A stretch of DNA of 64,000 nt from Candidatus Omnitrophota bacterium (GTDB lineage Bacteria > Omnitrophota > Gorgyraeia > Pluralincolimonadales > Pluralincolimonadaceae), in the NCBI GenBank assembly GCA_903889135.1, contig CAISWF010000170.1:1638-65637 (forward strand), written 5' to 3'. The position numbers were made by a program, and so were the translations under genes. The notes under the pieces were generated by a model. The model was not told where the DNA came from. It saw only the letters and a program-made list of their open reading frames with translations, and did no database searches. Shown one piece after another: positions 1 to 64,000 of the stretch; the first letter of the stretch is position 1, and every line of letters begins with the position of its first letter.

Positions 1-1196
1 AGAAAGCCGCCGCTAAAAAAAATAAGGTTGTCCTGGAGAGGCTGCTGAAAAACGGCCATTACAGGCTTTTGGTCGGCGGCGAACAGTATCTTATCACAGG
101 CGTCTGCTACCAGCCGGTACCTCCGGGGAATGACTATAACTACAACTGGTGGGGCGATTCGGCGAAACCGTGGCTGGTCGACGGACAGCTTATGAAAGAT
201 GCCGGCATAAATACGGTGCGGATCTATCAGCCGGGGGAGAACCCGAAAGAGGTCAAGCAGGTCATAAATGACCTTTTCCAGAAATTCGGCGTGCGCACGA
301 TCCTCGGCCACAACTTGGGGATATACGATGTTCCGCCCCCCAATTATGCCGATGAAAGTTACAGGCAGCTGCTGAAGGAGCAGGTGTTGAATACAGTAAA
401 GACCTATAAGGATGAACCCGGGATATTGATGTGGGTATTGGGCAACGAGAATGATTATAGTTTTGACGACTCGATAGCCGCCTGGGGATCTCCCGAGCTC
501 GATGCGATAGCCGATCCGAAAGATAGGGCGAACGCTAAAGCGAAGATATATTATTCTTTCGTAAATGACATCGCAAGGGAGATAAAAAAGACAGACCCGA
601 ACCATCCGGTCGCTATGGGAAACGGCGAAACCTTCTATCTTGAGATCGCAAAGCCGTTGACGCCTGATGTAGACATACTCGGGCTTATCTCTTACCGCGG
701 TATAAGTTTCGGCAATACCTGGGAACAGGCTGATAAGCGCCTCGGAAAGCCCATAGTGTTGATCGAGTTCGGTTGCGACAGGTTCAACGCCCTCACGAAG
801 AAGGAAGACGAGGACGACCAGGTCAAGTTCCTCGTATCCCAGTGGAAGGAGATACTCCGTAATACTTGCGGCATGACGGGCAAGGGGACCGTGCTGGGGG
901 GGTGTATATTCGAATGGAACGATGAATGGTGGAAACACGACCCGTCCAATCCCGCGGGCTGGTTTGTCCAGGACGAGGCTGCCGGCTGGGCGAACGGCTC
1001 CTATTATTTCGATATCGAGGCCGAAGGCCACATGAACATCAACGAGGAATGGTTCGGTATCATCGGGCAGAGACTAGAGAAAGATAACGGAGTAAACAAG
1101 AGGATACCCAAAAAAGCGTATTACGCGCTTAAAGAATTATGGTCGAAGGGCTGCTTGGCAGTGGAGCCGCCCAGGGTGGGCAAAAAACCTAACTGA
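1..1196 (+). CDS. Glycoside hydrolase, TIM-barrel (clan GH-A-like; GH5/GH2-type), 5'-truncated at the window edge
   Basis: The reading frame is open from nt 3 to the TGA at 1196 with no upstream stop, so the gene starts before the window. Motifs: NTVRIY, GNENDY (acid/base Glu in an NE context) and IFEWNDEWW (candidate nucleophile Glu). Confidence 0.55.
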   Translation, partial: KAAAKKNKVVLERLLKNGHYRLLVGGEQYLITGVCYQPVPPGNDYNYNWWGDSAKPWLVDGQLMKDAGINTVRIYQPGENPKEVKQVINDLFQKFGVRTILGHNLGIYDVPPPNYADESYRQLLKEQVLNTVKTYKDEPGILMWVLGNENDYSFDDSIAAWGSPELDAIADPKDRANAKAKIYYSFVNDIAREIKKTDPNHPVAMGNGETFYLEIAKPLTPDVDILGLISYRGISFGNTWEQADKRLGKPIVLIEFGCDRFNALTKKEDEDDQVKFLVSQWKEILRNTCGMTGKGTVLGGCIFEWNDEWWKHDPSNPAGWFVQDEAAGWANGSYYFDIEAEGHMNINEEWFGIIGQRLEKDNGVNKRIPKKAYYALKELWSKGCLAVEPPRVGKKPN

Positions 1197-1228
1197 TCCC
1201 TTAACGAAGTTAAGGGATAATTAGCTCC

Positions 1229-2398
1229 TCAATCCCTTATGTGGGCGTCCGCGTATTGCGCTATCATCTCCGCGACTTTGGTGGGCGGGATGACCGAGAA
1301 GTAATGGTCGACGATGCAATGCGCTATCTCGTGGGCGAGGACGTTGGCTGAGACCTTCTCCTCGCTGGTAAAGAGGGTGTTTATTTTAAAGACGTAATAA
1401 GCTATGAACTTGTTGTCCTGGTTGAAGATCTCCACGTATACCCTGTCCAGGTCATTTTGCCCCTTGTAGATCCTGACGTTCAGCCGCAGGTCCTTAGGCC
1501 TCATATCAAGTATCTCCTGCACCTTGAAGAATATCAGGTCGAATTTATAGGCTATCTCATCCTTCGTATCATTCCCCGCTCGCACCGGTTTTTCCGTGAG
1601 GCCGAAGTCTATCTTGTATGTGTCTATCTTGTCGTTTACCGCCGCGAGGTCGACGCCGTCCTTAAAAAATACGGTGCAATAGAGGCTGTTTACGCTCGTC
1701 CAGTCGCTGCCGTCCGAAAACCTGTCGTCCGAAACGACGGTCGCTGAGGCGGTCGACGCGGCGAAGAGCAGGAGGAACAAAAATACGGGGGATATCCTGA
1801 AATAAGAGAGATTGTTCTTCACCTGCCCGATCTTTTTTTCGATATCGTCCAGTTTCTTCCCTATCTCACCTCCGGGTGCGTCTTTCGACCGCAGCAGGGA
1901 CCTTATACCTTTGACCTCTTCCTCCAGTTCCTTTATTTTGGCCTGCGAAGAGGAGAGGGGATTTTTCATGTTCTTGACCATGCCGTTTATTATATCGCTC
2001 AGGTCTTTAAACTCGTCATGCTCCCTTAAATGCACTTCTACGGTCAGGTTGCCCTTGCCTATCTCCGTAACGTCCTTTTCCAGGCGGTAGATGGGCCCGT
2101 AGATACGGTGTGATATATAAAGGAGTACCGCTATGGTCGCGAGGCTTACGAGCACGATCGCTATTATGCCGCTTGAGGCCAGGACCGGCAATATGTAGTC
2201 GGCGGTGCTCTTTACGACCAGCCTTAGGCCCTCGAAACTCGTCGTTAAGGTCTTATTTGTGAAAAGGAGGGATATAAAGCTCATTATGAGGCATGCCAAT
2301 ATCAGGAGGAGGCAGAATTTAAGCATGAAACTCGCCTGGAATTTTTTCTTTATGAAGTAATTCCTTCTCCTGTTCCTCTGGTCGGGAGCGTTTGTCAT
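1229..2398 (-). CDS. Membrane protein with two TM helices, a HAMP-like linker and a coiled coil, continuous with a third hydrophobic segment and a C-terminal HEXXH (HEIAH) metalloprotease-like domain; it may be two genes
   Basis: The N-terminus RNRRRNYFIKKK is followed by two hydrophobic helices, then the HAMP-like stretch GPIYRLEKDVTEIGKGNLTVEVHLREHDEFKDLSDIINGM and the coiled coil KIKELEEEVKGIRSLL. An internal signal-peptide-like segment (MKNNLSYFRISPVFLFLLLFAASTASA if translation starts at the in-frame GTG) is followed by a roughly 170-aa domain containing AHEIAHCIVDHYF. Confidence 0.5.
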   Translation of the reverse strand: MTNAPDQRNRRRNYFIKKKFQASFMLKFCLLLILACLIMSFISLLFTNKTLTTSFEGLRLVVKSTADYILPVLASSGIIAIVLVSLATIAVLLYISHRIYGPIYRLEKDVTEIGKGNLTVEVHLREHDEFKDLSDIINGMVKNMKNPLSSSQAKIKELEEEVKGIRSLLRSKDAPGGEIGKKLDDIEKKIGQVKNNLSYFRISPVFLFLLLFAASTASATVVSDDRFSDGSDWTSVNSLYCTVFFKDGVDLAAVNDKIDTYKIDFGLTEKPVRAGNDTKDEIAYKFDLIFFKVQEILDMRPKDLRLNVRIYKGQNDLDRVYVEIFNQDNKFIAYYVFKINTLFTSEEKVSANVLAHEIAHCIVDHYFSVIPPTKVAEMIAQYADAHIRD

Positions 2399-2904
2399 TT
2401 TATGTCTATCTTCTTAAGCACTTCTCTGTTAATGTCGATCTTCGTGTTCTTCTCGAGGTCGGCGATCCACGCCTTGATCATCCCGCTCGCTTTCTGGTTG
2501 CGGTCTTTTTCCGTCTCCGGTATCGAGGAGAGGATCTCTTCGGATCTCTTCTCTAAGAGCGACCGCAGGAGGCTCTGTTCCCAGAACCGCTCGACCATCT
2601 TCATGAATTCCGGGTCCCTGTCCAGGCCCTGGCGCCGGGCTTCCAGGAGCAGGACTTTCTTCTCTATTATTTCGCTAAGGAGCCTTTCCCTGGGGATTTT
2701 GTTGCGGTATTCGGGAGGATAGAGCGATAATTCTGAGAGAAAATCCTCCTTATATAAGGAATAATCGCCGATAACCGCGACTACCTCTTTTTTAGGGCTT
2801 TTTTCAGCGCAGCCGGCCGCGAAAAATACGGAACTCGCGACAAGTATTAAGGATATAAAATATCTCACATTCGTTATTATAAGGGCTTTACTTCCTTTTT
2901 GCAA
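2395..2904 (-). CDS. Lipoprotein with a SurA-N/PpiD-like periplasmic chaperone domain
   Basis: A signal peptide ends in the lipobox AAGC. The region YKEDFLSELSLYPPEYRNKIPRERLLSEIIEKKVLLLEARRQGLDRDPEF resembles a SurA N-terminal domain. There is a 4-nt ATGA overlap with the downstream gene on the - strand, indicating an operon. Confidence 0.5.
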   Translation of the reverse strand: MQKGSKALIITNVRYFISLILVASSVFFAAGCAEKSPKKEVVAVIGDYSLYKEDFLSELSLYPPEYRNKIPRERLLSEIIEKKVLLLEARRQGLDRDPEFMKMVERFWEQSLLRSLLEKRSEEILSSIPETEKDRNQKASGMIKAWIADLEKNTKIDINREVLKKIDIK

Positions 2905-2921
2905 TATGTTAATTTAATACT

Positions 2922-3704
2922 ATGAAATTTCCAATTCTTTTGGTGCTTTTTCCCGTTCTCCTCTTCTCCGTGCCGGTTTACGCCGAGTATAACACCGTCA
3001 CGAACAGGGATGAGCCGGTCAATACGTCTACCGAGCAAGAGGTGGCCTTGGGCGATTCCATCGCCAAGCAGATCGAGAAGCAATATAAAGTCTCCGAAGA
3101 CAAGCATATGCAGGAGCGCGTGGAACTTATCGGCAACAGGCTGGCCAAGGTATGCGACCGCAAGGACCTCATCTATCATTTCAAGGTGCTGGATATCAAC
3201 GATATCAACGCCGTCTCCCTTCCCGGCGGATGGGTGTATATCTTCAAAGGGCTTATAACCAAGTGCAAGAACGACGATGAGCTGGCCGGGGTAATCGCCC
3301 ATGAAATCGGGCACATCTGCGCCCGGCATGCGATCAAACAACAACAGACCAGTTCTATAATGAACATCGCGATGATAGCCGCCGCGCTGGCCGGCGGCGG
3401 GCAAGGCGCCCAGGCGACCAGCCTCGCCCTGACATCCCTTATGGCGGCCTATTCGAGGGAAGATGAGTTCGAGGCGGACAGGCGGGCCGTCATTTACACT
3501 AAAAAGGCCGGTTACGACCCGTATGCCCTGGTAACTTTTATGCAGACCATGCACGAAGCCGAGAAGTTCCAGGTAAGGCCCTATTCGTATTTCAGGTCCC
3601 ATCCCTACGAAGGGGAGAGGATCGGCAATATCAACCGCCAGATAAACGGTACCATGGATTTCAAGGGTTGGATAAATAAGCCGCTCGACAGGGACAAGTG
3701 GTGA
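2922..3704 (+). CDS. M48 family zinc metalloprotease (BepA/YfgC/LoiP-like), secreted
   Basis: A signal peptide is present. The HEXXH motif is HEIGH, with the downstream EFEADRRA glutamate motif typical of peptidase M48. The gene is transcribed divergently from the lipoprotein/HAMP/HEXXH operon, with start codons only 17 nt apart. Confidence 0.85.
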   Translation: MKFPILLVLFPVLLFSVPVYAEYNTVTNRDEPVNTSTEQEVALGDSIAKQIEKQYKVSEDKHMQERVELIGNRLAKVCDRKDLIYHFKVLDINDINAVSLPGGWVYIFKGLITKCKNDDELAGVIAHEIGHICARHAIKQQQTSSIMNIAMIAAALAGGGQGAQATSLALTSLMAAYSREDEFEADRRAVIYTKKAGYDPYALVTFMQTMHEAEKFQVRPYSYFRSHPYEGERIGNINRQINGTMDFKGWINKPLDRDKW

Positions 3705-3725
3705 CCCCGCCGCCCGAAAAAGGCA

Positions 3726-3754
3726 TTGAAAAAGCCCTTTAATATTGATAAAAT
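3726..3754 (+). promoter_or_regulatory. Putative sigma70 promoter (TTGAAA, 17-nt spacer, TAAAAT) for the zinc-ribbon/thyX/ECF-sigma operon
   Basis: Hexamers at 3726-3731 and 3749-3754 have canonical spacing. A GGAGG RBS at 3764-3768 precedes the ATG at 3776. Confidence 0.35.
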
Positions 3755-3775
3755 CATCACATCGGAGGACATCCT

Positions 3776-3967
3776 ATGAAATGCGATACATGCGGACGCG
3801 ACGTGCCTGAGGTGAGAAGGGTGGTAGTCGCCCCGGGATACGACAGGGCGTTGGCCAAGCCGGTCTACAATTGCCCGGAATGTTACGATAAGAAAGAGAA
3901 GGCCAAGAAGTATAACGCCCCTGAAAACCCAAGTCCCGCCGGAAGTGCGGGGCAAGAGAAAAAATAG
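3776..3967 (+). CDS. Small zinc-ribbon protein (CxxC...CxxC)
   Basis: The 63-aa product reads MKCDTCGRD...YNCPECYDKKEK. A strong GGAGG RBS lies 7 nt upstream. It sits immediately upstream of thyX. Confidence 0.5.
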   Translation: MKCDTCGRDVPEVRRVVVAPGYDRALAKPVYNCPECYDKKEKAKKYNAPENPSPAGSAGQEKK

Positions 3968-3973
3968 CCTCTC

Positions 3974-4588
3974 ATGCCCAACAAAATAAACGTGCTGGAT
4001 AGCGGGTATGTCGCGCTCGTCGATTCAATGGGCGGGGACAAGGCGGTCATAGAAGGCGCCCGCCGTTGTTACATGAGCGAACCGCAGGGTGAGTCTGCGG
4101 ACTCAAAACTCATCCGCCATTTAATAGCTAAGGACCACGGTACGCCGTTCGAGCACGCCTATTTCAGGTTCGATGTCAAATGTCCGATATTCGTCGCGCG
4201 CCAGTGGATCCGCCACCGCATCGGCACGTATAATGAGATGTCGCTGCGCTATTGCCTGGCCAAAAGGGATTTCTATACGCCTGAAAACCTGTCAGGTGAG
4301 GCGCTGGAAATATACAAAAAGACCATCAACGGCGCGTTTGATGCCTATGAAGCGATCGTCGCTTCAGGCGTAAAGCGCGAACAGGCCCGCGGCGTCCTGC
4401 CCCTTTCCTTATATACTCTTTATTACTGGACCGTGAACGCACGGTCACTGATGAATTTCCTTAAGCTGCGCCTCGACAAGGCCGCGCAGCCGGAGATCCA
4501 GGAATACGCGAAAGCGCTCCTCGAGATATTCAGGGAGACGATGCCCGTGACCGCGAAGGCTTTCGAAGAAAAGGTGATGCCAAAGTAA
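3974..4588 (+). CDS. thyX: FAD-dependent thymidylate synthase ThyX
   Basis: The ThyX signature RHRX7S is present (WIRHRIGTYNEMSLRY), and the length of 204 aa is typical. Confidence 0.85.
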   Translation: MPNKINVLDSGYVALVDSMGGDKAVIEGARRCYMSEPQGESADSKLIRHLIAKDHGTPFEHAYFRFDVKCPIFVARQWIRHRIGTYNEMSLRYCLAKRDFYTPENLSGEALEIYKKTINGAFDAYEAIVASGVKREQARGVLPLSLYTLYYWTVNARSLMNFLKLRLDKAAQPEIQEYAKALLEIFRETMPVTAKAFEEKVMPK

Positions 4589-4592
4589 GTTA

Positions 4593-5231
4593 ATGGGATC
4601 CTCAGACCTGGCCAGCCCATCCCCGGAACAATTGATAGAAGGCTGCATAAAGAAGGATAAGCGTTCATGGGACATTTTCGTGGAACGCTACTCGAAAGTG
4701 GTATATTGGGCGATACGTGACAGGTTAAAAAGATTCGGTTATAATTTTGAAGACGAAGACATAAATGACATCCACCAGGATGTCTTTATCGCTTTATGGT
4801 CCGGCGATAAGCTCGCGCAGCTGAAGGAGAGGGATAAGGCCGCCGGATGGCTCGCGATGGTGGCCGGGAACGCTGCGATAGATTATTTCAGGAGGATGAA
4901 ACGGCAGTCCCCTCCTAATTCAATATCAATTTACCAGGAGATTTATAATAGCGGGGACGGCGAGGCGAGGACGCTCGAAGAGGTCCTGCCGTCCAAGGCC
5001 GCCGGGCCTGACATGGAAGCGCAATTGAACGATGCCCGTGAGATCCTGGAATCGGCCATCGAGAGTTTTAAGCCTAAGGAGAGGGCGGTCGTCAAACTCA
5101 ACCTCCTCCACGGGATGAAGCATGAAGAGATAGCGGATACGCTCAAAATCCCCGTAAATACCGTCTCTACGACGATAGCGCGGGCCAAGAAATACCTGAA
5201 AGAAAAGCTTGAAGGAAAGCGTCTATTATAG
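4593..5231 (+). CDS. ECF (sigma-24 family) RNA polymerase sigma factor
   Basis: Region 2 (DIHQDVFIALWSG) and region 4 HTH (EEIADTLKIPVNTVSTTIARAKKYL) of sigma-70 are recognisable. It starts 4 nt after the thyX stop. Confidence 0.85.
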   Translation: MGSSDLASPSPEQLIEGCIKKDKRSWDIFVERYSKVVYWAIRDRLKRFGYNFEDEDINDIHQDVFIALWSGDKLAQLKERDKAAGWLAMVAGNAAIDYFRRMKRQSPPNSISIYQEIYNSGDGEARTLEEVLPSKAAGPDMEAQLNDAREILESAIESFKPKERAVVKLNLLHGMKHEEIADTLKIPVNTVSTTIARAKKYLKEKLEGKRLL

Positions 5232-5232
5232 T

Positions 5233-5718
5233 ATGGAAAAGAACATGACGAAGTTACATGATGCGACAGCCGTAAGATGCCCGGACGAGGCCTCGCTGGC
5301 CGCCTTCCTCGGAGGAAAGCTCAGGGAGGCAGAGGCGCGAGCAATCGAAGAGCATATAGCCGGCTGCACCGTATGCCTCGAGAGCGTAAGGGCCGGTTAC
5401 CTGGGAGAGAAATTGCATAATGAAGGGGACCTGCCGGCATCGGATACGGAAATAATACGGAAGGCGAAAGGTATAGTGAAGATGGATTCCAGAAATAAGA
5501 ATATCCGGGCAAACCTGTGGCTGTTTGCGACAGTCGCGGCGTTCCTGTCGTCATTTGCCGCGCCGAAATATTTCGCGCAATTCCTGGTTGCGGCGCTGAT
5601 ACTCGGCCTTAAGTGGGTCTCAGAGAGCGAAAACGTACGTACCATCATATTAGCTCTTCGCCATAGTTCGCAGGAAACAGATAAAGGGGCCAAAGAAAAG
5701 ATCAACAACAGATTTTAA
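5233..5718 (+). CDS. Membrane anti-sigma factor with a zinc-binding ZAS motif (HxxxCxxC)
   Basis: EEHIAGCTVCLE matches the HxxxCxxC motif, and a single TM helix (LWLFATVAAFLSSFAAP) is present. It lies immediately after the ECF sigma gene. An alternative start at the ATG at 5209 would overlap the sigma gene. Confidence 0.65.
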   Translation: MEKNMTKLHDATAVRCPDEASLAAFLGGKLREAEARAIEEHIAGCTVCLESVRAGYLGEKLHNEGDLPASDTEIIRKAKGIVKMDSRNKNIRANLWLFATVAAFLSSFAAPKYFAQFLVAALILGLKWVSESENVRTIILALRHSSQETDKGAKEKINNRF

Positions 5719-6467
5719 TGAAAAGCCTCAATTTTTTTTCAGGCATGGCCTTGCTCTTAGCCACTGCATCGGTCCTTATCTGCGGGAATACGTCCGTTGC
5801 CGCGCAAAGTGTCCTGTCATTTTCCGGGCATGAGTGGAAGGTAAGGCCTTACGGGGCTTCGCGGCGCTCTCCCGGCCCTAATTATTATTCGGATAGCAGG
5901 GAAAATGCCTGGGTTGACGAAAAAGGGCAACTACATCTCAAGATCGTAAAAAAAGACGGCAACTGGTATTGCGTTGAGGTAGTCTGCGATAAGAGCCTCG
6001 GATACGGAACGTATACATTTTATTTGGCGAGCAGGGTAGATAGGATAAATGAGAATGCGATCCTGGGCCTGTTTACGTGGAGCGATTCTCCGGAATATGA
6101 CCATCGGGAGGTCGAGTTTGAATTTTCAAGGTGGGGCAATCCGTTAGACGATAACGCCCAATGCGTCGTCCAGCCCTACGAAGTCGAGGGGAACATGTCC
6201 AGGTTTAGTCTGGACATTAAGGGTGATTATTCTACGCATATTATTACCTGGAAAAAAGACTACATAAATTTTTTGAGTTTGCGCGGAGATAATCCTGTGC
6301 CGGCAGATGAAAAGGACAGGGTATTTTCCTGGAAATATACGGGTAGAGGCATTCCGGTCCCCGGCAACGAGAACGTAAGGATGAACCTTTGGTTATTTCA
6401 CGGGCAACCTCCGTCGGATGAAAAAGAAGTCGAAGTCATAATAAAGAGATTTGAATGGAGGCCATAA
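5718..6467 (+). CDS. Secreted concanavalin-like/GH16-like beta-jelly-roll protein (putative glucanase)
   Basis: A signal peptide is present. GQLHLKI, GYGTYTFYLA and EVEFEF resemble the GH16 strands and the ExDxxE catalytic motif, here with E-x-E-x-E. The start overlaps the anti-sigma stop. Confidence 0.45.
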   Translation: MKSLNFFSGMALLLATASVLICGNTSVAAQSVLSFSGHEWKVRPYGASRRSPGPNYYSDSRENAWVDEKGQLHLKIVKKDGNWYCVEVVCDKSLGYGTYTFYLASRVDRINENAILGLFTWSDSPEYDHREVEFEFSRWGNPLDDNAQCVVQPYEVEGNMSRFSLDIKGDYSTHIITWKKDYINFLSLRGDNPVPADEKDRVFSWKYTGRGIPVPGNENVRMNLWLFHGQPPSDEKEVEVIIKRFEWRP

Positions 6468-6503
6468 CAAAAATTTTGGGCTTATTACATAGGGATAAGA
6501 TAA

Positions 6504-7721
6504 ATGGCCGATAGTAACAGGAAAGCCGCTTTTCAATTAATTATCGTGTTCGGGCTGGTCAGCCTCTTCGGCGACATCGTCTATGAGGGCGCGCGCAGTG
6601 TGAATGGCCCGTATTTAAAGACATTGGGCGTCAGCGCGGCCGTAGTCGGGTTTATCGCCGGGCTTGGAGAGTTTATAGGTTACGCGATACGCCTCGTATC
6701 CGGTTATTTCGCCGATAAGACAAAGGCATACTGGGTCTTCACTTTCTTGGGGTACGGGATGCTCATCTCAGTCCCGCTGCTCTCTTTGACGGGCGTCTGG
6801 CAGGTCGCGGCCCTTTTTATAATAATGGAAAGGTTCGGGAAGGCGTTAAGGGCGCCGGCAAGGGACACGTTAGTCTCTCAGGCGTCCAAGCAGATAGGGA
6901 CGGGCCTGGGTTTCGCGATATCCGAGGTCATGGACCAGATCGGCGCTTTAACCGGCCCGCTTATCCTCAGCGGGCTCTTCCTGGTCATCGGCACGCACGG
7001 CAATGAGATAGCCAAATACCAGAAAGGTTACAGCCTCTTCTGGATACCGTTCATTCTCGTCATGGCTTGTGTCACGTTCGCTTTCATAAAGATCCCGAAT
7101 CCGGAAAAACTGGAGATGGCCGTAAAGAAAGCCCCGGAACCGGACAAATTATCAAAGACATTCTGGCTTTATACGGTTTTCACGTTTATTACGACGATGG
7201 GTTTCGTGAATTTCGCGCTCATAGGTTATCATTTCAAGGCGAAGAACGTCCTCTCCGATGCCCAGATACCGCTTTTCTACGCGGTCGCCATGGCTGTCGA
7301 CGGCATAGCCGCCTGGTTTATCGGCACCCATTACGACCGGCTCAAAAAGAGGAGCAACAACGAGAAGGCCGGGCTCGGCGCGCTGCTGATCATCCCGCTC
7401 TTTTCGATTTTTATACCGGTTTTCGCTTTTTCCCTTAATTTCACATTTGCCCTGATAAGCGCTATTATCTGGGGAGTAGTCATGGGAATACACGAGACGA
7501 TAATGAAATCCGCCATCGCCGATCTTACCCCGATGAAGAAGAGGGGGACGGGATACGGCATATTCAATACGGCTTACGGCCTCGCGATGTTCGTCGGAAG
7601 CGCGGCCATGGGATTGCTTTATGACCATTCCATTGCGGCGGTGATAGCGGTTGCGATCGCCTTGCAGATCTTCTCGATACCCGTTTTCTTTTTAATGAGG
7701 AAGGAAGCCTATGGAACCTGA
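6504..7721 (+). CDS. MFS transporter
   Basis: The 405-aa product has about 12 predicted hydrophobic helices and MFS-like loops (GxxxDKxKxY-like). Confidence 0.65.
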   Translation: MADSNRKAAFQLIIVFGLVSLFGDIVYEGARSVNGPYLKTLGVSAAVVGFIAGLGEFIGYAIRLVSGYFADKTKAYWVFTFLGYGMLISVPLLSLTGVWQVAALFIIMERFGKALRAPARDTLVSQASKQIGTGLGFAISEVMDQIGALTGPLILSGLFLVIGTHGNEIAKYQKGYSLFWIPFILVMACVTFAFIKIPNPEKLEMAVKKAPEPDKLSKTFWLYTVFTFITTMGFVNFALIGYHFKAKNVLSDAQIPLFYAVAMAVDGIAAWFIGTHYDRLKKRSNNEKAGLGALLIIPLFSIFIPVFAFSLNFTFALISAIIWGVVMGIHETIMKSAIADLTPMKKRGTGYGIFNTAYGLAMFVGSAAMGLLYDHSIAAVIAVAIALQIFSIPVFFLMRKEAYGT

Positions 7722-9702
7722 TAAGACAATAGGCAGGAGACTTAAAAATATAGTTATCGGAGGGGCGTACGATCCGCACGATAAGAAGATATTCCACAAT
7801 ATCTCCCTTATAGCTTTTTTCGCGTGGATAGGCATCGGCGCCGACGGACTCTCTTCGTCTTGCTACGGCCCCCAGGAAGCGTTCCTGGCGTTACAGGGCC
7901 ACATGTACCTGGGCATCTTCGTCGCCCTGCTGTCAGCCGCGACGATCGCGATCATAAGCGCGAGCTATTCACAGATAGTCGAGATATTCCCGTCCGGAGG
8001 AGGAGGATATCTTGTTGCCAGCAAACTGCTCTCTCCGAAGACCGGCATGGTCTCCGGCTGCGCCCTCCTGATAGACTACATACTTACGATAACCGTCTCT
8101 GTCGCGGCCGGCGCCGATGCGGTTTTCAGTTTCCTCCCGGCAAGCTGGTATCCGTACAGGCTTTTATTCGCCTGCCTTGTATTGTTCGGGCTTATACTTC
8201 TTAACCTTAGGGGCGTTAAGGAGTCAGTCATGGTCCTTATGCCGATCTTCATTGTATTCATGATAACCCACATATTGCTGATCTTATATGCCCTCTCGCT
8301 GCACGCCTCGAATTTCCCGCAGGTGGTCTCGCAGACGAGGATCGATGCGCACAATACGGCCGCGCAATTGGGTTTTTTCGGGATGGTATTCCTCGTATTA
8401 AGGGCATACAGCATGGGCGCCGGTACCTATACCGGCATCGAGGCTGTCAGCAATTCGCTTCCCGTACTGAGAGAGCCGAAAGTCGAGACAGCGAAGCGGA
8501 CCATGCTCTACATGTCCCTATCTCTCGCTTTTATGGTCTTGGGCCTTACGCTCGCTTACGTCCTCTTTAAGGTACAATTCCAGGAAGGCAAGACATTAAA
8601 TGCCGTGTTGCTGGAGCAGGTGACCGGCTCATGGGGCAGGAGCTGGGGCGTGCCGTTTATCCTTATAACGCTCGTCTCCGAAGCGGTCCTGCTTTTCGTC
8701 GCGGCGCAGACCGGTTTTATCGACGGACCGAGGGTGTTATCGTATATGGCGCTCGATAAATGGGTGCCGACGAGGTTCGCGACGTTAAGCGACCGCTTTG
8801 TCACGTTAAACGGCGTCTTGATAATGGGCGCGGCCGCGCTGGTCCTTATGATATCCACGCGCGGGTCTGTCGCGCTCCTGGTCGTCCTGTATAGTATAAA
8901 CGTTTTCATTACTTTCACCCTTTCGCAGGCAGGGATGGTCCGCCATTGGTGGATCGAGCGCAAGGTATTGCCATCGTGGCGCAGAAAACTCGCGATAAAC
9001 GGTGTCGGCCTGGTGATGACCGCTTTTATACTTATATCAATAATCGTCGTGAAATTCACCGAGGGCGGATGGATAACGCTGGTCGTGACCGGGACGCTCA
9101 TCTTTATCGTAGTTTCGATAAGGAGGCATTATGACAATACGGCGAAATTATTAAAGAGGCTCGACGCCCTTGTCATGGCGGCCGGTTATTCCAGTTCCGA
9201 GGAGATCCCGGGCATAACGAAGAAAGAGATAGGGGAATTCGATCCCGAGGCGAAGACCGCCGTCCTGCTCGTCAACGGATTTAACGGGATGGGGCTCCAC
9301 ACGCTCTTCAATGTCTTCCGGCTCTTCGGGGATTCGTTCAAGAATTTCGTTTTCGTGCAGATAGCCGTAATAGACGCGGGAAATTTCAAGGGGGCGGCTG
9401 AATTGGACCGCCTGCAGGCTCAGGCAAAGAGCGAGATAGACCGTTACGTCAAATTCGTCGAACAGCACGGCTACCATGCCGAAGGCATGTTCTCGATCGG
9501 GACCGACGTGGTAGAGGAGGCCTCAAAACTCGGGCCGAAGATAGTCGAAAAATACCCGCAATCCGTCTTCTTCGGAGGCCAGATAGTCTTCCCTAAGGAA
9601 ACGTTCCTTACCAGGCTGCTCCATAATTACACCGTCTTCTCGATGCAGAGGAAATTCTACCACGAGGGGATACCGGTAGTCATCCTTCCGATAAGAGTCT
9701 AA
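7711..9702 (+). CDS. APC-superfamily amino acid permease with a roughly 200-aa C-terminal cytoplasmic domain
   Basis: The GADGLSSSCYGP and FPSGGGGY motifs are typical of APC transporters. The polytopic N-terminal 450 aa are followed by a soluble tail. Confidence 0.65.
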   Translation: MEPDKTIGRRLKNIVIGGAYDPHDKKIFHNISLIAFFAWIGIGADGLSSSCYGPQEAFLALQGHMYLGIFVALLSAATIAIISASYSQIVEIFPSGGGGYLVASKLLSPKTGMVSGCALLIDYILTITVSVAAGADAVFSFLPASWYPYRLLFACLVLFGLILLNLRGVKESVMVLMPIFIVFMITHILLILYALSLHASNFPQVVSQTRIDAHNTAAQLGFFGMVFLVLRAYSMGAGTYTGIEAVSNSLPVLREPKVETAKRTMLYMSLSLAFMVLGLTLAYVLFKVQFQEGKTLNAVLLEQVTGSWGRSWGVPFILITLVSEAVLLFVAAQTGFIDGPRVLSYMALDKWVPTRFATLSDRFVTLNGVLIMGAAALVLMISTRGSVALLVVLYSINVFITFTLSQAGMVRHWWIERKVLPSWRRKLAINGVGLVMTAFILISIIVVKFTEGGWITLVVTGTLIFIVVSIRRHYDNTAKLLKRLDALVMAAGYSSSEEIPGITKKEIGEFDPEAKTAVLLVNGFNGMGLHTLFNVFRLFGDSFKNFVFVQIAVIDAGNFKGAAELDRLQAQAKSEIDRYVKFVEQHGYHAEGMFSIGTDVVEEASKLGPKIVEKYPQSVFFGGQIVFPKETFLTRLLHNYTVFSMQRKFYHEGIPVVILPIRV

Positions 9703-9712
9703 TAAGACAAAA

Positions 9713-9747
9713 TAAACCCGCCTAAAATAATGCGTTAGGCGGGTTTA
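9713..9747. terminator. Bidirectional intrinsic terminator hairpin
   Basis: A 12-bp stem (aaacccgcctaa / ttaggcgggttt) with a 9-nt loop. It is T-rich on the + side after the permease, and A-rich upstream, which is T-rich for the - strand tRNA-Leu. Confidence 0.6.
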
Positions 9748-9749
9748 TC

Positions 9750-9836
9750 TGGTGCCGGGGGAGGGAGTTGAACCCTCATGCCCTTACGGACATCAGTTTT
9801 TGAGACTGACTTGTATGCCAGTTCCAACACCCCGGC
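9750..9836 (-). tRNA. tRNA-Leu (anticodon CAA), class II with a long variable arm
   Basis: The reverse complement reads GCCGGGGTGTTGGAACTGGCATACAAGTCAGTCTCAAAAACTGATGTCCGTAAGGGCATGAGGGTTCAACTCCCTCCCCCGGCACCA. It has a 7-bp acceptor stem, anticodon loop CTCAAAA, T-loop GGTTCAACTCC and an encoded CCA. Confidence 0.8.
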
Positions 9837-9855
9837 AGTAAATCGGGCGGATTTA

Positions 9856-10719
9856 TTATTTCATCGCTTCCTTGGTATTCTTTACGAACGGCTCAAGCAG
9901 GTTCATGAATTCCATCGGGAAGATATATTTCGTCGACGGGCTCTGTCCCAAAGCTTTCAGCGTCTCAAGGTACTGGAGCGAAAGCGTTTTCGCGTCGACG
10001 TTCTTGGCTACAGAGAATATCCTATCTAACGCCAGCGAAAAACCCTCAGCCCTTAGTATTGCCGCCTGCCTGTCGCCCTCAGCCTTCAATATTGCCGACT
10101 GCTTCTCGCCCTCGGCTACCGTTATGGCCGCGGCTTTTGTACCTTCCGCCTCGATGATCACGGCGCGACGGGTCCTTTCGGCGGACATCTGCCTGATCAT
10201 GGCGTCGGATACGTCCTTGGGCGGCAGGATCTCGCGGATCTCGACGGTAGTTACCTTAACGCCCCAGCGCTCGGTGACATCGTCAAGTTTTTGGCGGAGG
10301 ACCGTGTTTATCTGCTCGCGTTTTGAAAGGACTTCATCAAGCCCTAAGTCGCCGACTACGGCTCTCAGGGTGGTCGTAGCGATACCCTGCGACGCTGCCG
10401 CGAAATTGCCTACCTGTATGATGCTCTTGTCCGGGTCGATGACCTTCCAGTAGATAAGGAAATCTATCGATATCGGCGCGTTGTCTTTCGTGATGCACGT
10501 CTGTTGGGGTATCTCAAGGAACAACTCCCTTAAGTCCACGTTCAGAGCCTGGTCTAGTATAGGGATAAGGAATACTATTCCCGGGCCCCTCTGGCCGATA
10601 GAGCGGCCGAGGCGGAAGACTACAAGGCGCTTGTATTCCCTGACGATCCTTATCGAGTTCGAAAGTACTATTATCCCGACTACCAGTAAAAAGAATATGA
10701 TCATTCCGCTAATAGCCAT
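9856..10719 (-). CDS. SPFH/band-7 (stomatin-like) protein
   Basis: An N-terminal TM is followed by an SPFH domain (RIVREYKRLVVFRLGR...TKDNAPISIDFLIYWKVIDP) and a coiled-coil EAEG/KAEG region. Confidence 0.85.
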   Translation of the reverse strand: MAISGMIIFFLLVVGIIVLSNSIRIVREYKRLVVFRLGRSIGQRGPGIVFLIPILDQALNVDLRELFLEIPQQTCITKDNAPISIDFLIYWKVIDPDKSIIQVGNFAAASQGIATTTLRAVVGDLGLDEVLSKREQINTVLRQKLDDVTERWGVKVTTVEIREILPPKDVSDAMIRQMSAERTRRAVIIEAEGTKAAAITVAEGEKQSAILKAEGDRQAAILRAEGFSLALDRIFSVAKNVDAKTLSLQYLETLKALGQSPSTKYIFPMEFMNLLEPFVKNTKEAMK

Positions 10720-11439
10720 TTATTGCCTCGCTTTCTCAACCTTTACGATTAAACCGTCAACCGACTTCACCTTGATCTTTTCGCCGCTCTTTATCGTTCC
10801 TTCTAATGATTCCGCGTACCAATCCTCGCCCTTTATATGCACGATCCCTTTAGGGATAAGGTCTGTCTTTGCCTCGCCTATGTTATCGGTAAGGCTTTCA
10901 GTGCCTGAAAAGGCTTTGCGTTTCTGGGCCTTAAGGATGAGCGGAAGCACAAATGCCATCAGGCCGGTCGTGCTTATGACCATCGCCGCGATGAGCGCTT
11001 TCGAGAGTTTCGTGAACTGCGGATCGGCCTTAAAAAGTATAAGGGAGCCGATAGTCAACGCCAGAATACCGCAGACGGTCAGTATGCCGTGCGTCGGCGC
11101 TTTCACGTCCAGCACGAACAGCACAAAGCTGAGCAGCATCACGATCAGCCCCGTGTAGTTGACCGGCAGGGAACCCATCCCGATGAAGGCGAGCGCCAGG
11201 CTCGCTATGCCTATGACGCTGCCGATCGTTATGCCGGGCGTGGCTATCTCGAATATTATCCCGTAAAAGCCGATAATAAGGAGGAGATACACAAGATTCG
11301 GGTCCTTCAGGCCGTCCAAAAACCCCTGAAGGGTACTTGCACCCCGCAGGGTGGTCCCGCCCTCTACCTGGGCGAAGAGCGGCGCGGCGGAGATCGCCAG
11401 GGACAAAAATATCGCGGCTATTAACAGTAGTTTTTTCAT
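10720..11439 (-). CDS. NfeD-family membrane protein (stomatin operon partner)
   Basis: A signal peptide, multiple TM helices and a C-terminal OB-fold region (GIVHIKGEDWYAESLEGTIKSGEKIKVKSVDGLIVKVE) are present. It is directly adjacent and co-oriented with the SPFH gene. Confidence 0.8.
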   Translation of the reverse strand: MKKLLLIAAIFLSLAISAAPLFAQVEGGTTLRGASTLQGFLDGLKDPNLVYLLLIIGFYGIIFEIATPGITIGSVIGIASLALAFIGMGSLPVNYTGLIVMLLSFVLFVLDVKAPTHGILTVCGILALTIGSLILFKADPQFTKLSKALIAAMVISTTGLMAFVLPLILKAQKRKAFSGTESLTDNIGEAKTDLIPKGIVHIKGEDWYAESLEGTIKSGEKIKVKSVDGLIVKVEKARQ

Positions 11440-11584
11440 TTTATCCTCGCGGTTAGAGTAGGTTAAAATATACCACCCCCTTGCGGTGTTGTCAATCCTT
11501 CGCTTCGCTCAGGATTATATTGTATTGACGACGGGACTCTTAAGTGATATCATTTTATCCCTATCCGAGAGGAAAATTATGCGT

Positions 11585-11660
11585 GGGGCTGTAGCTCACC
11601 CGGGAGAGCGCCTGCATGGCATGCAGGAGGTAAGGGGTTCGATCCCCCTCAGCTCCACCA
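11585..11660 (+). tRNA. tRNA-Ala (anticodon GGC)
   Basis: GGGGCTGTAGCTCACCCGGGAGAGCGCCTGCATGGCATGCAGGAGGTAAGGGGTTCGATCCCCCTCAGCTCCACCA, with a G3:U70 wobble pair typical of tRNA-Ala. A possible TTGACG/TATCAT promoter lies around 11525-11553, and a T-run follows the gene. Confidence 0.85.
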
Positions 11661-11700
11661 TTTTTTTATAAAAAACAACCATCTAACCCAAGGCCGATCA

Positions 11701-12204
11701 ATGACCAAGGTCTGCTCCGGATGCAAAAGGGAATTCAGCGAACTCGAGGGCCTTCGGCTCTCCTTCGGGGTTTGCCCGGACTGCGGCGGTACGGTCGTGA
11801 CGAAAGAGGCGGATATATCCGGTTTGAAGTATGCGACCATATTCGTTGCCGATGGAAGGGATGAAGCCGAAGAGGTAAGGCGCAGGCTGGACATAAACAG
11901 GATATCATATGTCACCCGCGGCGATTGGGAGTCGCGGAAAATTTACATAGATTTTTTGGTGAGGGAAGACAAGGCCGAGGAAGCGGCAGCCCTTCTTAAG
12001 GATATCATAGATGCCGAAGCCGTCCCGGAGCCGCCCACTGCCGAAGACGGGCAAGAAGTGCCTCATGTTTCCCCGGTACCAAAAGCGGTCTTTGACCGGA
12101 GCCAGACAGAGGACAAGGGCTCGAATAATGTAGCGATCCTGATAATCTCTTTCGCCGTTTTCGCTCTCCTCGTTATATTATTGAACTATATGGTGAAAAA
12201 ATGA
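11701..12204 (+). CDS. Zinc-ribbon (CxxC...CxxC) protein with a C-terminal TM anchor; hypothetical
   Basis: CSGCKREF...CPDCGG is followed by the DUF2007-like segment ATIFVADGRDEAEEVRRRLDINRISY and a C-terminal hydrophobic helix. The stop overlaps the nfo start (ATGA). Confidence 0.45.
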   Translation: MTKVCSGCKREFSELEGLRLSFGVCPDCGGTVVTKEADISGLKYATIFVADGRDEAEEVRRRLDINRISYVTRGDWESRKIYIDFLVREDKAEEAAALLKDIIDAEAVPEPPTAEDGQEVPHVSPVPKAVFDRSQTEDKGSNNVAILIISFAVFALLVILLNYMVKK

Positions 12205-13049
12205 AACTCGGCGTTCACGTATCTATAGCTGGGCATATCTACGAGGCGGTCGACAGGGCCGCCGCGCTGGGATGCAATGCGTTCCAGATATTCAGCCGCA
12301 ACCCTCGCGGATGGGAAGCGCTCGCCCTTGTGCCTGCCGACGTAGAGGAATTCAAGAGGCGCCGCAAAGATAAGAAGATATCGCCGGTCGTCGTCCATAT
12401 CCCTTACCTTATAAATCTCTGCTCCGGCGATGATGCCTTATGGAAGAAATCTCTGGATGCTTATATAGAAGACATCAAGCGGGCAGACGCGCTGGAAGCG
12501 GATTATTTCGTCACGCACCTCGGGAGCCCGAAAGACAAGGGCCGCGATTACGGGGTCGAGCGGTTCTCGAAAGGGATCGTCGAAGCGGTGACCGGCGCGA
12601 AGCCTAAGCTCATGATATTGCTTGAGAACACGGCCGGCGGCGGCGATTCGATCGGCTCGAAGTTCGAGGATATCGCCGAAATAATGAAGAACGTCAAGGC
12701 AAAGACCGGCGTAGATGTCGGAATGTGCCTCGACACCGCGCATACGTTCGAGGCGGGATTCGACGTCGGCACAGAGGAAGGGCTTGAAACGGCCTTAAAA
12801 AAGATTGATTCCACCGCAGGACTTGGTAAGATAAAGGTCGTACACTTTAACGATTCGTTGAGCGAGATGGGGTCGCATAACGACAGGCACTGGCATATCG
12901 GCAAGGGAAAGATCGGCGCCGGCGGCCTGAAGCGCATCGTAACCCATCCGAAACTCAAGGATTGCGCGTTCATCCTCGAGACGCCGAAAGAGACAGAGGA
13001 CGCGGACAAAAAGAACCTCGCGGCCGTAAGGAAGATGAGAAAGGATTAG
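12201..13049 (+). CDS. nfo: Endonuclease IV (AP endonuclease family 2)
   Basis: It shows the xylose-isomerase-like TIM-barrel Nfo pattern: VHIPYLINL, HLGS, LENTAGGG, CLDTAH, HFNDS. Confidence 0.85.
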   Translation: MKLGVHVSIAGHIYEAVDRAAALGCNAFQIFSRNPRGWEALALVPADVEEFKRRRKDKKISPVVVHIPYLINLCSGDDALWKKSLDAYIEDIKRADALEADYFVTHLGSPKDKGRDYGVERFSKGIVEAVTGAKPKLMILLENTAGGGDSIGSKFEDIAEIMKNVKAKTGVDVGMCLDTAHTFEAGFDVGTEEGLETALKKIDSTAGLGKIKVVHFNDSLSEMGSHNDRHWHIGKGKIGAGGLKRIVTHPKLKDCAFILETPKETEDADKKNLAAVRKMRKD

Positions 13050-15461
13050 ATGTACGATTTCAAGGCGATAGAAGAGAAGTGGCAGGAATATTGGGCGAAG
13101 AACGGGGTCTTTAAAGTAAAGACCGATCCCGCCAGGAAAAAATATTACCTCCTCGAGATGTTCCCGTACCCGTCCGGCCGCATCCACATGGGGCATGTCC
13201 GCAATTACACGATAGGCGACGTCGCCGCCCGCGTCAAGATCATGCAGGGATACAACGTCCTGCATCCGATGGGCTACGACGCGTTCGGCCAGCCGGCAGA
13301 GAACGCCGCCATTAAAAATAAAAGCCATCCGGAGACCTGGACGATAAGCTGCATAGACAACATGAGGAAGCAGCTCAAGAAGATGGGCCTCTCGTACGAT
13401 TGGGACAGGGAGGTCTCGACGTGCCTTCCCGATTATTACCGATGGAACCAGTGGATATTTCTGAAGATGCTCGAGGAAGGCCTCGCCTACAAAAAGGCCG
13501 CCGACGTCAACTGGTGTCCGGACTGCGAGACGACGCTTGCCAATGAAGAGGTCATAGACGGGAAATGCTGGCGGTGTAAGAAAGAAGTAAAACAGAAAAA
13601 GCTCGAACAGTGGTACCTAAAAATCACCGATTACAAGGAACCACTGCATAACGACCTGTTACAACTTAAGGAATGGCCGGATCGTGTCATTGCCATGCAG
13701 ATGAACTGGATCGGCAAGAGCAAGGGCGTCGAGATATTCTTCAAAGAAAGGGAAACCAGCGAGGTCATCCCCGTTTTTACGACACGCCAGGATACGATAT
13801 TCGGTTGTACCTATGTTGTACTAGCTCCCGAGCACCCGCTCGTCAAAAAAATAATAACCGGGAAGCCTCAGGAAAAACAGGTCCTGCAGTTCATAGATAA
13901 GGTATCGAAGGAGAGCAAGGTCGTCCGCGTTGCCGCCGATGTTAAGAAAGAAGGTATCTTTACCGGCGGGTATGCGATAAATCCGGTAAATAATGAGGCG
14001 GTCCAGATATGGGTTGCCGATTATGTCCTGATGGAATATGGCACCGGCGCGATAATGGCAGTGCCCGCACATGACCAGCGGGATTTTTTATTCGCGAAAG
14101 AACACGGTTTGCCGATGCGCGTAGTGATTCAGCCTGGTTTGGATAACGCTTCTAAACTTTCAGCTGAGACCATGACCGAGGCATTTGAGGGCCAAGGGAC
14201 AATGGCTTACTTGGTCAATTCCGGTCAGTTTAACGAATTACGAAATTGGACGGCAAAGGAAAAGATCGCCGATTGGATGGAACAGGCTAATATCGGCAAG
14301 CGCACTGTCAACTGGCGTCTACGCGACTGGCTCATCTCGCGCCAGCGTTATTGGGGAACGCCGATACCGGTCATATATTGTGAAAAATGCGGCGTAGTCC
14401 CGGTCCCCGAGAAAGACCTGCCGGTCATCCTGCCGAAAAAAGTCGAATTTACCGGCAAGGGCGGCAGCCCGCTCGCCTCGGTAAAGGAATTTACAGATGT
14501 CAAATGCCCGAAGTGCGGGGGCAAGGCGCGCCGCGAGACAGACACCATGGCGACGTTCATAGATTCATCCTGGTACTTCTTGAGATTTTGCTCCCCGAAG
14601 TATGACAAAGGAGCGTTCGATAAGGAAGACGTCAAATACTGGATGCCGGTCGACCAGTATATCGGCGGCATAGAGCATGCGGTATTGCATCTTTTATATT
14701 CGAGGTTCTTCACGAAATTCCTTCAGCGTATCGGACTCTTGGATTTTTCGGAACCGTTCCAGAAGTTATTGACGCAGGGGATGGTCTTGAAGGACGGCGA
14801 GGTTATGTCGAAATCGCGCGGGAACATCGTCGATCCCGACGAGATAATCGCGAAATATGGCGCGGACACGATGAGGCTGTTCATCCTCTTCGCGGCGCCG
14901 CCGGATACGGAACTTGAATGGGAAGAGCGCGGCACCGAAGGCGCTTTCAGGTTCCTGAACCGCGTCTGGCGCATTCAGGAGAACCTGAAAGAAAAGGCCG
15001 ACCCGGAGCTCATAAAGCTGACGCACAAGACGATAAAGAAGGTCACCGAAGATATAAACGAATTCAAGTTCAACACGGCTATCGCGGGCATGATGGAACT
15101 GGTGAACGCGATATACCAGTCCGGCGCCGATAAAGAAGTTTTCTCGGCGCTCGTACTGCTGCTTTCGCCGATAGCGCCGCATTTCTGCGAGGAGTTGTGG
15201 CAGTCGCTTGGCAATAGGGGGAGCATTTTGAAAGCCGGTTGGCCGAAATACGACCCGAAGATGCTGGTCGAGGAGAATATCACGATAGTCATACAGGTGA
15301 ACGGCAAAGTCCGCTCGAAGATCGAAGTGCCTGCGGGCATCACAAATGAGGAGCTTAAGGAACTAGCCCTCGGGGACGAAAAAGTAAAACCGTGGCTCGA
15401 GGGAAAGACTGCCAGGAATATCGTAATTGTGCCGAAGAGGCTGGTAAGCATCGTTGTTTGA
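13050..15461 (+). CDS. leuS: Leucyl-tRNA synthetase
   Basis: The HMGH class I motif (PYPSGRIHMGHVRNY) and VMSKSRGN are present. The length is 803 aa and LeuS editing and Zn-binding regions are recognisable. Confidence 0.95.
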   Translation: MYDFKAIEEKWQEYWAKNGVFKVKTDPARKKYYLLEMFPYPSGRIHMGHVRNYTIGDVAARVKIMQGYNVLHPMGYDAFGQPAENAAIKNKSHPETWTISCIDNMRKQLKKMGLSYDWDREVSTCLPDYYRWNQWIFLKMLEEGLAYKKAADVNWCPDCETTLANEEVIDGKCWRCKKEVKQKKLEQWYLKITDYKEPLHNDLLQLKEWPDRVIAMQMNWIGKSKGVEIFFKERETSEVIPVFTTRQDTIFGCTYVVLAPEHPLVKKIITGKPQEKQVLQFIDKVSKESKVVRVAADVKKEGIFTGGYAINPVNNEAVQIWVADYVLMEYGTGAIMAVPAHDQRDFLFAKEHGLPMRVVIQPGLDNASKLSAETMTEAFEGQGTMAYLVNSGQFNELRNWTAKEKIADWMEQANIGKRTVNWRLRDWLISRQRYWGTPIPVIYCEKCGVVPVPEKDLPVILPKKVEFTGKGGSPLASVKEFTDVKCPKCGGKARRETDTMATFIDSSWYFLRFCSPKYDKGAFDKEDVKYWMPVDQYIGGIEHAVLHLLYSRFFTKFLQRIGLLDFSEPFQKLLTQGMVLKDGEVMSKSRGNIVDPDEIIAKYGADTMRLFILFAAPPDTELEWEERGTEGAFRFLNRVWRIQENLKEKADPELIKLTHKTIKKVTEDINEFKFNTAIAGMMELVNAIYQSGADKEVFSALVLLLSPIAPHFCEELWQSLGNRGSILKAGWPKYDPKMLVEENITIVIQVNGKVRSKIEVPAGITNEELKELALGDEKVKPWLEGKTARNIVIVPKRLVSIVV

Positions 15462-15825
15462 CCTCACCGCTCAGGAGAAGAAGGTAATAATAGCCTTGGG
15501 CGCGTTCGCCGTCCTGGGGCTTTCGGTCCTTGCATACAGGACGTATTTCGCGCGGCCGACTTTGAGGGTTGCCCATTCCGGGGCGGGACCAGGCGCGGCC
15601 GCGGATTATAAGAAAGCCATAGACGGCCGGAACGCGGTAAATATCAATACCGCCGACGTTTCAAAGATAGAGACGCTGCCGGGCGTCGGGCCGAAACTCG
15701 CGAAAGAGATCGTCGATTACCGCGCGGAAAACGGGTTTTTCCTCCTTAAGGAAGACCTCAGGAAGGTCAAAGGCATCGGACAAAATAAATTTGACGGGAT
15801 AAAGGACTTTATTGTGCTTGAATAA
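15454..15825 (+). CDS. comEA: ComEA-like helix-hairpin-helix DNA-binding competence protein
   Basis: An N-terminal TM is followed by the HhH motifs VNINTADVSKIETLPGVGPKLAKEIVDYR and LRKVKGIGQNKF. Confidence 0.7.
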   Translation: MFDLTAQEKKVIIALGAFAVLGLSVLAYRTYFARPTLRVAHSGAGPGAAADYKKAIDGRNAVNINTADVSKIETLPGVGPKLAKEIVDYRAENGFFLLKEDLRKVKGIGQNKFDGIKDFIVLE

Positions 15826-15897
15826 GTTTATTCGGTGTGATATATTAAAACCTCGTTATGAAAACCCACCGTAAAAATAATAGAAAGGAGTAGTACG

Positions 15898-16926
15898 ATG
15901 TTAAAATTGAGAGTAGTTGCTGTTTTTGCGGCCATCTTTACCGTCATAGCTCTTGCGGGTTGCAACGCGGCGAAGAAGCCGGAAGTGAGCGGGCCCGCGG
16001 CTTCAAGGACCGGGATCCCGGCCGATTCTTCCGCGGCTCATAAAAGCGGAAAGGTCGTAGCGGAGATTGGGAATGAGAAGATAACGCTCGATGAAGTCGA
16101 TGAGATGATGAAGACGGTCCCGGAGCAGTATCAGTCCGTGGCGCAGGCGCATAAGGATATGTTACTGGACAGCATGATCAACCAGAAGCTGCTTTATGCC
16201 GAAGCCTCCAAACAGAATTTCGATAAAGATCCGGACGTCCAGAAACAATTGGATGATACCAGGAAAGAGTTATTGATAAAGGCCTACCTGAAAAAAGAGA
16301 TAGAGGATACGGTCAAGGTAACGGATGACGACGCGAAGAAATACTACGAGGCGAATAAGGACAAGTTCAAGGAACCCGAGAAGATAAAGGTATCGCATAT
16401 ATTAGTGGACAACGAGGCCGAGGCCAAGGATATCCTGGTTAAACTCAAGGGCGGCGCCGATTTCGCGGCTCTCGCTAAAGAGAAATCGAAGGACCCGAGC
16501 AAGGATAAAGGCGGGGAACTCGGTTTACTGAGCAAAGGCCAGACGGTCCCCGAGTTCGAGCAGGCTGCGTTCGCGCTCCAGCCCGGACAGGTAAGTGATG
16601 TGGTAAAGACCCAGTTTGGTTACCACATCATAAAAGTGACCGAGAAGCAGCCGGAGAAGATATTGGCGTATGACGATGTAAAGGACCGGTTGAAGCAGAT
16701 GCTGCTCTCCGACAAACAGAGGGAGCGCTTTGAGGCCCTCCTCAAGGACCTGAGGGACAGGAATAAGGTCACGGTTTATAAAGACGTATTAACTCCCCCC
16801 CAGCCGAAGGCCGATCCCAATGCGGCGCAGCCTCAGGCAGGGACACCCGCAGCGGCTCCGGCAGTATCGGCAACACCTGCATCGACGATGCCGGCAGCGC
16901 CTGCGCCGGCGCAGCAGGGGAAGTAA
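15898..16926 (+). CDS. Parvulin-type peptidyl-prolyl isomerase lipoprotein (PrsA/SurA-like)
   Basis: The lipobox is LAGC. A SurA-N-like domain is followed by the parvulin PPIase core (KVSHILVDNEAEAKDILVKLKGGADFAALAKEKSKDPSKDKGGELGLLSKGQTVPEFEQAAF...FGYHIIKV). The C-terminus is rich in Pro, Ala and Gln. Confidence 0.8.
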   Translation: MLKLRVVAVFAAIFTVIALAGCNAAKKPEVSGPAASRTGIPADSSAAHKSGKVVAEIGNEKITLDEVDEMMKTVPEQYQSVAQAHKDMLLDSMINQKLLYAEASKQNFDKDPDVQKQLDDTRKELLIKAYLKKEIEDTVKVTDDDAKKYYEANKDKFKEPEKIKVSHILVDNEAEAKDILVKLKGGADFAALAKEKSKDPSKDKGGELGLLSKGQTVPEFEQAAFALQPGQVSDVVKTQFGYHIIKVTEKQPEKILAYDDVKDRLKQMLLSDKQRERFEALLKDLRDRNKVTVYKDVLTPPQPKADPNAAQPQAGTPAAAPAVSATPASTMPAAPAPAQQGK

Positions 16927-16951
16927 CCGGCTTATTGCAAATAAGTTTTAG

Positions 16952-19372
16952 ATGAGATCACCCTTAGCCTGGGTCGCATTTTTCTTATCTCTGGGGATCT
17001 GGATAAGTAATATTATCCGGGTCCCCTTTTTATTCCTGATCGCCGCCTCGGTAATTTCCCTGATAGCCGCTTCAGCGATGATAAAGAAGAAGGCCGCTTC
17101 GCTCGTCTGGCTGTCGGTTGCCTTCCTGTTCATCGGCTGCATCCTTTTCCAGGCAAGGCAGATGCTCCCCGCCGGCCACATCAAGAATTTCACGGGACAT
17201 GACCCAAAAGAAGTTTATGTTGAAGGAATAGTCGTAGACGAACCTGTTTCCGGCGAGACCTTCTACGGCGGCAGGAAGATCGTACTTACGCTGGAAGCGG
17301 AGCGTTTGCAGGCACAGGGGATAAAACATGAAACCGGCGGCAAGGTAAAGGTCTCTTTGACCGGGGACCCCGGCGGGACTGGCGAGGGCTCACCGTCATA
17401 CGGGGACAGGATCCTGGTCAAGGGCAAGCTCTCGACGCCTGCCGGGCCCGGGAATCCCGGCGATTTCGATTACGCCGCTTACCTCGCGCGAAACCGCGTA
17501 TTCTCTGCGTTGAGCGCGAGGGCGCAGGATATTTCCATCCTCGAAAAAGGGAAAGGCAATCCGGTCGTAAGCCTCGCGTATAAGGTGAGGGGAAAGATAG
17601 AAAACCTAATTTCGGGGAACCTTCCCGGCGAGAGCGCGAATTTCCTGAACGCGATACTATTAGGCCTGAGGCAGGGGATGAGCGGCGACCTTAACGACGC
17701 GTTCATGCGGACGGGCACTATCCATCTTATCGCTATAAGCGGCCTCAATGTGGGGCTCATTGTTTTTCTCGTTCTCCTTATTTTGAGCATCATAAGGGTC
17801 CCTAAAAGGACAGGGATGGTCCTCACGATAGCCTTCCTTGTTTTTTATGCCGTTCTCACTAACGGCACACCTTCGGTGGTGAGGGCTACGGTAATGTCCA
17901 TAGCCCTTTTGCTCGGCCTGCTCCTGGACAGGGAGACGTCCCTGTGGAATTCCCTGGGGCTGGCCGCGCTCGTCATACTTTCCTATGATCCCGGCGCGCT
18001 CTTCGATATAGGGTTCCAGCTTTCGTTCGCGTCGGTCATCTCGCTTCTTTATCTTACGCCGAAGATCGAGAGATCTTTCAATTTCGACCGGAAGATGGCC
18101 GCGAGATTCCTGGAAAAATGGAAAAAATACGCGCTCGAGGGTTTTTTCGTATCCCTATCCGCCTGGATAGGCGTCTCGCCGCTCATCTTATATTATTTCA
18201 ATATCGTTACGCCCGTATCGATCGCTGCCAACCTGGTCGCGGTGCCGCTCTCATTCTTGATAACCATGGCCGGCGCTCCTTTCCTCATATTCGGCCTTAT
18301 TTTTCCGCCCGCGGGAAAAATATTTGCCGCGTCAGTATGGCTTCTCTGCGGAACTCTTTTTTCCGCTAACAGTTTTTTCTCGAAGATACCGTTAGCGTAT
18401 ATCTATCTCCCCAAGCCCCCGCTGTTTTTGATGGCCTTATATTATATTTTTGTCGTCGCGTTCGCCGAACGGGAGCGGTTCAAGTTGTCCGGCGCAAAAC
18501 TCTCCACCGCGGCGCTGGTTGTCTTTAACCTGATTATATGGGCAGGCGTCTTACAACCGTACGACGGGAAACTGAAGGCCACATTCCTGGATGTGGGCCA
18601 CGGGGATTCGGTCTTCGTGGAGTTCCCTTACGGCGGCAATATGCTGATAGACGGTGGCACAGGGAGCGGGGAGGACCGGGATTCCGGCAGGAATACGGTG
18701 TTGCCTTTTCTCAGGCAGAAGGGGATACAGGTGCTGGATGCAGTAGTCCTGACGCACCCTGACATCGACCACGTCGGCGGTCTCGCCTCGGTCCTGGAAG
18801 GGTTGAAGGTAAGATACGTATTCGACAACGGGGCGGGATCCGATACTTATGCTTTCAGGCGCTTTAGACGGGTGCAGGAAAACGTGCCGGGATTAAAACG
18901 TTTTATTTTGAAGCGGCATGATTCAATAGAGGGGATAAAGGACACCGGCATCCTGTGTTTCAGCCCGCCGGACGGCTGGATAAAGGACCCCAACATCCCG
19001 GCGAACGACGCCTCCCTTGCCTTGAGGGTAGGATTCGGGGATACGGTGATGCTCTTTTGCGGGGATATGGGGGAAAAGGCCGTATCCGAAGCCATGCTGG
19101 ACTCGCCGAAGCTCCTGAAGGCGGACTTGTTGATGCTGCCCCACCACGGCGAAAAGATGAACCCCGAAAGGGAGGCTTTCATCGACTGGGTCAAGCCGTC
19201 TTATGCCGTGATCTCCCAGGGAAGCGCCGCCGGGGAAACGGCCCGCTCGGAAGAGGTCTCCGGCCTCCTTTTCGCGAAAGGGATAAAGGTCTTCAGGACC
19301 AACAAGGGAGGGGCGGTTTTTGCCGTCACCGACGGCAAGGAACTTTCTTTAGATAATTTCGAAAGCAAATAA
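16952..19372 (+). CDS. comEC: DNA internalization competence protein ComEC/Rec2 with a C-terminal metallo-beta-lactamase domain
   Basis: An N-terminal DUF4131-like TM region, a polytopic competence domain and the MBL motifs VLTHPDIDHVGG and HHG are present. The length is 806 aa. Confidence 0.85.
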   Translation: MRSPLAWVAFFLSLGIWISNIIRVPFLFLIAASVISLIAASAMIKKKAASLVWLSVAFLFIGCILFQARQMLPAGHIKNFTGHDPKEVYVEGIVVDEPVSGETFYGGRKIVLTLEAERLQAQGIKHETGGKVKVSLTGDPGGTGEGSPSYGDRILVKGKLSTPAGPGNPGDFDYAAYLARNRVFSALSARAQDISILEKGKGNPVVSLAYKVRGKIENLISGNLPGESANFLNAILLGLRQGMSGDLNDAFMRTGTIHLIAISGLNVGLIVFLVLLILSIIRVPKRTGMVLTIAFLVFYAVLTNGTPSVVRATVMSIALLLGLLLDRETSLWNSLGLAALVILSYDPGALFDIGFQLSFASVISLLYLTPKIERSFNFDRKMAARFLEKWKKYALEGFFVSLSAWIGVSPLILYYFNIVTPVSIAANLVAVPLSFLITMAGAPFLIFGLIFPPAGKIFAASVWLLCGTLFSANSFFSKIPLAYIYLPKPPLFLMALYYIFVVAFAERERFKLSGAKLSTAALVVFNLIIWAGVLQPYDGKLKATFLDVGHGDSVFVEFPYGGNMLIDGGTGSGEDRDSGRNTVLPFLRQKGIQVLDAVVLTHPDIDHVGGLASVLEGLKVRYVFDNGAGSDTYAFRRFRRVQENVPGLKRFILKRHDSIEGIKDTGILCFSPPDGWIKDPNIPANDASLALRVGFGDTVMLFCGDMGEKAVSEAMLDSPKLLKADLLMLPHHGEKMNPEREAFIDWVKPSYAVISQGSAAGETARSEEVSGLLFAKGIKVFRTNKGGAVFAVTDGKELSLDNFESK

Positions 19373-19383
19373 GCAATTTCACG

Positions 19384-19412
19384 TTGACAAATCCCGCTTT
19401 GAAGTATAAAAT
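19384..19412 (+). promoter_or_regulatory. Near-consensus sigma70 promoter (TTGACA, 17-nt spacer, TAAAAT) for the PilZ gene
   Basis: Hexamers lie at 19384-19389 and 19407-19412. An AAGGGGG RBS at 19423-19429 precedes the ATG at 19435. Confidence 0.5.
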
Positions 19413-19434
19413 TGATTCTACGAAGGGGGAATAT

Positions 19435-19797
19435 ATGTATTGGAACGACGATTTCCCTGAGAGAAGGCAGCAGCAGAGGGTCAATATGACCATGTCCGTG
19501 CAGTATCGGGGGATAAGGCAGGCGAGCAACTCTGTTGTAAGCGCTATATCGAGGGATATTTCCAGCGGCGGCGCCCGCCTTTTGGTGAATGAATTCATCT
19601 CGGTCTTTACGCGCCTTATCCTGGAGATAACTGTGCCTTCCGCGCCAAAGCCGGTCAGGGCGGTCTCGAAGATCACCTGGGTACGTAAAAGGCCGTATGG
19701 CGAACAATATGAAGTCGGAGCCCAGTTCATGGAGATGTCGGAAGAAGACAAAAGGGGCGTAGTCGACTTCATAGAGAAGTCGGTCCCCAGAACATAG
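19435..19797 (+). CDS. Single-domain PilZ (c-di-GMP-binding) protein
   Basis: The RxxxR motif (ERRQQQR) and D/NxSxGG motif (DISSGGARL) are present. The ORF-track start at 19384 (TTG) coincides with the -35 hexamer. I prefer ATG 19435, which has a good RBS. Confidence 0.65.
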   Translation: MYWNDDFPERRQQQRVNMTMSVQYRGIRQASNSVVSAISRDISSGGARLLVNEFISVFTRLILEITVPSAPKPVRAVSKITWVRKRPYGEQYEVGAQFMEMSEEDKRGVVDFIEKSVPRT

Positions 19798-19836
19798 GCC
19801 CATCTTGATACCGAAAATTAAAACACGAGATAATTA

Positions 19837-20793
19837 ATGAAAAAGTATATTTTTGCGGCCGTGACGGTTTTTTTGCTCCTTTCGGCCTCACCATCGTCGT
19901 ACGCCTACTGGATCTGGACGCCGCAGACCGGGACCTGGATAAATCCCAAATGGGCGGTAAAGGACACTCCCCAGGAGCAGTTCGACTGGGCGATGAAGTT
20001 CTTTAAAGCGAAAGATTATAAAAAGGCCGCTGAGGAGTTCTTAAGGCTCGTCCGCTTCTTTCCGCAGGCCGAACTCGCCGCCGAATCTCAGTATTACGCC
20101 GGGAAATCTTACGAGGCGCTCGAGGAGTATGAGCAGGCGTTCTACGCTTATCAGAAAGGGATAGAGACGTATCCGTTCTCAAAACGCCTTGATGAGATGA
20201 CGGAGCGCGAATACCAGATAGCAGGAAAATTCTATGCCGGGGAAAAGGTCAAACTCTGGGGCATACCGACGTTCCCGTCGGTATTTAAGGCCATAGAGAT
20301 GTACCAGAAGGTAGTTGATAACGCGCCGTACGGGAAGTACGCCGAACAGTCGCTCTTCAAGATAGGGGAATGCTACAAGAAGGCGGGTGATTTCCAGCAG
20401 GCGAGGCTCGCGTTCCAGAAGCTGGTCGACGAGCACCCGGAGAGCAAGCTCGCCGAGGAGGCTAATTTCCAGGTCGGGCTCTGCGCTTCCAAGGCGTCCC
20501 TGAAACCCAGTTACGACCAGTCGGTCACCGATGACGCGCTCAAGGAGATAGAGGATTTCGCGAAACGCCATCCGGAATCGAAGCTTACCGGCGAGGCGGA
20601 CAAGATGCACCAGTCCCTGCGCGAGAAAAAGGCCGAGAGCGATTACACTATCGCGGAATTTTACTGGAAACAGGGATGGTTGGAATCTGCCGAAGTATAT
20701 TACAAGAACATAATAGCTAATTTCCCGGACACGGCCACAGCCAAGAAGGCCGAGGAAAGGTTAAAGATAATAGAGAAGAGGGCGAGAAGATGA
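19837..20793 (+). CDS. bamD: Outer membrane protein assembly factor BamD-like TPR lipoprotein
   Basis: A signal peptide is followed by repeated TPR-like helices. QSLFKIGECYKKAGDFQQARLAFQKLVDEHPES is typical of the BamD/YfiO family. Confidence 0.65.
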   Translation: MKKYIFAAVTVFLLLSASPSSYAYWIWTPQTGTWINPKWAVKDTPQEQFDWAMKFFKAKDYKKAAEEFLRLVRFFPQAELAAESQYYAGKSYEALEEYEQAFYAYQKGIETYPFSKRLDEMTEREYQIAGKFYAGEKVKLWGIPTFPSVFKAIEMYQKVVDNAPYGKYAEQSLFKIGECYKKAGDFQQARLAFQKLVDEHPESKLAEEANFQVGLCASKASLKPSYDQSVTDDALKEIEDFAKRHPESKLTGEADKMHQSLREKKAESDYTIAEFYWKQGWLESAEVYYKNIIANFPDTATAKKAEERLKIIEKRARR

Positions 20794-21344
20794 AAAAGCT
20801 GCTTGTATTTTTGTTGATGTTGTCCTGCGCCGTCTCGCTCGCGGGGTGCGGTTACGCCACTCATTCGACCACTTACAGAAAATCCACAAAGATATACATA
20901 AAGCCCTTTGAGAATAAGGTAGACCTGAATATCAACACGGAGTATTCAGACCGCAACCCTTACAGGTTATATCGCGCCGGGATGGAAACGAAGATAACGG
21001 ACGCGGTAATAAACAGGTTCCTCGTCGACGGTTATCTGAAGGTCGTCTCGCAGCAGGACGACGCGGACCTGATCTTAAGCGGGGCGCTCATCAATTTCGA
21101 CAAACAGCCGTTAAGATACGACCAGCGCAGCGAGAATGTCGACGAATACAGGGCCAATATCGTGGTAGACATGTCTCTTGAGAACGTGTCCCAGAAAAAG
21201 GCAGTCTGGAGCGAAAAAGGATTTGTGGGTTTCTTTGAATATAACCAGTCCGGGACGGGCGCCGTAGCCGAGGATACCGCTATAACTAACGCGATCGCGG
21301 ACCTGGCGAAAAGGGTAGTCGAAAGGACTGTCGAGGATTGGTAG
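20790..21344 (+). CDS. lptE: LptE-like lipoprotein (LPS assembly)
   Basis: The lipobox is LAGC and the length is about 180 aa. It holds the conserved leuS...lptE-holA position relative to holA, and its start overlaps the bamD stop. Confidence 0.5.
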   Translation: MKKLLVFLLMLSCAVSLAGCGYATHSTTYRKSTKIYIKPFENKVDLNINTEYSDRNPYRLYRAGMETKITDAVINRFLVDGYLKVVSQQDDADLILSGALINFDKQPLRYDQRSENVDEYRANIVVDMSLENVSQKKAVWSEKGFVGFFEYNQSGTGAVAEDTAITNAIADLAKRVVERTVEDW

Positions 21345-22225
21345 GTATCTTCCTCTTTTTAGGAACAGAGAACGCCCTTAAAGAAGAAACCCTCCGTGAA
21401 CTGAAAGATAAGACCCTCTCCGGAGGGAATCCCGACCTCAATTACAACATATTCTATCCCGACCAGTTCGACCCCCACGCTTTCCAGGATGCCGTAAATA
21501 CCAATCCGTTCCTCAGCCCCGCCCGTTTCGTCGTGATAAGAGATATAGATAAACTGCCGCAGGAAGCCAGGGATTCGGTCATGAATTACGCAAAGAGCCC
21601 TTCGGGGACCACTACCCTGGTCATGACCGCCGGCCTGTCGCCCAGGGAGGCGGCCGGAGACCCGTTCATTTCAGGGTTGTCGGGATTGGCCGAGGTCAGG
21701 GATTTCGAGAACTTAAGCGGGGAAAGCCTAAGGCGTTATATCCTCGGGAAGGCCACCCTTTACAAAAAAGAGATGGGCCGCGAGGCGGTCGAGTTGCTTA
21801 TATCGAAGATCGGGAGCGACCTTCAGAAATTACGCATGGCGGTGGAGAAACTCGCGAATTATACCGGGGACCGCGCGGCGATAGGGAAGGCGGACGTCGA
21901 GGCGCTCGTCGGAAGGTCTCTTGACGAGACGGTATTTGACATGACAGGGGCGATGATAGACGGGCAAGTCTCGCGCTCTCTTTTGATATTATCAGGACTA
22001 TTGAGGGAATCGGTGCGCCCGGAGAATGTAATAGGGGCGATGGCCGCCGCGGTAAAACGCGCCGCAAGGTCGAAGGGCTCGCCGGACAGGGCCAAAAAAT
22101 GGCTTAAAAAGGCGCTTTCTTACCTGGCCGAGGCGGACCGCGACTGCAAAAACAGGGACCTCGATAAAAGGGTTATCCTGGAATCTCTCGTGGTGAGGTT
22201 ATCCGAGCTTGGCGAGCTTGCTTAA
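21338..22225 (+). CDS. holA: DNA polymerase III delta subunit
   Basis: An N-terminal IFLFLGTE...L region and a C-terminal delta fold are present. lptE-holA adjacency is as in many diderms. Confidence 0.7.
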   Translation: MVGIFLFLGTENALKEETLRELKDKTLSGGNPDLNYNIFYPDQFDPHAFQDAVNTNPFLSPARFVVIRDIDKLPQEARDSVMNYAKSPSGTTTLVMTAGLSPREAAGDPFISGLSGLAEVRDFENLSGESLRRYILGKATLYKKEMGREAVELLISKIGSDLQKLRMAVEKLANYTGDRAAIGKADVEALVGRSLDETVFDMTGAMIDGQVSRSLLILSGLLRESVRPENVIGAMAAAVKRAARSKGSPDRAKKWLKKALSYLAEADRDCKNRDLDKRVILESLVVRLSELGELA

Positions 22226-22472
22226 GATGCGGGCTCTCTTGCGCGATACCGTATTCCTGTGTATCATGCCCTTGGAACGCGCCCTGTCAAGTTTGGAGAC
22301 GAGGGCGATGCCGAGTTTTTTGGCTTCATCGGCCTTTTTCGCGGCCAAAGCCATCGTGAACTTCTTGGTCAAGGACTTGAGTTCGGTCTCGACCTTCTGG
22401 TTCCTCGCGCGCTTTTTCTTGTCCTGGCGTATAGCTTTGAATGCGGATTTCAGATTAGGCAATTCTGTTTCT
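22199..22472 (-). CDS. rpsT: 30S ribosomal protein S20
   Basis: The N-terminus (M)PNLKSAFKAIRQDKKKRARNQ matches the S20 N-terminus. I propose a TTG start with an AAAGGAGA RBS 7 nt upstream. The ORF-track ATG at 22504 would add 10 residues without an RBS. Confidence 0.85.
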
Positions 22473-22516
22473 CCTTTCGAATTACGATTGTGTAAAAATA
22501 CCATATAAGGCGGGAA

Positions 22517-24067
22517 ATGTCAACACATAAATCTCTGGCGAAATCGGCGGGAGTGATAGGCCTCGGCATATCCGCGAGCCGCATCCTGGGTTTCATAAGG
22601 GATATAATAATTGCCGGCATGTTCGGGACCACGTCCATAGCTATCCAGGCGTTTACCGTAGCCTTCAGGATACCTAACCTGCTGCGCGACCTGGTAGGTG
22701 AAGGCGCGGCAAACGCGGCATTTGTGCCGGTCCTGACCGGTTATATCGCAACGAAGTCGAAAGAAGAGTTCTGGAAACTGGCGCGGGTGCTCCTCAATAC
22801 CATGACGGTCGTCCTGGCGGCCTTGACCTTGATCGGGGTAATGTTCGCTCCGGCCATAGTGGCGATAATATCGCCTGGTTTCATCAAAAATGCCGAGTTG
22901 TTCCAGATGACCGTTACCCTGACGCGGATGATGTTCCCGTACATATTCCTGATCGGCCTTACTGCCTATGCCACCGGCGTGCTGAATTCGATGAAGCTTT
23001 TCGGGGCGGCCTCTTTCAGCCAGCCTCTTTGGAATCTTGTATTTATCCTGGCGGCCGTATTCCTATGCCCGGTAATGAAAGTTCCCGTTATGGGGCTTGT
23101 CGTCGGCGTCCTGGCCGGCGGCCTGTTGCAATTATTGGTCCAGGTGCCGCAGCTGATGGGACGGGGGCTGGGGTTGCCGCGTTTCAACAGGTTCAGGCAT
23201 CCGGCCTCGGCCGAGATAGGGAAATTGCTGTTGCCGAGAGCGGTAGCTTCGAGCGTCTACCAGCTGAACGTGATGTTCGATACGGCGGTGGCGTCGCTGT
23301 CAGGGATCGTAGGTGACGGCGCGATCATGGCCATATATTATTCGAACAGGCTGTGGCAGCTGCCTCTGGCGATATTCAGCACCGCGATCTCACAGGCCAT
23401 GCTCCCGACTTTATCCGAACATGCCGCGCAGAAGGATACGGAGAAGTTCAAGGATACGCTTTCATTCTCGCTTCGCTCCGTATTTTTCATAACGATACCC
23501 GCGGCCGTCGGGCTTATAGTCCTCTCGGAGCCGATAGTGCGCACGTTGTTCCAAAGAGGCGCTTTCGACGCATATTCCACAAAAATAACATCATCTGCGC
23601 TATTGTATTTTTCGATAGGGCTTTGTTCATATGCCGGAGTCAAAGTCCTTACCTCGGCATTCTATTCGCTCAAGGACACGAGGACGCCGCTCAAGAACTC
23701 TTTTATGGCATTTTTACTGAATGCGGCGCTGAACCTTATCTTAATGTTCCCGATGAAGGTCGGAGGGCTCGCCCTTGCCACATCCATCGCGAGCATGTTC
23801 AACTTCTGTTCGCTTTTTTATCTTTTAAGGAAAAAGATAGGCCCGCTTGGGGGCCGCGCGATACTCGCTTCATTCGCGCGCGCCATGATACCCGGGATCA
23901 TAATGGCGATAGTCCTCGTCTGGTTTAATGCCGTCTTGCACTTCAGGCCGGTCCTTCACATGATAGTCGTCATCCTCGCCGGCATGGCCTCGTTCTTTAC
24001 CGCCTGCCTGATATTCGACGTAAAAGAATTCAAGGGATTCATGAAATGGATATTAAGGAGAAGCTGA
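22517..24067 (+). CDS. murJ: Lipid II flippase MurJ (MviN)
   Basis: The N-terminus LAKSAGVIGLGISASRILGFIRDIIIAGMFG is canonical for MurJ. The protein has 14 TM helices over 516 aa. Confidence 0.9.
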   Translation: MSTHKSLAKSAGVIGLGISASRILGFIRDIIIAGMFGTTSIAIQAFTVAFRIPNLLRDLVGEGAANAAFVPVLTGYIATKSKEEFWKLARVLLNTMTVVLAALTLIGVMFAPAIVAIISPGFIKNAELFQMTVTLTRMMFPYIFLIGLTAYATGVLNSMKLFGAASFSQPLWNLVFILAAVFLCPVMKVPVMGLVVGVLAGGLLQLLVQVPQLMGRGLGLPRFNRFRHPASAEIGKLLLPRAVASSVYQLNVMFDTAVASLSGIVGDGAIMAIYYSNRLWQLPLAIFSTAISQAMLPTLSEHAAQKDTEKFKDTLSFSLRSVFFITIPAAVGLIVLSEPIVRTLFQRGAFDAYSTKITSSALLYFSIGLCSYAGVKVLTSAFYSLKDTRTPLKNSFMAFLLNAALNLILMFPMKVGGLALATSIASMFNFCSLFYLLRKKIGPLGGRAILASFARAMIPGIIMAIVLVWFNAVLHFRPVLHMIVVILAGMASFFTACLIFDVKEFKGFMKWILRRS

Positions 24068-25356
24068 GGGCCCCGGTCCTGATGAAATTCAAAGAATTTC
24101 TCAGGGACGTACCGGACCAGCCCGGCGTATATATCTTTAAGGATGAAAGCGGGAAGGTGCTGTATGTAGGCAAGGCGTCGTCCTTGCGCAACAGGGTCCG
24201 CTCGTATTTCCAGAGGTCGAAAGACCACGGCCCGAGGATAGGCGCCCTCGTAAACAATATCCGCGATATGGATTGGATCCCGACGGCGACAGAGGCAGAT
24301 GCGCTCCTCTATGAATCGAACCTCATAAAAGAATACCAGCCGAAATACAACGTCGACCTCCGCGACAGCAAGACATACCCGCTTATCAAGATATCGATGT
24401 CCGAGGAATTTCCCCGCGTAATGATCGCGCGCGGGAAAAAGAGCGATGGTTCGCTCTACTTCGGGCCGTACACGGACGCGGGACTTTTGCGCGAAGCCGT
24501 AAAGGCGATCCGAAAGATATTCATGTTCCGGACATGCGCCTCCCTGCCGAAGAAGGCGTGCGTATATGACGACCTCGGGCTTTGCTCGGCGCCGTGCGAA
24601 GGAAAGATCTCGAGAGAAGAATACGCCGAAAGGATCAGGGAGGTCATCCTCTTTATTGAGGGGAAGAAGGGTGAGCTGATAAAGAAGCTGACGGAGAAGA
24701 TGAAGAGGTGCGCCGGCGAAGAAAAATTCGAGGAAGCAGCCGAAGCGCGCAACCAGATAGAGGCGCTTAGCACGGCAGTGCATAAAAGGTCGGGCATAGG
24801 GCCAGCCGGGCCCGGCGAATTGGCCGAAGTCCTGGGCCTTAAAAAAGTTCCTGCGCGCATCGAGGCATTCGACATATCGAATATCAAAGGGGAAGAAGCC
24901 TGCGGCTCGATGGTCACATTCAAAGACGGCAGGCCGGAGAAATCGAAATACAGGATGTTCAAGATACGAGAGGTCGAGGGCCAGGACGATTACGCGATGA
25001 TGCGCGAAGTGGTAAGGCGCAGGTATACGGGCTCCCTGAAAGACAAGTTGTCCAAGCCTGACCTGGTGATCATCGACGGGGGGAGGGGCCACCTCTCTGC
25101 CGCGGCGCAAGAGATACGGGCGGCCGGCTTGAAGGACGTCCCGGTCATCGGCATTGCAAAAGTCTTTGAGCACATATATACTTTAGGCAGGGATCTGCCG
25201 ATCGCGCTGCCGCCGTCATCAAAGGCGCTGCAATTGATACAGCGGATACGCGACGAATCGCACAGGTTCGCTATAAGGTACCATCACATATTAAGGAGAA
25301 AGGCGCTGATCGGTGAAAAAAGAACGAAAAAGGTCCGAAAGTGCAAATCCCGTTAG
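24046..25356 (+). CDS. uvrC: Excinuclease ABC subunit C (UvrC) lacking the C-terminal (HhH)2 domain
   Basis: A GIY-YIG domain (PGVYIFKDESGKVLYVGKASSLRNRVRSYF), a Cys-rich region, a UVR domain (KFEEAAEARNQIEAL) and an RNaseH-like endonuclease domain (IEAFDISNIKGEEACGSMV...DESHRFAIRYH) are present. The protein ends in the Lys/Arg-rich tail KRTKKVRKCKSR with no HhH motifs. Confidence 0.8.
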   Translation: MDIKEKLRAPVLMKFKEFLRDVPDQPGVYIFKDESGKVLYVGKASSLRNRVRSYFQRSKDHGPRIGALVNNIRDMDWIPTATEADALLYESNLIKEYQPKYNVDLRDSKTYPLIKISMSEEFPRVMIARGKKSDGSLYFGPYTDAGLLREAVKAIRKIFMFRTCASLPKKACVYDDLGLCSAPCEGKISREEYAERIREVILFIEGKKGELIKKLTEKMKRCAGEEKFEEAAEARNQIEALSTAVHKRSGIGPAGPGELAEVLGLKKVPARIEAFDISNIKGEEACGSMVTFKDGRPEKSKYRMFKIREVEGQDDYAMMREVVRRRYTGSLKDKLSKPDLVIIDGGRGHLSAAAQEIRAAGLKDVPVIGIAKVFEHIYTLGRDLPIALPPSSKALQLIQRIRDESHRFAIRYHHILRRKALIGEKRTKKVRKCKSR

Positions 25357-25660
25357 AAAAAGATTTTCTAACGGGGCGCAAAGGAATAAGCTGTTTGACG
25401 GGTGCACCGTATTCGAGATAAGCGTTTACGAGTGTATCATGAAGATACCCTCGGGCGAGACGCGCTCGTACGCGTGGGTCGCCGGAAAGATCGGCAAGCC
25501 CAAAGCCACCCGCGCCGTCGCGCAGGCCCTACACCGTAACCCCTGGCCGCTCATCATTCCCTGCCACCGCGTCGTCGCATCAGACGGCAATGTCGGCGGC
25601 TATGCCTACGGGATCTCGCTTAAAAAAATGCTGTTATCATTGGAAAAGAAGATAGATTAA
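25313..25660 (+). CDS. MGMT C-terminal-domain protein (methylated-DNA-protein-cysteine methyltransferase DNA-binding/active-site domain only)
   Basis: The active-site motif PCHRVV is present, and GETRSYAWVAGKIGKPKATRAVAQALHRNP matches the MGMT HTH. The GTG start at 25313 (AGGAGA RBS at 25294-25299) overlaps the last 44 nt of uvrC in another frame. Confidence 0.6.
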   Translation: MKKERKRSESANPVRKRFSNGAQRNKLFDGCTVFEISVYECIMKIPSGETRSYAWVAGKIGKPKATRAVAQALHRNPWPLIIPCHRVVASDGNVGGYAYGISLKKMLLSLEKKID

Positions 25661-25712
25661 TGGCGACAGCCCCCATGCAGGGGATCGTTACCGGAATTGC
25701 CCCCATTTGCCC

Positions 25713-25741
25713 TTGTCTTATCCCCTCTAAACTGGTATAAT
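25713..25741 (+). promoter_or_regulatory. Sigma70 promoter with an extended -10 (TTGTCT, 17-nt spacer, TGgTATAAT) for prfB
   Basis: Hexamers lie at about 25713-25718 and 25736-25741, with a TG at -15/-14. A GGAGG RBS 6 nt upstream precedes the prfB ATG. Confidence 0.5.
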
Positions 25742-25773
25742 TTTAATCCTGTAATTGCCTTACGGAGGATGAT

Positions 25774-26918
25774 CATGCTTGAGGAGCTTAAGAAGAAAAT
25801 AAAGCAGGCGCAAGAGACATTAGCCAACCTGCGGAGGTATCTTTGACCTCGATGCCGCAGGGAAGAATATAGCGGAATTTGAAGGGAAGATGGCTGCCCC
25901 GGGCTTCTGGGACGACCAGCAGAAGGCCAACAAGATAATCGCCGAAATGAAGTCGTTCAAGGCCCGCCTCGATCCGTGGCAGGCTTGCAATAAGGAGCTC
26001 GAGGAGCTTTCAGGGCTCGCCGAGATAACAGAACCCTCCGACGAGGCCTCGATATCCCAGCTTTCAAAAGATCTGGATACGTTAGCGAATAAGATAAGCC
26101 GCATAGAATTCACCGCTTTATTCTCCGGAGAACACGACAAGTCCGGCGCCATACTTTCCATTAACGCGGGCGCCGGCGGCACCGAGTCGTGCGACTGGGC
26201 GGCCATGCTCTTCAGGATGTATGTCCGCTACGCGCAGAACAAGGGCTATAAGGTCGAGGTCCTTGACTATCTGGCCGGAGAGGAAGCCGGCGTAAAGAAC
26301 GTCACGATGCTGGTCAAAGGCGATTACGCCTTCGGTTATTTAAAGTCCGAGCGCGGTGTTCACCGGCTCGTCAGGATATCCCCGTTCGATTCGAATAAGA
26401 GGCGGCACACGTCGTTCGCCTCGGTGGATGTCATCCCGGAGGTCGAGGAGGAGGCGGATATCCCGGTCGACGAGAAGGACCTGCGCATCGACGTCTACCG
26501 CGCGTCAGGACCGGGAGGGCAGGGAGTGAACACGACGGACTCGGCGGTGCGCATCACCCATATCCCGACCGGCCTCGTCGTCCAATGCCAGAACGAGCGC
26601 TCCCAGTTGAAAAACAAGCATTCCGCGATGAAAGTGCTGAAGGCGCGGCTCTTCGAAAAGAAACAGCAGGAGCAGGAAGAAAAAATAAAGACGATGTATT
26701 CGGAGAAACAGAAGATAGAATGGGGCAGCCAGATACGCTCTTACGTGCTGCACCCGTACATGATGGTAAAGGACCATAGGACGGAATACGAGACGGGAAA
26801 GGCGAACCAGGTGATCGACGGCGAACTTGATGAATTAATAGAGGCTTATGTTAAATTTTCGGCCGGGCAAGGTCCCGGCGCAGCAGGCAAGGTCCCGCCC
26901 CAGCGGGAGAAAAAATAG
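25774..26918 (+). CDS. prfB: Peptide chain release factor 2, expressed via a programmed +1 ribosomal frameshift
   Basis: ORF0 (about 25774-25845) encodes MLEELKKKIKQAQETLANLRRYL and ends at an in-frame TGA within CGGAGG TAT CTT TGA C. After a +1 slip on CTT T, the frame continues GAC CTC... into the 342-aa ORF ending at 26918. That ORF carries the RF2 motifs SPF (RF2 specificity) and GGQ (SGPGGQGVNTTDSAVRITHIPTG). Confidence 0.85.
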
Positions 26919-26927
26919 GGATATAAA

Positions 26928-29717
26928 ATGATAGGAAAAATATTTTCAGCGGTAATAGGTACCCACAATGACAGGGAACTTAAGCGGATCAAGCCCAAGG
27001 CGGAGTTCATAACTTCCCTTGAGCCGAAGATCTCAAAACTCTCCGACGCCGAACTGCGTGCCAAGACAGGAGAGTTCAAGGCGAAGATAAAAGAGCGGCT
27101 CAAGGAGATCGATCTTTCGAAGCTCGAGAAGGCCGAGAGGCGCAATGTAGAGACTGAGGCCCTCGAGGAGATATTGCCGGAGGCGTTCGCGGTCGTGCGC
27201 GAAGCGGGCAAGAGAGTGACCGGTATGCGCCATTTCGATGTCCAGCTTATCGGCGGCATCGTCCTGCACGAGGGAAAGATATCCGAGATGGCTACCGGCG
27301 AAGGCAAGACGCTTGTCGCGACGCTGCCGGCATATTTGAACGCGCTGACCGGCCTCGGCGTACACATCGTTACCGTAAACGATTACCTCGCGAAGCGCGA
27401 CAGGTACTGGATGGGGCCGATATTCGAGTTCCTCGGGCTGACCGTAGGGATGATACAACATGACATGAACGACAAGGACCGCCAGGCGGCTTACAGGAGC
27501 GACATAACCTACGGCACGAATAACGAATTCGGGTTTGATTACCTGCGCGACAATATGAAATACCGGCTCGAGGATATGGTCCAGCGGCCGCTGCATTACG
27601 GTGTCGTCGATGAAGTCGACTCGATACTCGTAGATGAGGCCAGGACGCCGCTCATCATATCCGGTCCGGCCGAAGAATCGACCGATAAATATTATAAAGC
27701 CGCGACCATCGTCAGGGGCCTTGAAAAAGGCGCGAAGGACGAAGACACAAAAGAAGAGTCCGGCGATTACGTAGTGGACGAGAAAGGCCACAGCGTCTGG
27801 CTGACCGAGCAAGGTGAGGCGAAGGTCGTCAAGGCCTGGGGGCTTAAGGATATGCATTCGATGGAATCGGTCGAGGAGCGGCATTGCGTCGAAAAGGCGC
27901 TCCTGGCCAAGGAACTTTACAAGCTCGACGTGGAATATGTCATCAAGGACGGCGAGGTCATAATCGTCGACGAGTTCACCGGCCGCATGATGCCGGGCAG
28001 GAGATGGTCCGACGGGCTCCACCAGGCGGTCGAGGCCAAAGAAGGCGTCAAGATAGAGAGGGAGAACCAGACCCTCGCTACGATAACGTTCCAGAATTAT
28101 TTCAGGATGTTCGACAAGCTTGCCGGCATGACCGGTACGGCCGCGACGGAAGCGAACGAGTTCAGCCAGATATATAAGCTCGATGTCGTCGTGATCCCGA
28201 CGAACAGGCCGCTCATAAGGACGAACCATCCGGACAGCATTTATAAATCCGAAAAAGAGAAATTCAACGCGGCCGCCGACGAGATCGCGCAATTATACGA
28301 GAAAGGCCAGCCCGTCCTGGTAGGCACGATATCGATCGATAAATCCGAACGTTTAAGTAACATGCTGCAGCGCCGCGGAATACCGCACCAGGTATTGAAC
28401 GCGAAATATCACGAGTCGGAGGCGCATATAGTCGCGCAGGCCGGGCGGTATAAAGCGATAACTATCGCGACTAATATGGCCGGCCGCGGCACCGATATCC
28501 TTCTCGGCGGCAACGCGGAATATATAGTCTACGACTATTTTAAGCAGAAGGGGATAGAGCCCGAGGATATCGACCCCAAGGAAAAGGCCGAGATGCTGGT
28601 GAAGTTCAAGTCGAAGGTCGAAGACGAGCATAATAAAGTCATCGCGGTCGGGGGCCTGCATGTACTCGGCACCGAGCGCCATGAGGCGCGGCGCATCGAT
28701 AACCAGCTCCGCGGCAGGTGCGGACGCCAGGGTGACCCGGGCTCATCGAGGTTCTATCTTTCGCTGGAGGACGACCTGATGAGGATATTCGGCTCGGACA
28801 GGATAAAATACATAATGGAAAAACTGGGGATGGAAGAGGGCCAGCCGATAGAACATCCCATCGTTTCGAGGTCTATCGAGACGGCGCAGAAACGGGTCGA
28901 GGCGCATAACTTCGAGATAAGGAAGCAATTGCTCGAATATGATAACGTAATGAACAAGCAGAGGGAGGTCATCTATTCCGAGAGGCGCGCGATACTCGAG
29001 GGCAAGGACATCAAGGAATATATCGCCGCGATGATAGAGAACGGCCTCGACTCGGCGATGGATATCTACCTCAACGAGAAGACGCATGCCGAGGAGTGGG
29101 ATACAAAAGGTTTCTCGGAGTGGTTCCGCGGGAAATTAGGCTTCGACCTTCCCGTTAACCGCGAGGAGTTTTTCGCTGCGCCGCGCCACGACATAAGGGC
29201 GGGGCTCCTCGATATAATAAATAAATTTTACGAAAAGAGGGAGTTAGTCCTAGGCGCGGACATGACCAGGCACATTGAGAAGACGATACTGCTCGACATG
29301 ATAGACTCGAAATGGAAGGACCATCTCTACACGATGGACCTGCTCAAGGAAGGCATAGGCCTGCGCGCCTACGGCCAGGTCGACCCGCTCGTCGAATACA
29401 AGAACGAGGGCTTCGCGATGTTCGAGGAGATGATGAACAGGATACAGGAAGACGCGCTCGAATTCATCTTTAAGGTCCAGGTAGCGACCCAGGAAAAACC
29501 GAGGGGCGTTTTCGAATCCGTCCCCCAGCAGATGATACACCGGGAGATGGGTTCGCTCGCCTCAAGGATACCTCAATCACAAGGCGGCGAGCCGGTCGAG
29601 GCCAGGCCGCCGGATGCCAAGCAGGCACCGGTCGAAAGGGAAGCTCCGAAAGTGGGCAGGAATGACCCTTGCCCATGCGGGAGCGGAAAGAAATATAAAA
29701 AATGCTGCGGCGTTTAG
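26928..29717 (+). CDS. secA: Preprotein translocase ATPase SecA
   Basis: The 929-aa product has DEAD-like motor motifs ([32 protein letters not shown]) and a C-terminal Zn-binding tail [14 protein letters not shown]. Confidence 0.95.
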
Positions 29718-31258
29718 TCTTTTTACCGTTACTATCGGCATTATTGCTGACGCTGTCTTATCCGGCGTTCGATTTTTCATATCTTGCGTGGTTCGCGCTG
29801 ATACCGATGCTGATCGCGATCCGCGGAGAGAAACCGTGGCAGGCCTTCTTCACCGGTTATATAACCGGATTGTTATTTTTCGCCGCCACGCTGTACTGGG
29901 TCGGATACGTCGCGATAATAGGCGTCGTCGTCCTGGCGTTCTATTTGGCTTTCTTTTTCGGGATATTCGCAGTCGGCGTCGACATCCTCGCCATGCAGTT
30001 CGAAAAACCGCGCATAAGGTTCGCGGTGCTCGTGAGCTGCCTCTGGGTAGCGGTGGAATTGCTGAGGAGCCATCTTTTTACCGGTTTCGGATGGGCGCTG
30101 CTCGGGCACACGCAGTGGGACACCCTGCCGATAATCCAGATAGCCGATGTGGCCGGCGCCTACGGCGTCTCGTTCCTGGTCGTCTTTACCAACGTCCTCA
30201 TCTCCTCGAAGATAAAGAAGAAGATAAAGGGCTATATGCCGGAGCCGAGATACCTGGCGTTGCTGGTGATAGTGCTCATAGTGGTCGCGATATACGGATA
30301 TTACAAGGTCGACCAGAAATTCGATGGCGAACCCGTAAAAATATCGGTCATACAGGGGAATATCCCCCAGTCGGAGAAGTGGGATGAGAAATATGCCAAC
30401 GAAATACTGGATAAATATATAGACCTTACGAAAGAGGCGGCAAAGGACAAACCGGACCTGATAATCTGGCCCGAGACGTCGGTCCCGGGATTCCTTGAGA
30501 CCGACCAGTTCCTGCGCGGCAAGATCACCACCCTCGCGAAAGAGGTCAATACGTACATCCTGGTCGGGACGCAGACCGAGAGAGTGCCGCAAAAGGTGCG
30601 TTATTTCAACAGCGCCGCCCTGATATCGAACAAGGGCGAGATAGTAGGGCGCTATGACAAGATGCACCTCGTGCCGTTCGGCGAGTATGTCCCGCTGGGG
30701 AACGGCTTCCTGTCTTTCATCAAGCAGCGCTACGATATGGGCGAGGATTATACGCCCGGGAAAGATTACACGATATTCGAGATACCGACGCAGAAAGGCG
30801 GGCGGGTGAAGTTCGGCGTCCTGATATGTTTTGAGGATGTCTTCCCCGAACTGTCGAGGAATTTTGTGCGGTCGGGCGCGGACTTCCTGGTCGTGATAAC
30901 CAACGACGCCTGGTACATGAAGACCGCCGCGCCGTTCCAGCATGTCCAGCCTTCGGTCTTCCGCGCGGTCGAGGACAGGGTTAATGTTGTGAGGTGCGCG
31001 AATACCGGCTATTCGTGCTTTATAGACCAGTCCGGAAAGATCATCCAGGAGGTAAAGGATTTTAAAGGGGAGAAGATATTCGTGACGGGTTTCGCGACCG
31101 CGAATATAATCCCGGGAAAGGCCGGGACCCTGTATTTGGAATACGGGGACGCGTTCGCGCGGCTATGCGTTTGGGTTATTTTATTTGACTTAACCCTTTA
31201 TTTTATTTATAATTATGTCAAGTCTTCTCGACAAAGGCGGAAAAATTGGAAGAAATAA
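29702..31258 (+). CDS. lnt: Apolipoprotein N-acyltransferase
   Basis: A polytopic N-terminus is followed by a CN-hydrolase domain ([14 protein letters not shown]...[10 protein letters not shown]...VVITNDAWY). The gene overlaps the secA 3' end and the lysS 5' end. Confidence 0.85.
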
Positions 31259-32700
31259 ACGACCTAATAAAACAAAGAATAATAAAACTCGAAAACCTGC
31301 GGGCAAAGGGCGTAAATCCTTACGGCGGAAAATTCGTTAAGTCGCTCAATATCAACGAGTTACTGGCGGATTTTGAGGCTGCCACCGCCCAATCCAGGGA
31401 AGTCACGGTCGCCGGCCGGGTAATGGCCGTGCGTTCTCACGGAAAATCCTGTTTTGTTGACGTCAAGGATTCGACGGCGAAGATCCAGAATTATATAAAG
31501 GCCGCTGAGCTTCCGGAGGCCGGCAGGACAGCATTCGAGAACCTCGATATCGGCGATATCGTCGGCATAAAAGGCAAGGCCTTCAAGACGAGGACCGGCG
31601 AGCCGACGTTACACGTCGAAGAGTTCACGATGTTGTCGAAGTCGATCAGGCCGCTGCCGGAGAAATGGCACGGGCTCAAGGATATCGAGACGCGTTACCG
31701 CCAGAGGTACGTCGACCTCATCGTCAACGAGGAAGTCAAGAAGGTCTTCGAGCTTCGCATCAAGATGATCGCGCGGATAAGGGCTTTTCTGGACGGCAAG
31801 GGCTTCCTGGAGGTAGAGACGCCGATGATGCAGCCGATGCCGGGCGGCGCCACGGCCAAACCTTTCAAGACGCACCACGAGGCGCTCGGCATAGACCTTT
31901 ACATGAGGATCGCGCCCGAGCTTTACCTGAAACGGCTCCTGGTCGGCGGTTTCGAGAAGATCTACGAGATTAACCGGAATTTCAGGAACGAGGGGATATC
32001 GCCTAGGCATAATCCCGAGTTCACGATGATAGAGGTCTATCAGGCCTACGGCGACTGCGGGGATATGATAGACCTGACCGAGGAACTTATACTCGATGCG
32101 GCTCAACACCTCTTCGGGAAATACAAGATCGCGCACGGCGAAGGCGAGATCGACCTGTCGCCGCCGTGGGAGAGGATACCTTTTCGCGAAGCGATATTGA
32201 AATATTCCGGGATAGATTACAAGAAGGAAAAAGACCTGAGGAAAGTCGCGAAGGATATGGGGCTTGACATAAGGGACGCTAAGCTCGATGAGGAGGTCGC
32301 CAACAAGATATTCGAGAAGGCGGTTGAGCCGAAGCTCCTAAAGCCCACGTTCATAATAGATTACCCGGCGATACTGTGCCCGCTCTCGAAGAAGAAGCCC
32401 GGCGAGCCGGACCTGACCGAAAGGTTCGAATTGTTCATATCGGGCCATGAATTGGCGAACGCCTATTCGGAACTTAATGACCCGATAGAACAGAAGTCGA
32501 GGTTTGAGGACCAGGTAAAGGGCCCGGAAGCGCCGGAGGCCAAGACCATCGATGAGGATTTTGTCCGCGCGCTCGAGTACGGCATGCCGCCGGCAGGCGG
32601 GCTCGGGATCGGCATAGACAGGCTTGCGATGCTCCTGGCCAATTGTGACTCGATAAAGGATGTTATACTCTTCCCGCAGCTAAAACCGGAACAGCAGTAG
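31246..32700 (+). CDS. lysS: Lysyl-tRNA synthetase (class II)
   Basis: An OB anticodon-binding N-domain and class II motifs (FRNEGISPRHNPEFTMIEVYQAY, GGLGIGIDRLAMLL) are present. Confidence 0.95.
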   Translation: MEEINDLIKQRIIKLENLRAKGVNPYGGKFVKSLNINELLADFEAATAQSREVTVAGRVMAVRSHGKSCFVDVKDSTAKIQNYIKAAELPEAGRTAFENLDIGDIVGIKGKAFKTRTGEPTLHVEEFTMLSKSIRPLPEKWHGLKDIETRYRQRYVDLIVNEEVKKVFELRIKMIARIRAFLDGKGFLEVETPMMQPMPGGATAKPFKTHHEALGIDLYMRIAPELYLKRLLVGGFEKIYEINRNFRNEGISPRHNPEFTMIEVYQAYGDCGDMIDLTEELILDAAQHLFGKYKIAHGEGEIDLSPPWERIPFREAILKYSGIDYKKEKDLRKVAKDMGLDIRDAKLDEEVANKIFEKAVEPKLLKPTFIIDYPAILCPLSKKKPGEPDLTERFELFISGHELANAYSELNDPIEQKSRFEDQVKGPEAPEAKTIDEDFVRALEYGMPPAGGLGIGIDRLAMLLANCDSIKDVILFPQLKPEQQ

Positions 32701-32718
32701 CCAAATAAATTTTTAAAT

Positions 32719-33903
32719 ATGCGTTACGAATTGTTGGTAGCCTCGAGATATCTCCTCGCGAAACGCAGGGAGAAGTTCATATCGATAATCAGCCTGATCT
32801 CCGTGCTGGGTGTCGCGGTCGGCGTCTGCGCGCTCATTGTGGTCATCGGAGTGATGACCGGTTTCGATAACGAGCTGCGCGATAAGATAATCGGCGCGAA
32901 TTCCCATATCATCGTCGAGCAGGAAGGCGGTATCGTGGATTCCGCCGCGCTTATCAAAAAGATAAAGACCGAGCCCCACGTTGTTTCCGCTTCACCTTTC
33001 CTAGACGGACAGGCGTTCATCAGGGCGAAGGATACGATGCAGGGCGTCTCGATAAGGGGCATCGTCCCCGGCGAAGAGGTCAAGGTGTCCAAGCTCGGGT
33101 CCTATATCAAGTCCGGCTCTATGGCCGCGCTCAAGGACGGCGGAATGCTGATAGGCACCGAAATGGCGCAGAGGTTCGCCCTTAAGCTCGGCGACACAGT
33201 TTCGGTCCTTTCGCCGGTAGACGGCTCATCGAAAGATTTTAAGGTTGCGGGTACGTTCAATTCGGGTTATTACGAATATGATTCCGGGCTCGCTTTTGTG
33301 GACCTGAAAGACGCGCAGGAGCTTTTCGGCGAATGGGGCAAAGCCGGCGGGATCGGCGTGAGGATAGACGACGAATATCTCGCGCCGCAGATCAGGGTCA
33401 AGCTACAGAAAGAGCTGGGCTTCCCTTTTTACGTAAAGACATGGATAGACCTGAACAGGAGCCTTTTCTCGGCCCTTAAGCTCGAGAAGCTCGCCATGTT
33501 CTGGATATTGGCGCTGATAGTCACGGTCGCGTGTTTTAATATAGCGGCGACGATGATCATGGTCGTGATGGAGAAGACGAAAGATATCGGCATACTCAAG
33601 GCGATAGGCGCGGCCAACAATTCCATAAGGCTGATATTCACCCTGCAGGGATTCATAGTGGGCGCGGTGGGGACGGCGCTCGGCGTAGCCGGTGGGCTGG
33701 GTCTCGGGTATCTTCTCGAGAAGTACCAGTTCATCAAACTCCCGAGGGATATTTATTACATAGACAGGTTTCCCGTTGATATACAATACACGGACGTGGC
33801 CGCGATAGTCGTCGCGGCGCTGGCGATAAGTTTACTGGCCTGTCTCTATCCGGCATGGCAGGCGTCGCGGCTCAACCCGGTCGATGCCTTGAGGTACGAA
33901 TGA
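32719..33903 (+). CDS. lolC: Lipoprotein-releasing system permease (LolC/LolE, FtsX family)
   Basis: It has the N-terminal TM, a MacB-like periplasmic domain and a C-terminal FtsX 3-TM bundle (ILKAIGAANNSIRLIF), and it is followed by lolD. Confidence 0.8.
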   Translation: MRYELLVASRYLLAKRREKFISIISLISVLGVAVGVCALIVVIGVMTGFDNELRDKIIGANSHIIVEQEGGIVDSAALIKKIKTEPHVVSASPFLDGQAFIRAKDTMQGVSIRGIVPGEEVKVSKLGSYIKSGSMAALKDGGMLIGTEMAQRFALKLGDTVSVLSPVDGSSKDFKVAGTFNSGYYEYDSGLAFVDLKDAQELFGEWGKAGGIGVRIDDEYLAPQIRVKLQKELGFPFYVKTWIDLNRSLFSALKLEKLAMFWILALIVTVACFNIAATMIMVVMEKTKDIGILKAIGAANNSIRLIFTLQGFIVGAVGTALGVAGGLGLGYLLEKYQFIKLPRDIYYIDRFPVDIQYTDVAAIVVAALAISLLACLYPAWQASRLNPVDALRYE

Positions 33904-33904
33904 G

Positions 33905-34570
33905 ATGATAGAGGCCAGAGCCCTGCGGAAGATCTATAAGAACGGCGCGAAGGAGCTTGAGGTTCTCAAGGGCATAGACCTCAAAGTAGGCAAGAGCGAA
34001 GTCCTTGCGGTGCTCGGGCCGTCGGGTGCGGGTAAGTCAACCCTGCTCCATCTTTTGGGCGGGCTCGATTCGCCGACCGCCGGGGAAGTCATGATAGACG
34101 GCACCGATATCTATGCGCTCGGCGACAGGGAACGCGCGAAGATAAGGAACAGGAAGATAGGTTTCGTATTCCAGTTCTACCACTTGCTTCCTGAATTCGA
34201 CGCGCTCGAAAATGTCATGCTTCCGTTGTTGATAAAGGGCGGGAACGGAAAAGATCTGCGCGACAAAGGGGCCGGCCTGCTGAGGTCCGTGGGGCTGGGG
34301 GAACGGATGGCGCATAGGCCCGGCCAGTTATCCGGAGGAGAACAGCAGAGGGTGGCGATAGCCAGGGCCCTTATAAACGAACCGGAACTTCTCCTCTGCG
34401 ATGAGCCGACCGGGAACCTCGATTCCGAGTCGGGAAATAATGTAATTGACTTGTTGTGGGAACTCAATAAAAGTCGTAAAATGACATTGATGATAGTGAC
34501 CCATGACGCGCAGATAGCAAAGGCCGCGCAGAGGGTCCTGCACATAAGGGACGGAAAAATAATCCAATGA
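33905..34570 (+). CDS. lolD: Lipoprotein-releasing system ATP-binding protein LolD
   Basis: Walker A is GPSGAGKST, the ABC signature is [15 protein letters not shown], and Walker B is LLLCDEPT. Confidence 0.85.
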
Positions 34571-34583
34571 CAAGGAGAGTAAA

Positions 34584-35456
34584 ATGAGCCTGAAGATCTA
34601 TATTGACGGAAAATTCTACCAGAACGAGGACGCGAAGATCTCGGTCTTCGACCACGGCCTGCTCTACGGCGACGGCGTCTTCGAGGGCATCCGCACCTAC
34701 GACGGGCTCATCTTTAAATTGAAGGAGCACATCGACAGGCTCTACCAGTCCGCGCACGCGATCATGCTCGAGATCCCGATGACGAAAGAGGAGACGGTCG
34801 AGGCGATCAAGAAGACCCTGCGCGAGAACGAGCTGAAGGATTCGTATATCAGGCTTATCGTCACGCGCGGCATGGGTGACCTGGGGCTCGACCCGAGGAA
34901 GTGCGGGAAACCGACCATCATCATCATCACCGACAAGATAAAGCTGTACCATCAGGAATTATACGAGAAGGGCCTTGAGATCGTGACCATCTCGACGCAG
35001 AGGAATATCCACGAGTCGGTCAACCCGCAGATCAAGTCGCTCAATTACCTTAACAATATACTGGCGAAGGTCGAGGCGATCAACGCGGGCGTCGAGGAGG
35101 CGGTCATGCTCAATTCCGAGGGTTATGTCGCGGAATGCACCGGAGATAACATCTTTACCGTCAAGACCGGCGCGCTCTATACCCCGCCGGTCCACAGCGG
35201 CGTCCTGCGCGGCATCACGCGCGGCGCGGTCATCGATATCGCGCACTTAAAGGAGATCCCCATCCACGAGGAGGTCATGACGAGGTACGACCTCTTTAAC
35301 GCGGACGAGATGTTCCTTACCGGGACCGCGGCCGAGATCATCCCTGTTGTCAGGATGGACAGGCGCAAGATCGGCGACGGCAAGCCCGGAAAGATGACGG
35401 CGAAACTCATAACGGAATTCCATAAGCTTACGAAGGTCGACGGCGTGAGGTTCTGA
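34584..35456 (+). CDS. ilvE: Class IV aminotransferase (branched-chain amino acid / D-amino acid aminotransferase)
   Basis: [19 protein letters not shown] and [20 protein letters not shown] are present. The length of 290 aa fits the short BCAT/DAAT family, and the substrate is uncertain. Confidence 0.75.
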
Positions 35457-35962
35457 TGATCTGCCAGGTCTGCGCCAAGAACGAGGCTACGGTCGAGTTC
35501 ACCGAGATAATAAATGACGAAGTGAAACAGCTCCACCTTTGCGACGATTGCGCGAAGGAGAAGGGCATCGAGATGGAGCAGAGCTTCAGCATCTCTGACC
35601 TCCTTGCCGGGATAAGCGGCCTCGGGGAAAAGCCGTCCGGCGAAGAGCTCTCGGTGAAATGCGGCAAATGCGGCATGACATTCGAGGACTTCCAGAAGAT
35701 AGGCCGGCTCGGCTGCGGCGAATGCTACGGCGCGTTCAGGAAGAACCTCCTGCCGCTTTTAAAACGCATCCACGGCTCGGCCCGGCATATCGGGAAATCG
35801 CCCAAGGAGATCGACGAGACCGACGGAAAGAAGAAGATATCCGAGGCGCAGGAATTGCGGCAAAAGCTCCAGCGCGCCATCGATATGGAGGAGTTCGAAG
35901 AGGCCGCCAGGCTCCGCGACAGGATAAGGTCGCTCGAGAAGAAAGCTAAAGATAAGCCATGA
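35456..35962 (+). CDS. mcsA: McsA-like protein (zinc fingers plus UVR domain; activator of protein arginine kinase)
   Basis: Two CxxC pairs (CQVCAKN...CDDCAK; CGKCGMTF...CGEC) and a C-terminal UVR motif (EEFEEAARLRDRIRSLEKK) are present. It lies immediately upstream of mcsB. Confidence 0.7.
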   Translation: MICQVCAKNEATVEFTEIINDEVKQLHLCDDCAKEKGIEMEQSFSISDLLAGISGLGEKPSGEELSVKCGKCGMTFEDFQKIGRLGCGECYGAFRKNLLPLLKRIHGSARHIGKSPKEIDETDGKKKISEAQELRQKLQRAIDMEEFEEAARLRDRIRSLEKKAKDKP

Positions 35963-37008
35963 CCCTCGACGAGCTCTGGAGCCGGACCGGAGAATGGCTT
36001 AAAGGCACCGGCCCGAACCCGGATATAGTGATGTCCTCGCGCGTAAGGCTGGCCAGGAACCTGGCTAAATACCCTTTCCCGCACTGGGCATCGGCCGAAC
36101 AGCTCGAGGGCGTCATTTCGGATTTTGAGGGTGCCTATAAGAAGGCGGATTATTTCAAAGGGGCTTTATTCTTAAGGATAGACGCGCTCGACAGCATAGA
36201 AAAGCAGATGCTGATCGAAAGGCACCTTATAAGCAGGGAGCACATAGCCAATTCCGAGCATAAGGCGGTCCTCATAAGCGAACGCGAGATAATAAGCATC
36301 ATGGTCAACGAGGAGGACCACCTCCGCATACAGGTCCTCCAGTCGGGCTTGAACCTGCACGACACATGGAAGCTCGCGGACAAGATAGACGAGGAATTGG
36401 AGCAGAACCTCGAGTTCGCAGTCTCTTCGGACCTGGGTTATCTGACATGCTGTCCCACTAACGTCGGGACCGGCTTAAGGGCGTCGTGCATGGCGCACCT
36501 TCCGGCCCTGGTCATGACGAAACAGGCCGGCAGGATCATACAGGCGATAAGCAAGCTCGGAATGACGGCCCGCGGCCTATTCGGCGAGGGGACCGAGGCG
36601 TACGGGAATTTTTTCCAGATATCGAACCAGGTCACGCTCGGGCGTTCGGAAGAAGATATAGTCGATAACCTCGAGCGGATAATGAAACAGATAATAGAGC
36701 AGGAGAACACCGCTAGGAACTCGGTATTTGCGAACCAGAGGCTGCTTTTGGAAGACAGGATATCGAGGTCGCTGGCCGAACTGAAGAGCGCGAAACTTAT
36801 AAGCAGCGAGGAAGCGCTGAACCTGCTTTCGGTGGTAAGGCTCGGAGCGGACCTTGGCGTGATAAAGGGCCTGGACCGCAACGTCTTGAATGATCTTTTT
36901 ATACAGATACAACCCGCCCATCTCCAAAAGAAAGAGGGCAAGCGCCTGTCGGCCGAGGAGAGGGACGCAGTGCGCGCGGAGTTCATATCGAGGAAATTCA
37001 ATATATAG
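35959..37008 (+). CDS. mcsB: Protein arginine kinase McsB (ATP:guanido phosphotransferase family)
   Basis: The phosphagen-kinase active-site motif CPTNVGTGLRAS is present, and the RGxxGEGTEA loop is conserved. Confidence 0.85.
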   Translation: MTLDELWSRTGEWLKGTGPNPDIVMSSRVRLARNLAKYPFPHWASAEQLEGVISDFEGAYKKADYFKGALFLRIDALDSIEKQMLIERHLISREHIANSEHKAVLISEREIISIMVNEEDHLRIQVLQSGLNLHDTWKLADKIDEELEQNLEFAVSSDLGYLTCCPTNVGTGLRASCMAHLPALVMTKQAGRIIQAISKLGMTARGLFGEGTEAYGNFFQISNQVTLGRSEEDIVDNLERIMKQIIEQENTARNSVFANQRLLLEDRISRSLAELKSAKLISSEEALNLLSVVRLGADLGVIKGLDRNVLNDLFIQIQPAHLQKKEGKRLSAEERDAVRAEFISRKFNI

Positions 37009-37032
37009 TCCGTATTTTGAGGAGGATGGTCC

Positions 37033-39459
<2,427 letters not shown>

Positions 39460-39461
39460 AT

Positions 39462-39495
39462 CCCGTGGTAGAGGGTGTCCTCTACAACGGGATAA
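39462..39495 (+). terminator. Stem-loop after clpC (15-bp imperfect inverted repeat, 5-nt loop) without a U-tract
   Basis: The sequence is atcccgtggtagagg gtgtc cctctacaacgggat. It may be an attenuator or processing site rather than a canonical intrinsic terminator. Confidence 0.35.
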
Positions 39496-39513
39496 ACCGG
39501 AGGCGGGGCTGAC

Positions 39514-41298
39514 TTGAGACACAGACCGAGGCCGGCGTTAGTCATCCTGGGATTGACGGCGCTGGTCGTGCTCATATTTATAGACCTGCAAGGCAACTAT
39601 TTTTTCAGGGAATTCAGGGCAAAGTCCCTCGCCATGATGAGGGAGAAGATAGGGCTTGACGGAGAGATAGGCAGCGTCGAGGGAGGCGTATTCAGGGGCA
39701 TCATCCTCAAAGACGTCAAACTTTACGGCGCGGTCCACTCCCAGGCCAAGAAGGTCTTCTTCTCTGCGGCGGCCATCGACCTCAATTACCGGTTATGGGA
39801 CATAGCCCTCGGCAGGTATGGCAAGCTCGATAAGATAACTTTCGTATCGCCGAAGATATATTTCTTCGGGGCGGAGAATAAACTGCCCAAGGTACCTAAG
39901 GTCTTCGAGCCGGCATGGAAAGAGATAGCCGTATCGATAAGGGACGGTTCTTTTTATAACTCCCAGGGTGAATCGGTCATATCGGAAGTGAACGGCAATT
40001 TCAAGCTGAGCGAACGCGGCATAGAATCGCAGAACGTGAGCGCCAATATCCTGGGGCAGAGGTTTACGGGAAGGGGCAACGTCGGTTTCCCGATAGACCG
40101 GTCGGCTGTAAAAATGGAAGGCTCGATAAAGGGCCAGGGCTATACGCTGAAAGCCCAACTCGACGGCGTCCTCGACAGGATATTAGTACGCGGCTCTTTT
40201 GATATATTAAATAAACTGAACCTGAATTTTGCGGGCAGCATAGCCAAGTCCGAAGGGGCCCTTGCCTTCAATGATTTCAGGTTCGGACCGAAAACGATAG
40301 TAAGCGGCGTCCTCCAGACGGCAGGAAAGGGTTTCTGCATGAACCTGTATCCGGCGGACGTGAGCGGGAACGCCACCGCATTGGGGGAGGTGAGCAGGTT
40401 CTGCATCACGGGGGACTTCGCGAAACTTCCTTATTTCACCTTGACCGTGAACACCAATCATATCAAGGCGATGGGCTTGGACCTCCTTTCGAATTATTAC
40501 ATGAGCGGCAAGCTTAATTATGACGCGAATAATAAGATTGAGTCAGTGACCGGCGATTTCAGCACTTCAGGTTCGGTGATAAACTACGATCCGGTAAGGG
40601 AAATAAAGGGCGCGTACGAATTCAAGAACAGTGTGATAAAGCTGAGCGGCGTAAATTATGGCGATGTCGTTTACGCGAACGGCTCCGTCGGCATAGGAGA
40701 CAAGAGCGATCTCGACCTCCACTTTAAATTCAAAGGGGCCCAGCTCGGGGGCCTCACCGACCTCGCGATGGAGAAGGGGACGGTATCCGGGCTCGTGTTC
40801 GGTGATATGAATATCCGCGGCGGCATCGGTAAGGAGTTAAGCATGGACGGCCAGCTCGAGTTCAAGGATGGCAACATAGGCACAGTGCGATACAACTCCG
40901 CAAAGATAACATTGAGGGGCAAGAGTTATGCTCTTGAATTTATAGATTCAAAAGTCTATACTGGTGATCAGGTCCTTATGATCGAAGGTAAGATCGATCT
41001 GAGGGATATCGGGACGCAGCGGCTCTTTCGCAGCGTCCTGATAAAGGCGGACCAGAACACGGTCGTGTGGGCGGGTGCGAATACGATGAAAGCGGCGGCC
41101 GGGGAATCCCTGACAGGGGGGAGCGCGAGCGAACAATTCAAGGTCAACCTGAAGACTTACGAGTCCCAGCAGGGCAACCAGCTGCCGCGGCAGGATACGG
41201 CCGATGCGGAATATAAACTTGCGAACCAGGCAAATACTAAATTGAAGATGAAAGAGAACGAGGATTTCTTCGGGGTAGAGCACAAGGTGAGGTTCTGA
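39514..41298 (+). CDS. Hypothetical membrane-anchored protein, possibly AsmA/TamB-like (beta-rich periplasmic domain)
   Basis: A TTG start 9 nt after a GGAGG RBS. The N-terminal TM (ALVILGLTALVVLIFI) is followed by a long region rich in Gly, Ser, Asn and beta-strand residues with repeated GxxxG / KLSG / SGxV patterns. It lies directly upstream of mlaE. Confidence 0.35.
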   Translation: MRHRPRPALVILGLTALVVLIFIDLQGNYFFREFRAKSLAMMREKIGLDGEIGSVEGGVFRGIILKDVKLYGAVHSQAKKVFFSAAAIDLNYRLWDIALGRYGKLDKITFVSPKIYFFGAENKLPKVPKVFEPAWKEIAVSIRDGSFYNSQGESVISEVNGNFKLSERGIESQNVSANILGQRFTGRGNVGFPIDRSAVKMEGSIKGQGYTLKAQLDGVLDRILVRGSFDILNKLNLNFAGSIAKSEGALAFNDFRFGPKTIVSGVLQTAGKGFCMNLYPADVSGNATALGEVSRFCITGDFAKLPYFTLTVNTNHIKAMGLDLLSNYYMSGKLNYDANNKIESVTGDFSTSGSVINYDPVREIKGAYEFKNSVIKLSGVNYGDVVYANGSVGIGDKSDLDLHFKFKGAQLGGLTDLAMEKGTVSGLVFGDMNIRGGIGKELSMDGQLEFKDGNIGTVRYNSAKITLRGKSYALEFIDSKVYTGDQVLMIEGKIDLRDIGTQRLFRSVLIKADQNTVVWAGANTMKAAAGESLTGGSASEQFKVNLKTYESQQGNQLPRQDTADAEYKLANQANTKLKMKENEDFFGVEHKVRF

Positions 41299-41302
41299 CG
41301 AT

Positions 41303-42088
41303 ATGAGCGCTTGGATAAGGATGCTGGGTGAAAGGTTCCTGAATTTTGTCCGTTATGCCGGCGGAGTATCCGTCCTCTTCGCGCGGACGATATTCTGGGT
41401 ATTCGTGCCGCCTCTCAAGGGCAGGCAGGTCCTTGACCAGATGGTCAGGATCGGCGTCGACAGCCTGCCGATAGTATTTCTTACCAGCCTCTTTACCGGC
41501 ATGGTCCTCGCCCTGCAGAGCGCTTACCAGATGCAGAAGATGGAGGCGAAGCTCTATATAGCGAGCCTCGTCGCGCTCTCTATCACGAGGGAATTAGGGC
41601 CTGTGCTGACCGCGCTTGTGGTCGCGGGTCGCGTCGGCGCCTCAATAGCCGCCGAACTCGGTACGATGAAGGTGACCGAGCAGATAGACGCGCTCGAGAC
41701 CCTGGCGACGAACCCGATAAAATATCTCGTGGTGCCCAGGTTCATCGCGCTGTTTTTCATGCTGCCGCTGTTGACGATATACGCCGACATCGTCGGAATA
41801 TTCGGCGGGTACATGATCGGCGTCTGGAGGCTGAATATACTCAGCAACCTTTATTGGGACATGACCTGGAGCCCGCTTCACATCAAAGATATAGTCACCG
41901 GCATCATCAAGGCCTTCGCTTTCGGCGTCATAATATGCATAGTGGCCTGCTACGAGGGTATGAGGGTCGAAGGGGGCGCCGAGGGAGTCGGCGCGGCGAC
42001 GACGAAGGCGGTCGTCATCGCGTTCATACTCATAATCGCGGCCGACTGCCTCTTTACCGCGTTGTTCTATTTTGGGTTTTCATTTTAA
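41303..42088 (+). CDS. mlaE: ABC transporter permease MlaE
   Basis: GPVLTALVVAGRVGASIAAELGTMKVTEQIDALETLATNPIKYLVVPRFIA is canonical for the MlaE/YrbE/TGD1 family. Confidence 0.85.
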   Translation: MSAWIRMLGERFLNFVRYAGGVSVLFARTIFWVFVPPLKGRQVLDQMVRIGVDSLPIVFLTSLFTGMVLALQSAYQMQKMEAKLYIASLVALSITRELGPVLTALVVAGRVGASIAAELGTMKVTEQIDALETLATNPIKYLVVPRFIALFFMLPLLTIYADIVGIFGGYMIGVWRLNILSNLYWDMTWSPLHIKDIVTGIIKAFAFGVIICIVACYEGMRVEGGAEGVGAATTKAVVIAFILIIAADCLFTALFYFGFSF

Positions 42089-42159
42089 ATGATGGCTTGG
42101 GTCATGGAGCGAAGAGAGATGATCCAATGCCAGGATTTAATCCCCGAGGGGATTAACAT

Positions 42160-42909
42160 ATGATAGAACTGATCAATGTAAGCAAAGCGTTCGAGGACCA
42201 TGTGGTCCTCGATAACATGAACCTCACGATACAGGACGGCGAGACGATCGTCATTATAGGCCGTTCCGGCATCGGCAAGAGCGTCACGCTCAAGCATATA
42301 ATCGGCTTGATGAAGCCCGATTCCGGGCAGGTCATCGTCGACGGGCTGGACATAACCAGGCTCGACGCGAAAGGCCTTAACCAGCTGAGGACGAAATTCG
42401 GGATGCTCTTTCAGGGGGCGGCGCTTTTCGATTCGCTCAACGTGCGCGATAACGTGGCGTTCAATCTTATAGAGCATAGCAAGATGGACGATAAGGCCAT
42501 AGACAAGAGAGTGGCCGAGTGCCTGGAGCTCGTCGGCTTGCGCGGTATTGAACTCTTGAGCCCGGCAGAACTCTCCGGCGGCATGAGGAAGCGCGTAGGC
42601 CTTGCCCGCGCTATATGCATGAACCCGAAGATAATCCTTTATGATGAGCCGACGACAGGCGTTGACCCGATAATGGCCGACGCGGTAAACGACCTCATCA
42701 AGGACCTGCAGGCGAAACTGAAGACCACGGCTGTAGCCGTCACGCACGACATGACCTCCGCCTATAAGATAGCGGACAGGATCGCGATGCTCTATAAGGG
42801 AAAGATCGTAGAGATCGGCACTCCGGACGAGATAAAGAACACCAAGAGCCCTATCGTAAGACAGTTCATAACGGGCGCGGCTATTGGGCCGATAACAGAG
42901 GACTCATGA
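42160..42909 (+). CDS. mlaF: ABC transporter ATP-binding protein MlaF
   Basis: Walker A is GRSGIGKSV, the signature is LSGGMRKRVGLARAI, and Walker B is ILYDEPTTGVDP. Confidence 0.85.
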   Translation: MIELINVSKAFEDHVVLDNMNLTIQDGETIVIIGRSGIGKSVTLKHIIGLMKPDSGQVIVDGLDITRLDAKGLNQLRTKFGMLFQGAALFDSLNVRDNVAFNLIEHSKMDDKAIDKRVAECLELVGLRGIELLSPAELSGGMRKRVGLARAICMNPKIILYDEPTTGVDPIMADAVNDLIKDLQAKLKTTAVAVTHDMTSAYKIADRIAMLYKGKIVEIGTPDEIKNTKSPIVRQFITGAAIGPITEDS

Positions 42910-42934
42910 TGATAATTTTTCCTAGGAGGCTCAA

Positions 42935-43645
42935 ATGAAGAGGATGGATCTGGAGTTCAAGGTCGGTATTTTCGTGGCGATAGGCATCGCCATCCTGATG
43001 TCCATGGTCTTTTCGCTGAAGGAGCTTAAACACGCCCAGCAGAACTATACGGTCAGGGTGCGTTTTGATTTTGCCAACGGCATCGAGGTCGCCGCTCCGG
43101 TAAGGGTGGCCGGCGTCCAAGTCGGCGAGGTGAAGAATATCGCGATCGCGGAGAATAAGGAAGCCAACAAGATGGCCGTCGACCTGTATATCGGGCTCGA
43201 CAAGAAGATAAAGATTGAGAAGGACTCCGAAGCGTTCATAAACACTCTCGGCCTTATCGGGGAGAAGTACGTTGAGATCCTTCCCGGCGCCCCGGGAGGC
43301 GAGGTGTTGAAACCGGGTGACGTGCTGGTGGGCAGGGAGTCGGTGCCGATAGAGAAACTGACCGAGAAGGGCTACGAAATAGCGAGCGGCCTGGGCGATA
43401 CGATAAAACATTTTAATAAACTTGTCGGCGACCCGGAGACACAGGCCGCGTTCAAGGCGACGATGCTAGACCTCAGGAAATTCATGGCGTCGGCGAACAC
43501 AGTCATGGACAAGGTCAAGGGAGGGGAAGGGACCGTCGGGAAGCTTTTTATGGACCAGGGCCTGTATGACGAGTTGGAGGCCTTCGTGAAGGATCTTAAG
43601 GCTCACCCCTGGAAACTGCTTTCGAAGCCGAGGGGAGAGAAGTAG
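42935..43645 (+). CDS. mlaD: MCE-domain protein MlaD
   Basis: An N-terminal TM is followed by an MCE domain (TVRVRFDFANGIEVAAPVRVAGVQVGEV). Confidence 0.8.
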   Translation: MKRMDLEFKVGIFVAIGIAILMSMVFSLKELKHAQQNYTVRVRFDFANGIEVAAPVRVAGVQVGEVKNIAIAENKEANKMAVDLYIGLDKKIKIEKDSEAFINTLGLIGEKYVEILPGAPGGEVLKPGDVLVGRESVPIEKLTEKGYEIASGLGDTIKHFNKLVGDPETQAAFKATMLDLRKFMASANTVMDKVKGGEGTVGKLFMDQGLYDELEAFVKDLKAHPWKLLSKPRGEK

Positions 43646-43678
43646 TAAAATAATAAAGGAAAGGAGGTGAGATAGAAA

Positions 43679-44671
43679 ATGCCATTTACGATCGTGCGCG
43701 CTTTTTTTGTACTTCTTTGCGGCCTGATGGGTTTCGGGATGGGGGATCTCTTCAAGACCCTGTTCGGAGATTTCGCCCCATATATCGGGATAGGCCTGGG
43801 CGTATTGCTCGGCGTTTTTATAATAGTGCTCGAATTGACATCTAAGAGGGTCTCGGTAAAAGGCCTTTCGGCCGCGGTATTCGGGATAGTATTCGGTATA
43901 TTGTTCGCGCGGCTTATAATAGAGGTATTCAAGCTGATGCATATGCCGGAGGACGTCAACGGCGTCCTCATAGTCATTTTCGCCTATCTAGGCATGGTCA
44001 TGGCGTTAAGGGGCAAGGATGAGTTCAATATAATAATCCCTTACGTCAAATTGAGGAGGGAAGACCAGCGCGAGGAGATCATAGTCCTCGATACATCCGT
44101 AATCATAGACGGCAGGATCGCCGACATATGCCATACGAAGTTCATAGAAGGTAAATTAGTCATCCCGAGGTTCGTTCTTAAGGAACTGCAGCAGATAGCC
44201 GATTCGGCGGACCCGATCAAGAGGAACCGCGGCAGGCGCGGCCTCGATATGCTCAACAAGATACGCAAGTCCGGACATATGGAAGTCAAGATCCATGAGG
44301 AGGACCTTCCGGAGATCCGCGATGTCGACGCGAAACTCATTAAACTCGCGAAGATGCTCAACGCCAAGGTATTTACCAACGACTATAACCTTAACAAGAT
44401 AGCAGAGCTTCAGGGCGTGTCGGTACTCAATATAAATGAGCTGGCCAACGCGCTGAAGCCCGTGGTCATACCGGGCGAATTGATGGAAGCGAAGATAGTG
44501 AAGGAAGGCAAGGAGTATAACCAGGCGGTCGCATATCTCGATGACGGTACGATGGTGGTCATCGATAACGCCAGGCAGCTGATAGGGCAGACGGTAAAGG
44601 TCATAGTCACGTCGGTCCTTCAGACGGCGGCGGGAAGGATGATATTCGCGAAAATGGAATCACAGCGATAG
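43679..44671 (+). CDS. yacL: PIN/TRAM-domain membrane protein (YacL-like)
   Basis: Three or four N-terminal TM helices are followed by a PIN domain ([17 protein letters not shown]...[11 protein letters not shown]) and a C-terminal TRAM ([24 protein letters not shown]). It lies upstream of ispD-ispF, as in Bacillus. Confidence 0.75.
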
Positions 44672-44681
44672 GAGGCCGAAA

Positions 44682-45374
44682 ATGAAAGTAGCTGCGATAG
44701 TGGCAGCGGCGGGAAAAGGCGAACGGCTCAAGTCAAAGGTCCAGACGCCTTTTGTGGCGCTCGGGAAGGACCCGATATTACTGCATGCGTTGAGGGTCCT
44801 CGATAATTCCAACCTGGTCGGCGAGATAATCGTCGTTGCCCATCAGGCTGACCTCCCGAAGGCGCGGCTGCTTCTCAAAAAGGCCAAACTTAAGAAATTC
44901 AAGGAACTCGTCGCGGGCGGGAAGCGCCGTATGGATTCCGTCAAGAACGGGCTTTCCGCCGTCAGCGAGGACGTCGATTATGTAATAATACATGACGGCT
45001 GCAGGCCGTTCATAGACAATAAGATGATATCTTCTGCGCTCGGCGCGGCCGAGATCTTCGGCGCGGCTATCACCGGTATGCCGGTAAAGCCGACCATAAA
45101 AGAGGTGGAGAAGGGGAATTTTGTCGCGGCGACGCTCAAGAGGGAAACGCTGGTTGATGTCCAGACGCCGCAGGCCTTCAGGAAGGACCTCCTTTTGAGG
45201 GCTTACGATAAGGCCTTATCCGAAGGCGCCGAAACCGCGGACGCGACCGACGATTCGGCGCTGGTCGAGAGGATGGGCATAAAAGTGAAGGTCGTGGACG
45301 GCTCATACAGGAACATAAAGATAACGACACAGGAAGACTTAAGATACGCCAAGATGCTCATGGGTGAAAAATGA
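44682..45374 (+). CDS. ispD: 2-C-methyl-D-erythritol 4-phosphate cytidylyltransferase
   Basis: IVAAAGKGERL and IIHDGCRPF are present, and the length is 230 aa. Confidence 0.85.
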   Translation: MKVAAIVAAAGKGERLKSKVQTPFVALGKDPILLHALRVLDNSNLVGEIIVVAHQADLPKARLLLKKAKLKKFKELVAGGKRRMDSVKNGLSAVSEDVDYVIIHDGCRPFIDNKMISSALGAAEIFGAAITGMPVKPTIKEVEKGNFVAATLKRETLVDVQTPQAFRKDLLLRAYDKALSEGAETADATDDSALVERMGIKVKVVDGSYRNIKITTQEDLRYAKMLMGEK

Positions 45375-45847
45375 GAATAGGGCTCGGTTACGATATCCAC
45401 AGGCTTGTCGAAGGGCGCAAGCTCTTCCTCGGCGGCGTTGAGATCCCTTACATAAAAGGCCTGGAAGGCTATTCCGACGCCGACGTCCTTTTGCACGCGA
45501 TATGCGACGCGATATTGGGCGCCATGGGCAAGGACGATATCGGGATACATTTCCCGAATGACGACCCGAAGTTCAAAGGCATCAGCAGTCTCGAATTGCT
45601 GCACAAGGTCGCGGTGCTGGCGGAGGCGTCAGGTTTTAAGATAATAAACGTCGATTCGACGCTCATCCTGGAAGAGCCGAAGATCCTGCCTTTCAAGGCG
45701 AGGATGAAGAAGACGCTCGCCTCGGTGTTGGGGATAGATGAGGACCGGCTAAACATAAAGGCCACCACGCAGGAAGGCGTGGGCGCGATCGGCCGCGGGG
45801 AGGCGATAGCCGCTTACGCGGTAGCTTCTGTTGAGGAGATAAAATAG
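45371..45847 (+). CDS. ispF: 2-C-methyl-D-erythritol 2,4-cyclodiphosphate synthase
   Basis: MRIGLGYDIHRL and GYSDADVLLHAICDAILGA are canonical IspF motifs. The ATGA start overlaps the ispD stop. Confidence 0.9.
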   Translation: MRIGLGYDIHRLVEGRKLFLGGVEIPYIKGLEGYSDADVLLHAICDAILGAMGKDDIGIHFPNDDPKFKGISSLELLHKVAVLAEASGFKIINVDSTLILEEPKILPFKARMKKTLASVLGIDEDRLNIKATTQEGVGAIGRGEAIAAYAVASVEEIK

Positions 45848-46558
45848 ATGGAAGTATTGTTGATAGTGATACTGGCGGTCATCGCGGCTGCGGTGATCAA
45901 GTTTTGGCTCATTTCGATAATATTCAGGCAGGAGATCAAGGCGGTCTTCGAGCGGGACCCGGCCGCGAAGAGCGCATTTGAGGTGATACTGCTTTATTCC
46001 GGCCTGCACGCCATCATATATTACAGGATGTCGCACGCGATTTATAGCGCGGGCATACCCCTGCTCCCGAGGATGATATCGCAATACGCGAGGTTCATGA
46101 CCGGCATAGAGATACATCCGGGCGCGACCATCGGCAAGGGCCTTTTTATAGACCATGGGATGGGGGTTGTTATCGGGGAGACGACGGTGATAGGCGATAA
46201 CGTCACCCTTTACCAGGGCGTGACCCTCGGCGGCACCGGCAAGGAGAAAGGCAAGCGCCATCCTACGCTGGGCAATAATGTCGTAGTAGGCACAGGCGCG
46301 AAGGTGCTTGGAAATATAAAGATAGGCAACGATGTCCTGATAGGCGCCAATGCCGTCGTCATCAGGGACGTGCCGGCTGATTCGACGGTCGTGGGCGTCC
46401 CCGGAAGGATCGTAAAACAGGAAGGTAAGATAGTGCACGGCATAAGGCTCGACCATACGAATATGCCTGACCCGCTTGTGCAGGCCTTGCAGCACCTGCA
46501 GGACGAGATAGACAAGATAAACGCACATATAAAGAAGCACCACCAGGACCCTGAATAG
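45848..46558 (+). CDS. cysE: Serine O-acetyltransferase (short form)
   Basis: [42 protein letters not shown] and hexapeptide repeats match Bacillus-type CysE. The true start is uncertain; ATG 45848 would add a hydrophobic 20-aa leader, and an in-frame GTG giving [16 protein letters not shown] is an alternative. Confidence 0.8.
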
Positions 46559-46563
46559 ATTTC

Positions 46564-47997
46564 ATGCCCATCCTCATACATAACACCCTGACACGCAAAC
46601 TCGAAGAGTTCAGGCCCATCAGGGCCGGCGAGGCTCGCATGTACGTCTGCGGCGTCACCGTCTACGATGAATGCCACCTCGGCCACGCCAGGAGCGCATT
46701 CATATTCGATTTCATCAGGAATTACCTCGGGTACCGCGGATATAAGGTGACATTCATAAAAAATATCACGGATGTCGACGACAAGATCATAAACAGGGCG
46801 CGCACCGAGATCGCGGATAAAAAATCGCAGCTTTTCGGTAAAGACCTCAACTGCGCGGTAAAAGAGGTCGCCCATCGCTATACGGAGAGTTTTTACGGGG
46901 ACATGGGGTCCCTCGGCATCGCGAAAGCCGATAAGGAACCTAAGGCGACCGAGCACATAAAAGATATAATTAAAATGATAACCGCCCTTATCGATAAGGG
47001 CTGCGCGTATGCCTCGGGAGGGGACGTTTATTTCGACGTGAGGAAATTCGACGGTTACGGAAAGCTCTCGAACCAGGACAAGGACCAGATGCTGGAAGGG
47101 ACCCGGGCTGATACATCCGAAAAGAAAAGAGACGCCCTCGATTTCGCATTGTGGAAGTCGGCGAAGGCGAACGAGCCGGAATGGGATTCCCCGTGGGGCA
47201 AGGGCAGGCCGGGCTGGCACATAGAATGCTCGGCGATGTCTACCAGATACCTGGGCGACAATTTCGATATCCACGGCGGCGGCCGCGACCTCATCTTCCC
47301 GCACCATGAGAATGAGGTTGCGCAGTCGGAATGCGCGACAGGCAAGCCATTCGCCAATTACTGGATACATAACGGACTTTTGACGATAAACGGCGAGAAG
47401 ATGTCGAAGTCGCTCGGAAATTACGTTTCGATAAAGGACGTGCTCGCGCGTTACCCCTCGGACGTCCTGAAGATATTCTTCCTCGGGGCTCATTATTCTC
47501 ACCCGATAGATTTCACGTGGGAGAAGATGGATGTTGCGAAGAGCGCCTATGAAAGATTTCTCGTCTTGTTCGACAAGGCGGAAAGGCGCTTAGCCGGAAA
47601 GAAGGCGGCCGCGGCGAAAAGCCACAAAGAGATAGACGGATTTAGGGCCGCGTTCGAGGCCGGCATGGATGATAATTTCAATACGCCGGCGGCGCTTGGC
47701 GCGCTCTTCGATCTGGTCAATGCCGGCAACAAAATACTTGATAGAAATGAAGACGCTTCTGTGATAAAATATCTTGAATCCACCCTTCGGGAGCTGGGCG
47801 GTATCCTCGGCCTCAGCTTTAAGAACGCGTCAAACGGCATGTCGGATAACGAGATACAAGAATTGGTCGACGCCCGCATCGACGCGAAAAAAAAGAAAGA
47901 TTTCAAGGAATCCGACAGGATAAGGGAAGAGTTGGGCCGGAAAGGCATCATCCTGGAAGACGATAAAGAGAAGACTTACTGGAGGCGCAAGATATAA
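46564..47997 (+). CDS. cysS: Cysteinyl-tRNA synthetase
   Basis: The HIGH-type motif CHLGHARS, the Zn-binding Cys residues and KMSKSLGN are present. Confidence 0.95.
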   Translation: MPILIHNTLTRKLEEFRPIRAGEARMYVCGVTVYDECHLGHARSAFIFDFIRNYLGYRGYKVTFIKNITDVDDKIINRARTEIADKKSQLFGKDLNCAVKEVAHRYTESFYGDMGSLGIAKADKEPKATEHIKDIIKMITALIDKGCAYASGGDVYFDVRKFDGYGKLSNQDKDQMLEGTRADTSEKKRDALDFALWKSAKANEPEWDSPWGKGRPGWHIECSAMSTRYLGDNFDIHGGGRDLIFPHHENEVAQSECATGKPFANYWIHNGLLTINGEKMSKSLGNYVSIKDVLARYPSDVLKIFFLGAHYSHPIDFTWEKMDVAKSAYERFLVLFDKAERRLAGKKAAAAKSHKEIDGFRAAFEAGMDDNFNTPAALGALFDLVNAGNKILDRNEDASVIKYLESTLRELGGILGLSFKNASNGMSDNEIQELVDARIDAKKKKDFKESDRIREELGRKGIILEDDKEKTYWRRKI

Positions 47998-48930
47998 ATG
48001 GCACTTAAGGCGCGCACAAAAGAGACGCTTGCGGCGTATCTATTCCTCTCACCGAATCTGATCGGGTTCATGATATTTACTTTCCTGCCGGTTTTCGCGT
48101 CCCTGCTCTTGAGTTTCTACAAATGGGATATAACAACGACGCCTAAGTTCGTCGGCGTGCATAATTTCATCGACCTGCTCGGCTTCCATTCCGAGGGCGG
48201 CAGGCTTATCGTAAACGACCCCAAATTCTGGCAATATCTCTGGAACACCGCATTCATGATGTTCTCGATCCCGATATGCATGATGGCATCTTTGGGGCTG
48301 GCGATCGCGCTCAACCGCAAGGTAAAAGGCGAGTCAGTCTTCAGGACGCTCTTCTTCCTGCCTTCGATATGCCCGGGCGTGGCCGTAGCCATACTCTGGC
48401 TGTGGATATTCAATCCCGATTACGGGATGCTCAATAACATAATCTACTGGATAGGCAAGTTCCTCGGCTTCAATATACCCGGCCCGTTATGGCTTAATTC
48501 TCTGGGTTGGGCGAAGCCTTCTTTGATGCTCATGAATTTCTGGATCTCGATAGGCGGAATGAATATGATCCTTTATCTCGCCGCCTTACAGGGGATACCG
48601 AGAGATTTCTACGAGGCGGCCGAGATAGACGGCGCGAACGGCTGGCAGAAGTTCTGGGCGATAACCTGGCCCCAGATAAGCCCGACTACGTTCTTTATAT
48701 TTTTAATGAGCATAATCGGAGGGTTCCAGGGTGGTTTCATGCAGGCGTATATAATGACCGGCGGCGGCCCGGGCGGGGCGACGACCACTATAGAATATTA
48801 CATATTCAATAACCTTTATACCTGGCAGAACGTCGGTTATGCCTCGGCGATCGCATGGTCACTGTTCGTTGTGATATTCCTCTTTTCGCTCGTTAATTGG
48901 AGATACGGCGGTAAACTTATCCATTATTAG
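47998..48930 (+). CDS. Carbohydrate ABC transporter permease (MalF/UgpA-like)
   Basis: It has 6 TM helices and the EAA loop region (YEAAEIDGANGWQKFWAITWP). Confidence 0.8.
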   Translation: MALKARTKETLAAYLFLSPNLIGFMIFTFLPVFASLLLSFYKWDITTTPKFVGVHNFIDLLGFHSEGGRLIVNDPKFWQYLWNTAFMMFSIPICMMASLGLAIALNRKVKGESVFRTLFFLPSICPGVAVAILWLWIFNPDYGMLNNIIYWIGKFLGFNIPGPLWLNSLGWAKPSLMLMNFWISIGGMNMILYLAALQGIPRDFYEAAEIDGANGWQKFWAITWPQISPTTFFIFLMSIIGGFQGGFMQAYIMTGGGPGGATTTIEYYIFNNLYTWQNVGYASAIAWSLFVVIFLFSLVNWRYGGKLIHY

Positions 48931-48942
48931 GGGACGGATAAT

Positions 48943-49815
48943 ATGGCAGAAAAAAAGATAAGACATAAAAACGCGCTAGGTTCTAAGGAGAAAAGGCTGC
49001 AACTTTTTGCCTATGCGGTACTGGTCATCGGCGCCGTTTCGATGATACTGCCTTTCCTCTGGATGGCGACGACTTCGCTTAAGACGTTGGACGCGATATT
49101 CATCCAGCCCAAGAACTGGATACAGATGTTCGTTCCCACGATGTTCAAATGGGAGAACTACGCCGAGGCTTTTAAGGTGGTGCCGTTCGCGAAGTTCTAC
49201 CTGAACTCCATAATGGTCGGCCTCGCCGTAACGGCCGGGACGGTTTTCACGAGCGCCATGGCGGCCTACGCGTTCTCGCGCCTTACTTTCCCGGGCAGGG
49301 ACAAGCTATTCTTCGCGTACCTGGCGACGACAATGATCCCGGGAACGGTCACCATCATCCCCGTCTACGTCTTGATGAGGCTTTTCGGTTGGGTCGATAC
49401 GTATAAGGCGTTGATCATCCCGATGATATTTTCCGCTTGGGGGACGTTCATGCTCAGGCAGTTCTTTATGACATTACCGAAGGAACTCGAGGACGCGGCT
49501 AAGATAGACGGATGCGGTTTCTTCCGTATATTCTGGACGATAATATTGCCCCTCTCGAAACCGGCCCTTGCGACGTTGACCGTATTTACATTTATGGGTA
49601 ACTGGTCGAGTTTCATGTGGCCCCTGCTGGTCACCAACAGCGAGACCATGAGGACGCTGCCGATAGGCCTGGAATCGTTCAAGACGCAATACTCGACCGA
49701 CTGGCATCTCCTGATGGCGGGTTCGGTCATGGCTATGCTGCCCATCGTCATAATATTCATCTTTACCCAGCGTTTCTTCGTAGAATCTCTCAAGCTCACC
49801 GGCGTAAAAGGATAG
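48943..49815 (+). CDS. Carbohydrate ABC transporter permease (MalG/UgpE-like)
   Basis: It has 6 TM helices and the EAA loop (EDAAKIDGCGFFRIFWTIILP). Confidence 0.8.
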   Translation: MAEKKIRHKNALGSKEKRLQLFAYAVLVIGAVSMILPFLWMATTSLKTLDAIFIQPKNWIQMFVPTMFKWENYAEAFKVVPFAKFYLNSIMVGLAVTAGTVFTSAMAAYAFSRLTFPGRDKLFFAYLATTMIPGTVTIIPVYVLMRLFGWVDTYKALIIPMIFSAWGTFMLRQFFMTLPKELEDAAKIDGCGFFRIFWTIILPLSKPALATLTVFTFMGNWSSFMWPLLVTNSETMRTLPIGLESFKTQYSTDWHLLMAGSVMAMLPIVIIFIFTQRFFVESLKLTGVKG

Positions 49816-49818
49816 CAT

Positions 49819-50433
49819 ATGTCGCGCGGAAGGTTCATCACGATCGAGGGGCCGGAAGGGTCGGGAAAATCTACGCATTCACGCCTGCTTTGCCTCCATC
49901 TGAAAAAAAAAGGCTTTAAGGTATTGCATGCGCGTGAGCCCGGCAGCACTAAGATAGGCGAGGCGATCCGCAAGATCCTGCTCGACAAAAATAACAAAAG
50001 GATGTCCGGCGCGTGCGAACTTTTCCTATTTCTTGCGGCACGCGCGCAGGTCGTCGACGAGATAATAAGGCCTGCGCTGGCCAAGGGATATATAGTGGTC
50101 TGCGACAGGTTCCATGACGCGACGGTCGCGTATCAGGGTTACGGCGCCGGCCTCGACCTTAAATTGATAGATTCGATGGGAAAATTTGCGACAGGCGGGC
50201 TTAAGCCCGACCTTACGTTATTGCTCGACGTGGAGACCGGGGCAGGGTTGAAACGCGGGGGCATAAAGGACAGGATGGAGATAAAACCCGTCCTTTTCCA
50301 CAAAAGGGTCAGGAACGGTTACCTGAAGATAGCGAAAAAGGAACCGCGCCGGATAAAGGTGATCCGGACGACCGACGCGCCGGTCGTCGCGGTCCGGGAT
50401 AAAATAAGAAGAGCCGTATCGGATGTCATTTAA
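49819..50433 (+). CDS. tmk: Thymidylate kinase
   Basis: The P-loop is FITIEGPEGSGKST and the DRF motif is CDRFHDATVAYQGYG. Confidence 0.9.
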   Translation: MSRGRFITIEGPEGSGKSTHSRLLCLHLKKKGFKVLHAREPGSTKIGEAIRKILLDKNNKRMSGACELFLFLAARAQVVDEIIRPALAKGYIVVCDRFHDATVAYQGYGAGLDLKLIDSMGKFATGGLKPDLTLLLDVETGAGLKRGGIKDRMEIKPVLFHKRVRNGYLKIAKKEPRRIKVIRTTDAPVVAVRDKIRRAVSDVI

Positions 50434-51388
50434 TAAGGTCATAGGGCAGGAGCATGCCGCAGGTCTTTTAAAAAAAGCGATAGAGGAGAAACGCCTCGCG
50501 CACGCGTATCTCTTTATCGGGCCGGAAGGCGTTGGCAAGTCGCTTCTCGCGAAGGTCTTCGCCAAGGCGCTCAATTGCGAAAAGGGCGCCGCCGATCCGT
50601 GCGGGGAGTGTATCTCCTGCAAAAAGATAGAAGGCAATATCCATCCCGACGTCGTAATCCTCTCGCCGGAAGGGAAATCGTCGCAGATAGGCATAGACGC
50701 GATCCGCAAGATAGGCGCGACGATGTCGCTAAAACCTTATGAGGGGCGGACGAAGGTCTTCATGATCGACGGCGCGGATAAGATGACCGAGGAAGCCGCG
50801 AACTCGTTATTGAAGACCCTCGAGGAGCCGCCGAAGGACACGGTCCTCGTGCTGCTTGCCTCGAACATGTTCAAGCTGCAGCCGACGATAGTGTCGCGGT
50901 GCCAGAAGGTGCTCTTCCATCCTCTTGGCGAGCGCGCGATAATGAAAGAGCTCATAGAAAGATACGGGCTCGACGAGAAGAAGGCGGCCTGCGTATCGAG
51001 ATTTTCCGAAGGGCGGCTCGGCAGGGCGATAGAGGTCCTCGAGGGCGAGGCGCTGGCCAAGAGGAACAAGGTAGTAGACGAATTTTTGACGCCGAAACAG
51101 TTCGGCTATGAGGATACATGGTTGTACGGCGAGCCGCGCGAGAAGATAAACGAGACATTGAACGCGCTGGCCGTATATTTCAGGGACCTGCTGGTCTTCA
51201 GTCTCTCGAAAGACCAGGGCCTGCTCGTCAACCTCGACAGGGCCGCGGATATATCGCGCGATGCCGCCAGATATCCCGCAGAGAGGCTCGAGAGGATAAT
51301 CGAGATAATCGCTGACACGCAGGAGCAGATAAAGAGGAACGCCAACATTAAGATCGCGCTCGCCTGCATGCGGATTAACATAACTTAG
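50423..51388 (+). CDS. holB: DNA polymerase III delta-prime subunit
   Basis: The degenerate Walker A is AHAYLFIGPEGVGKS. The Zn module is CEKGAADPCGECISC, and SRCQ is present. Confidence 0.8.
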   Translation: MSFNKVIGQEHAAGLLKKAIEEKRLAHAYLFIGPEGVGKSLLAKVFAKALNCEKGAADPCGECISCKKIEGNIHPDVVILSPEGKSSQIGIDAIRKIGATMSLKPYEGRTKVFMIDGADKMTEEAANSLLKTLEEPPKDTVLVLLASNMFKLQPTIVSRCQKVLFHPLGERAIMKELIERYGLDEKKAACVSRFSEGRLGRAIEVLEGEALAKRNKVVDEFLTPKQFGYEDTWLYGEPREKINETLNALAVYFRDLLVFSLSKDQGLLVNLDRAADISRDAARYPAERLERIIEIIADTQEQIKRNANIKIALACMRINIT

Positions 51389-51398
51389 GGGATATAAA

Positions 51399-52216
51399 AT
51401 GTTCGAAGTCGTGCAGATCAGGTTAAGGGAAGGCGGCAAGACGTCGTATTTCGAGCTCGGGAACACGAAACCGAAGATCGGCGACGTCGTCATCGTCGAC
51501 GCGGACAGGGGAGTCGATTACGGGGAGGCGATATCCGGGGTGGAATCCATCTCGCAGATCACCGGGGAAGAGCCGCTTCGCAAGATATTAAGGATCGCCA
51601 CTGCCGGCGACCTCGACCAGATAAAAAAGAACCGTGAGAAGACGAAAGAGGCCTTCGTCACCTGCCAGAAGAAGATAATCGAGCACGGGCTTAAGATGAA
51701 GCTCATAGACGCCGAATACACGTTCGACAGGTCGAAGCTCCTCTTTTATTTCACGGCCGAGGGGCGCGTCGATTTCAGGGAACTCGTAAAAGACCTCGCG
51801 CGCATATTCAAGGCGCGCATTGAGCTTAAGCAGATAGGCGTGCGCGATGAGGCGCGGCTCCTGGGCGGGTTCGGCCCGTGCGGAAAGTGTCTCTGCTGCG
51901 CGACTTTCCTCAAGGATTTCGAGCCGGTCACGATAAAGATGGCCAAGGAACAGAACCTCCCGCTAAACCCCGCTAAGATCTCCGGCGTATGCGGCCGGTT
52001 GATGTGCTGCCTCGGATACGAGCATAAATTATACGTTGAATTGTTGAAGGGTTTGCCGAAGGAAGGCGAAAAAGTGAGCCTTGAAGGATGCTCGGGCAAG
52101 GTCGTCTCGGTGAACGCGCTCAAGCGCTCAATAACCGTCGATTGCGGCGAGGGGAAGTTCGTCGAGCTCGGCTGCAAATGCCCCAAGGGCTGCGAAATGC
52201 ACCATAACCAGAGAAA

Positions 52217-52220
<4 letters not shown>
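51399..52220 (+). CDS. ricT: PSP1 C-terminal domain protein (RicT/YaaT-like)
   Basis: The PSP1 domain and a Cys-rich C-terminus (CGKCLCCATFL...CGRLMCC) are present, and the gene lies between holB and metG as in Bacillus. Confidence 0.8.
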
Positions 52221-53775
<1,555 letters not shown>

Positions 53776-53779
<4 letters not shown>

Positions 53780-55179
53780 TGCGTCCCTTCGGCTTCGCTC
53801 AGGGTAAACTTGTCGATACCCATTGCCATCTGGATTTCCCGGAGTTCGATTCGGACAGGGAAGAGGTCATAAATAGGGCGAAAGCCGCCGGCATAGAAAA
53901 TATAATAAATGTCGCGAGCAGCTTCGACGGCTCAAAGAGGTCGGTCGCGCTCGCGAATAAATATGGTTGCGTTTACGCCTCAGTCGGCATCCATCCGCAC
54001 GACGCGAAGGAACTGGATGCGTCCTCGTTTTCCGCGATCAAAGACCTCGCCAAGGATAAAAAGGTAGTAGCTATAGGCGAAGTAGGCCTCGACTATTACA
54101 GGAACCTATCGCCTGCCGGGCTGCAGCAGGCGGCATTCAAGAAATTCCTCCACCTCGCAGAAGAGACTGGCCTGCCGCTCATAATCCACTGCCGCGAAGC
54201 GCGCGAGGACCTCCTGAAGATAATAAAAAAAGAGATCTCCGCCCCCGTAAAGGGGGTCGTCCACTGTTTTCCCCCCGATGAGGAGCTCCTTAACAGCGTT
54301 CTCGACCTCGGGATGTACGTCTCGTTCACAGGCAACCTCACTTTCAAAAACGCCGCAAAATCGCGCGAAATGGTAAAAGCCCTGGTCCCGATGGACAGGA
54401 TATTGGTCGAGACCGACGCGCCGTACCTTGCGCCGGAAGGGATGCGCGGCAAGAGGAACGAGCCGTCCTATATGGTAAAAGTAGTGGAGCAGATAGCGGA
54501 ATTGAAAGGGATCGCCCCGGAAGACGTGGCCAGAGCCACGACCGTTAACTGCGCGCGGCTTTTCGGGGTCGGCGCCGCGCCGGAATCGGCCGTTACGTAT
54601 AAAATAAGGGACTCCTTGTATATTAACCTCACCAACAGGTGCACCAGTGACTGCGAATTCTGCGTAACCAAGACGACGGATTTCGTGATGGGGCATAACC
54701 TGCGCCTTAAAGGCGAACCGTCGGCAAAAGAGATAATAGAGGAGATCGGCGACCCGTCCGTATACGACGAGATTGTATTCTGCGGATACGGCGAACCCAC
54801 TTTGCGGCTCGATTGCATGGTTGAGGTCGCGAAGGCCCTTAAGAAAAAAGGGGCCAAGATCCGCCTTACGACGAACGGCCACGGGAACCTGATAAATAAA
54901 AGGCGCATCGTCGACGACCTGGTCGGCCTTATAGACCGCGTGAGCGTGAGCCTCAACGCCCCGGACAAAGAGGTCTATGATAAGGTCTGCAGGCCGGCGT
55001 TCGGGCCGGGGACTTTCGGCGAGGTAAAGAAGTTCATCGCCGAGTGCAGGGAGAAACTGCCTGAGGTCGAGGTTACCTGCGTCGATTGCGAAGGCGTAGA
55101 TATGAAGGAATGTGAGAGGGTCGCGGCCGGGGAATTAAAGGTCAAGTTCAGGCCGAGGAGGCTCAATGTCGTGGGATAA
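53776..55179 (+). CDS. TatD-family metal-dependent hydrolase fused to a small C-terminal radical SAM domain
   Basis: Residues 1 to about 265 carry the TatD motifs LVDTHCHLD, GEVGLDYY, IIHCREA and ETDAPYL. About 200 aa of the C-terminus carry a CxxxCxxC radical SAM cluster motif (NRCTSDCEFC) and GYGEPTL. Confidence 0.75.
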
Positions 55180-56233
55180 AATAAGGAAATTCGCGGGCGA
55201 GAACCGGATCTATCTCCTCATGCTCGCTTTCATAATAGCGACCGAGATATTCCTGGTCGTGTCGCCTATGTCCGAGAAGAAGGAGAAACTGACCGAGAAG
55301 AAGAAATCGCACATGACGCTTTCGCCTCAAGAGGTCCTCGCGCAGGAGGATAGGATAAAGGAACTGCTCGCGCACAACAGCCTGCTCGGGTTCACGGTCA
55401 CGGCCAGCACATTCTTAAGTGCCGTCGCGCTTTTGGCCGGCCTTATCATCGGCATGAACTGCATCGCCCGCAAACTTAACGGCCGTGACATCATGGCCGC
55501 TTACGGCTCCCCGCCGGAGGCGCCTTGGAAGTTCATCGATGTCTTGAGGGTGATAATCGCGTTCTATTTCTTCGTTTATACGCTCCAATGGATAGAGGCC
55601 GATATATTGAACCTGATGAAGGTTAAGAACCCCAACGAGGTGCTTTTTGACGTGCTTAACGCGACCCTGATGGACGTCATCGGCCTCGTTATAGTCCTGT
55701 ATTTCGCGGTAAAAAAATTCAAGAGTGGCCTGGCCGGGCTCGGGCTCACCGTTAAGAACATAGCGAGGAACATGAGGATCGCCATCGGCGGATATCTTAC
55801 GATCATCCCGGTCCTGGCTATCATAATGATCCTGGTATTCATCGGCATCAGGGTATTCAGTTATGAACCGCCGGAGACGAAGGCGCTCGAGATACTCTAC
55901 GAGGCGAAGGGTACGAAGCTCCTCCTCATACTTACGGCGCTAGTTACTATCATAGGGCCGATCACCGAGGAGTTATTCTTCAGGGGTTTCGCGTATCCGG
56001 TATTCAGGAAGAAGATGGGGGTGAGGAACGCGATATTGCTAGTCTCGTTCATCTTCGCGATGCTTCACATGAATATCGTCTCGTTCTTTCCGATACTCGC
56101 GCTCGGTATCCTGCTGGCGTATCTTTACGAGAAGACCGGCTCTATAGTCCCATCGATAGCGGTGCATATAATCCATAACTCGGCCGTGATATTTTTCGTG
56201 TTCCTTTATAAACTGATAGCGCTCCCTAAATAG
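55166..56233 (+). CDS. CPBP-family (CAAX/Abi) intramembrane metalloprotease
   Basis: The three CPBP motifs EELFFRG, FIFAMLHMN and HIIHNS are present. The protein is polytopic, and its start overlaps the TatD-rSAM stop. Confidence 0.75.
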   Translation: MSWDKIRKFAGENRIYLLMLAFIIATEIFLVVSPMSEKKEKLTEKKKSHMTLSPQEVLAQEDRIKELLAHNSLLGFTVTASTFLSAVALLAGLIIGMNCIARKLNGRDIMAAYGSPPEAPWKFIDVLRVIIAFYFFVYTLQWIEADILNLMKVKNPNEVLFDVLNATLMDVIGLVIVLYFAVKKFKSGLAGLGLTVKNIARNMRIAIGGYLTIIPVLAIIMILVFIGIRVFSYEPPETKALEILYEAKGTKLLLILTALVTIIGPITEELFFRGFAYPVFRKKMGVRNAILLVSFIFAMLHMNIVSFFPILALGILLAYLYEKTGSIVPSIAVHIIHNSAVIFFVFLYKLIALPK

Positions 56234-57343
56234 ATGATGAACCCAAAGGTCTCGATAGTAAGATCGGATTCGTACGATCCCGGCAAAGTCTATGCCGCCG
56301 TCAAAAAAGCGGTGGATTTGCTCGGCGGCATCTCTTCGTTCGTAGGGTTCGGCGAGACTATACTCTTAAAGCCCAACGTACTTTCAGCGAAGCCCCCGGA
56401 ATCAGGCGTCGACACGCATCCTGAGATGATACGCGCGGTCGCGAGGCTCGTAAGGGAAGCCGGGGCAAAAGTGATAGTCGGGGATTCCCCCGGGGGGGTA
56501 TATTTCAAGGACGCGGGCTCGACATACGAGGCCGCGGGGATAAAGAAGGTTTGCGATGAGGAGAAGATAGAGCTCGTCGATTTTGACAGGGCAAAAAACG
56601 TCCGCGGGATGCCGATAACGGAATGGGCTTTCGCCGTCGACGGGATAATATCCCTGCCGAAGATGAAGACGCACGGCCTCACGACGATAACCGGGGCTGT
56701 CAAGAATTCTTACGGGCTCGCGATCGGCCTTTACAAGGCGCAGTGCCATTTCAAGGCGCCGCGGCCGGAAGCATTCTGTAGATATGTAGTAGACGTGTTC
56801 GAAACGGCCAAACCGCGGCTCGCTATAATGGACGGCATAACGGCGATGGAAGGCGACGGGCCCGCCGCCGGAAATTTAAGGGATGCAGGGCTTATCATAG
56901 CCGGCAGCGACTGCGTGGCGATCGATTCGGTGTTTGCGAAGCTTATAGGCATCGAACCGCTTAAAGTCGAGATAACGGCCGAGGCATACAGGAGGGGACT
57001 GGGCGAGGCGGATATCTCAAAAATAGAGATCGTCGGTGAGACCATAGACGCGTCCAGGCAGAAGAATTTTAAACTTCCCAAGACGTCTGTCTTAACGAAG
57101 TTGCCCGAACCGCTCCTAAAGCTTATAATGAAGGGGATAAAGTTCCTGCCGAGGATAGATGATAATTTATGCAAGGGCTGCCTCGTCTGTGAGAAGAGCT
57201 GCCCGGCCGCGGCGATAGAGATAGATAGGGTGCGATCGCGCATCGACTATTCGAAGTGCGTAAGGTGTTTTTGCTGCATGGAACTTTGTCCGCACAAGGC
57301 GATACATATCAAACGTAGCCTGCTTGCCAGGCTTATAGGATAA
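56234..57343 (+). CDS. DUF362 domain protein with a C-terminal 2x[4Fe-4S] ferredoxin domain
   Basis: DUF362 is indicated by the N-terminus (ILLKPNVLS...IVGDSPGG). The C-terminus carries CKGCLVCEKSCP and CVRCFCCMELCP. Confidence 0.7.
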   Translation: MMNPKVSIVRSDSYDPGKVYAAVKKAVDLLGGISSFVGFGETILLKPNVLSAKPPESGVDTHPEMIRAVARLVREAGAKVIVGDSPGGVYFKDAGSTYEAAGIKKVCDEEKIELVDFDRAKNVRGMPITEWAFAVDGIISLPKMKTHGLTTITGAVKNSYGLAIGLYKAQCHFKAPRPEAFCRYVVDVFETAKPRLAIMDGITAMEGDGPAAGNLRDAGLIIAGSDCVAIDSVFAKLIGIEPLKVEITAEAYRRGLGEADISKIEIVGETIDASRQKNFKLPKTSVLTKLPEPLLKLIMKGIKFLPRIDDNLCKGCLVCEKSCPAAAIEIDRVRSRIDYSKCVRCFCCMELCPHKAIHIKRSLLARLIG

Positions 57344-57347
57344 AATA

Positions 57348-58373
57348 ATGGCTATCCAGACGATCAGATGGGACAAGGGCGCGATAAAGATAATAGACCA
57401 GACCCTGCTCCCGAATAAGCTCGTATACCTGAAGTTCCGCGACGTAAAGGATTTCTGGCACGCGATAAAAAAATTGCAGGTGCGCGGAGCGCCGGCCCTG
57501 GGCGTGGCCGCCGCCTACGGGGCTTACCTGGGGATCCAGAGATCGAGGGCCAAAGATTATAACGGATTTATCCGCGAACTGGACCGTGTCATAAAATTCA
57601 TCGGCTCGGCGAGGCCGACCGCGGTGAATCTTTTCTGGGGCCTCGACAGGATCCGCGCCGCCGCCGTGAAAAATAAGAAAAAACCTGTCCCGGAGATAAA
57701 GAAAGCGCTGCTTTCCGAGGCGCACAAAATTTACGAAGAGGACAGGGCGATATGCAGGAAGATGGCCGGGTACGGTGCGCGGCTCATTAAAAACGGCGAT
57801 GTCATATTGACGCACTGCAACGCCGGAGCGCTCGCGACGGCCGATTACGGCACCGCGCTCGGCGTAATTTACATGGCTAAGGAACAGGGCAAGCGCGTAA
57901 AGGTATATGCCGATGAGACACGGCCTCTTTTGCAGGGCGCTCGCCTTACCACCTGGGAGTTGATGCGCGAAGGTATAGATGTGACGCTCATCTGCGATAA
58001 TATGGCCGCCCATGTCATGAGCCTGGGCAAGGTGACGAAAGTCATCGTAGGCGCGGACAGGATAACGCGTAACGGCGACGCGGCGAACAAGATAGGCACT
58101 TACGGCGTCGCGGTCCTGGCGAAATACCACAAGATACCTTTTTATGTAGTCGCGCCGGTCTCGACGATAGATTTCAACCTGCCATACGGCAGGTTGATCC
58201 CGATCGAAGAGAGGCATGGAGACGAGATCACGACTATCCGCGGGAATCTCCTCGCCCCGAAAGGGGTAAAGACGTATTGCCCGGCTTTCGACGTAACGCC
58301 GGCGGCGCTAATCACCGCGATAGTCACGGAAAAAGGGATTTTTAAACCTGATGAAATTAAAAAAATTAGGTGA
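57348..58373 (+). CDS. mtnA: S-methyl-5-thioribose-1-phosphate isomerase (eIF-2B alpha/beta/delta-like)
   Basis: IIDQTLLP, RGAPALGVAAAYG and TRPLLQGARLTTWEL are present. Confidence 0.8.
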   Translation: MAIQTIRWDKGAIKIIDQTLLPNKLVYLKFRDVKDFWHAIKKLQVRGAPALGVAAAYGAYLGIQRSRAKDYNGFIRELDRVIKFIGSARPTAVNLFWGLDRIRAAAVKNKKKPVPEIKKALLSEAHKIYEEDRAICRKMAGYGARLIKNGDVILTHCNAGALATADYGTALGVIYMAKEQGKRVKVYADETRPLLQGARLTTWELMREGIDVTLICDNMAAHVMSLGKVTKVIVGADRITRNGDAANKIGTYGVAVLAKYHKIPFYVVAPVSTIDFNLPYGRLIPIEERHGDEITTIRGNLLAPKGVKTYCPAFDVTPAALITAIVTEKGIFKPDEIKKIR

Positions 58374-59265
58374 GACAGGGCTCATAGAGCGGCTCGCGAG
58401 GAATTTTAAGGCGGGCAAAGATATCGTCCGGGGCATCGGCGACGATTGCGCCGTGATACGCATATCGAAGAAAAAATACCTGCTCGTCACGATCGACATG
58501 CTCCTTGAGGATGTCGATTTTAAGTTAAAGGACGCGACGGCTTTCCAGATCGGCTGGAAGTCGCTCGCCTGCGGGTTAAGCGATATCGCCTCAATGGGCG
58601 GCACTGCGAAATACGCGGTCGCCTCTTTAGGGCTCCCGAAAAAGCTGAGCGTCGAATTTGTAGATGAGATATACCGCGGGATAAAGGCTCTTGCCAAAAG
58701 ATTCGACGTCGAGATAGTCGGCGGCGATACGAATTCTTCCCGCAAACTCGTCATAGATGTCGCTGTCCTCGGGTTCGTAGAGCCAGATAAAGCCGCGTTC
58801 AGGAGCGGCGCGAGGCCCGGCGATATAATTTGCGTAACAGGCGCGCTCGGCGGCTCATATAAAAGCAAGAGGCATCTTGTTTTTACGCCGCGCCTTAAAG
58901 AAGCCCGGTACCTGGTAAATAATTTCAAGATAACCTCGATGATAGATATTTCTGACGGGCTTTCGACCGAATTAAACCATATCGCGAAGGCGAGCGGGGT
59001 AGGCGCCTGTGTATACGAGGAACTGATACCGGTCGCAAAGGGCGCCAGGGGCGTGAACGCGGCGTTGAATGAAGGCGAGGATTTTGAGCTGTTATTCACG
59101 ATGCCGCTGGACGAGGCCCGCAGGCTCGCCCGGAAGAACATGGAATTGAACGGCGTGAGAATATCTCAGATCGGCGAGATACTCGATAAAAAGATCGGCG
59201 TGAAGATAATAGCTCCTAACGGAACGACGAAAGAACTGAAGCCAAAAGGATTTTCTCATTTTTAA
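58351..59265 (+). CDS. thiL: Thiamine-monophosphate kinase
   Basis: The AIR-synthase-related fold shows GIGDDCAVI and the DxxDGL region (MIDISDGLSTEL). Confidence 0.8.
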   Translation: MKLKKLGETGLIERLARNFKAGKDIVRGIGDDCAVIRISKKKYLLVTIDMLLEDVDFKLKDATAFQIGWKSLACGLSDIASMGGTAKYAVASLGLPKKLSVEFVDEIYRGIKALAKRFDVEIVGGDTNSSRKLVIDVAVLGFVEPDKAAFRSGARPGDIICVTGALGGSYKSKRHLVFTPRLKEARYLVNNFKITSMIDISDGLSTELNHIAKASGVGACVYEELIPVAKGARGVNAALNEGEDFELLFTMPLDEARRLARKNMELNGVRISQIGEILDKKIGVKIIAPNGTTKELKPKGFSHF

Positions 59266-59685
59266 ATGACATTCACGACAGCGAACGCTGAAGAGACGAT
59301 AAAATTAGGGGAGAAGATAGCCAGGCGGTTAAAGCCCGGCGACCTCGTCGCGCTCTCAGGCGAACTGGGCGCGGGCAAGACCACCCTCGTCAAGGGTATA
59401 GCCAAGGGCCTCGGCGTAAAGAATTACAGGTACGTCAACAGCCCGTCATTCGTCCTCGTCAAAGAATATAAAGGGAAGATCCCGCTCTTCCATTTCGATA
59501 TCTACCGGCTCAACAATTTAAAGGACATCGAGGATATCGGCTATGAGGATTACCTCGCACGCGACGGCGTTGTCGTCATCGAATGGTCGGGTAAGATGGC
59601 GCGCATACTGCCGAAGAAGCGTTTAAATGTCGCTTTGAAGATAAAAAGTCCCGGCAAGCGGACGATCGCCATAAAGGAATCATGA
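59266..59685 (+). CDS. tsaE: tRNA t6A biosynthesis protein TsaE (YjeE)
   Basis: The P-loop GELGAGKTTLVKG, HFDIYRL and the length of 139 aa fit TsaE. Confidence 0.85.
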   Translation: MTFTTANAEETIKLGEKIARRLKPGDLVALSGELGAGKTTLVKGIAKGLGVKNYRYVNSPSFVLVKEYKGKIPLFHFDIYRLNNLKDIEDIGYEDYLARDGVVVIEWSGKMARILPKKRLNVALKIKSPGKRTIAIKES

Positions 59686-60368
59686 AAATACTTGCGTTAG
59701 ACACCACATCAAAATATCTCTCTCTCGCGATAACCGAGGGCGATAAGGTCATAGCGACTTTCCACAGAGTGATGGACCAGCGGCAGTGCGAACAGCTTTT
59801 GCCGCAGATAGACAAACTCCTGAAAAAGGCCAATCTGAAGTTAAAAAATATAGACTGCATTGCGTTCTCAAAAGGTCCGGGGTCGCTGACCGCACTACGC
59901 ATCGGCGCGGCGACGGTGAAAGGGTTTGCGCTCGGGGCAAAGATAAAAATTGTCGGGATACCGACGCTCGACGCGCTCGCGTATAATATAAAAGAAGAAG
60001 GTAAGCTGATAGTTCCGGTCATCGACGCGCGCCGCGGCAACGTTTACGCATCGGCATATTCCTTCAAAAAAGGGAAGCTGCGCCGGATCTTAAAATACTC
60101 GGTCGCTCCTGTCGCCGAATTGCTGAAGTCGGTCAAGGGCGACGCAGTCTTTTTGGGCGACGGGCTGGTAGCTTACAGGAAAACGATCGAGGATAATTTT
60201 AAGTTTAATGCCGGGTTCGCCCCGGAGAAGCTCTGGTATCCCAGCGCGGCGACAGTCGCACGTCTCGGTCATGTGCTGGCAAAAAACAAAAAATTTGAAG
60301 AGGTAGATAAATTTGTCCCGATGTATTTATATCCGAAAGATGTCCAAGTAAGGAACCTTATAAAATGA
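59682..60368 (+). CDS. tsaB: tRNA t6A biosynthesis protein TsaB (YeaZ)
   Basis: MKILALDTTSKYLSLAI and GPGSLTALRIG are present. The gene overlaps the tsaE stop and the alr start. Confidence 0.8.
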   Translation: MKILALDTTSKYLSLAITEGDKVIATFHRVMDQRQCEQLLPQIDKLLKKANLKLKNIDCIAFSKGPGSLTALRIGAATVKGFALGAKIKIVGIPTLDALAYNIKEEGKLIVPVIDARRGNVYASAYSFKKGKLRRILKYSVAPVAELLKSVKGDAVFLGDGLVAYRKTIEDNFKFNAGFAPEKLWYPSAATVARLGHVLAKNKKFEEVDKFVPMYLYPKDVQVRNLIK

Positions 60369-61591
60369 GCCCTGTAAACGCGCGCAAGATAGTTCCTAGC
60401 CCTGCAAAAGGCAGGACAAGCCCTGCGAAAAGCAGGACTAGCCCTGCAAAAGGCAGGACAAGCCCTGCGAAAAGCAGGACAAGCAGGCCGACATGGACAG
60501 AGATAGACCTCGACGCCATCGCCCATAATTATCACGCGATAAAGGCGCGCCTCACGAAAGACACGAATATCCTCGCCGTCGTGAAGGCGAACGCGTACGG
60601 TTACGGGATGATAGAGGTCGCGCGCCGGCTGCAAAAAGAGAGGGTCCCGTACTTGGGGGTAGCGTGTGTCGACGAAGGCGTTATACTCCGACGCTCAGGG
60701 GTACGCACCCCGATACTCGTCCTTTCGTCGGTCCTTCCGGAAGAAGCGGAGTCCGCGCTCTATTATGACCTGACGCTTACCGTATGCGATAAGATCCTCG
60801 CCGCGGCCATAGACAAAGCGGCGCGCAGCCTCAGGAAACACGCGCTCATCCATGTGAAAGTCGATACAGGCATGGGCAGGCTGGGTGTGTGGCATGAAGA
60901 GGCCGGCCGCCTTATTAAAGACCTCATGAGTTTCAAGAATATAGCTATCGAAGGGATATTTACGCATTTCGCGAGCGCGGACGAGGAGGATGTCCGCTAT
61001 ACCGCCGCCCAGATAGAGAATTTTAAGCGGCTCGCCACCGAGATGGAGATAAGCGGCATCGAGATACAGTATGTGCACGCTGCGAACTCTGCCGGCGCTA
61101 TGCTGTATAAAGATTCCCACTTCAATATGGTGCGGCCGGGGCTTATGCTTTACGGCCTCTACCCGAACAAGCATCTGGTGAGAGCCGTGAAGTTAAAACC
61201 GGCCCTTGCGCTTAAGACGAGGATTATATATCTCAAGAAGACGCCGCCGGGCAGGTTTATCAGCTATGGCAGGACGCACATGACGGACAGGGAGACGGTT
61301 ATCGCCACGCTCCCGATAGGGTATGCCGACGGGCTCAACCGGCACCTCTCGAACAAGGGGGAAGTGCTCGTGCGCGGATGGCGCGCGCCGATAGTCGGAC
61401 GCATCTGCATGGACCACACGATGGTAGACGTCGGAGGGATAAAAGGCGCGAAGGTCGGCGATGAGGTCACAATTATCGGGTCCCAAAAAGGCGAGACTAT
61501 CACCGTAGAGGATATAGCCGAGCTTCTCGATACCATCCCTTACGAAGTAGTCTGCTGGATATCAGCCAGGGTGCCGCGCGTTTATAAATAA
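60365..61591 (+). CDS. alr: Alanine racemase with an unusual N-terminal basic SPAK(G/S)RT-repeat extension
   Basis: The PLP motif AVVKANAYGYG, YGL(Y)P and the C-terminal beta domain are present. No in-frame ATG, GTG or TTG occurs between the repeat and the catalytic domain, so the repeats appear to be translated. Confidence 0.85.
   Translation: MSPVNARKIVPSPAKGRTSPAKSRTSPAKGRTSPAKSRTSRPTWTEIDLDAIAHNYHAIKARLTKDTNILAVVKANAYGYGMIEVARRLQKERVPYLGVACVDEGVILRRSGVRTPILVLSSVLPEEAESALYYDLTLTVCDKILAAAIDKAARSLRKHALIHVKVDTGMGRLGVWHEEAGRLIKDLMSFKNIAIEGIFTHFASADEEDVRYTAAQIENFKRLATEMEISGIEIQYVHAANSAGAMLYKDSHFNMVRPGLMLYGLYPNKHLVRAVKLKPALALKTRIIYLKKTPPGRFISYGRTHMTDRETVIATLPIGYADGLNRHLSNKGEVLVRGWRAPIVGRICMDHTMVDVGGIKGAKVGDEVTIIGSQKGETITVEDIAELLDTIPYEVVCWISARVPRVYK
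60398..60481 (+). repeat. Tandem in-frame repeat, 4 x 21 nt (two alternating variants, giving 2 x 42 nt), encoding SPAKGRT/SPAKSRT
   Basis: The units agccctgcaaaaggcaggaca and agccctgcgaaaagcaggac(t/a) are read directly from the sequence. Confidence 0.9.
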
Positions 61592-61614
61592 ACATTCGAA
61601 AGAAGATCCCTTTT

Positions 61615-62541
61615 ATGGAAAATACCGCAGTTTCCGATCTTATCCCCGAGGTGCGTATCCGACGGCAATCCGTCTATTATTATATAGCCATGATCTTATG
61701 GCCGGCCTATCTTTTCTTGCTTCCAGCGGTATTTATGCGCATCGGCTGGTGGGTGATCTTTTATTTGATCTTCCCCGGGCTGTACCTTTTTACCTGGGTG
61801 GGGTACCTTATGCATGAAAGCTGGCATAAATATGTCCCGAACGTGGATAGTCATTTTTTCTATAATATCTTTGCGCTCATGATCCTGTCGGATCCTCAGC
61901 TTTACCATATGAGCCATGGATCGCATCATGCGCAAGTGAATACGTATGACGACGCGGAATTCCATCCGCTGGGAGAGGTCAGATCAAGGGGCATGCGGAT
62001 AATATATCACTGGCTGGAAGTCGTGTTCGGGGTCGCTTTCTTGTTCGCGGCGGCCAGCCTGACGGTACCCCGGGACCCGCGTTTTGCCAAAAGATACCGG
62101 TTTTGGAAACTACCCTTATCGGTTTTATCGTGGGTGATCTTTTTTGTCGGTCTTGGATATCTGTCCCATCTTGTTTTTGGCGCCGCCTTGCGGCAAGTGT
62201 TCCTGTTATATTTCCTGAGTTTCTGGCTCGGTTCATTTTTCCTGCATCAATCGCAGCTTATAGAGCACGGGAACCTGATCGTTGAAGGGACATTTCAACA
62301 GCGCAATGTCCGGACGCGGAACTTGAAGCCGGCCGGGATGGCGGAAAAGGTTTTCCTGTTCTTGACGCACGGCGATTCGCGCGAACATGTCCTGCATCAT
62401 ACGTTGACGGCCGTCTATACCCGTCCGTTCCCGGGGACGGTTCCTTTGCCGGAAGGGACGGTATCGATCACTATGGGTGATTATTGCCAGCTTTTATGGC
62501 GCATGTTGGTCGGGAAAGTAGATAAAGAGCAATTTCGGTGA
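61615..62541 (+). CDS. Fatty acid desaturase-family integral membrane protein
   Basis: Three His boxes (HESWH, HGSHH, HVLHH) are spaced as in membrane desaturases/hydroxylases, with 4 TM helices. Confidence 0.6.
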   Translation: MENTAVSDLIPEVRIRRQSVYYYIAMILWPAYLFLLPAVFMRIGWWVIFYLIFPGLYLFTWVGYLMHESWHKYVPNVDSHFFYNIFALMILSDPQLYHMSHGSHHAQVNTYDDAEFHPLGEVRSRGMRIIYHWLEVVFGVAFLFAAASLTVPRDPRFAKRYRFWKLPLSVLSWVIFFVGLGYLSHLVFGAALRQVFLLYFLSFWLGSFFLHQSQLIEHGNLIVEGTFQQRNVRTRNLKPAGMAEKVFLFLTHGDSREHVLHHTLTAVYTRPFPGTVPLPEGTVSITMGDYCQLLWRMLVGKVDKEQFR

Positions 62542-62571
62542 AATAATTATGGTGACAAGCTCAAGCTAAAA

Positions 62572-63261
62572 ATGGATAATTTCCGTAAATATGGTGATCC
62601 GCCGTTTAGGATAGCCGTGGTCCATGGCGGGCCCGGAGGGGCCGGAGAGGTCGCGCCGGTTGCGCGCGAACTCTCATCGGAATATGGTGTCCTCGAGCCG
62701 CTCCAGACAGCCGTTTCGGTCAACGGGCAGGTCGAAGAATTGAAAGCTGTCCTGGAGAAAGAAGCGGAACTTCCCGTTGTGTTAATAGGCCATTCGTGGG
62801 GAGCGTGGCTCAGTCTTATTCTTGCGGTGAAACATCCCGCGTTGGTAAAAAAGCTTATTCTCGTCGGAAGCGGGCCGTTCGAAGAGAAATACGCCGCCGA
62901 GATATCAAGGGCCAGGCTTGACCGCATGGATAAGGAAACAGTGCCTGACGCCTATGACCCGATCGAAGGTAAACCTGAACCGATCGATTATAAAGGCGAT
63001 ATATTTAACAGCGTATGGAAGGAAGCTGAGGAGTTAAGAAGCAGCGGAAAACTGCTCGAGTTCGTGAAAGATATTAAATGTCCTGTTGTCGCTATTCATG
63101 GAGATTATGATCCCCATCCCGCGGAAGGCGTCCAAAAGCCGCTATCGGCCATTCTTAAGGACTTCCGGTTTATCCTCCTTGATCACTGCGGCCATAAGCC
63201 GTGGATAGAAAAGGATGCGAGGGAGAAATTTTTCGAGCTCATAAGGAATGAGTTGTCATAA
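62572..63261 (+). CDS. Alpha/beta hydrolase
   Basis: The GxSxG nucleophile elbow is GHSWG. The protein is 229 aa, and the catalytic His is probably in DHCGH. Confidence 0.7.
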   Translation: MDNFRKYGDPPFRIAVVHGGPGGAGEVAPVARELSSEYGVLEPLQTAVSVNGQVEELKAVLEKEAELPVVLIGHSWGAWLSLILAVKHPALVKKLILVGSGPFEEKYAAEISRARLDRMDKETVPDAYDPIEGKPEPIDYKGDIFNSVWKEAEELRSSGKLLEFVKDIKCPVVAIHGDYDPHPAEGVQKPLSAILKDFRFILLDHCGHKPWIEKDAREKFFELIRNELS

Positions 63262-63274
63262 GTAAGGAAATCAT

Positions 63275-63736
63275 ATGAAATATCTTAAATATCTCGTTAT
63301 AACCGCAGTAATAGTCCTGGCGGCCGCCGCGGTTTGCCATTTTACCGGGACAAATAACGCCAATATGCCGGCTGTCCGGCTTGTGCCGGGTGACATAATA
63401 TGGAAATCCGACCCCAAACTGCACGGCCTGCAGACCGCGGTCCTCGCAGGGGACCCAAGCATCGCGGCGCCATACACCCAGCGCATCAGGATACCCGCAA
63501 ATACCATATTGAAACCCCATTCTCATCCGAACAAGGCAAGGATGGTCACCGTCCTATCCGGGACATTCTATTATGCCTACGGCGATAAGTTCGACGAGTC
63601 GAAGCTGAAGGAACTTCCTCCCGGGAGTTTCTTCACGGAGCCGAGCGGGATGTCGCACTACGCGATGACCAAGAACCAGGAAGTGATCCTCCAGCTAAAC
63701 GCTATCGGGCCTGACGGCACGAGTTACGTCAAATAA
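63275..63736 (+). CDS. Secreted cupin-domain protein
   Basis: A signal peptide is present. A cupin-like two-His motif region (KPHSHPNKARMVTVLSGTFYY...PSGMSHY) follows. Confidence 0.55.
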   Translation: MKYLKYLVITAVIVLAAAAVCHFTGTNNANMPAVRLVPGDIIWKSDPKLHGLQTAVLAGDPSIAAPYTQRIRIPANTILKPHSHPNKARMVTVLSGTFYYAYGDKFDESKLKELPPGSFFTEPSGMSHYAMTKNQEVILQLNAIGPDGTSYVK

Positions 63737-63964
63737 TTTTTTGAAAGAAAATCCCGCCATTTTGCGTCTATTTAACTAAAGGAGTGATATCTGGCTCGAA
63801 CCGACAATAGGGCCCCGCGAGCGGATTCTATTCTAAGCGAGTTATTTCTTCGCAGCTGCTATCCTGAGTATAGCTGTGAAGAAATCCGAGCGAAGAATGA
63901 ATCCCGAAGCAGGGGACTCAATTTTAAGCGGTTTGAGCCTAATTCCGACGTCCTATAATATTAT

Positions 63965-63992
63965 TGACATATCCGGTCGATATGCTATAATT
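63965..63992 (+). promoter_or_regulatory. Consensus sigma70 promoter (TTGACA, 16-nt spacer, TATAAT) firing rightward out of the window
   Basis: Perfect hexamers lie at 63965-63970 and 63987-63992. A second TATAAT at 63954-63959 suggests tandem promoters. No ORF lies downstream within the window. Confidence 0.5.
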
Positions 63993-64000
63993 CTGGTTTA

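Follow-up and report, generated by a model that had tools for sequence, protein, structure and literature searches.

The alanine racemase gene (alr) of this uncultured Omnitrophota bacterium begins with four head-to-tail 21-nt units, and the array belongs to a known class, the coding VNTRs. With a probability of roughly two in three, we regard it as a hypermutable in-frame coding minisatellite in the disordered leader of alanine racemase (Alr), which was derived from the leader itself and which encodes a translated, dispensable and probably near-neutral tail. The window, i.e., the whole 64-kb stretch of DNA analyzed, contains the following features.

59682-60368, + strand: tsaB (TsaD/TsaB family), the gene upstream of alr (open reading frame; Pfam PF00814, E=1.1e-31)
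60350-60355, + strand: Shine-Dalgarno-like AAGGAA, 10-15 nt 5' of the alr ATG and within the tsaB coding sequence (read from the sequence)
60365-60368, + strand: ATGA overlap of the alr start ATG and the tsaB stop TGA (read from the sequence, open reading frame list)
60365-61591, + strand: alr open reading frame, 408 aa including the repeat tail (open reading frame list, Pfam, PDB match)
60368-60397, + strand: leader codons 2-11 (SPVNARKIVP), the putative founder copy of the repeat unit (comparison with inserts)
60398-60418, + strand: unit 1, G type, AGCCCTGCAAAAGGCAGGACA, encoding SPAKGRT (palindrome core 60401-60415)
60419-60439, + strand: unit 2, S type ending in ACT, AGCCCTGCGAAAAGCAGGACT, encoding SPAKSRT (palindrome core 60422-60436)
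60440-60460, + strand: unit 3, G type, identical to unit 1 (palindrome core 60443-60457)
60461-60481, + strand: unit 4, S type, AGCCCTGCGAAAAGCAGGACA, encoding SPAKSRT (palindrome core 60464-60478)
60482-60496, + strand: SRPTW (AGC AGG CCG ACA TGG), entry to the Alr fold (conserved, aligns to solved chains)
60485-61588, + strand: Alr catalytic body, 368 residues from R41 (alignment of relatives, K74 motif VVKANAYG, AlphaFold model)

The gene product is an alanine racemase (fold-type III PLP enzyme) with the Ala_racemase_N barrel and the Ala_racemase_C beta domain both present in full length. Ala_racemase_N (PF01168) matched residues 47-267 over model positions 1-220 of 220 (E=3.2e-73), Ala_racemase_C (PF00842) matched residues 281-407 (E=5.7e-50), and the solved Alr 4y2w was aligned to residues 40-407 (E=1.9e-102). 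The PLP-binding lysine motif (V)VKANAYGHG reads AVVKANAYGYG, and K74, A77, Y78, G79, and G81 were found to be invariant in 49 aligned homologs. The N-terminus reads MSPVNARKIVP-SPAKGRT-SPAKSRT-SPAKGRT-SPAKSRT-SRPTWTEIDL, where SRPTW is conserved among the 120 homologs listed. Since residue 40-41 pairs with residue 5-8 of the solved Alr chains, which is also where these chains have their counterpart of SRPTW, the extension amounts to approximately 35 residues over canonical Alr, and the earlier note overestimated it at about 45 residues. Compared with the nearest relatives that lack the repeat (380 aa), the protein is longer by exactly 28 residues, corresponding to 4 x 7.

Tandem Repeats Finder located the array at 60398-60484 with a period of 21 nt and 4.1 copies (87% matches, score 139), or alternatively with a period of 42 nt and 2.1 copies (97% matches, score 171). 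The 21-mer was matched four times when up to three mismatches were allowed, at positions 60398, 60419, 60440, and 60461, while no match was obtained in 100 shuffles, i.e., the head-to-tail copies exceed chance. The four units fill 60398-60481 in frame between the alr ATG and RPTW, and the shuffles, Tandem Repeats Finder, and the open reading frame all agree with the in-frame repeat, encoding two SPAKGRT and two SPAKSRT heptads in alternation, that had been described from the sequence.

Coupling of alr to tsaB through ATGA, as proposed earlier, is supported by the relatives: the same 4-nt overlap is called at all of their tsaB-alr junctions that could be recovered. The AAGGAA preceding alr is a putative ribosome site, and the relatives preserve GT(A/G)AGG at its position. 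A codon listing contained no in-frame ATG, GTG, or TTG between the alr ATG at 60365 and the RPTW codons, in agreement with the previous reading that no alternative start separates the repeat from the catalytic domain. Because there is no alternative start and all length variants are multiples of 3, the gene structure indicates that the repeat tail is almost certainly translated.

The N-termini and copy numbers were compared across related genomes, as had been proposed, and the number of units was found to vary from 0 to 4. Two units (L033 and L034), three units (L030 and L031), or four units (the window and L001) were carried by contigs that are 100% identical on both sides of the array, over 593 nt of upstream and 1090 nt of downstream sequence (1683 nt in total). 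The array copy number therefore changes faster than point substitution, and the expectation that slippage would alter copy number without breaking the frame is borne out by these alleles. Every length variant was a multiple of 3 (+21, +24, +30, +36, +42, +51, +63, and +84 nt), the units being 21 and 30 nt long, and all alleles translate into full-length Alr. Further alleles were drawn from the same 90%-identity cluster as the window Alr. No units were present in P0135 (99.5% body identity), P0131 and P0132 (93%), or P0130 and P0124 (90%), of which P0130, P0131, and P0132 are encoded on long contigs, while P0129 had one 30-nt unit, P0001 had a 30-nt and a 21-nt unit, and P0125 had two S units with a shortened leader. 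Copy number thus differs between otherwise identical haplotypes. The Alr body was always 368 aa with zero indels in 15 relatives (77-100% identity), and the tail ranged from 12 to 40 aa. Since it is absent in sibling strains with a 93-99.5% identical enzyme body, the tail is dispensable. No tail expansions were found in sibling clusters, and no Alr outside the cluster of the window carries the tail.

Tandem repeats are a cause of assembly errors, three scaffolds were gapped within the array, and some relatives (370 aa) begin directly at MSRPTW. It could therefore be argued that the tail is missing from the real protein or genome, either due to a non-canonical start downstream or because the copy numbers are assembly artefacts. 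We find this very improbable. Neither the window nor the compared relatives contain an ATG, GTG, or TTG between the alr start and the fold, except for L006, where codon 6 is a GTG that precedes the insert. The relatives share the ATGA overlap, and all indels, including those of 9, 24, and 30 nt, are multiples of 3, which 21-nt slippage would not guarantee. The array of 84 nt is shorter than a typical read of 150 nt, and the 2- and 3-copy alleles are found on contigs labelled k141; if this refers to 141-nt words, each word spans the array and its flanks. The 4-copy allele is present in two assemblies, and the ACT marker of unit 2 breaks the symmetry of the repeat. All allele data are from short-read metagenome assemblies, some of which may share read sets; among these the 3-copy allele was recorded on 15 contigs, and the 408-aa product was identical on four contigs, including one of 125.7 kb and a separate 5.5-kb scaffold, with identical DNA across the region. 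Scaffolds from three samples had a 100-N gap, the edges of which were the common prefix and suffix of the 3-copy and the 2/4-copy alleles, while the longest exact repeat in the 4-copy allele alone is not over 43 nt. The location of these three breaks where the 3-copy and 2/4-copy alleles diverge suggests that mixed array alleles were present within samples.

The array resembles coding VNTRs in other bacteria, e.g., the tandem-repeat loci of Mycobacterium tuberculosis (PMC12817950), in having head-to-tail units that are a multiple of 3, in a copy number that varies between otherwise identical genomes and changes protein length in frame, and in its likely dependence on slippage or unequal recombination. 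It differs from them (PMC12817950) by its location at the very N-terminus of a PLP enzyme that is cytosolic and has a housekeeping role, and not in a surface or PE/PPE-type protein, by a palindromic unit that derives from the leader of the gene itself, and by its host, an uncultured Omnitrophota bacterium. The heptad repeats of the RNA polymerase II CTD (bioRxiv 10.1101/712588) are likewise encoded by 21-nt units of 7 residues each, and their array undergoes contraction and expansion within an essential gene. These repeats are however essential and functionally defined, whereas no role is known for the Alr tail, which is dispensable.

Comparison of inserts and leaders points to the leader as the source of the unit. 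The 30-nt insert of L035 was identical to the leader of L007 at 22 of 30 positions and to that of L004 at 20 of 30 (p<5e-5 vs. shuffles), and to the window leader at 16 of 30 (p<=0.002 vs. shuffles). The 21-nt G unit fits the window leader better than shuffled leaders (p=0.0005). A G' unit corresponds to the 30-nt unit of L002 minus CCTTCCATG, with agreement at 20 of 21 positions. In each of the 24-mers of L035 and L002, 11 of 12 pairs are complementary. Two compensated pairs account for four of the five differences between the 24-mers, and the peptides PVLP/RKYG and PVLP/WKGR that they encode are codon-wise reverse complements. Leaders of many relatives are non-palindromic (3-5 of 12 pairs), and these relatives have no array.

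From these comparisons we infer that the clade's 30-nt leader (codons 2-11, S-P-x6-G/x-T/x) would have been tandemly duplicated. The second leader copy would then have become a near-perfect 24-nt palindrome, most likely when the template was switched within the strand between the arms of an imperfect inverted repeat, and loss of a 9-nt palindrome tip would have left the 21-nt unit. The array would subsequently have expanded and contracted by replication slippage or unequal recombination, and the 97% identity at a 42-nt period implies that duplication of a G+S block was the most recent step in the window. Template switching is described as making the arms of imperfect inverted repeats more alike and longer (PMC13100816, PMC7202029). 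In the quasipalindrome mutagenesis and inverted-repeat expansion covered there, imperfect inverted repeats turn perfect and longer, as proposed for the alr unit, and clustered, apparently compensatory changes arise like those in the L035, L002, and L007 palindromes. The process was demonstrated experimentally in E. coli and yeast (PMC7202029, PMC13100816), while the alr case derives from comparative sequence only and its products have been filtered for frame.

There is next to no chance that the unit instead represents a small mobile palindrome of the REP or RPE type, inserted in frame in alr, and this explanation is already largely refuted. It would fit a palindromic unit with AGC on both flanks and a presence that differs between close lineages. 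However, the unit is homologous to the adjacent alr leader and therefore of local origin, and neither the 21-mer, even with three mismatches, nor the CCTGC-N5-GCAGG site was found outside the array within 64 kb. The many copies of a dispersed element were equally lacking in the genome and metagenome scans: two tandem units were found at only one locus among genome contigs, which was unrelated and gammaproteobacterial, tandem units had no matches in the metagenome scan, and a collection scan with a single unit returned 20 unrelated sites, none of them near alr. In-frame insertion into genes is known for the palindromic elements of Rickettsia, and like the alr unit they are palindromic DNA that adds an in-frame peptide to housekeeping proteins without destroying them. 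They are 100-150 bp, dispersed, and multi-copy, whereas the alr unit has a length of 21-30 nt, is restricted to a single locus, and arose locally.

The array contains four perfect CCTGC-N5-GCAGG sites compared to 0.05 expected, and predicted folding of the region is stronger than that of dinucleotide shuffles (z = -3.9). The nucleic acid itself could thus be functional, with hairpins 21 nt (two DNA helical turns) apart serving as an mRNA structure that tunes tsaB-alr coupling, elongation, or stability, or as an operator array for a dimeric regulator, and with copy number as a rheostat. In L035, L002, and the leader of L007, changes that compensate each other have also preserved the palindromes, as would be expected from selection for a hairpin. 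Nevertheless, we consider this quite unlikely. The folding signal was lost when native leaders were compared to synonymous recodings (z = -0.36, 0.01, and 0.23 for 4, 3, and 2 copies, respectively), and the predicted opening energy of the ribosome site was 7.9-8.4 kcal/mol for 0-6 copies, i.e., independent of copy number. No Rfam match better than E=0.2 and no promoter or terminator was found at the array. The site occurs nowhere else in the window, relatives with non-palindromic leaders do without an array, and the compensated arms can be explained by template switching alone. A function as mRNA hairpin was consequently rejected as unsupported, since synonymous recodings fold equally well and predicted ribosome-site accessibility is unaltered by copy number. 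The array therefore shows neither structure beyond the coding constraint nor the match to a known family that would mark a structured cis-regulatory RNA. Nor does it resemble a phase-variable contingency locus, as there is no promoter-like site, the predicted opening of the ribosome site is constant, and a frameshift switch is impossible with units that are in frame.

At the protein level, residues 1-37 of Alr are predicted to be disordered (pLDDT <50), the AlphaFold model is confident from approximately residue 41, and the first predicted strand comprises residues 44-47. The tail had been likened to SPKK motifs, histone tails, and AT-hooks. Sperm histone H1/H2B SPKK motifs (PMC9903204) and AT-hooks do share with it the short, basic Ser-Pro repeats in a disordered N-terminal tail. 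The SPKK motif of the DNA minor groove is however defined as SPK(K/R) (PMC9903204), while the alr units read S-P-A-K, with a single basic residue after SP, and variants read S-P-V-L. The AT-hook core R-G-R-P is absent, as the units read K-G-R-T-S-P, and Pfam gave no AT-hook match in the window Alr, although such a short model is insensitive. Furthermore, the host protein is an enzyme, and the repeat peptide differs completely in its closest relatives (SPVLPWKGRT and SPVLPRKYGT), so that the analogy does not hold. Because the peptide changes completely in relatives and tracks the DNA palindrome codon for codon, the best reading is that SPAK(G/S)RT is a by-product of palindromic DNA and not a selected DNA-binding motif.

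A conserved peptide module was looked for and rejected. An exhaustive search with the 35-residue repeat peptide recovered no other Alr; its 37 matches were unrelated proteins with low-complexity heptad repeats that do not have a Pfam domain in common. A word-indexed search with the N-terminal 63 residues gave only one Alr fragment, and nothing relevant was found in the literature on Alr N-terminal extensions.

The basic disordered tail could also be functional in a manner that scales with copy number, by weak electrostatic attraction to nucleic acid or to anionic lipids of the membrane (which would place Alr near the cell-wall precursor machinery) or by altered solubility or turnover, with selection maintaining the polymorphism. 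We regard this as rather unlikely. All unit variants are basic (+1 to +2 per unit) and begin with SP, but a positive charge is the automatic outcome of arms that are rich in purines (AAG/AGG) and lie opposite CCT/CTT arms. Alleles with the repeat have persisted in no fewer than three sub-lineages, the alr bodies of which differ by approximately 13% in DNA, and the 3-copy allele is found on 15 contigs; on the other hand, the tail is entirely absent from close strains. The occurrence of a near-identical SPAKGRS x4 tail on a resolvase with an HTH domain (P0191) indicates that such tails occur on DNA-binding proteins. Against this, the definitions of SPKK and AT-hook do not apply, the peptide is unconserved (AK is replaced by VLPWK or VLPRKY) and mirrors the DNA palindrome, and a comparable basic low-complexity tail was found neither on the other proteins encoded by real genes of the 64-kb window nor on any Alr outside the cluster. 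The S unit is identical across lineages: the 21 nt of unit 4 are present at 21/21 positions in L002 and L036, where the adjacent leaders are only approximately 63% identical. A strong constraint on this unit was nevertheless downgraded to mildly unusual, since a comparison of the window with L002 shows the same degree of identity for 82 of 1070 21-nt segments of the alr body, and L036 belongs to a sister lineage of L002 with 95% identity. The identity of the S unit may reflect constraint or recombinational spread.

Returning to the coding minisatellite, translation from the tsaB-coupled ATG would produce a basic disordered tail that hangs off the first Alr strand and to which each unit contributes 7 residues. 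Such a tail would be tolerated owing to the free N-terminus and to length changes that always come in multiples of three. Copy numbers of 0, 2, 3, and 4 in otherwise identical strains argue for a fast-mutating, dispensable, floppy tail and not for a new DNA-binding domain, and selective near-neutrality is most likely. It is a speculative and doubtful idea that selection uses the array as a length dial, at the level of the population, for a cell-wall enzyme that is essential, where the hairpin unit keeps the locus hypermutable, the number of basic heptads tunes where or for how long Alr acts (e.g., by association with the anionic membrane or nucleoid, or by turnover), and mixed subpopulations with 0-4 copies are maintained by fluctuating selection. 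If true, a housekeeping gene in an uncultured phylum would show a graded counterpart of phase variation that leaves the frame intact.

The locus reveals no new enzyme function and no new DNA-binding module, but provides a clean natural example of how a disordered tail arises and varies in length, with alleles that match each proposed stage of origin among related populations. Alr lengths and N-termini in MAG annotations from this clade should be treated with caution, since they depend on assembly of the repeat. The array can be used as a VNTR strain marker for the Omnitrophota population in metagenomes. Peptides predicted from the tail are IVPSPAK, TSPAK, and TSRPTWTEIDLDAIAHNYHAIK.

The repeat array at 60398-60484 was identified by Tandem Repeats Finder both as 4.1 copies of a 21-nt period (87% matches) and as 2.1 copies of a 42-nt period (97% matches); with a score of 171 the latter was the top-scoring repeat of the 64-kb window. 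Allowing up to three mismatches, the 21-mer AGCCCTGCAAAAGGCAGGACA matched at 60398, 60419, 60440 and 60461, and was found neither elsewhere in the window nor in 100 dinucleotide-preserving shuffles. The array is located at the start of the following ORF:

60365-61591, + strand, alr, 408 aa

Ala_racemase_N and Ala_racemase_C were both full length in this ORF (Pfam), and its translation begins MSPVNARKIVP-SPAKGRT-SPAKSRT-SPAKGRT-SPAKSRT-SRPTWTEIDL. The alr ATG shares ATGA with the TGA of the gene 5' of it, tsaB (PF00814), which is preceded by tsaE. The in-frame 4 x 21-nt repeat and the coupling to tsaB described in the earlier note are by these analyses real. Its figure of about 45 extra residues was an overestimate: solved Alr chains align from their own residue 5-8 to residue 40-41 of the query, so that the excess over canonical Alr is about 35 residues, exactly 28 of them repeat. 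The gene ends a tight run at 57348-61591 (mtnA-like (IF-2B), thiL-like (AIRS), tsaE, tsaB, alr), with a 23-nt overlap at 58351-58373, abutting genes at 59265/59266, and ATGA junctions at 59682 and 60365.

The nearest proteins were alanine racemases from Candidatus Omnitrophota MAGs. Nearly all of the 120 best matches had 5-25 residues before the conserved RPTW, and those with 75-86% identity mostly carried a 12-residue leader, MSxxxxxKxxTS, in a total of 380 aa. The order tsaE-tsaB-alr and the 4-nt tsaB/alr overlap were the same in every relative with a recovered tsaB-alr junction. The 90%-identity cluster holding the window's protein had members of 380, 390, 392, 394, 397, 401 and 408 aa. No tail expansions were found in sibling 90% clusters, where full-length members were 370-381 aa, apart from one of 388 aa (P0009).

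Tail alleles (G, unit for SPAKGRT; S, unit for SPAKSRT; G', variant unit), proteins and identity of the enzyme body to the window
0 units: P0135, 99.5%
0 units: P0131 and P0132, 93%
0 units: P0130 and P0124, 90%
2 units (G, S): P0128, 100%
2 units (G, S): P0134, 99.5%
3 units (G, G', S): P0126, read on 15 contigs, 100%
4 units (G, S, G, S): the window
One 10-residue unit, SPVLPRKYGT: P0129, 91%
SPVLPWKGRT + SPAKSRT: P0001, 90%
SPAKSRT x 2, leader shortened: P0125, 90%

Contigs with two, three and four units were 100% identical to the window across 593 nt upstream and 1090 nt downstream, which indicates that copy number evolves faster than point substitution and bears out the earlier view of a slippage-prone in-frame repeat. 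In 15 relatives with identities down to 77% the 368-residue Alr body had no indels, and the tail ranged from 12 to 40 residues.

It is unlikely that an assembly artefact is the main explanation of these alleles. The 2- and 3-unit alleles were on contigs labelled k141; if this denotes 141-nt words, as it suggests, each word would cover the whole array plus flanks. The 4-unit allele was found in two assemblies and is not fully symmetrical, unit 2 having ACT where unit 4 has ACA. Three scaffolds from different samples (L037-L039) had a 100-N gap inside the array (locus 1272-1371), with edges ...GCGAA and GGCAGGACAAGCCCTGCGAAAAGC... that are exactly the prefix and the suffix shared by the 3-unit and the 2/4-unit alleles. 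Within the 4-unit allele by itself, exact repeats do not exceed 43 nt. The simplest reading is that the gaps represent an assembly-graph bubble, with two alleles co-occurring in the sample. On another, 2.5-kb scaffold (L040), positions 1-50 had no relation to the window and ran into the interior of alr at ...CATCGCCCATAAT, probably through a misjoin.

The array is probably translated as part of Alr. AAGGAA is located 10-15 nt 5' of the alr ATG, and neither the window nor its relatives had an in-frame ATG, GTG or TTG between 60365 and the Alr fold, except for a GTG at codon 6 of a more distant locus (L006), upstream of that locus's own insert. Length differences in the clade were all multiples of three (+21, +24, +30, +36, +42, +51, +63 and +84 nt); the 9-, 24- and 30-nt steps also kept the frame, which slippage of 21-nt units would not guarantee. 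Given these lengths and the lack of an inner start, Alr would be obtainable only by translating through the array, in support of the earlier proposal that the extension is translated. That the tail is untranslated or the copy numbers artefactual is very improbable. AlphaFold2, run with a 49-sequence alignment (mean pLDDT 84; pTM 0.81), predicted a disordered tail: pLDDT stayed below 50 over residues 1-37, the fold became confident at about residue 41, and the first strand spanned residues 44-47.

The earlier note overlooked a palindrome within each unit, CCTGC-N5-GCAGG (four sites versus 0.05 expected by chance). Relatives have a 30-nt version of the unit with a 24-nt palindromic core, CCCGTACTTCCA followed by CGGAAGTACGGG in L035 and CCTGTCCTTCCA followed by TGGAAGGGCAGG in L002, each with 11/12 pairs complementary. 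The two differ at five positions, four of which form two compensated pairs. Read codon by codon, the encoded PVLP-RKYG (L035) and PVLP-WKGR (L002) are reverse complements (Pro/Gly-Arg-Trp, Leu/Lys, Val/Tyr), so that the DNA palindrome dictates the peptide and not the reverse. The 30-nt insert of L035 matched leader codons 2-11 of two repeat-free loci at 22/30 (L007) and 20/30 (L004) positions, and its own leader at 17/30 (p<=0.00025 against shuffles); the 21-nt units also aligned to leaders above chance (window p=0.0005). This likeness suggests that the unit is a diverged tandem copy of alr's own leader. The leader of L007 is likewise palindromic (10/12 pairs, compared to 3-5/12 for other leaders), and removing the 9-nt tip CCTTCCATG from the 30-nt unit of L002 gives the G' unit at 20/21 positions.

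From these comparisons we infer a four-step origin. The leader would have been duplicated, and the palindrome perfected or extended through intrastrand template switching; two reports describe this process as making imperfect inverted repeats homogeneous and larger (PMC13100816, PMC7202029). The palindrome tip would then have been deleted and the unit multiplied by slippage, the last event in the window being duplication of a 42-nt G+S block. In L006 (positions 1501-1572; P0009, 78% body identity) a separate 24-nt insert encodes SPSTRLGT (AGC CCC ... GGG ACA). It has the same site and boundaries as window-type units, which suggests that the leader has been duplicated more than once in the clade.

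A role of the array at the nucleic-acid level is quite unlikely. The region folded better than dinucleotide shuffles (z = -3.9), but no more strongly than sequences recoded synonymously for the same peptide (z = -0.36, 0.01 and 0.23 for 4, 3 and 2 copies; -1.6 for L035). The computed opening energy from -18 to +12 around the ATG was 7.9-8.4 kcal/mol in constructs of 0-6 units. On the recoding control and this unchanged accessibility, an mRNA-hairpin function was rejected as unsupported. No Rfam match, promoter-like or terminator-like site was found at the array. A small mobile element is scarcely credible, as there were no further copies in the window and no related loci in genome or metagenome scans.

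At the protein level, the proposed SPKK/AT-hook analogy was not borne out: SPAK departs from SPK(K/R), the definition of the SPKK motif (PMC9903204), and K-G-R-T differs from RGRP, the core of the AT-hook. Searched exhaustively, the repeat peptide matched 37 unrelated proteins whose low-complexity heptad repeats accompany no common domain, and no other gene of the window had a similar tail. The S unit was 21/21 identical among the window, L002 and L036, a hint at constraint or recombinational spread that is at most weak; 82 of 1070 alr-body segments of the same length likewise show no difference between the window and L002, and the latter is a sister of L036 (95% identity). A copy-dependent role of the tail at the protein level is rated as unlikely. 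Among the 37 proteins matched by the repeat peptide is a 240-aa serine resolvase (P0191; Resolvase + HTH_7), an unrelated DNA-binding protein, whose C-terminus has nearly the same heptad as the Alr tail, SPAKGRS x4 then SSAKSRS.

The array is best described as a real, hypermutable, leader-derived coding minisatellite that keeps the reading frame and appears to encode a dispensable, basic tail, predicted to be disordered. We put the probability that the tail is near-neutral at roughly 0.65. Bacterial coding VNTRs are a known class to which this array belongs, and it stands out by its unusually complete intermediate alleles and unusual host gene.

Recombination at the repeat site is plausible. 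A 0-copy contig (L032, ERZ27313183 k141_264406) was a mosaic: in tsaB its identity to the window was 86%, in alr 99.4%. The switch falls after leader codon 11 and before the Trp codon, at the repeat site (locus ~600-612), and the contig is either recombinant or chimerically assembled. The genes just downstream of alr differed among close relatives (window 61615-62541; L002, L004, L006, L007, L035, L036). Among the loci compared, a fatty-acid-desaturase-like gene was found there only in the window's lineage, and L002 had a phage-type integrase ~1 kb downstream. This neighbourhood looks recombination-prone.

Two tandem CCTGC-N5-GCAGG units, CCTGCTCAACGCAGGACAAGCCCTGCCCGCAGCAGG, were also found in a gammaproteobacterial MAG (CAWBKN010000016.1, 3760-3795). 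The KamA/EpmB-like ORF that carries them at its 5' end is divergent from efp. The two units fit 25/25 specified bases of the tandem-unit pattern in an organism and gene unrelated to the alr array; on a rough estimate, far fewer than one such match would be expected by chance. In the window, a 33-nt x 2.2 repeat at 10043-10113 lies in a 287-aa ORF (9856-10719, - strand), presumably an SPFH/band-7 (stomatin-like) protein, with internal repeats of the AEGxxQxAIL type; by its appearance this is an ordinary repeat within a protein and not a VNTR.
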